64,000 nucleotides of DNA from Eledone cirrhosa (lineage: Eukaryota), in assembly GCA_964016885.1 (NCBI GenBank), contig OZ024740.1, positions 209,002,001-209,066,000 of the forward strand. Direction: 5' to 3'. Shown here piece by piece: positions 1 to 64,000 of this stretch (positions are counted from its first letter, which is position 1; the number at the start of each line of letters is the position of its first letter). The notes beneath the pieces are model-generated. The model saw nothing but the letters and a program-made list of their open reading frames with translations. It was not told the origin of the DNA and ran no database searches. The position numbers and the translations under genes are program-made.

Positions 1-102
1 TAGAAAATACTCAGCTGCTGATACGAAGATTCAAAGAGTAAACTGTTCAATATTTCGAACAATTCCTTTACTCATCGGATTAAATGTATGCATATGGGGT
101 TG

Positions 103-104
<2 letters not shown>

Positions 105-167
<63 letters not shown>

Positions 168-184
168 ATCCACACACACACACA

Positions 185-231
<47 letters not shown>

Positions 232-463
232 CCACACACACACACACACACACACATACACACACACACATACACACACACACACCCATCCACACATACA
301 CACACACACACATCCTCCCACACACACACCCACACACACGCACACACACATACACACACACACACACATCCCCCCCACACATCCACACACACACACACAC
401 ACACACACCCCACACACATACACACACATACACACACACACACCCACACACACCTACACACAC
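105..463. repeat. Imperfect (CA)n microsatellite
   Basis: Directly visible. Source of spurious HT/CV ORFs. Many more (TA)n, (CA)n, (CT)n and (TATG)n tracts occur across the window. Confidence 0.98.
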
Positions 464-858
464 CTTGATAACATCTGTCTTCTCCATTTGGTAGCTGGTT
501 TGGTCCATGGCTGGTTTACAATATGGGGATTGCAGCTTGGGGTTGGTTTAGCGGGGGTTATCAGTACAGTATTTTCTGAGTATTTTGATTACTGGTTAAG
601 GTGATCAATGGTTTTATTTATATACATACATACAAACATACATACATATACACACACAAACACATATATATATTCACACATATATTGTGTGTGTGTGCGT
701 TTGACTACAAAGATATATTCCACTGTACATTGAGAAATCTTCTGAATTAATCTGAAGTCACCTTTCTTGGTCACAAAACCCCGACAATATTCCTTGCTAA
801 AACAGTGTGATCCTATATGCCAGGGGATCACCTTATATGCCAACAAAATACGGTAAAA

Positions 859-1047
859 TTGTTTCTACTTTTGGCACAAGGCCAGCAATTACCTAGTGTA
901 TTACTGGTACTTTATTTTATCGACCCCGTAAGGATGAAAGGCAAAGATAACCTCGGCGGGATTTGAACTCAGAATGGCAAGGGCCGTAACTCTATGTGTC
1001 AAAGCATGGCGTCCGACCCTCTACCGATACTGCCAATCCACCGCCCT
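859..1047 (-). mobile_element. tRNA-derived SINE (octopus SINE family, probable Meta-domain core)
   Basis: Pol III B-box GTTCAAATCC and core GCCTTTCATCCTTACGGGGTCGATAAAATAAAGTACCAG. Near-identical copies elsewhere in the window. Confidence 0.85.
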
Positions 1048-1140
1048 TTGCCAATCCACCGCCAGTAATAATATCTGAAGGACATAAGAATTATGAGTTT
1101 TTATAAAACTAAACACGATTCTCTTTCTTATTATTTCCAG

Positions 1141-21493
<20,353 letters not shown>

Positions 21494-23229
21494 ATAAATA
21501 AATAAATATATATATATACTGACGTAAACAGACCTCGTTGTTAGCAGCAGTGATATGTTGATAGAGAAATTATTCAATTCCAGCAATGCTCAAATGAATA
21601 GTATCGTATCAGTAATAACTGATCGTTGGACAACAATAAAAAGCAGCATTAACAACGAAATAATGAGAAGTGCTATAACGAAAGTCATATGTATGAATAA
21701 TCCCATTCACATTTGTGTTCACTCCACTCCCACCCCCTCTCTCCTTTACACAGTATTATATACCGAAATACCTTAAATATATATAGAATAATAATAACCT
21801 TCTAAAATATTCTTCTGAAAACTGGTACCAAAATATATATTAAAACTGTGTTTGATGGAGATATAAAAATCTGTGTTGTGTTTCAAAAGATCTCAGTTTA
21901 GTTCTGGTGGTTAATAGTGGCCTATGTCACATCTTATTTTAACCACGTTAGTTTTTACATAACAATTTTTTGGGGGTGGGGGCATGCCATTTTATTTTTA
22001 AATCTTTCAATAACGAAAGAAATTCTAATCATTTTTACTTATGGATTTATTATCTTATTATTTCTTAAACTGAATAAAATATCAAAGAAAAAATAATATA
22101 TTAAGTAATATCTATTTGTTTTAAATGATAAAAAAATAATGGTTTTATAATAATAATTTTTTTTTTTTGTTTTTTTGTTTTTTTGTAAGGTTTCTCTAGC
22201 AATCTGTTGCTAGGTGAAGTGTGTTAATTGGACTCAGATCAGTCCCTGATCTTAGGCTCAATATATCGCGTAGGATTCTGGCAGTGTTAGTAAAGGTAGA
22301 AATTTCGGTACTGCCTATGATGTCGGGGATCCAAAAGCTTTTGATGAAAGGCGTAAGACGTTTAGCGACCGTGTCTAGCTCAATAATAATAATAATTGTT
22401 TCTACTATTGGCACAAGGCCAGCAAAACCCAGTACATTACTGGTACTGTATTTTATCGACCCCGTAACGATGAAAAGTATTAACTGACTTTTTAATTAAT
22501 CTACAATTCTCTCGTTGTTACTAATAATACAAATGTTACTGATTATCAACTTATGGCAATTGTTTTAAATGCTTCTTTTTCGATATTCATTTTTTAAAAT
22601 GTATTCTCCTAAAATCTTCATTTTTTTTTTTTTTCAAATAAAGATAGAGTCTAACTTGTTTCTTGTATTTCTTTTTTTTTTTTTTGTAATATATCATATG
22701 TACTTGTGTGCTTCCCTCTCTCACATCTATATCCCTTCCATACCATCCCACCACTGTGTCTCCTATATCACTCCCTTCCATACCATCCCTCCAATGTGTC
22801 TCTTCCGTCACACTCATAACCATCACTCCTCTTCTATTTTCATTCTCGATCACGTTTGTCTCAGAACAAGGTAACCTCTCTAGAGTTGGTGCCATTATAC
22901 GACGCACTCGGTACACTCATAAAAGGGGTTGACATTCAAACGGGGACACACATAGACACACATAGAGAGGGGAAGACTGGCTCCGGTCACGTCAAGGACA
23001 TGGTAACATCTGTAGTGCTGGTGCCATGATGAAATGCACCCAGTACACTCTGCGAAGTAATTGAAGCTAGAAAGAACCACCTCCACACGTAGACTCTTCA
23101 GTCACGTCAAGGACATTTACTGACGTCAGTAAACGTAAACAACGTAAAATGAATAATTTAACATCTTCAAATATAAAAAAAGTGTATAACGTATGTATAG
23201 ATGTATGTAAATATATATATATACATATA

Positions 23230-23473
23230 TTCAGGTTTGAGATTCACCACTGGATAGAGCTGGTCAATTCCATGTGGTCAATCGTAATGTAATAATATAG
23301 AGAGTACTCAACGTAAAGCAGTTCAACCGTCTTTGTTTTTGTAGTTGGTGGTGCTATTACGGAGTTAAATATTATAATGAAATGACAGGAGGCTGGATTG
23401 TGTAAATCCTTGAAAGGTTTGAAACCTTTCAAGGATTTACACAATCCAGCCTCCTGTCATTTCATTATAATAT
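23230..23473 (-). mobile_element. Short fold-back element, family C (relatives 41600-43270, 51940-52220)
   Basis: Perfect ~49-bp inverted arms 23369-23417 / 23425-23473, between (TA)n tracts. Confidence 0.7.
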
Positions 23474-23619
23474 ATATACATATATATATATACTTAAGGT
23501 AAATATTGATGCCATTCAATTCAAGCACTCAACGTGCTTATTCCACATAGGAGTGACGGAGTAAATATCGAATAAAGGAAAAGCGAAGTAGTTTCAGATG
23601 TTCAAGTCCTATAATAATA

Positions 23620-23800
23620 ATTGTTTCTACTTTAGGCACAAGGCCAGCAATTACCCAGTGCATTACTGGTACTTTATTTTATCGACCCCGTAAGGATGAA
23701 AGGCAAAGTGAACCTCGGCGGGATTTGAACTCAGATCGTAAAGGGACGTAACTATGCTGGAAAGCATGGCGTCCGACCCTCTACCGATACTGCCAATCCA
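23620..23800 (-). mobile_element. Young SINE copy
   Basis: As for 15251-15437. Confidence 0.85.
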
Positions 23801-24300
23801 CAATAATGCTGTGATATATATTTCAATGGCGACAGTGGCCACACTGTTCCGTGCGCCAGTGCCGCGACATCGTTAGACAGCTTGTTACATAATAAGGTTA
23901 TGTTTCCGAGGCAATCCAAATTGAATCGACATGGAAACGGATGAAGTGTGTGTTCTTGGGTTCTTCATCCGTTCCCTTGTGAGTACCAATTCACCCCCAC
24001 TGGTCTGCGCAGGCGCAGGTCCGAAGGAAGTTGACCATTAGCTACCGCAGAGTTCAACGAAATTCGCCTAGGCAGTTCCCCCTCTCAACCAAACAATGAC
24101 CTATTCAGGCCTGTAATATATAGCGTACTGCTAGCCACCCTCTCAGTGGCAGTCAGCCGAATAGATGTTTACAACTGATTTAGAGCACTCGACAGATTTC
24201 TGGAGTAAGTATTCAATGATATTAAATATCATTCCAGGGATAACTTGAACCGTTAAGGTATATTATCCTTGGTCATGTCAAATATTTATAAAACATTTTG

Positions 24301-24362
24301 TATTTTATCTGATGATAGCGTACCAAAATTTTTGGTACTCTTGAAATATATATAATAGAATA
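24301..24362 (+). ncRNA. Type I hammerhead (family A)
   Basis: TATTTTAT-CTGATGA-..GTACCA-AAATTTT-TGGTAC..-GAAA-TATATA-TA-ATAGAATA. Confidence 0.75.
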
Positions 24363-24406
24363 AATATGGTTTTATAAATATAGTTTCCATTTATTTAATA
24401 TCATTG

Positions 24407-24485
<79 letters not shown>

Positions 24486-24827
24486 ATACAATAACAGAGA
24501 AAGCTTTAAGCAATACTCCGACCGACTTCCGTCTCACTCAACAAACATTAGGATATACCTTAGTATAATCCCAATTATACGTTTGGGGTGCTAACTATAC
24601 GTATTTTGCGGATAGCCAGTTGTATTATTTTATATGAGACATAATTAAATACATCCCTCCTTACAAACGATCGTTTCATTATAAGTTTTCTACAAGTTGG
24701 GAAAATAATATCCAGGTTATGTAGAAGCCTACACATAGTCTATAGGAATATATGCAGATGGGCACTTATAAATCATCAGTGGATGCCCAACAATATCGAT
24801 ATAAAAAAAAACCTACCGATATTAACA

Positions 24828-24925
<98 letters not shown>

Positions 24926-26137
24926 CGCGTGCGCGTGCGCGTGTGTGTTTGTGTGTATACACGATAGTATAGTTATCTTCAACACAGTTTCGTTGCTACC
25001 ATTACGTATATATATGCATGCATGTGTACATGTATGTATATACGTACGTATGTAGGTACGTACGTACGTATGTAGGTACGTACGTTCGTATGTAGGTAGG
25101 TACGTACGAATGTAGGTACGTACGTTCGTATGTAGGTACATACGTACGTACGTATGTATGTATTATGTATGTATGGTCCAAGTTCTAGACCTTAGCTGAA
25201 AGTTTCCATAGAGGAACATCTTTTCAATGAGATCTTCGGTTATATTAGTTTTTCTGATATTTTCTATATTATATGAAAAGCAGAGAATATACACCTCACG
25301 TACGTCAATAATCACTGAGAAATGTTTCTAATGAGAAAAATAATTAATTTAGAGTAATTATGTAAATTAGTAGAGCATTAAAAAAAACATGTTTGTTCAG
25401 AAAATGAAAAAAAAAAGGGTATCTACAGGATGGGCCAGAATTGATGACTCGCTTGGTAGTTATATTTCTTAACATGCTTATTTTATTGAGTGTATTACTG
25501 GTACTTTATTTTATCGACCCCGTAAGGATGAAAGGCAAAGTTAACCTCGGCGAGAGTTTAGGTAATAATGATAATGATGATTTCTACTATAGGCACAAGG
25601 CCAGCAATTTGAAAGGGAGGGGAAAGTCGATTAAATCGACTCCATTGTATTACTGGTACTTTATTTTATCGACCCCGTAAGGTTGAAAGACAAAGTTAAC
25701 CTCGGCGGGATTTTAGGTAATAATAATAATGATGATATTGTGGAGGTGTGCGGTTTAGGTTGTTCGGTTCACGATCGTAAGGTCGTGATTTCGATTCCTG
25801 CCTGCACTAGGCGACACGTAGTGTCTTTGAGCAAGACGCTTTATTTTACGTTGTTTCAATGGTCAGAGTTCTTATCATATCTTTCTACTGTATTAACGAT
25901 ATCGAAATCTTCTAGTAACAGAACAAAATGATCTAATACTGAAACAGCCTTACACCAGGATAAGACGGAGCCGCACCCCTCTCGCTTTAAATAGGATGCC
26001 CGGAGATGCCCGGATACTGCAGTAACGAAAGAAGTGGGGGTGAGGATGGAGATATTAAATTTCTTTCCGACTGTCAATCCTCTAAATGATGACTCATTTC
26101 TAAAATAATTCATAGAATGCTTCAGGTTGCTTTACAT

Positions 26138-29100
26138 CAGTGGTCGCCAACCTTTCTAAAACCGAGGAACCCTCTAAATATTTTGAATTCTTCACGGAAC
26201 CTATACAATACAAAACTTTTCAAAAAAAAAATAATAAAGTATTTATTTATTTTAGTGTTTCATGCGTGTGTATGTAATCGAACACAATTAACTAGTGGCT
26301 TTTCTGCTGTTGCCCCTCATCAGTGAGTTTAGAAAATCGAGGTTCAACACTAGTTAATGCCAGTCTCATACACTCGTCAATTGCTGACAGTTTATTCATC
26401 TTCTTTGTGCTGATTTCTACCAACTGCGAAAACCCTTTTTCGCACAAGTAGCTAGATGGGAATAAAGTCAAATATTTCAATGCAAGTTGGCTGATTTCAT
26501 TAAACTACCCAATCAAGAATAAGTCGATCCATAGTTCTTTCTTTCTGCTTTCGAATATCACTTTCAGGTCTTCGTTTGAATTCAAATCCATCAACTGATG
26601 TAAGCATTGTGCAGGTAGTAAATTTTTACAATTTCCAGCGTCATTTTCTGACACTAACTGCTCGATCTCGGCGAACGGATTTTTTATCTATAAATTTCCG
26701 CTAACAATATCTTTTTCCATCAAGTCAAAATAATCTGAAAAACTTGTGGAAAGCACATTTAAATGAGAAAGAATAATCTTCTTTAGATTGCTGGAATCAA
26801 AATCTTCTCTCTTTTTAAGCTCTATTTCAAGGTTTGAAAGTAATGAGTAATTGTCCGATTCAATTCTTTGTATAAAGATGTTTAATTTTGATTGAAAATA
26901 TGTAATAAAATTGATTGAAGTAAAAATATCTGCATTGTTACCCTGAAAACACTTATTTAGTTTGTTCAGTTCACCAAAAATGTCTACTAAATAAGCGAGT
27001 TGCACATTCCATTCATTGGTTTCTAATACACTTGCTCTTTCATCATTCTGTTTTTTTAGAAAAACTATTATTTCTTCTCTCAGTTCAAAATCTCTCTTCA
27101 TAGCATCCCCAAAAGACAGCCAACGCACATCATTGTTCAATAACAATCTATTATAATTACTTCCAGAAGATTCACAAATAGATTCAAACATTCTAGAATT
27201 TTTTGCTCTTGCATGGATCAAATTGATAATTTTGACAATGTCTTTCAGCTGGTCATTTAATATTTGAGCATCTGTCTTTGAATTTTTTTGAACACAAAAC
27301 CTCTCGATGAATCATACAATGATTTGAAATACAATTTGGGGGGTCTGTTCTTTAATTTTTGCAATCAAACCAGAATTTTTACCAGTCATTGCAGCTGCTC
27401 CATCTGTTGTTATTGAAGTCAACTTGCTCCAAGATACACCAATTTTTAAAAAATACTCTTCAATTTTATTGAATATATCTTGACCTTTAGTTGTGATGTC
27501 TAATACCAGACAAAACAAATATTCTTCTACTAATTATTTTTTATCAACGTCTACAAACTGTACATAGCAAATTAATTGATCCTTGTTATTAATATCCGTA
27601 GTTTCGTCCACTTGCAGACCAAAACATGTGCTTTTCTTTAGTGCAGTTAGTATCTGATTTTCTATATCAGAAGAAATATCAATTATCCTTCATTTTACGG
27701 TATTTGCTGACAATGGTAACTGGCTTAATTTTTCTTTGTCCTTAATACTGCAGCTTTCAAAAAGATTCTCTGTAGCAATTTTTATACTTGGCAGAATTAA
27801 CTGTTCTCCTAATGTAAATGGTTTCTTGTTTTTACCAATCAAATGTGAAATTTCAAAAGATGTTCTTGTTAAAGCTTTATTTCTATCTGACTTTTTACAA
27901 AACAAGTCATACATATTAGCTTGTGATTTTTTTATGTTGTTTGATGTAAAGTATTCCAGTGACTTGTTTTTATCATTGGTGTGATTAGTATCAAGGTGTC
28001 TTTTAAGTTTTGCAGGATTTAAACAGCTATTTGATAGAACTTTTGAACATAACAAACACATGGGCTGATCTGGTGTATCTTTTTTAGTGTCAGCTTTTTG
28101 AAATCCATATCTAACAATCATCACACCACTGTCTAACCTTACTGCTGGTATCTAACTTCAGCTTCTTTGCAGTAGACATCATATGAATGTTATTTATCTA
28201 CAGTTAATATTTTTAATATGACATTAATAAACAAGAGAAATTAATTTTTTTTTATTACAAAAAGTACTTAAATTAACTTTAATTTTAGATATTTGGAAAA
28301 ACTTAACTAGTTAAAAAAAAATTTTAATTTAAAAAAATTGAAATTTCTCCATTTTAGGATGGCAAACATATTATTTAGTCTTATAATAATATTAAAATAT
28401 TAGGGGTTACTGAAAAAAGGTGCAAATTTATAAACAACTAGAAGAAATTTTTTTCAGAGTCCAGCACTTCCTGCATATACTACTTTAAGGTCGTATTAAA
28501 TATTATTGGTAATGTAAATATATTTAAATATCCGCCATACTAAAAGGTGCAAAAAATGAAAATCAGCTGATAGTGTAGAAAATGTGACGATGGTATTGGA
28601 AATTAATTCAGATATCTTCTATCTATTTTGACTCAAAGTTAGATATAATATAAGAAGGCTTTAGGCTGCGTTAAACATATATTAGATTGGAACAAATAAA
28701 GTTTAGTCAAATGTTTGTGGACATATATATTTATTATATAAAGTAATTTCTCAATTGTGAATGCAGATGTCATCAAATGAATATATAATTGTGTGGCAAA
28801 GTTTATAGTGTATGCATGGAATACAAAATTACCTTTGTTAGTAGTCGAAACTTTACAGGCGTTATATTTTCTGTGCAAAGTACAACAGAATGTAACGTGC
28901 TCTTATTTAGGAGTGTCTGTGGAACTGGATGCATGTTGAAAACGACTAGTAAGTGAGTTCACTCTATGAGGAAACTTTAGGCGACTTTAAAGCTTTTCTG
29001 AGGACAGCAGATTAAAACGTGTTCTCTATTGAAAACATTCTACTGAACTTACGTTGTGAGAACAGCGAACTGATCCTGTCTCTCGGCTGAGAGACCTCGC

Positions 29101-29516
29101 TGAACTGAAGTTTTCAGTTTAAAGTTATGCTGTCATCGACCAACATTTACTTGTTCGTGATTGGTCAATTTCTAAGTTCAATTAGTAGTAGTCAAATTCT
29201 CGGAATTCAGAAAACTATGTCTTTCCAAGAATTGATGTGAAATTGAAAGTATTCAATTTCCACGAATCTCAGAACTGTTTTTCTGCTAATTCAAGTGAGA
29301 AACTGAAAGTAGTGTTTTCCACGAATTGGAGTGGAGAACCTGTGTACACTACAATAGTACTCGTTCATTTATACATTGCACCTTTGGCCTTTTCTTTGCA
29401 CCTTTTTCAGAAAACCCAAAATATTAATGGTAATGTATATATTTATTTTTTTAAGGAACCTGGAGTTTGTTTTACGGAACCCCAAGGTTCCGCGGAACCC
29501 ATGTTGGCGACCACTG
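26138..29516 (-). mobile_element. hAT (Buster/Charlie-like) DNA transposon, full length
   Basis: Perfect 14-bp TIRs CAGTGGTCGCCAAC, 8-bp TSD CTTTACAT (26130-26137 / 29517-29524), subterminal GGAACC repeats. Confidence 0.95.
26292..28124 (-). pseudogene. Disrupted hAT transposase (ZBED5/FAM200-like)
   Basis: ORF pieces with BED finger (CLLC...LKRHLDTNH), TDGAAAM, VRWLS, YLVDIF and YLCEKGFS motifs, split by frameshifts and stops. Confidence 0.9.
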
Positions 29517-29793
29517 CTTTACATGATAGTACCTATTATTAAAACCCCAAAGAAACCTCCTATGAGATGCAACCACGAATAAGGCCAGCTAAACCTTCAT
29601 AGTGTGAACTGTAACAACATACATGTGTATGTGTACGATAGGACTGGGGACCTCCTCTCATGAAAATATACATGAGGTGCAACCCTATAGGGTTGCATCT
29701 CATAGAAAGTGTGGATTGTAACTTTTATTTCTTTTCTTGTCATATCGTTTAGTTCTTCAGGAGTTATTGAATCAATAAAATTCACACTCACAT

Positions 29794-31634
<1,841 letters not shown>

Positions 31635-31859
31635 GAATAAACAAGAAATATGAACACTAATATAAACATACATGTGTTCGAATCGTAAGGACCAAATTTG
31701 CTAGGGTGAAAAAATACTAACTACAGCAATATAGTTTGTTATCCTTAACTTTAAATATTAAATTAAGAAAAATAACATACCTATATTGGGCAAAAATGCT
31801 CGGAAAAGCTTTTTTCTTAGAGGTATTTAATTGTAAGAGACTACCCTGAGTTCTTAACT

Positions 31860-31936
<77 letters not shown>

Positions 31937-32869
31937 TAAAATAGAGACGTTTTAATATACATAAACTAGACAGAGCCATAGATATATATATAGATATGTT
32001 TTTGGCAACCATTCACGGTGTGGCTCAATGACGAATTAATTAATTAAATAATCAACAATCAGAGCAATATATAAGAAAGTAAGTCCATAGAATCATTTGA
32101 TAAAATATATATAGTATTTCTTCTCACAATCACCATAATCAACCACATAAAAAATCAATTAATCTATGGACTTACTTTCTTATATATTGCTCTGATTGTT
32201 GATTATTTAATTTGAAGGGCGACTCGACGGGATTTGAACTCAGATCGTAAAAGGACGTAACTATGCTGGAAAGCATGGCGTCCGACCCTCTACCGATACT
32301 GCCAATTCAACCCTTAATAATAATATCTAATTATAAAAATACAATAGGATTTTTTAAACATTGAATGGTTATAGGGGTCCACTAGAGTAAAATAGGAATC
32401 AAAAGGGTCTATTGATAAATGGTTGAGAACCACTGGTCTGAGCTGTGCTCCACAGAAAAAATGGCAATGGTATTGTCGCGGAAAACAGCCAGCGACACCC
32501 ACTGCATCAGCCACTTCATTTCACGGGCTCCTTCTTTAGGCAGGACAACTCCTCCCAATTCTGTGGAGGAAAGTGGCAGATCAGGGGTCGAGGACACCGG
32601 ATATTGCAATGACAACCGGCGCGAAAAGAAAGCTGAGGAGACAAACCAACATTTGTTGATTCTTAAAGGAGCATGTTAGTATTGCTTATGGTGCCTTTCC
32701 CAGACCCTATCACATAAGTAAAATTTTACGCTAATTAAATTTTATATATTCAAATGAAGTTCAGATATAAAAAAAATAAGCTTAAAAAGAATTTATTATA
32801 TCAAATAAACAAAAAATAAAACATAGACGTTTGAATAAAAAAAATATAAAGTTAAATTTATTGTCTTTT

Positions 32870-33110
32870 AGAACTTTCCAAATGTATTTATATCTCGCAT
32901 CATTGCTGTCAATAAATAATTTAGCAGCTTCTTCACAACTAATCTTTTTCAAAACATCCCTATTAGAATATAATTCAACCTTTGCTGAGTCATGCTCGAT
33001 CGCAGCCAGGTTTTGCGCCTCTGCAGAGCGCTAAAACATCTTTCAGCTTCACAAGAACTGGTTGGAAACACTAAAAGTAGCCTGAGCAATATGTATTATA
33101 CATATGTATG
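32870..33110 (-). mobile_element. Old hAT transposase remnant (dimerisation domain)
   Basis: Reverse frames read LLVFPTSSCEAERCFSAL...AAIEHD. Confidence 0.5.
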
Positions 33111-33655
33111 ACTTGTTAGTGGGATTTTCTTTGTTTTTTAATTGGGAAAAAGTGGGGCGGACTTGTCACCTGGTACCCCACTGAAACAAGGCCCTTGTGT
33201 AAATGTATGAAAATTAATGAGGGGTGGGAAAATGTGGGTGTTTATTTATTTAATCAATATAAACGTCCGTATATAGCTAATAAGCCATGACAGATTAGGG
33301 GAGGTATCTAGTACCTCCAAGACAGACAGAGATTAAAAGAAAAGGGGGCCAACGGGAAGCAAAAGAGCATGGAAAAAAGAAGATAAAGAAAAAATGGAAA
33401 ACAAAGTAAAGCTGTAAAGCAGCTAAAAGTTTCTGTTGTTGAATAAAAGAATCCATGATAATATAATTTAATTTTGAGGAGTGTACTATTATTTGATATA
33501 TAAATAGCCTGTATCATGAGCTGTTTGCTGCTTAGCTGACGTGGGGGGGGGGGGGGGTTCAGATGGTGCCAGGTCAACCGTAGGTCATCTACAAGTTTCA
33601 GTCATTGTGTTGATGCGCACGTACACACACACACAATATACATACATAGACACAA

Positions 33656-33714
<59 letters not shown>

Positions 33715-33893
33715 CACCATATACATACATGCACACAAAATACGCGCGCGCGCACGAACGCACACGACAACGCAACCAGATAGGTTATTCTTGAAATGTA
33801 GAGCAAAATTTCAACAATAGTAGATTGTGTTAAGGAGTCCCTTAAAATGAAAATTTTGCTAGTAATATACAACCATGAGACTGTGTTTTTGCA

Positions 33894-33962
<69 letters not shown>

Positions 33963-33963
<1 letters not shown>

Positions 33964-36312
33964 TCCATTATGATAGAAACAAATCTGGCAAGGATAATAA
34001 CACCAACAAATTTGACTCCTTCGGCTTTAAAACATTTAGAAGCCCCCCTCATAACACACTATTAAACCTCTTCGAAAACGACCTAATTAAACTAGTTAAA
34101 AACATTAAATACAAAAAACACCATAATAAAAACAACACCTTCTTAAACAAACTTAGCACCTCTATTAATGACTTCAAAACTAGTAGTAAAATTGTTGTAC
34201 ATGCCGACAAAACTAATAACATATACAGCCTAGATTATAATACGTATAGAAAGCTTATATATAATGAACTACATAAAAGCTACAAAAAAACCACTATGAA
34301 AAACTTAGAAGATATTAATATGGAAGGCTATAATATAGTATCCAAACTAGGGCTCCAGAGACATACACAACCTTACACCTCAAACCCCCCTAGATTCTCT
34401 CTGAAGGACCATAAGGTAGACTTCATTAGCAACCCCTCGATTAGACTAATCTGCCCCTCCAGGTCTGACATTGGCATTATCAGTAAAAAAATCCTAGACA
34501 AAATCATCCCACAGATTAAACACAAGATTTACCTTAAGCAATGGGGAAATACGGGTGAAGTGATTGAATGGTTCAAAAATATCATAGATAACAAGGATAA
34601 AAAATTTATCCAATTTGATATCAACTCTTACTACACCTCTATTTCCCCTATCCTACTAAATAATGGCCATGGACAATAGTGACTTGACTAGACCCCAGAT
34701 TGATGTCATACTTGCGGCCCGTAAAACAATAATCACCTTTGAGGACCAATTATGGACCCGCAAGGATACGCAAAACAACTTCGACATTACTATGGGGTCT
34801 AGTGACTCGGCGCAGGTCACTGATTTGGTTGGCCTATACTTACTTAACCTAATCCACAGGGAACTTCCGTACCTCAGCGGTGGTTTGTATCGCGATGATG
34901 CACTTCTACTTATAGACTATAAAAAATTCAATATAGAAAGGACTAGAAAACTATTGCACAAAACATTCAAAAACTTTAACCTTAGTATTACCATGGACAA
35001 AAACACCAAAAACGTCAACTTCCTAGACGCCACACTCTACTTAGACTCAATGATATATGCACCTTTCCACAAACCTAATGAAAAACTCATCTACGTAGAT
35101 ACCAAGTCTAACCACCCTAAATCTATATTGAACTCTATCTCTAAGGGAGTATCTAATAGAATCTCTAATCTATCCTATGACATAAACACATTTAACAATA
35201 ACTCGCAGTATTATAATCAGGCATTAGCTAGATCAGGCCATAATACAGGGATAGAGTTCCTACCTACAAAAACACATAGCTACAACATCATTTCACACAA
35301 CATGTCCATGGGAAAATTTAATAATAAGAATAGCAACTGCACACACACTAATAGGGATTGTAACAACAAGAGTAACCCGCACCACAGAAATGACCATAGG
35401 AACATTAAAGGAAACAAATCACCAGACATAAAAAACAGTAATAGAAGAAGAAATAATACATTTTTCAACCCTCCTTTCAATTTAAACGTCTCTACCAACC
35501 TTCCTAGGGCTTTCTTCTCACTACTAGATAAACACTTCCCATCCGGCCACAGGTACCACGGCCTTTTAAACAAAAACACTATTAAGATCTCATACTCTAC
35601 TACGCCTAACTTAGCATACCACATAGCTAGTACAAATAAAAGAAAAATTAATTCTTACTTCCAACAAACTAAATCACAACGGCCGATAAACCTTCAAAAT
35701 AACATTCAAAATGACAGTCAAAGTAACATTATAACAAATAACCGTAATATCAATGGAAATAGTAGTAATAGCACTAGTGTAAACATTAACGCTGCGTACC
35801 ACAACCCGCATAACCATAACCCTATAGCTAACCTCCAAACTTCTACACAGCATAGTAACCGGCAGACTAGCACCCAGAGTAATTGTAACTGTAGATCAAG
35901 TAGAACCTGCCCTTTAGATAAAAAATGCTTAACCAAGGATATCATATACTCATGTACAGTCACAACTAACAGCTCTTCTGAAACCTACATAGGCTCCACT
36001 TCTAACTGCTTCAAAACTAGATACAATTCGCACCTCCACTCTTTCAAAAAACACAGTCTAGCCAACTCCACTTCACTATCTAGCTACATACACTATCTAA
36101 AAACTAAAAATAAAATATATACACTTAAATGGGAAGTGGTAGGTAGTGCAACATCGTACAAACCACCCGATAAATTTTGTAACCTCTGTCTACTAGAGAC
36201 CCATACTATCATCTTCTCTAAACATAATCTCCTTAATAAAAAATCAGAAGTGTTCGCAAATTGCCAACACCGCTTCCGACACTCGTTCCAAAACTTTAAA
36301 CCCTATATATAA
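33963..36312 (+). pseudogene. PLE RT/GIY-YIG polyprotein with one frameshift near 34665
   Basis: Open from 33963 (FGFKT..PP, ADKTNNIY), then FDINSYYTSI, TMGSSDS, GLYRDD, CNCR..CPL...C, IIY...YIG, CNLCLLE, LLNKKSE. Confidence 0.9.
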
Positions 36313-37852
36313 TAATGTCAGACTGGAACCGGCACCACCCCTAGCAATTAACATCAGTAGCACACCTTACAGCTCACATCCACACCCATCTCTATACTCT
36401 AAAGATAATACTGACAGCATTTGAGTGCCACCTACCCTGGGAATACCCCCTTGTACCTCTAATACTGATATCCCGACCGTGGACTACTTATTCTGCATTG
36501 CACAAATATAAGATTAGTATAAACTGGGGACACGGTACAGGTTGTGATGGCATAGTCCTGTGCATGGATTACCACCAAGAGATAGATTGATGATTAAATA
36601 GATAATCGTATTGTTAAGTGAGTATATACTGTAAGCGATCAGTTCATTGAATTATGCACGTAATCATCTTGATGTGGACTCCTTTAATACCTATTAATAG
36701 ACTCCACTCTAGCTTGGAGATGTGATACATAATTGATTTATATTTGAGACGGGGGTTGTCTATTACCTGATGGCCAGACTAGTGCGTTTATATGAGAGAT
36801 CGGATCTCCGGAACAACCGAAGATTTACTGGAGATGCAGGCAAGCAATGACCCGGAGCCTACCGGGTGGCATATATAATAGTGGGACCATACCAGGTCCT
36901 ACTGTTGTATTACATTTACATGGAGCAGTGACTTGAGAGTCCGACTCCTCTTATAGAACGTTTAGATATGACACCCCTTAATTATTGGTTGGCAATCATC
37001 CTAGTATATACACCCTTGTACTTCTTAATGAACAACTCTCTAACTTATAAATGGGTACCATACTCTAGATATTAGTTATAACTTCACATGATAGGCACGT
37101 ATTTGAATCACCATTAATGTAGTTTAGCATAGTAATGTAACTAAAATGACTAGCTAGTTACCTCCCCTTACGCATTAATTCCCCTTAATCATTCAGGCAC
37201 TTCCGGAATTTGGACAGCATGATATATTAATTAAGAACCGACTGGATACCGTTTATAGCTTGACTATATGCTGAACCACTGCGAATTATACGATAGACGC
37301 GTGTTCTCTATATATATATTGCGTCTCATGGATTATGTGAGTGGTGGTGTGAGCAAGGACAGTGGTACGACCTTGCCTACGATACAATAAGGTTTATAGT
37401 ATGTTGAAGGTTTTTGATATCTTGGTGTTTCCCCGCATCCGAGACTGTATATCATACAGATGTATGAGAATAAATGACTTAATAATTCAGCCTATATTAT
37501 AAGATCGATTGCCTGCTTCAACTGCCTGACCCTGCAAATATCATTCTGACGCACTCTAATCATGTATAGATAAGACAAGCGTGCATGCTACACGGGAGAT
37601 TGCTTCATGCACTGACTACTCTAAGCTTTCCTCTTGCTTTATCTTCATAGACTGCCAACGCTTCATGTTTATCTTTATTTTCACTCTTGCTTTTATTTTA
37701 TTTTATTTTATTTTATTTTTATCATGTAACACTTTATATGTAAATTGCCATGCTATTTCATTTGATGAATGTCACCCCACTGTTGATCAATATGCGCATA
37801 TGTTTTATGTGTCTCTTGGGTTGAAAAGGAGGTCAAGTATGTTATAAATAGC

Positions 37853-37899
37853 TGCTCCGAAAAATCCAAACCTCGGTTTGGAGGAAACAGTTGTAAGCA
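37853..37899 (+). ncRNA. Degenerate hammerhead at the PLE 3' end
   Basis: TGCT-CCGAAAA-A-TCCAAAC-CTCG-GTTTGGA-G-GAAA-CAGTTG-TA-AGCA. Two core substitutions relative to CTGAAGA. Confidence 0.6.
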
Positions 37900-39336
37900 A
37901 ACTTAAACTGAACTTTGATTACTGTAATCTCTCTCTCTATATATATATATATAAAATAAAGTTAAATAAAAGTCAAATGATTAATATTTAGCTTCGTTTA
38001 TTACTGCTATATATATTTCAGTGACAGCCATCTTTGGTTGTGACCTCTTCAGGCAGTTTGAATTAGTATGGTATAGACAAGTACATATGTTGTTTAGGTG
38101 TATGATATTGTCAATACTCTGATATGCCCAGTTCCTTGTTGGGTTGTTAATTCACTGGGTAACTGGAGTCATATGAATTCAAACAAACGAATTTTCGTGT
38201 CACAGGTCCCCTTCTCCTCTCATTGGTCAGTTATTAGAACATTCCTCATTCTAAGTGTTGTTATTGTTGGAGTTAGCTTAAAAATTGATAAAATGGTAGA
38301 AGGGACAAGGTGTTAAAGGAACAAAATAACAAAAAAAGTGTCAAACTTCCCATTGTTCAGTTCTGAGAGCATTCCTCAGTCAGAAGTCTATAGAATTCTT
38401 TCTGGGGTGAGGCTCCCTGTAGTGTTTTTGCCTGCTATTGTTCAGTACATTTGACCTCCACCATTATTTTGGTACTGTTGTTGTTGTAGTGGTCAGCTTA
38501 TATCTTGCTGCTGCTAACAATTTAGAAGTATCCAGTTTGTGTTTTCTCTTCATCCCTCCCGCCACCATCGTAGTGGTGGTGGTGGTGGGGGGGGGGGGGT
38601 TCTTTCATGTATATGAAGAAATATAAGGCAATAAATGAAGAAAACAGAAAATAAATAAATAATATAATAAAATAAAATAATTAATATAATTTGTGTAATT
38701 TGAAAATAAATAAATAAATAGAGAATAAAGAATAAAACAAATAAAGAGAAATCAAGATTTAAGATTGGAACTTGAAAGTCAGAAATCTGGTAAATTAAAA
38801 GTGTTTGTGTTATAGATGTTGGCCAAATTATTATGGCTGTGTCCGATTCTATCTCTAGGCTATCATGGTGTCTGCTCCGCCTGGGTTGTTCCCTATGGCT
38901 TGAGGGGAGTTCACAACCTAGGGTGTTGTTATTGTCCATATAGCTTGAGGGAGGTCTGGCCGAGAGGTGTTATCATGTTCTGTAGAAGTCCCTATAGCTT
39001 GAGGGGAGTTCACATCTTCTTGTGTTGCTACTGTCCATATATTTTGAGGAAGGTTCCGGCTCTAAGGTGTCTGCATGTCCCGACTATAACACAAACACTT
39101 TTAATTTACCAGATTTCTGACTTTCAAGTTCCAATCTTAAATCTTGATTTCTCTTTATTTGTTTTCTGCCCTCTTCACTGTATAACCTTATATTTATTTT
39201 AAGTTGAGACAGATTATAACACAAACACATTGAATATCTCATCTTAACATCTTGTATCATACCAATCTATCCAACATATTCTGACCTTCAGATTGGTTAT
39301 AGCACACACACACACACTTTATCCTACATTATTTCT

Positions 39337-39518
39337 GGATTGGCAGTATCGGTAGAGGGTCGGACGCCATGCTTTCCAGCATAGTTACGTCCCTTTACGA
39401 TCTGAGTTCAAATCCCGCCGAGGTTCACTTTGCCTTTCATCCTTACGGGGTCGATAAAATAAAGTACCAGTAATGCACTGGGTAATTGCTGGCCTTGTGC
39501 CTAAAGTAGAAACAATTA
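39337..39518 (+). mobile_element. Young SINE nested in the family F element
   Basis: Matches the reverse complement of 23620-23800. Confidence 0.85.
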
Positions 39519-40259
39519 TTTCTCACTTCTCCATATACATTATCATTACTTTTTCACCAATCTCTCATTTACTCTTTATTCTTTATTCTCTATTTATTTA
39601 TTTATTTTCAAATTACACAAATTATATTAATTATTTTATTTTATTATATTATTTATTTATTTTCTGTTTTCTTCATTTATTGCCTTATATTTCTTCATAT
39701 ACATGAAAGAACCTCCCCCCCCCCCCCCCCACCACCACCACCACTACGATGGTGGCGGGAGGGATGAAGAGAAAACACAAACTGGATACTTCTAAATTGT
39801 TAGCAGCAGCAAGATATAAGCTGACCACTACAACAACAACAGTACCAAAATAATGGTGGAGGTCAAATGTACTGAACAATAGCAGGCAAAAACACTACAG
39901 GGAGCCTCACCCCAGAAAGAATTCTATAGACTTCTGACTGAGGAATGCTCTCAGAACTGAACAATGGGAAGTTTGACACTTTTTTTGTTATTTTGTTCCT
40001 TTAACACCTTGTCCCTTCTACCATTTTATCAATTTTTAAGCTAACTCCAACAATAACAACACTTAGAATGAGGAATGTTCTAATAACTGACCAATGAGAG
40101 GAGAAGGGGACCTGTGACACGAAAATTCGTTTGTTTGAATTCATATGACTCCAGTTACCCAGTGAATTAACAACCCAACAAGGAACTGGGCATATCAGAG
40201 TATTGACAATATCATACACCTAAACAACATATGTACTTGTCTATACCATACTAATTCAA

Positions 40260-40314
40260 ACTGCCTGAAGAGGTCACAGCCAAAGATGGCTGTCACTGAA
40301 ATATATATAGCAGT
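40260..40314 (+). ncRNA. Type I hammerhead (family F; mirror copy 38003-38057 on -)
   Basis: ACTGC-CTGAAGA-GGTCACAGCCA-AAGA-TGGCTGTCACT-GAAA-TATATA-TA-GCAGT. Confidence 0.85.
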
Positions 40315-40460
40315 ACTAAACGAAGCTAAATTTTAATCATTTGACTTTTATTTAACTTTATTTTACACTACTCCGGAGTAACCAAACCAACCTGCGCACT
40401 TCGTCGAGTGCTCCAGCCTGCATACTGAGGTGTTGGTATACAACCAACATAAACTCTAAA

Positions 40461-40502
<42 letters not shown>

Positions 40503-41349
40503 AGAAGGTAGTACAGCATAATCGAAGCTCTGGTTGCGGGCAAGCAGTCGGGAAGTGCAGCCAAAAGCACTCAATAAGGAATTTTACCTTAGAGTTATAA
40601 CATTACGTTTAGACAGCTATGCAAATTAAAGACAGCGACCGAAATGCGAGCCGCTAGGACCAGAACAACGAAAAAAACCGACTCAGGGAAATCTTTGACA
40701 ATTATATCTTGGACCATCGTGGATATATTACATAATATTATATAACATCTCCACTAGGTTTCTGTAAATCCGAAATCATCAAAATCCAATTGCCGGGGCC
40801 TGCAAGTTAATTGGTCTTTGGAAGATAGAACAGTAGAATTTACTTCGTCAACAAGTTTTCGTTCTGCCGCCGCCGGTTGTAAGAACTAGTAGTAAACACT
40901 GCCAGTAGTCACGTGGATTATCCGAAGGGAGGTAGCCCCCGGTTTTGGCGGTCAAATTCAAAATTTGAACAGAGTATTTATATCCTTATATTCCTGATGA
41001 TTTCTCCCGAATGAGACAGTTTTAGTCCTGTAGAAGCCATTTCTATATTAAATATTTATACTCTGTTATGTATTGAGTACCTTACTTACTGTGGTTACCC
41101 CCGATTGAACCCGGGATAAACTTAATATATATATAGGAAAATGTTCAAGACACTGACGGCAGAGCTCAAGCCGTTTCGACCCACTCTACTACCCAAAGTA
41201 TTGAGTACTCTGGTGCATTATGGTCCACCTGGTTCCTTACCACACTTCCTTCGTTATATATATATATAAGGAAAAGTAAATAACGACAAGGAGTACAGTT
41301 ACGAAAGGTGTTAGGTATTAAGTTCACGCTTGAGAGTGCGGAGTGGGGG

Positions 41350-41382
41350 ACGACGTTTCGGGCATAAGCCCTTCATCAGGAG
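41350..41382 (-). ncRNA. Minimal PLE-type hammerhead motif (relative at ~52333-52368)
   Basis: Reverse complement CTGATGA-A-GGGC-TTAT-GCCC-GAAACGTC, with weak stem I. Confidence 0.6.
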
Positions 41383-41601
41383 AATGGTGGGAAAGAGAGG
41401 AGTTCCGAGAGGGTGTGAGGGGAGAGTGGTAAAAAAAACATTAAAATGAAGGGAAAAAAAATAAAAATAAAAATAACATGAGTGGGACAATAAGTTGAAA
41501 ACAAGTGGTGAAAGGGTGTGAGGAGTGTGGAGGTAGTGGTATATTGAGTACCTTACTTACTCTGGTTATACCCCCGATATATACATACATATATATATAT
41601 A

Positions 41602-43275
41602 TATTATAACATAACAGGAGGCTGGACGGGTGTAATTCCTTAAAAGGTTTATTATACTATGATCATTTCAATGACCGGGTTCAGTATGAATCCGTTGATA
41701 TCATCAGGTATTCGAAATATAACAAAGGAATATAATAGACAAAATCCATGGGGCTGAAAATCAGAGACATGAGGGCGACCGAACAGTTAGCAGCTTCTAC
41801 CCCGGTCGGCCGCCCTCGGTTTTATTTATGCATTTATTTACTCGCTTTACTCTCATTATATACTTATCCTTGTACTCATTAGCACACGACCCTAGAATAT
41901 TACTCTCTGTACCCCTATATCTGTTTATCTTTATTCACTCCCCCTACCCACCCAGGAATCATACTACATATAACCCGGACTAACTGGAGACTAAATATAG
42001 TCTATTTGCACATTTCATCAGATTTTACCACTTTCAACTTTTACATCACGGGTGTGAATAACTAATAATTGTTTGGTACACGCGATGATCCGACGGATGT
42101 GGCGGCTTTCCTGACTGTACGCCAGGCGCTCGGGTCGATCAGCCTTCCTTGAGTGCTTGGAAAAATAAATTCCCCCTTCTTTCGGTAAACGAAAATACGC
42201 CGAACGGCTGCTTTGCCCTGGGGCCCTGTCGGACTTGGAACCCACCGCGACACCGGTTATTGACCGCCAAACAGTACCTTTAAATTCTAGGCTTAATCAT
42301 AAATTTTAACTTTATCTTGCCTCCTTCTTCTAACACTTAACTAAATCCCCAACCAGTGTGAATAACTAATAATCGTTTGGTATATATGATGGCCGGCGGA
42401 CGGTGGCGGACTTCCCGCTAACACACCCGACGCTTAAGACAGTTAACATTCCTGGAATGCGCGGAAAAATAAATTTCCATTTGTTTCGCTAGACTCGGAA
42501 CGGCTGACCCGCCGTTGGGCCCCGGGCTGGCCGGGGGGTACGCACCGTCGCTGGTTATTGACCGCTAAGCATGGGCTTAATCTTTTCCCTATATTCTACC
42601 CTGAAACTTTATCGTGACTATCTATAATAAACTTAAACTTTTTCATAAAAGCCTCCTTCTGTAAATTCTTTAACTAAATCTCACAACCTCAAACCTAAAC
42701 CTTATTTTTCTAATTTCATCTTAAATGGCATATTCTAACTCTAAACATAAATTTAACGTTTCTAATTGTTAATCGTATTTTCTGTCCATACATTATACCA
42801 TGCAGACGCCCACTATATATTACTATATATAGATTTGTTAAAGATATGTTTGATATTTTTCGCGGCACTTTCTAGCGCGCATGTAAGCTTGATTATGACC
42901 TGACCTCAACGCTGGCTTCTGCCTTTGACGGGGTGGTAGAAGTAGTACACTATAAGCCTACGTCCTTTCACCAGATGGACATAAGTAGGCTTAATAATCA
43001 CCACTTGTGGGCGGCCGACTAGGGTAGAAACTGCTAAATGTTCGGTCGCCCTCATGTCTCTGATTTTCAGCCCCATGGATAAACCTTTTAAGGAATTACA
43101 CCAGTCCAGCCTCCTGTTATGTTATAATAATTAACTCCGTAGTCGCACCACCAACTACACAAACGAAGACGGGTGAGTTGCATTACGTTGAGTGCTCTCC
43201 ATAATATTACATCGAGGTTAACCATACGAAATGACCAGTTCTATCCAGTGGTGAATCAACAAACCTAAATAAATA
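41602..43275 (+). mobile_element. Long non-coding family C element with inverted ends and an internal ~300-bp tandem unit
   Basis: 41602-41650 and 41745-41800 are inverted at 43020-43130, internal repeat at 42052 and 42356, flanked by (TA)n. Confidence 0.65.
41654..41711 (-). ncRNA. Type I hammerhead (family C)
   Basis: ATAC-CTGATGA-long stem II-GAAA-TGATCA-TA-GTAT, then AATAAA. Confidence 0.8.
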
Positions 43276-43815
43276 TATAGCGAGGATACTGGGTTGTATG
43301 AATGTAACAAGGAATACATGGTTTGGTGTATAATATTTAATTAACAATGGTAGATAGTATACTTGACATGTCAAAGATAGATGTTAGAATGAAACAAAGT
43401 TAGTAGTTACCGTTTTGATTGCCAGGCAAACGCGGCTGGCAGAGGACGCCTGGCTAAGGCCAGGCGCCTGTTGGCCAAATTAATGGCAGAGCCAAATGAG
43501 AGGCTCTTGACCTGGTGCCGAAAAGGCAAAGAGAGTTAGAAAGCTTAAAGTTGTTAGTTTTATAGGGCTCTGACCGGAAGTTGCAGAAAGGGTTCTACTT
43601 CCCGTCTAGATCCCAATCAAAACAAGGGAGACAACCGCTACAAATATATATATATTAGGATTGGTGCTCTGAAATAGGATTAACGTAAGAGAGTACCGAT
43701 AAATTCTAGTACTAATAACATTGAACATAATAGGAAGAAGTTATATAAACTTTTAAAAAATTTTAACCTTTCGATCACGATTGATAAGAACGATAGAGCA
43801 GTTAATTTTTTAGAT

Positions 43816-45177
43816 GTGACATTAGACTTAGTCACTAATAATTATAAACCCTTCCACAAGCCAAATGAGACACTCTCTTACGTTAATCCTAATTCCAACC
43901 ACCCTAAATCTATGATTAGTTCTATTATTAACGGTCTATCTAATAGAATCTCCACACTCTCTAAAGATATAAGAATTTTTAATTCACATGCTGAGTATTA
44001 TAATAATGCCCTAGCTAACTCTGGTTACTCTGGTAGACTACCTTATAAAGATGACAACCTTGAAACGACTCCGATTACCCATAATAACGTGATATCCCAC
44101 AATATGGCCGTAAATGGGGGTAGAAAACTTAGGAATCATAGAAATCTTATAGATATATCTAAACCGAACCCTATGTATAACAACCGCAATAGTAATTATA
44201 ATAGTGTGTCTAATGGCACACATTTTGAGCTTAGTTTTAATGAACAGGATATACGCTCTGAACGTTCACCCAGTGATAATGCTGTAGCGGCTTCTAATAG
44301 TGTTAATTCAATTGGTCCTCACTTAAACCCTGATCCTATAAATAAGATACATGTTAGAAATAGAAATAGTAAAGGTAAGAATAGGAGAAGGCTTAATACC
44401 TACTTTAACCCACCTTATAACCATGATGTACTAACTAATATCCCTAGGTCTTTCTTTTCTATTTTAGAGAAAAATTTCCCTCCTACTAATAAGTATCATA
44501 GTATCTTTAATAAGAATGTAATTAAACTCTCCTTCGCCACTACCCCTAACATTAGTTCTCATCTAGCTAGCACTAATAATAAGAAAATTAGGGACAGCTA
44601 CTGCTCTTTACTTACCACTAATCTAGATAGTCCTATTAATAACTTACCACCCGAGCAGACCTTGTTGTCTAATAACCCTAAGAGTAATACTTCGCGTCAT
44701 CAGCTAATCACTAGTACCCGGAAGTGTAATTGTAGATTAAGTAATAGCTGCCCTTTAAATGGTAACTGCCTCTCTAGGAATATTGTTTATGCATGTGATG
44801 TTAAGACTAATTATTCTTGTAAAACATATATAGGCTCCACATCTAATACTTTTAAAACTAGGTTTAATTCGCAGGCCTCTAATTTTAAGCATATCAAATT
44901 TAAAAACTCTACTTCTTTGGCACACCATATTTGGAATTTAAAAGGGAATAATATACCGTACAGTCTGCATTGGCGTATTGTAGCCCACTCTAATCACCTT
45001 TCCACCCACGCTAAATTCTGTAATCTTTGTATTCTAGAGACCCATTCTATAATTTTCTCTGGGAACGTATTGCTTAATAGAAAATCGGAAATATTTTCTT
45101 CCCGTCCGCATGCTATCTCTAATTCCTTCTTCTATTATAAACCTAAAAGCTCAGGTAGTTTAAACTGTATCCATTAG
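43816..45177 (+). pseudogene. Truncated PLE ORF (RT thumb + GIY-YIG endonuclease)
   Basis: Frame open from ~43700, lacks the YRDD motif. Confidence 0.85.
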
Positions 45178-45331
45178 CTGCTTTCATTCCTTATCACTTT
45201 AGTTTTAGCTCATTATTATTATTATTATTAGTTTTCTACGGTTTATTGATTTTAGTATTTCTAGTTTTCTTAGCTGTTTTAGCCCATTTATCATCTTAAC
45301 CATTATTACATTTTTACTTATCCTTGTCGAC

Positions 45332-45362
<31 letters not shown>

Positions 45363-46707
45363 TTTCTATCTTTATTTTCATCCCTGGTTGGAGTGTATCT
45401 TATTGAATCGTTTAATTTTAGTCTCCTTCATCTTAGGCTAATGAACCTCATCCTTTCTACACTTAATCTTCGCCTTATTGAATATATATATATTATAATT
45501 TTATGTCCCTTCTTGCCCTCCGTAGTTTTACTTCTTTCTGTTCCCCTTTGTCTACCATAGTTTTAATTGGAGTTTTTACTTTGGATAACGTTAGTCGTCA
45601 TGACGGATTTTAATATATCGTCGATAAAAGTATTAGCCCATTTATTGAAATATCTTGATCTATATCTACATTGATGACTTAACTTTTATTCCATATGAAG
45701 TGACCCGTAATGTTTATTCAACTATTATAAGATTAATTAAATTAATAAGGGTTTCAATTCAATTTTTTTTTGGTTTAGATTAGTAGTATCTTCTAGTTTC
45801 ACCTAACGGTTTGATGCGCCTACGTGATTTTGTGTCTGTGTTTATTTTTGTATTTGTTTTCATTTTACTTTGCTACCACATGCTGTCTGTCTTTCCTATC
45901 ATCTGTCACTCGTGACCTTGATCTCACTGTGTAAATATGTCTTAAGCTTTTTCCCTTGATATTGTGTGTCTGCTATTGAAATATTAATATTTATATATTA
46001 TATTGTATTATATGTAATTGAATTATAAGTATGTGTCCGGTATTGAGATACTGATATGTAATATTATATGGATTTGAACTGCCTATATCTCCGTATATTT
46101 ATTGTCTATTATATATGTTTATTTATTTATTTTTTTTTTTTCACCATACTTTTAAATATTATATGGTATTATTATTTTTTTACCCTGTGAAATACATTAT
46201 GCTTCTATATACAATTTGTTGACTGTAAATGATACATAGGATGTATTTTTATATATTTTTTTTAATGTCAATATATTATTTTCATTGGTTTTGGTATTTT
46301 TTAATCACACCGTCAGGGTGATTATTCTAATATTTATATTTGTGTTATTATGTGTATGTGTAAATGTGTATATATATGTGTCAGAGTGAGTGTGGGTATA
46401 TATATATGTATATTAAGTTTTATTTATGTATTATCTATTGTATTGTATTGTATATTGTATTATAATTCTCACATTGTATTACTATGTTGTGTTTCAAGTA
46501 TTAGACTTGTATTGTACTTTTAACGTGGGTTTGTTTAATGTTTAATGTCTTGCTTGCTCTATTGCCCTATAGCCTTTATTTACAAATGCACCATATTAGG
46601 TTTAGCATGTCTTTCCATGATAATTCTCCCAAATTTTCATAAATATCCACTCCATGTTCTTCTGAGTTTTGGCCTGTTCTGGCCGTTAATACCTCTTGTC
46701 TTTTTCC

Positions 46708-46752
46708 TTGCTCTGATGAGTCCTGGTTAATGGGACGAAACACTGTCAGCAA
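46708..46752 (+). ncRNA. Minimal type I hammerhead in the PLE 3' end
   Basis: TTGCT-CTGATGA-GTCCT-GGTTAAT-GGGAC-GAAA-CACTG-TC-AGCAA, then AATAAA. Confidence 0.88.
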
Positions 46753-47331
46753 ATAAAGATTGTTGATGTATTGAAGGCTTCTTTGTTTATTTTATATAAT
46801 TTTTCGGCTCTGTTGGAAAACATTGAGCTATACTCTATACTGTCTTTTCTCTAATACGACGAGTGTGTTTAACTCCAATGCACTCAAGTATTCTAATCTT
46901 ATATATATATATATGAAAAGAGTCAGGAGCCCCGGCAGCTGAGCTTCGGCCGTTTCGACATCTAGATCCGAACTAAACAACCAGTATTAGAACGGCAGGA
47001 ATCTAGCTGAACTTATCAAAGGGTACAGTCCATATATGGGCATGCAGTCAAAGCAAAAACAAGCAAAAAAATCCGCAACGCCGGTGAACGAACGCCTCTC
47101 ATCACGAACAAATCGGTTAACGAACAACAGTTGGTGTCAAGCTGGGAATATCGGCGGGAAAGCGCACACGCGCGCGTGTGTGTGTGTCCGTGTCTGTCTG
47201 TGTGTACAGGATATCCGTAAAAGACCAAGGAAACAATTCAATTTATTGCAAGAGAGTTTGTTTAGTATAATTAAAATTCTATACACTTGAGGTTGCGCAT
47301 ACAAGTGTATAACATTTTAATTACACACATA

Positions 47332-47365
47332 GAATACCAACACAAACATGTGGTTGATCTCATAA

Positions 47366-47439
<74 letters not shown>

Positions 47440-49882
47440 ATTAAATAAATGGAAACTATATTTATAAAACCATATTTATTTCATTATATATATTTCAGGG
47501 ATAACATATTAACAATATGCTATGCCTTCCTCAGACAAAATACAATATAAACAGTTTTATAGATAAATAGATTCGACATACCGTAAACAACATCTACTTG
47601 CATTTGAGAAGGTTGATTTGGTTGTGACAAAATTGTACACAGAGAGAAAGAAAGAGAGAGAAAAAGAGAGAAAAAAAGAAAAGAAAGATAGAAAACGAAG
47701 AGAAAGAAAAAGAAGAAATGCATGGAACAAAATAGAGAGATGGAAAGATAGATAAAGAGAAGAACTTCATGTAAAGAAACAGAAAGATATATATATATAT
47801 ATAGAGAGAGGAAATAGAGATAGATACATATATAGAAAGCTAGGTAGTGGGACAACTGTTGAATAACGTATCAATGATACATTTATTTATTTATTTATTT
47901 ATTTAGCTCTAGTATTAATGTAAGGGAGATATATGGAGGGAAAACCAGCTGTTATATAGGGAGAGAAAAAATATAGAGAGAGAGAAAAAAAGAGAGAGAG
48001 AAAATTCAAAAATATCCAGACACAGGCTAGGCGTAAAAACCTCTGTTTTAATGTAGAGGTATTAGATAACGTTAGATAACTAGATAACGTTAGATATTCG
48101 ACGGCTTGGAATATAGTCTCAAGAGGGATTCCTTTTAATTCATCCTCTGAGACATGCGACCTCTGCGCAGAGGAGATATTCTTTATACTAAAATCTAAAA
48201 ATTCCCTTAATCTACGGACAAATTTATTCAGTTGTTGCAAACATAGATTAAACTCAACGTTTAAATATAAATTTAAATTTAAAATGTAGTATATTTAGTT
48301 TGATTTATAATTATATGGGAAACTAGCCGATAAATCTTTGATTCTCTTTTTACTCTTTTTATTTTTAATTTAAACATTCTTCATGAAAAATTAAGCTATC
48401 CTAAAAGTTGATGCTCCAAATATTTCGAATAAACGTTACACTAGATAAACTTCTATATTAAATATAAGAACACATGTAGACCAAATTGGGCATCCTATAC
48501 TTTTTGAAATGATCTTTGCTAGATGCGATTTGATAGATAATTTTTGGCTTTATCTGTTTTTCGACTCTGATGTTTATAATGAACTTGGCAATATATTGTC
48601 AATTAATTTTGAAGGGTTGATCTTTGTGGTTTATTTTATTTTTATTACTGTAGTATTTCCTAATTTTTATTTTTAATATTTTTAATATGTAAATTTTTTA
48701 ATATGTAATATTTTTAATATGTAATATTCTTTCGTAATATTTCTTAGTTTTCTATTTTATTATTACTTATTATTATTATTGTTATTTTTAGTTTAGTTTT
48801 GTTTCCGATATATTTTTATTTTTATTTTTATTTTTATTTTTATTTTTATTAGTATATCGAAATCTGCTCTATCTTTGCTTGATAGATAATCTTGTAGAGT
48901 AGAGACAGAAATACTAATATTGACTCTATATACACATATATGTATACTTAAATTTTTATACCGCATTGAGAATACTTTCCGTGAACTTAGAGTTTGCAGA
49001 ATTGATCATGTACATTCACATAGATGTTTGTAATTATCACATAAACATATGAATTTTTTTAAAAAAACTAAACATAAGATCATTAATTTTCACACATTGT
49101 GGATACATATCTCATTCAGGAATACTGATATTTACAATGCACAGGCTGGTTTTGTAAATACTAATACCTCTACATTAAAACAGAGGTTTTTACGCCTAGC
49201 CTGTGTCTGGATATTTTTGAATTTTCTCTCTCTCTTTTTTTCTCTCTCTCTATATTTTTTCTCTCCCTATATAACAGCTGGTTTTCCCTCCATATATCTC
49301 CCTTACATTAATACTAGAGCTAAATAAATAAATAAATAAATAAATGTATCATTGATACGTTATTCAACAGTTGTCCCACTACCTAGCTTTCTATATATGT
49401 ATCTATCTCTATTTCCTCTCTCTCTATATATATCTCTTTCTGTTTCTTTACATGAAGTTCTTCTCTTTATCTATCTTTCCATCTCTCTATTTTGTTCCAT
49501 GCATTTCTTCTTTTTCTTTCTCTTCGTTTTCTGTCTTTCTTTTCTTTTTTTCTCTCTTTTTCTCTCTTTCTCTCTCTCTTTCTTTCTCTCTGTGTACAAT
49601 TTTGTCACAACCAAATCAACCTTCTCAAATGCAAGTAGATGTTGTTTACGGTATGTCGAATCTATTTATCTATAAAACTGTTTATATTGTATTTTGTCTG
49701 AGGAAGGCATAGCATATTGTTAATATGTTATCCCTGAAATATATATAATGAAATAAATATGGTTTTATAAATATAGTTTCCATTTATTTAATATTGTAAA
49801 TATACTCCAAATATTTGTCGAGTGCTTTTATATCAGTTATAAATATTTACTAGTTGTAACACAACAATTTAAATATAACTTT

Positions 49883-49953
<71 letters not shown>

Positions 49954-49985
49954 TTATAAGATCAACCACATATTTGTGTTGGTAT
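47332..49985 (+). mobile_element. Large fold-back family A element (~630-bp inverted arms 47436-48064 / 49163-49797)
   Basis: Mirror ORFs 47520..47855 and 49371..49712. The inversion extends into the flanking (TA)n and ~40 bp beyond. Confidence 0.8.
49690..49755 (+). ncRNA. Type I hammerhead (family A; mirror copy 47477-47542 on -)
   Basis: TATTTTGT-CTGAGGA-AGG-C-ATAGCAT..ATGTTAT-C-CCT-GAAA-TATATA-TA-ATGAAATA. Confidence 0.8.
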
Positions 49986-50047
49986 GCTATGGCAGAAGTA
50001 TTGTATTGCGTGGTGGAATGTAATATAGTGACAGTAATATTTATTAA

Positions 50048-50820
50048 TTGTTTCTACTTTTGGCACAAGGCCAGCAAATACCCAGTACATTGCTGGTACT
50101 TTATTTTATCGAGCCCGTAAGGATGGAAGGCAAAGTTAACCTCGGCGGGATTTGAACTCAGGCCGTAAAGGGACGTAACTATGCCGGAAAGCATGGCGTC
50201 CGACTCTCTACCGATACTGCCAATAGTAGTATACAAAGTGTATTGTATTAAGTGTGGAAAGAGAAAAAGAAAGAAAAGATATAACGGAAGTATATGAATC
50301 AAATTAAGGTGGTTGAAATGTGGTTGAAAATCAGTCGAATTTGTTGAATATTTCCACTTAGCAGTTGAGTTTTGAGATGGAAGCATCCTCTAAAAATCTC
50401 GCTCTTTGAGTTCAAGTAAATATTGCTGATGACAAACCTTGTAATATCCTATAATTGTATTTTTTTAAAAACAAAAATGCAAACGAAAGCCATAGAACTT
50501 TACGGTTATCGGCCTTTGATATGGACTTTGGCAATTTCGACCCCTACTAACAGTACTGCTGGTCCATCCTGGGTCACCGCGTCTGACACAAGCCAAACTC
50601 TGTCCAGGAGAGTAAGAGCCGAGAGACAAAACATTTGGATTGGAAGTATCGTTAGAGAGTCAGACGCCATGCTTTGCAGCATATAATTACGGCCCTTTAC
50701 GGTCTGAGTTAAAATCCCGACGAGGTTAACTTTGCCTTTCGTCCATACGGTGTCAATAAAATAAAGCACCAGTAATACACTGGGATAATTGCTGGTCTTG
50801 TGCCAAAAGTAGAAACAATT
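50048..50820. mobile_element. Two SINE copies in inverted orientation (50048-50224 on -, 50636-50820 on +)
   Basis: Same family as 859-1047. Confidence 0.8.
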
Positions 50821-51413
50821 AATTTATAACAATTAAGCTATAAAAAGTAAAAGAGTAAATAGTGTTTTATGTGAGGTCAGGTAAAAGTGTGGTGTTTTTT
50901 ATAGCACGAAAGTCTCGGGGATGAAACAAAGGAAAAGAAAAGAAAAGGAAGAAGAAAAAAACAAGAAGAAAGTAAGATATGTTTAAAAAATGTAAGCAAT
51001 TTAAATTAAGGGGGAGAAAAGATAACACATTCGTCACAGATTATTAATGATGACCCAGGAAAATTATTAACAGAGGACAAGACAACGAAAGAAAATAAGG
51101 TAAAACGGAAAACAATCTTTTAAGGAGAACCTTACAAAATTGTTATTTAAGAAATAAAAATACAAACGAAAGACAGAACTCTCTCTCTATGTGTGTGTGT
51201 CCTTGCGCATGCGTGTGTGTGTGTGCATGCGTGCGTGTGTATTTGTGTGTGTGTGGGGGGGGGTATGTATATGTGTGTGTGCGCGGGGGGGGGGGTGAAT
51301 AAAAAATATGGGCGAAGACAGAAAAATGAACGGATACAGACAGTCGTCCCATCTCCCCATCTCATCAGTTGACTGCTAGTTTCGGTTTTTAAGGTCGATA
51401 CAACTGACTCTAG

Positions 51414-51643
51414 TGTTGGGCCTCATCAACATCTTTTCAGTTGCAAATCATGGGTTAGTGGCAAATTTGCTCCTATTTGTAAATAGTCGATAAGACTATC
51501 GTCATGTCATTTGTTACTGACTCTAGTGCACAAGGGACAGTAACAAATGACATGACGATAGTCTTATCGACTATTTACAAATAGGAGCAAATTTGCCACT
51601 AACCCATGATTTGCAACTGAAAAGATATTGACGAGGCTCAACA
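51414..51643. repeat. Inverted repeat, ~105-bp arms
   Basis: 51414-51519 pairs with 51538-51643. Degenerate TTGATGA...GAAA-CTAG on the - strand. Confidence 0.85.
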
Positions 51644-51859
51644 TTAATTAGCCAAGAAGAAGGAAAAGATATAGAGAATATGCAAACGTTAATAAAATTA
51701 TTGTCAGTTTGTTTGGATGTTCGGTCGTAAAAAGACATACAACGAGTAGAGAAGAAGAGAATGTAAGTAAAGAAAGATAAACAAATGTAATTTGAAAAAA
51801 AAAGAGTTCCGCTTGGCTAAAAAGATACGAATGAATAAAAAAAATATGGGCGAAGACAG

Positions 51860-51942
<83 letters not shown>

Positions 51943-51988
51943 GAAATGACAGGAGGCTGGATTTGTGTAAATCCTTAAAAGGTTTATT

Positions 51989-52046
51989 ATACTATGATCA
52001 TTTCAATGACCGGGTTCCGTATGAATCCGGTGATATCATCAGGTAT
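51989..52046 (-). ncRNA. Type I hammerhead (family C)
   Basis: ATAC-CTGATGA-TATCACCGGATTC-ATACG-GAACCCGGTCATT-GAAA-TGATCA-TA-GTAT. Confidence 0.82.
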
Positions 52047-52468
52047 TCGAAATATAATAAGTGAATGTAATAGATAAAATCCATGGGACTGAAAATCAAA
52101 GACCCGAGGGCGACCGCCATCCAGCATCTTCTACGTTGAGTACTCTCTATATTATTACATTGCGATTGACCACACGGAATTGACCAGGTCTATCCAGTGG
52201 TGAACCTCAAACCTGAATATATATATATATATATATATATATAATGAAAAATTGAACGGGAATAAAACAGAGAGGCAGTACAAACAAATGTTTATTAATT
52301 TCACGCTCTTGAGAGTGAGGTGGTGGTGGGGAACGACGTTTCGGGCATAAGCCCTTCTTCAGGTGAAAAGTGTGTGGGAAGAGAGTTCAAAGGGTGTGTA
52401 GGGGAGTGGTGGAGAGACATAGAAAAAAGGGGGTGAGAGGAAACGGTGCAAATATATATATATATACG

Positions 52469-52516
<48 letters not shown>

Positions 52517-52777
52517 CTGAATTTTTCAAATATTAATAATAATATTCGATTCGTTTGCAATTATGCAAGCAAGCCTCATTTGTAAAGCCATGTCAGTAGA
52601 ATGAGCCCCTCATTCTTGCTCTTGTGTTGGCATGTAAACAGAACGGCAGACACTAATGTTTCTGGGTATCACCCAAGAAAGAATGAGAAATAAGATAGAA
52701 TGAAGGGACAGGCGGGGTGGAATTGTGGAAAATGTCTTTAGATAAAAATAACAGGTCCATTCATGTTGACATCTCTT

Positions 52778-52813
52778 TCTTCTGATGAAGGACTAGCGTC
52801 CGGAACGTTAAGA
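52778..52813 (+). ncRNA. Minimal hammerhead with GAAA changed to GGAA
   Basis: TCTT-CTGATGA-A-GGAC-TAGC-GTCC-GGAA-CG-TT-AAGA. Confidence 0.55.
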
Positions 52814-52897
52814 CCCTCTTGCTGCTATTTCAAGCGTTAAACTAATATATTCCTTCCATATAATGTACCAATTGTGTTGTTATTTCTGTTTACCTTT

Positions 52898-52978
<81 letters not shown>

Positions 52979-53017
52979 GATATTAACAAATGGAAACTAT
53001 ATTTATAAAACCATATT

Positions 53018-53082
53018 TATTTTATTATACATATTTCAAGGACACCACGTTAAATTATGGTATGCTTTCATCAGACAAAATA
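53018..53082 (-). ncRNA. Type I hammerhead (family A) in a short fold-back copy (52977-53245)
   Basis: TATTTTGT-CTGATGA-AAGC-ATACCA..TGGTGT-CCTT-GAAA-TATGTA-TA-ATAAAATA. Confidence 0.78.
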
Positions 53083-53241
53083 CAATATATATCAGAAATA
53101 TGTATAATAAAATAAATATGGTTTTATAAATATAGTTTCCATTTGTTAATATCGTATGTTTACTCCAAATACTTGTTGAGTGCTTTATATCAGTTATAAA
53201 AATATTTGCTTGTTGTATCCCAACAATTTAAATAGAATTTT

Positions 53242-53310
<69 letters not shown>

Positions 53311-53771
53311 CTGTATATATATATATATATATTTATATATAGGAGGAACAAGATACAAGAGATAATTATTATAGTAGAAATAAATAGTAAAGGGTAAAAA
53401 AAAAACCATAATGGAGATTAAATCTCCCAAACGTTAGAGTTAATTGGTGAGGTGACAAGATTCAGATGATGGAAGATATACTGTTATGGGTGGGTGAAAA
53501 GATAAGATATATATATATATTGGCGTGTCTAAATTGTGCTGTATAGCGAAAAGGTAAATTTTTTGGCGTTGTGCCAATATAGGAAGTTTCTATCGTTACC
53601 ACCATCATCATCATCATTAACATAATCGTAGTAATCCTCGTCATCATTACCATCATGTGTGTGTGTGTGTGTGTGTCTGTCTATCTGTGTGTGTGTGTGT
53701 GTGTGTGTCTGTCTGTCTGTCTGTCTGTGCACTGTAGTACACACTTGGTATAAATATCTAAGGGTTTAGAG

Positions 53772-54060
53772 CAGTCATGGGCAACCAGCGGCCCGCGAAG
53801 CTTTCTGAATGGCTCGCCTAAGTCACGTAAGTGAAATCTTTCTGATTTTTTTACCCCAACTTTTCAGTCGTAATTTATCTTTCTATCATTTTTAAGATCA
53901 AGGAAAACAATGTGTACGAATTCTGAAAAACAAATCAAAACAACCTGAGTTATCACCCTTTTTTTAATGTGGGCACGAATGTAAATTAGCGGCTGCGGCC
54001 CGCCTGATGATGAGCCATATCTCGTGCGACCCGCTTCTCGAAAAAGGTTGCTCATGTCTG
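53772..54060. mobile_element. hAT-type MITE
   Basis: TIRs CAGTCATGGGCAAC / GTTGCTCATGTCTG, 8-bp TSD GTTTAGAG. Confidence 0.88.
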
Positions 54061-54168
54061 GTTTAGAGCACTCAGTCTGTAGGACGAGTTGTGTATAATC
54101 AGTGTGTCGCTATTGTAACTGATTATGTATATATATAATCAGTTTTCTGAGGATTTAATCAGAGGTAA

Positions 54169-54473
54169 TGTGGGTATGGTGTGGCGTGCGGTGGCCGGGG
54201 GCGGGGGAGTGCTCGACCGGAAGGGTGTGTGGCGTGCGGTGGCCGGAGGCGGGGGAGTGCTCGACCGGAAGGGCTTTTTGGCCGGAAGGATGCTCGACCG
54301 GAAGGGCCAGCAGAGGGCCTCTCTCTAGTGGTGACCAGCACACGGTGTGGACGCGAGTTTTGGGGCAGCTCCCGGTGTTAAGCAGTTGGACGCACGTGGA
54401 AGAGGAGTAACCTGCAGTGGACTTTAGCGGTGCCTGTGAAAAGCGGTAAGTGAGATAGCTTTTTCTAACTACA
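54169..54473 (+). repeat. 5' LTR
   Basis: Two substitutions seen relative to the 3' LTR, internal ~47-bp G-rich tandem. Confidence 0.95.
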
Positions 54474-54538
54474 AGCTATTTCGGCGACTGAAAAAAAAAA
54501 AACAAAAAAAAAACACTTGCCGCAAGACAAATCAGAAG

Positions 54539-55282
54539 ATGGCGACAAGACTACGGATGAACGAAGCTATCAGGGCATTCACCGGGGAAGGTGATGTCGT
54601 CGCTTGGCTGCGGAAGGTTCGGCTGGTCGCAAGTTTGCAGAAGATAGAGGACGTGGCCGGCCTCATGCCATTGTACCTCGAGGGCGACGCGCTGGTACTC
54701 TTCCTTGAGTTGGACGAGCACAGCCAAAGAGATGTGCAGAAGATTGAGAGGCGTCTGATGGATGCATTCGCCGAGGGACCGTTGGCGGCTTTTGCTAAGC
54801 TGGCGAGAATCAGGTGGAATGGTGAGCGCGTCGACATTTTCGCAGCAGAAATAAGGCGGTTGGCTACGTTGGCCGGTTACCAGGCGGAATGCGAACGCAC
54901 GGTGCGGTTGGCGTTCATCAATGGATTTCCGGACGACATAGCGGTGAAACTGCAGCAAGTCCCGGGTTATAAAGAGATGGAAATGCGTTCACTGGTGGAA
55001 CAAGCCCGGATCATAGCGGAAGATGCCAAAAAGAGTGTTGCGGCGATAGCAACTACGGCAGCGAAATGGTGAAAGGGAGGCAACCTCGGCACGCGGCGTC
55101 CGCGTGCGTTTAAGGGGCGCTGTTTTCGGTGCCAGGGCCCGCATATGGCTAGAGACTGTAGAGAGTCGAAGCCGGAGATAATTTGCTACCGGTGTAAGCG
55201 ACCAGGCCACATCGCTACTAACTGCGACCAGGGAAACGATCCAAGGGGAACTACTGCGCCGGTAGTTGCCCCTTACGAGTAG
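54539..55282 (+). pseudogene. gag: gag with an in-frame premature TGA (55070-55072) and two zinc knuckles
   Basis: The same frame continues past the TGA to CFRCQGPHMARDC and CYRCKRPGHIATNC, ending at TAG 55280-55282. Confidence 0.85.
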
Positions 55283-55288
55283 CGGCGC
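55231..55288 (+). promoter_or_regulatory. Predicted -1 programmed ribosomal frameshift signal (slippery site + pseudoknot)
   Basis: G-GGA-AAC in the gag frame, stem 55243-55254 / 55262-55274, loop GCGCCG complementary to CGGCGC at 55283-55288, pol in the -1 frame. Confidence 0.8.
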
Positions 55289-58110
55289 TGCCTGTGGTGG
55301 AAGTCTTCGTGAGGGGGAAGCCACAGCGAGCCCTCGTGGATGCGGGCTGTACGACGACACTGGTGACCGCGGGGGTGGCGCAGAGGTGGGGAGGGAAGAG
55401 CAGCGTAAGGGCAGTCGACGGCAGGAAAATTGAATGCCGAGGTCGCAGCGAGATGGAAATAGCGGTACGGGGAAGGAGGATTAGGCTCTCCGCCATCGTG
55501 GTAGACAGTGTGGTGGATGGGATCGGCGTGGTTATGGGCATGGACGCGATTGGCCGTCTAGGGGGCGTCACGGTGAACAATGTCGGTGTGTCGTTTGGCG
55601 CCGCTGCATCGGTATGCGCTGTGAGCGCACGTCATGAGAACCAGAAGGCTCACGAGGAGGAATACCCCGCTTACACTGTACAGGACAAAGACTTCAAGGC
55701 CGTGTTTGATGGGCAGCGATGGGTTGTTGAGTGGTACTGGAAGGGAGAACCACCAACACTGAAGACCAAAGTGGGCTGCTATCAACACACATTGAAGGGA
55801 AACGCTAGGAGCGAGTTCGAGCGAGAAGTAGAGAGATGGATCGAAGAGGGCATACTGCTTCCCTGGAAGGAGGAGGTGAAGTGCGGAGTATTGCCGTTGA
55901 TCGCGGTGGTGCAACCCACGAAGAGCAAGGTGAGGCCGGTACTGGACTATCGGGAGCTGAACGAGCACGTGTCATGCCACACGGGTGGCGAGGTCACGGA
56001 TGTCTGTGGGGAAACCCTGCGTGAGTGGAGACGCATGACGGGGGGTTCAGCGATCGTGGATCTAAAGTCGGCTTACTTGCAGTTGCATATAGATGAGAAG
56101 CTCTGGCGGTATCAGCTGGTCAGGTATAAGGGCCGGACATATTGCCTGACCAGGCTCGGTTTCGGGCTGAGCTCCGCACCGAAGATCATGGCGGCGGTCC
56201 TCAAGACCGCTCTGGGGAGGGCCGACAAGATAAAGAGGGCTACTAACTCCTATATTGACGACATCCTAGTGGACGAGTCGGTGGTGTCGACGGCGGAGGT
56301 CACGAGCCATTTGCGGAGGTATGGACTGACTGCGAAGCCATCAGAAGCATTGGAGGGAGGAGCCGCGCTGGGACTTAGGCTACGGCGAGACAAGACGGGC
56401 GTTTTGGTGTTCCAGAGGGGAAACGAAGTTCCGGAACTGGGCCCAAGTATGAATAGGCGGGAGCTTTTCTCGGTGTGTGGAAAGCTGGTGGGTCACTACC
56501 CGATCGCTGGGTGGCTCCGGACGGCATGCAGCTATGTCAAGAGACGAGCGGGAGGGGTGACTTGGAGTGACAGAGTGGGAGAGAGGACGGTGGCCATGAT
56601 GCAGGAGATCGTGGCGAGGGTGAAGGCCGACGACCCAGTGCGGGGACGCTGGTACGTTCCCAAATCACAGAGCGGGACCGTATGGTGCGATGCCAGCAGC
56701 ATAGCGCTGGGTGTCACGTTGGAGATAGGAGGTGTTGAGGTCGAGGATGCAGCCTGGCTTAGAAAGAAGGACGACTGCAGCCACATCAATGTGGCCGAGC
56801 TGGACGCGGTGTTGAGAGGGGTGAACCTCGCCCTGCGGTGGGGGCTGCGCACCATCGAGATACGCACCGACTCGGCTACTGTACTCGGATGGGTAAGATC
56901 AGTGCTCACCAGTGAGAAGAGAGTGCGAACGAGAGGCGCGGCGGAGATGCTGATAAAGCGCCGCCTGGGAACGTTAGGAGAGCTGGCCACCGAGTTCGAC
57001 CTGAAGCTGAGCGTAGTGTTCGTGCCCTCAGAGAAAAATAGGGCGGACATCTTAACTAGAGTGAAGAAAGCCTGGATGGAAGCGCCGGAGGAGGTAGAGG
57101 AAGAGATAGCTGCCGTGTGTCGGCTGACCGAGTTAGACCTGAAGGGGTTGCATGACATGCACCACATGGGGGGGGGGGGGATAGGAGCCTGTTCCTAGCC
57201 AGGAGAATCGACTCGGACGTTAGCAGACACAGTGTTCGGGGGGTGGTTAGAGGCTGCGTCCGATGTCAGTCCATTGATCCCGCCCCGGGTGTACACGAAA
57301 CGGGAAGCCTCCCGGTGGATCGCGACTGGAAGCGATTAGCGGTGGATGTGACGCACTACCGGCAGGGAACGTACCTCTCGATGGTCGACTGCGGACCAGG
57401 TCGAATGGCGATATGGAGGGAGATGAAGACTGGAACGGCCGAGGAAATCGTGCGGACGTTGAGAGAGGTGTTCTTGGAGCGGGGCCCTGTGGACGAACTG
57501 CTGATGGACAACAGCGCAGCGTTCCACTCGGAGGCACTGAGGGAGATGCTCGATGGATGGAAGGTGGACCGTTTCTTCAGAGCGGCGCACAGGCCGAGCG
57601 GGAATGGAATCGTGGAGCGACACCACCGGACGATCAAGGCAATGGCGGAGCGGGGCCATATCTCACCAATGGAGGCAGTGTTCTGGTACAATATGTCCTC
57701 TCGGGTTGGACAGGTCGAGGAATCGGTGCCACACAGAGCAGTATTCAAATACGAGTGGCGGCACCCGTGCACGCCACCACAGCGGCCAGTGGGGAGAGAG
57801 TGCATTCGTGCAGGTGGGCGAAGAAGTCTGGGTTAAGCCCCCAGATGCACGTTGCACATCTCAATGGGGAAGGGGAACGGTGACGGCCGTAAATTCAAAG
57901 AACAATGTGTCCGTGGACGGGGTACCACGTCCTGTCCTGGATGTAAGAAGAATCACCGTGTCGACGGACTCCGAGGAAGAGGAAACCCAAGATGAGGTGG
58001 AAACCCAGAGCCCTGTCCCAATGCTACGAAGATCGCAACGGAGTCGTAGACCACCGACCTGGACAGCAGACTTTCATATGCAGAGGGACGAGGGGGAAAT
58101 TGATCCTTGA
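55237..58110 (+). pseudogene. pol: pol (protease, RT, RNase H, integrase) with two frameshifts
   Basis: LVDAG, VLDYRELN, DLKSAY, YIDD, CDAS/AELDA/TDS/RAD, HH-CC and DDE motifs. Shifts at the G-run 57168-57180 and near 57790. Confidence 0.9.
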
Positions 58111-58123
58111 GATCAGGGGGGCG

Positions 58124-58428
58124 TGTGGGTATGGTGTGGCGTGCGGTGGCCGGGGGCGGGGGAGTGCTCGACCGGAAGGGTGTGTGGCGTGCGGTGGCCG
58201 GAGGCGGGGGAGTGCTCGACCGGAAGGGCTTTTTGGCCGGAAGGATGCTCGACCGGAAGGGCCAGCAGAGGGCCTCTCTCTAGTGGTGACCAGCACACGG
58301 TGTGGACGCGAGTTTTTGGGCAGCTCCCGGTGTTAAGCAGTTGGACGCACGTGGAAGAGGAGTAACCTGCAGTGGACTTTAGCGGCGCCTGTGAAAAGCG
58401 GTAAGTGAGATAGCTTTTTCTAACTACA
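58124..58428 (+). repeat. 3' LTR
   Basis: Direct repeat of 54169-54473. Confidence 0.95.
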
Positions 58429-58569
58429 GTAAACACTGTATTTAAGGTCGAGTGACGCAACTTCGAGTGATTAGCGGCCTTTAGACTCACCTGATCAATG
58501 AAACAATTGTTAATACTTGAAATAAAGCTCCTTGTTGTACAGCCGACCACCATGTTATTCTTCATTCTT

Positions 58570-58613
<44 letters not shown>

Positions 58614-58615
<2 letters not shown>

Positions 58616-58788
58616 TAAGTTATTCCGGGTTGAATCGGAGGTAACCACAGTAAGTAAGGTACTCAATACATAGCAGAGTATAAAAGTTTTAATATAGATG
58701 AGATTCTACAGGACTAGAACTGTTTCATTCTTTAGAAATCATCAGATGATTTCTAAAGAATAAACAGTTCTAGTTCTGTAGAATCTCA

Positions 58789-58792
<4 letters not shown>
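58614..58792 (-). mobile_element. Short fold-back family D element
   Basis: Homologous to 30540-30670 and 40990-41120, inverted arms around 58745, in (TA)n. Confidence 0.75.
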
Positions 58793-58822
<30 letters not shown>

Positions 58823-59499
58823 TGTATAAATGTATATATGTATATATGTATGTATGTGTGTATGTATGAATGTATGAATGTATGAAAAGCTTCAAGTACA
58901 GGCGTCGCTTGATATGTGACATTTTTTGCGATGCATCGTATTGCTGGCCATAGGCAAGTCCCTAGCAGGAATAAAAAGCCAGGTCCGTGATGTTCATGCT
59001 TAAGTATCAAATGATGGCATTATTCGAAATCGAGTTGCTGCCATCATCATGTATGTATGTATGTATGTATGTATGTATGTATGTATGTATGTATGTATGT
59101 ATGTATGTATGTATGTATGTATGTATGTATGTATGTATGGATGGATGGATGGATGGATGGATGTATATATGGATGGATGTATGAATGTATTTATGTATGT
59201 ATGTAAGTATGTAAGTATGTATGTATGTATGTATGTATGTATGTATGTTTGTATGTATGTATGTGTGTATGTTCTTCTGGTTTTATAATTTCACAAAGTT
59301 TTACCAATAGAGAGAGAGTCGGTTTCTAACATAGACACAAGACTCTCTCATTGGAATTTACACACCATCAACTATGTAGATATGTATGTATGCATGTGTA
59401 GATATGGATGTTATTGTATATGTGGATGTGGATGTTTTGAGTTGTATGTGTGCATGTGTATATGCTTTGTATCTGTACATGTGTATATGCAGTTATTAG

Positions 59500-60068
59500 A
59501 TGCAAAATTTGTGGTATGTTTTACATATTTTTACTGTTCCATTAATGGATTGTACTTGTAATTTCCTAACTAGTTGTGTTCTGAAATTCCTGTGAAGCCT
59601 AGCTTCTCAAGATTTGTATTGAAGCAGTTACTAACATATCCCAGTGCCCCAATAATCACAGGCATAAATCTGGAGGTGTAATCAGGGTGGAGTATCTGCA
59701 GATTTCTCATCAGTTCTGCATAAATATTCTCCTTTTCACTAATCTTTGATATTATATTGGTATCTGCTGGGCAGCTAATTTCCACTACTGTGCATGTTTT
59801 CTTCTCCCTGTCCCATATCATAATATCTGGTCTGTTATGCCTGCATTTTATTGGGGTTTTTACTGGAACATTCCACCAGTACTCTTTCCTATTATGTATA
59901 TGGATGTCTTCCACATTGTTGTAGCTTTTAATGTGTTTATTATCGGGGCTATCTTTTTTACGAACTGCATTGTCAGTGTTTTGGCCACTACATCATGCCT
60001 CATCTTTGGACAGCTGCTGATGACATGGGTGATATCCTCGATGTTAGTTCTGCAGAGTCTGCATTTGT
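59500..60068 (-). mobile_element. RLE-type (R4/Dong- or NeSL-like) non-LTR retrotransposon 3' fragment
   Basis: CRLC...THVISSCP, RHD, NRPDIMIWD...EISCP, VIIGALG. Lies within (TATG)n. Confidence 0.8.
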
Positions 60069-62065
60069 TGTATGTATATATGTATGCATGCCTGTATGTA
60101 TGTATTTATGTCTGTATGTGTGATTGTATGTATGTATGTATGTATGTATGTATGTATGTATGAATACATGCATGTATATATGTGTGTATGTATGTATGAG
60201 TGCATGTATGTAAGAAAACTATATGGAAGCTTTACTGATTGCAAAATACAAACCCAAATCTAAAACACTGAAACAACACACGTGGAATTAATTATGAATG
60301 CTTAGATAGCTTACCCGTTGAATAATTTTGAAATCAGGTGTTGCAGATTTTATCAGTTTTCCTATGATCCTTTATGACCTACTGCAAAGCGAGTACGCAA
60401 CAGTCATTTCCTTCTGGCGGTGATGCTGAGAGGATTTTGAAATGTTAAAATGATCTAATGGCTTTAGGAAGACTTTTATTCCAAACTAAACATAAAGGAC
60501 TAACAAAGAAATATGAAAAATCCTTAATAATGGTACAGCGCGCTCCATCGAAAACTGGATTAGTCCCTCTTTTATTTTCCACGGAAAAAGAGATTTTAAT
60601 CTCGAAATATCAGGACATTAAAAAAAAAAAGATTTAACTGATATAATTAGGTGTCCAATATAATGTTAGAAAATGCCTAATTCATCTCTTCTCAGCTTTT
60701 TGGATTGTCATCGTTTGTTTATTCAAATAACAAAAAGGTCTCATTTGTGTCTTCCAAAATGAAACAATTAAATGACCATGGTATTTCTGTAAATCTATAA
60801 GGCGTACAGCCCCATATACTCCCTTAGGGAACACATATGGTGAAAGATATAATGGAATTATCTGGAACTATATAAAGTTACCACTTAAAAGTAAAAAAAA
60901 AAAATTATTAGCATTTCACGATAGGAGACAATGTTGCTAGATGTTATATACCAAAGAGACACATCGCGAAAGGGTTTTCTCATTTTCTAGAAATACTACC
61001 CAATCAGTACTCCAACTTTGATCTTCTGAACTTAGTTCGGTTTATCTGTGACGTCATGTACGTGATTCAAAATTTCGAAGCATTGCTGCAACACAAAACT
61101 TCCTGAGGCTAATCCACATTTCGCTCAGTTTCGGTTTTATAAAAAGCAATGAAAGACAGTTTCTATAAAATATCTAACTCTCAGTGAATGCAATGGACAT
61201 CAGACTATGCTTGGTCCTCGCGGTGTGTGGCCACCATCTCGAACTGAAGCAATAGACAGGTCAGCCATGATTAAAAAAAAATTGAAAATAGATGGAACCT
61301 TCTTTATTCCAGTTGATACATCTACGTCCAGGGCCCGCCAAACAAGTTTTACAAGACGGAACAAAGTTGCTATTATCATTGCCCTTCCTCATCTGCCGAA
61401 AAGATCCTCTCAGAAGTGAAAGGAGCTGAATGTTGTTGTTTTTTTTTTGTTATTTTTTAGGGGAAAAGGTGTTGGGTATTCTCAGACTCCTTCTTGGTTC
61501 TCTGGAATCTGGACCACACACTTTGTGGAAAATCCCGAATGTGTTCTACTTCGTAAATCAAACAGAATTTGTAAACTTGTTGAAGGGTTAATTCGTAAAT
61601 TCCACTTTTAATTTATTATAAATTCTTTATTTGTTAGATAATTTTCACTTAAAAGTCTGAAAACCAATTTGAACTTGAATTAAAATAAAAATTGTTCTGT
61701 AATTGTTTACAAAAAACAAAAACAAATTGGTTTGATATCTTAATACACTTGATAATAACGATAAAGAATGTGTTTGTATTAATATACATACATTGGTAGT
61801 AACAGCATATAAAATATAGGTGCGGTATGATAAATCTGAAAATAATTGTCTAACCTTGTCTTATCGTAACCCGCCAGCAATTATTGCTGACAATATTTGT
61901 CTCATTTAAACTGATTAAAGGTTGACATATGGAACTGTCTTTATCACAACAATTACAATACAAACTAAAAAGAACAGTTTAAACACAGCATCAAAGGTTC
62001 TAATCCTTTCAATTACTATGAGGGAGAGAAAGAGATGGGGAAGAAAGAGATGGGGGAGAAAAAAA

Positions 62066-62122
<57 letters not shown>

Positions 62123-62296
62123 TATCTACGTTTACTGAAATGATTTCGACACACCTTTGTTACGAATAATGAGTGAAGGATGGGTGGGTAGAAGTAAAAC
62201 TAAGGTGTACCGCTGATTTTTTTTTTATGGATGTAACAAATTTTCTCCAAATAATTTCAAGAATTTGAACAAAATATAGATGCTGGAAAACGTACA

Positions 62297-63480
62297 TTAT
62301 CCTAAATTATATTTTTTCTCGATTTTAGACCTGCAGATGTTTTCATACCACTTTCTAATGTGTAGCATTTTTACAAAATCATTTTCTGTTGATATAATTG
62401 CCAAATAATTTAATCTGTCTTGTGACACGGACGACCGTAAATGTCTTAAAAAGCTTCTCTCTCCTGCAGACACAATTATAAATATTATTCTTGATGCAAC
62501 CCACAGATTTAGCACGACATCCTGTAGCTTATTTCTCTTGGTGAATCTAATGGCTTCTGTCGGAAGCTTTACATCTCCAGGAAACAATTCTTTTGTAATA
62601 TCTCGTTCGGTTAAGAGATCACATTTATTCATATCACTATTTTCTTGTTACCATAGCTTATCTTCCAAACCTTCACATACTTAAATCTTTATTTATATCT
62701 AGCAACTATTTTATGGTATTTAAAAAAATTCAATGTGTTATTGAAATTTTATAACTGTTCAAATGTTTCTGCTAAAGAATTAATAGCTCTATCAGTATTG
62801 CATTGAACACATAATTATTTAAATCATCTTTCTGGAAATGCTGTCATATACAAGCTGTCTTTTGTTTTCAACGTATCTTTCTACATTAAAAAATAGGCTC
62901 TACATCAAATTATGTAGGTCATTCTTTTACCGAAGCCAATACTATTTCATATCCATTTGCACGATAATTAATTAAGTAATTAGTAACAGTATTCATTAAT
63001 GACGCTACGGTGTATAGTTCTACAAAGGTACATTGCATAGTTTATCCTAAGGCATCATACCAGACATCCATCATCTCTAGAAAAGTGTAATGTTCTATTT
63101 TTGATACAAAGATTCTGTTTCATGTTACACTGCATGATCAGAAGTAAGCATTTCTGAAAGTTCACATAGAGCTTCTCGAATCCTATAATTTCATATTTAA
63201 TGGTTTTGACAAACTCTAATTGGCACTCCCATTTAGACTCACATAAAGATTTAGTATTGAGGAAATTATTATATTTTTTTCTTCTTCAGTAAATACGATC
63301 GAACAGGATAGACAGAAAACATATGAATGCTGGACAATAGTAAAAAAAATGAAGTGGATATTTGATAACTTGTGCTAACACCAACCATTAAGTTCAGATT
63401 ATGGCACCCAACTTGTATATAAAACACCCGTAGATTTTCCTTCGTTGTCCGCTACTGAAAATCTTCATTTTTCCCCCTGT
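62297..63480 (-). mobile_element. Old hAT (ZMYM1-like) transposase remnant
   Basis: SAGERSF...SQDRLNYLAIISTE dimerisation motif, with further degraded motifs upstream (GCHNLNL). Confidence 0.6.
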
Positions 63481-64000
63481 CATATTTAAACCATTTGACC
63501 TCTAAAATAAATCTAGCTTGCTTCTCCCAGAGAAATCCTGTACATATACTTAACTAAATATACTGTATTTTACCTATAATATTTACTAGCTGATGTACCC
63601 AGCTTCACCCGGGTAAACAGATGATAAGAGAAGACAGGTAAAAGAGAAAATGACTGTATTGGATGTTTGTTTGGTTACACTATGAGGCGAGTCCGTGGTG
63701 TCTGTGTGATACGAAAAACAGTAAAAAAATCTTCCAGATATAACAGATTCTTCGTTGTACCGTTTGTGCATAGTATATGAACAATTCTAGGTGCTCCCAC
63801 CTAGAATAGTGACCTCTAGAAGATGGTTCATCTTCTGCCTGACTGTAAAACGTGTATCATTGCATAGACGTGGTTGTTCCACGTTTCTCAAAAGTATGAT
63901 GGAAGTTCCAATCTTTTATATTATATGTAGATATAGATATAGATTATTAATATAAAAGATATCCGTCAATGTAAAAAAAGGTCCCTATTTATTCCCTTCA

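What the first reader, a model, noticed from the sequence alone, without database searches (positions are those of the whole stretch)
42052..42600. Tandem ~300-bp unit with compensatory pairing: candidate unknown structured RNA in a non-coding element
Seen: two diverged GC-rich copies (from 42052 and 42356) in AT-rich DNA keep islands GTGTGAATAACTAATAAT, GTGGCGG, GGAAAAATAAATT, GAACGGCTG and GGTTATTGACCGC. Long-range helices are kept despite sequence change: TCCGACGG/CTGTCGGA (42089/42226) vs GGCCGGC/GCTGGCC (42391/42526), and TGTTTGG/CCAAACA vs GTTTGGT/GCTAAGC. Both keep a GGTT-ATT-GACC hairpin. No shared ORF is evident. Inference: a ~200-nt RNA domain of unknown function (ribozyme, IRES-like or packaging element) carried by the family C element.
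Basis: partly seen in the sequence, partly recalled or inferred. Interest (0 to 1): 0.75.

Follow-up and report, generated by a model that had tools for sequence, protein, structure and literature searches.

The report
Y-capped RNA domain in giant retrozyme
The two copies are a conserved ~225-base domain carried twice by a 2-3 kb protein-less Penelope-type jumping element, and its RNA is predicted to fold into a long stem topped by a Y-shaped junction that likely binds a protein the parasite needs to get copied.

Summary
Two ~225-nt copies (42051-42276, 42355-42574; period 304, 71% alike) lie in a dispersed 1.8-2.7 kb ORF-less element with Penelope-type anatomy: a hammerhead-like terminal repeat, (TA)n targets, truncated, inverted and tandem copies. 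The domain's 24-nt signature has 1,587 exact genome matches (control 0) and spans 13 subfamilies that are 49-100% alike (mean 68%). All keep a 50-nt cap predicted to be a three-way junction: 2 of 29 cap substitutions hit its 24 core stem bases, both G-C/G-U compatible. The arms fold as a long rod and co-evolve (own-arm residual -7.0 vs neutral -2.2 ± 1.2 kcal/mol). Pair-by-pair covariation is not above shuffles, and strand tests are mixed. No Rfam family, no ORF, no autonomous partner found, and expression untested. Most likely a protein-binding cis-domain of a non-autonomous element; a ribozyme or IRES role is unlikely. The window's copies are decayed.

The parts
42051..42276 (+). Domain copy 1 (subfamily F31), predicted rod with three-way-junction cap
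42151..42200 (+). Cap of copy 1: junction helix 42151-42155/42196-42200, hairpin 1 42159-42174, hairpin 2 42180-42194; two private stem mutations (42172, 42199)
42355..42574 (+). Domain copy 2 (subfamily F43)
42455..42496 (+). Cap of copy 2; hairpin 1 intact (42463-42478), hairpin 2 broken by an 8-nt deletion
42089..42233 (+).
41818..43279 (+). 5'-truncated sense copy of the ORF-less Penelope-type element (full unit about 2.1 kb); ends in AAACCTAAATAAATA then (TA)n; a ~92-nt deletion at 43080/43081 removed its hammerhead-like motif
41602..41818 (-). Inverted partial copy of the terminal repeat, the usual Penelope-type 5' inversion
   Evidence: PMC8557442 passages
41648..41713 (-). Type I hammerhead-like motif (CTGATGA, long stem II, GAAA, palindromic stem III) followed by AATAAA

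Best explanation
The two copies are a conserved domain of an ORF-less Penelope-type retroelement, predicted to fold as RNA into a long rod capped by a three-way junction that likely binds a protein and so helps the non-coding RNA get copied by another element's reverse transcriptase. Shown: the element's anatomy, its lack of coding frames, the lineage of subfamilies, the near-invariant cap and the co-evolving arms. Inferred: (1) the + strand is transcribed through tandem or partial-tandem copies; (2) the terminal repeat (hammerhead-like motif plus tail) is where an unidentified autonomous Penelope-like protein starts reverse transcription, as shown for the anole element; (3) the RNA encodes no protein and so gets no cis-preference; the rod would present the cap to a host or element protein that brings the RNA to that enzyme, much as the two Alu monomers use SRP9/14 (analogy recalled, not tested); (4) two caps work better than one. 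I put the structure being real and selected at about 0.75 and this particular job at about 0.45.
For: Element: 39 other near-full-length matches at 87-92% among 40 scored candidates; head-to-tail tandem of period 2,077 and truncated+full copies; two alternative 3' ends on (TA)n. Hammerhead-like pattern in 191 of 300 terminal-repeat hits; similar hammerhead architecture in an RT+GIY-YIG-type element of the same genome. Longest stop-free frames 95-136 codons in 4 whole elements, best tblastn E 2.5. Cap: 1,587 exact matches vs 0 control; 40 of 40 sampled motif sites belong to this superfamily, 38 with the terminal repeat downstream; 2 of 29 cap substitutions fall in the 24 core stem bases, both G-C/G-U; hairpin 2 goes G-C > G-U > A-U in the F14 family; hairpin 1 has pair probability 0.68-0.94 in 13 of 13 consensuses folded separately, the junction helix >0.5 in 10 of 13. 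Arms: own-arm duplex -60.6 vs neutral -43.1 ± 2.6; diagonal residual -7.0 vs -2.2 ± 1.2, lowest of 60 simulations -5.2; 284 arm substitutions cost 0.28 kcal/mol vs 0.74-0.83 expected (p 3e-5 and 5e-4). Two or three caps in 165 of 202 elements; after the second cap was lost (L149) the first was duplicated (F14+F14 in 15 elements). The cap is not a feature of the coding Penelope-like 3' regions examined.
Against: No G-U over A-C bias: GU/AC 10/11, 10/8, 8/12, 7/15, 9/15 for five reference folds, with 13-25 other mismatches each. Double changes 4 vs 3.5 in column shuffles (48/100). For the 13-family apical alignment the minus strand scored better (z -2.9) than the plus (z -1.4) (all). The substitution test is also significant on the minus strand (p 0.002). 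Junction-helix probability is only 0.09 in F43, the family of window copy 2 (0.05 in F20, 0.26 in F16). A family's own 3' arm is among its best two partners in only 3 of 13. Invariant stems cannot covary. In the anole element the protein-binding region lies in the hammerhead-tail stretch (PMC11167929), so capture may not need this domain. Single-cap elements exist (37 of 202, mostly truncated). The neutral simulation has no indels or GC bias. No partner, binding or expression data.
Confidence: 0.45

Rival explanations
1. The domain is an RNA stability or export element that keeps the non-coding (possibly ribozyme-cut or circular) RNA from decay, like ENE triple helices in retrotransposon RNAs.
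For: Younger first-copy families (F13, F16, F20) have a U-rich internal loop (about 4 U opposite 4-6 U) at the base of the rod. ENEs raise retrotransposon RNA stability and mobility (PMC12501189 passages).
Against: The window's families (F31, F43) and the oldest ones lack the U-rich loop; the lower stem is weak in the abundant F14; the conserved part is the cap, not the loop; no Rfam ENE hit.
Confidence: 0.2
2. The domain acts as DNA: a CpG-rich internal promoter or enhancer whose palindromic half-sites bind transcription factors, repeated in tandem as dosage units.
For: GC/CpG-rich island in AT-rich DNA; GGAAA..TTTCC and TTTGGCGG resemble NFAT/Rel and E2F sites (recalled, not tested); invariant half-sites with variable spacers give the same pattern as stems and loops; strand tests are mixed.
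Against: Nested symmetry (a junction helix enclosing two hairpins plus ~80-nt arms) and arm co-evolution are not needed for factor binding; 4 stem changes are G-U-compatible on the + strand vs 1 A-C; + strand folds better than - in 10 of 13 families.
Confidence: 0.15
3. The rod is a neutral leftover of an old fold-back duplication, and the conserved cap is chance or low mutability.
For: These elements often make inversions and internal duplications (L106, L101); the most stable fold is in an old family (F36 z -5.7) and weaker ones in young families (F5 -0.7, F14 -1.3); no strict covariation.
Against: Arms stay far more stable than neutral decay from that same family; cap loops change while stems do not (27 vs 2 substitutions); parallel helix gain.
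Confidence: 0.1
4. The domain is a new ribozyme or an IRES.
For: About 200 nt, multi-helix, possible long-range pseudoknot, tandem copies.
Against: No Rfam match; no conserved ORF; conserved bases are helical rather than an unpaired catalytic core; element ends map to the terminal repeat, not to the domain; the pseudoknot is absent from younger families.
Confidence: 0.07

Closest known systems
Animal non-LTR retrozymes (non-autonomous Penelope-like derivatives with a type I hammerhead; PMC7229834; bioRxiv 10.64898/2026.07.22.740005)
   Same: No ORF, type I hammerhead-like motif, tandem and monomer copies, Penelope-type terminal repeat.
Penelope-like elements (pLTR, tail, inverted 5' copy; PMC8557442, PMC11167929, PMC4209133)
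   Same: Partial tandems, 5' inversion, two 3' ends, microsatellite/AT targets, hammerhead with palindromic stem III.
   Different: No RT or GIY-YIG frame; the two 3' ends are ~150 nt apart rather than 30-40; the domain is not a feature of the coding elements examined.
Alu dimer with SRP Alu domains (recalled)
   Same: Works-like analogy: non-autonomous element with two structured monomers and an AT-rich linker, single master lineage of subfamilies.
   Different: No 7SL/SRP similarity (Rfam), no Pol III boxes seen, different partner class.
ENE triple-helix elements of retrotransposons (PMC12501189)
   Same: U-rich internal loop between helices in the younger first-copy families.
   Different: Loop absent in the window's families; no Rfam ENE hit; the conserved part is the cap.

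Membership tests
Non-autonomous Penelope-like element / non-LTR retrozyme | No protein-coding frame | tested here: met
   longest stop-free frames 95-136 codons in 4 elements; tblastn best E 2.5
Non-autonomous Penelope-like element / non-LTR retrozyme | Partial-tandem or tandem copies with terminal repeat, 5' inversion and optional tail | tested here: met
Non-autonomous Penelope-like element / non-LTR retrozyme | Type I hammerhead core (CUGANGA, GAAA, NUH, stems I-III) in the repeat | tested here: met
   191 of 300 terminal-repeat hits; no Rfam hit for this motif
Non-autonomous Penelope-like element / non-LTR retrozyme | G10.1-C11.1 pair of Penelope hammerheads (PMC4209133) | tested here: not met
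   stem II opens with U.U then A-U, or G.U
Non-autonomous Penelope-like element / non-LTR retrozyme | Unit size under about 1 kb | tested here: not met
   1,848-2,743 nt; hence filed as a variant
Non-autonomous Penelope-like element / non-LTR retrozyme | Terminal repeat shared with an autonomous element | tested here: inconclusive
   none found among 224 upstream flanks, 14 distinct coding 3' ends or 40 hammerhead sites; only a similar hammerhead architecture
Non-autonomous Penelope-like element / non-LTR retrozyme | Self-cleavage and circular RNA | not testable with these tools
   needs bench assay or RNA reads
Rfam ribozymes, IRESs, RNase P/MRP, SRP, ENE (for the domain) | Match to the family model | tested here: not met
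   Searches (E up to 10; six sister-family loci, E up to 5): no hit on the domain
ENE | U-rich internal loop flanked by helices with adjacent G-C pairs | tested here: inconclusive
   present by eye in F13, F16, F20; absent in the window's F31/F43
IRES | Conserved downstream ORF | tested here: not met

The most novel reading that the evidence does not exclude
A lineage of giant retrozymes evolved its own bipartite RNA device, a pseudoknotted rod with a three-way-junction head, to hijack Penelope reverse transcriptase in trans: a functional counterpart of the Alu dimer for the telomerase-related retroelements, kept in two copies and re-duplicated after loss.
Probability: 0.3. Interest if true: 0.8.

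Novelty: new variant of a known kind. Interest (0 to 1): 0.55.

Why it matters
How non-coding parasites capture Penelope-type reverse transcriptase in trans is not addressed in the papers I read; the one in vitro study covers an autonomous element only. This lineage offers a defined 50-nt RNA motif absent from Rfam, over a thousand genomic copies and a step-by-step series of subfamilies in which stems stay and loops change. That makes the question directly testable by probing and pull-down. It also extends animal retrozymes from under 1 kb to 2-3 kb with internal domains.

Tried and rejected
Rfam: no hit in the window at gathering score; at E up to 10 in 40500-47200 only the neighbour's hammerhead at 46707 (E 0.011) and three chance hits outside the domain; six sister loci gave 89 hits, none on the domain, nearly all on simple repeats. 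Public collections: viral patterns gave 2, 0 and 0 stretches; the 2 are not the domain (best 6.8 bits, E 2.5, phage-like DNA). Metagenomes gave 0 and 1, prokaryote genomes 1; those two do not match the model. Sequencing runs: no RNA holder listed. The query began with a common SINE, which swamped; one search repeated the laying with window sequence. One search had two of three helices mis-registered by me; one search replaces it. Autonomous partner not found. Resemblances noticed by eye from memory and dropped: dicistrovirus IGR IRES, HCV IIIa loop, plant-virus PTE, RNase P P2/P4 topology, SECIS, telomerase CR4/5 (motifs not conserved across subfamilies, no Rfam support). A poly(A)-signal role for the AATAAA loop was dropped because the loop varies (AATTAA, AATTGA, AATCGA). 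Decayed coding sequence: not supported. Pfam gave nothing for the window's neighbouring ORFs; a related ORF gave a weak GIY-YIG hit (E 0.002, below cut-off). Earlier findings of this scan: three look-ups, nothing. Literature searches listed no paper describing this element or domain; Repbase and Dfam were not available, so it may exist there as an unclassified repeat. Supplements were not read.

Full report
Observation. The islands and helix strands are at the stated coordinates. The copies are 71% alike over 140 nt and span 42051-42276 and 42355-42574. Alone they fold no better than shuffles (z about -1.5); both carry private damage, including an 8-nt deletion in copy 2.

The carrier. A DNA search of the 3.0 Gb genome gave 39 other near-full-length matches at 87-92% among 40 scored of 1,622 candidates. 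The copies define an element whose + strand ends on (TA)n at either of two points about 150 nt apart. It occurs as head-to-tail tandems (period 2,077) and as truncated plus full copies, often with an inverted partial copy in front, as in the window (41602-41818). This is the anatomy described for Penelope-like elements (PMC8557442, passages). The terminal repeat holds a type I hammerhead-like motif followed by AATAAA in 191 of 300 distinct hits; a 20-nt piece of it has 5,811 exact genome matches (control 0). The motif has the palindromic stem III of Penelope hammerheads but lacks their G10.1-C11.1 pair (PMC4209133, passages). A coding element of the same genome has a similar architecture. Four whole elements (1,848-2,743 nt) have no frame over 136 codons and no similarity to neighbouring Penelope-type proteins. 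The ORF at 43684-45177, with its own hammerhead at 46707, is a separate insertion.

The domain is shared by a superfamily. The family-specific islands have 146 and 104 exact matches (controls 4 and 3), but GGAAAAATAAATTTCC has 1,120 (control 4) and the relaxed 24-nt cap pattern 1,587 (control 0). Of 40 further motif sites sampled from the listed first part of contig C1, 40 belong to these families and 38 have the terminal repeat downstream. From 360 units, 323 fell into 13 clusters of three or more; 37 were left out. Their consensuses average 68% identity (minimum 49%) and form one stepwise lineage with a side branch. Divergence from consensus falls from F33/F36 (9.4, 7.2%) through the window's F31/F43 (6.1, 6.2%) to F13/F14 (3.3, 3.9%); this is biased because many loci were picked as best matches. 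165 of 202 elements have two or three caps; the second cap was deleted in one full-length F13 element (L149) and the first is duplicated in F14; the order of events is inferred. A related organism's contigs cover all 30 bins of the element at 80% or more, with a depth peak over cap 1; a second organism covers 8 of 30, mostly the tail.

Structure: for. Twelve finer consensuses of the window's lineage (123 of 129 units) give a rod of 78 pairs, 93% of cells paired, with consensus energy z -3.6 against column shuffles (0/100). Thirteen family consensuses folded separately mostly give long rods; hairpin 1 has probability 0.68-0.94 in 13 of 13, the junction helix >0.5 in 10, hairpin 2 >0.5 in 8; + folds better than - in 10. 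Along 19 parent-child steps, 29 substitutions fall in the 50-nt cap and only 2 in its 24 core stem bases, both G-C/G-U. Own arms pair at -60.6 kcal/mol against -43.1 ± 2.6 under neutral decay, and the own-arm residual is -7.0 against -2.2 ± 1.2 in 60 simulations. 284 arm substitutions are less destabilising than same-type changes elsewhere (0.28 vs 0.83 and 0.74; p 3e-5, 5e-4). It crosses the GTGGCGG helix, which has a full A-U/G-C swap, so a pseudoknot is possible in the window's families.

Structure: against. With a fold taken from one consensus only, changes in the others show no G-U over A-C bias and many mismatches; double changes do not exceed shuffles (48/100); and the 13-family apical alignment scores better on the minus strand (all). 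The substitution test is also significant on the minus strand (p 0.002). The junction helix has low probability in F43, F20 and F16. The shuffle controls ignore relatedness. The arms therefore seem to keep pairing by re-registering rather than by fixed compensations, and the cap rests on conservation pattern, not covariation.

Mechanism. In the only in vitro study, the anole element's protein is proposed to bind within the first 172 nt of the ORF (the hammerhead-tail region) and starts copying at the tail (PMC11167929, parts 1-2 of 4 read). The terminal repeat here probably does that job; 38 of 40 sampled hammerhead sites are truncated before reaching a cap. The domain is not a feature of coding elements examined: of 14 distinct ORF 3' ends, 3 had a cap within 2.5 kb, at unrelated distances, and none was found in the two window elements. 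A domain confined to the non-coding lineage, kept in two copies and with a fixed head on a variable stalk, best fits a protein-binding device that makes up for the missing cis-preference (inference; Alu analogy recalled). Stability/export, DNA promoter, neutral fold-back and ribozyme/IRES are the rivals.

Comparison. Closest are animal non-LTR retrozymes, non-autonomous Penelope derivatives of 51-972 bp in a survey capped at period 1000 (bioRxiv 10.64898/2026.07.22.740005, parts 1-2 of 5 read) and ~350-390 bp in mussel (PMC7229834, passages). This lineage is larger and has an internal domain with no Rfam match. Seven literature searches listed no description of it; repeat databases were not available. 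ENE function in a retrotransposon is from PMC12501189 (passages).

Verdict. A real, selected, undescribed domain in a new variant of a known element class; function inferred. Interest 0.55.

Noticed in passing
window 43684-45177 and 46707-46753: 5'-truncated Penelope-type RT/GIY-YIG ORF with long T-rich 3' region and its own type I hammerhead followed by AATAAA (Rfam Hammerhead_1, 24.9 bits, below gathering score).
   Followed up: partly
window 33879-36312: A second Penelope-type ORF in two frames (266 and 550 aa), inserted after a (CT)n/(AT)n tract.
   Followed up: partly
window 54001-58300: GC-rich (54-59%) block of about 4 kb between direct repeats (54179-54305 and 58134-58260); LTR-element-like.
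   Followed up: no
window 37952-38599 and 39718-40365: 648-nt, 100% complementary inverted repeat with 1,118 nt between the arms.
   Followed up: no
window 854-1039, 11892-12917, 15246-15431, 23616-23801, 39336-39520, 50043-50228: Abundant SINE-like family; the ARAGORN tRNA-Asn call at 12029-12116 lies in one copy and is probably not a gene.
   Followed up: no
window 41341-41400 (-): Another hammerhead-like core (CTGATGA..GAAA) in a different repeat, seen by eye.
   Followed up: no
window 40940-40970: A TTTTGGCGGTCAA motif matches the domain's 3' end on the opposite strand within an unrelated repeat; resembles an E2F-type site (recalled).
   Followed up: no
window 23192-23492, 51862-52243: Short terminal-repeat-only fragments of the same superfamily.
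   Followed up: partly
L149:3500-5800 and F14 loci (L135-L141): Second cap deleted in a full-length F13 element; F14 elements carry two or three copies of the first-type cap about 505 nt apart.
   Followed up: partly
F13, F16, F20 loci (e.g. L132:1431-1600, L126:1431-1600): U-rich internal loop at the base of the rod, ENE-like by eye, arising after loss of a 17-nt segment.
   Followed up: partly
L101:1605-2088: Inverted pair of units intermediate between copy 1 and copy 2 types; may reflect the pre-duplication ancestor.
   Followed up: no
L136, L146, L248: Coding Penelope-type family whose hammerhead has the same long stem II and palindromic stem III but a different sequence and no domain.
   Followed up: partly
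L143:6494-10000: Satellite array of 90-nt period, about 98% identical units.
   Followed up: no
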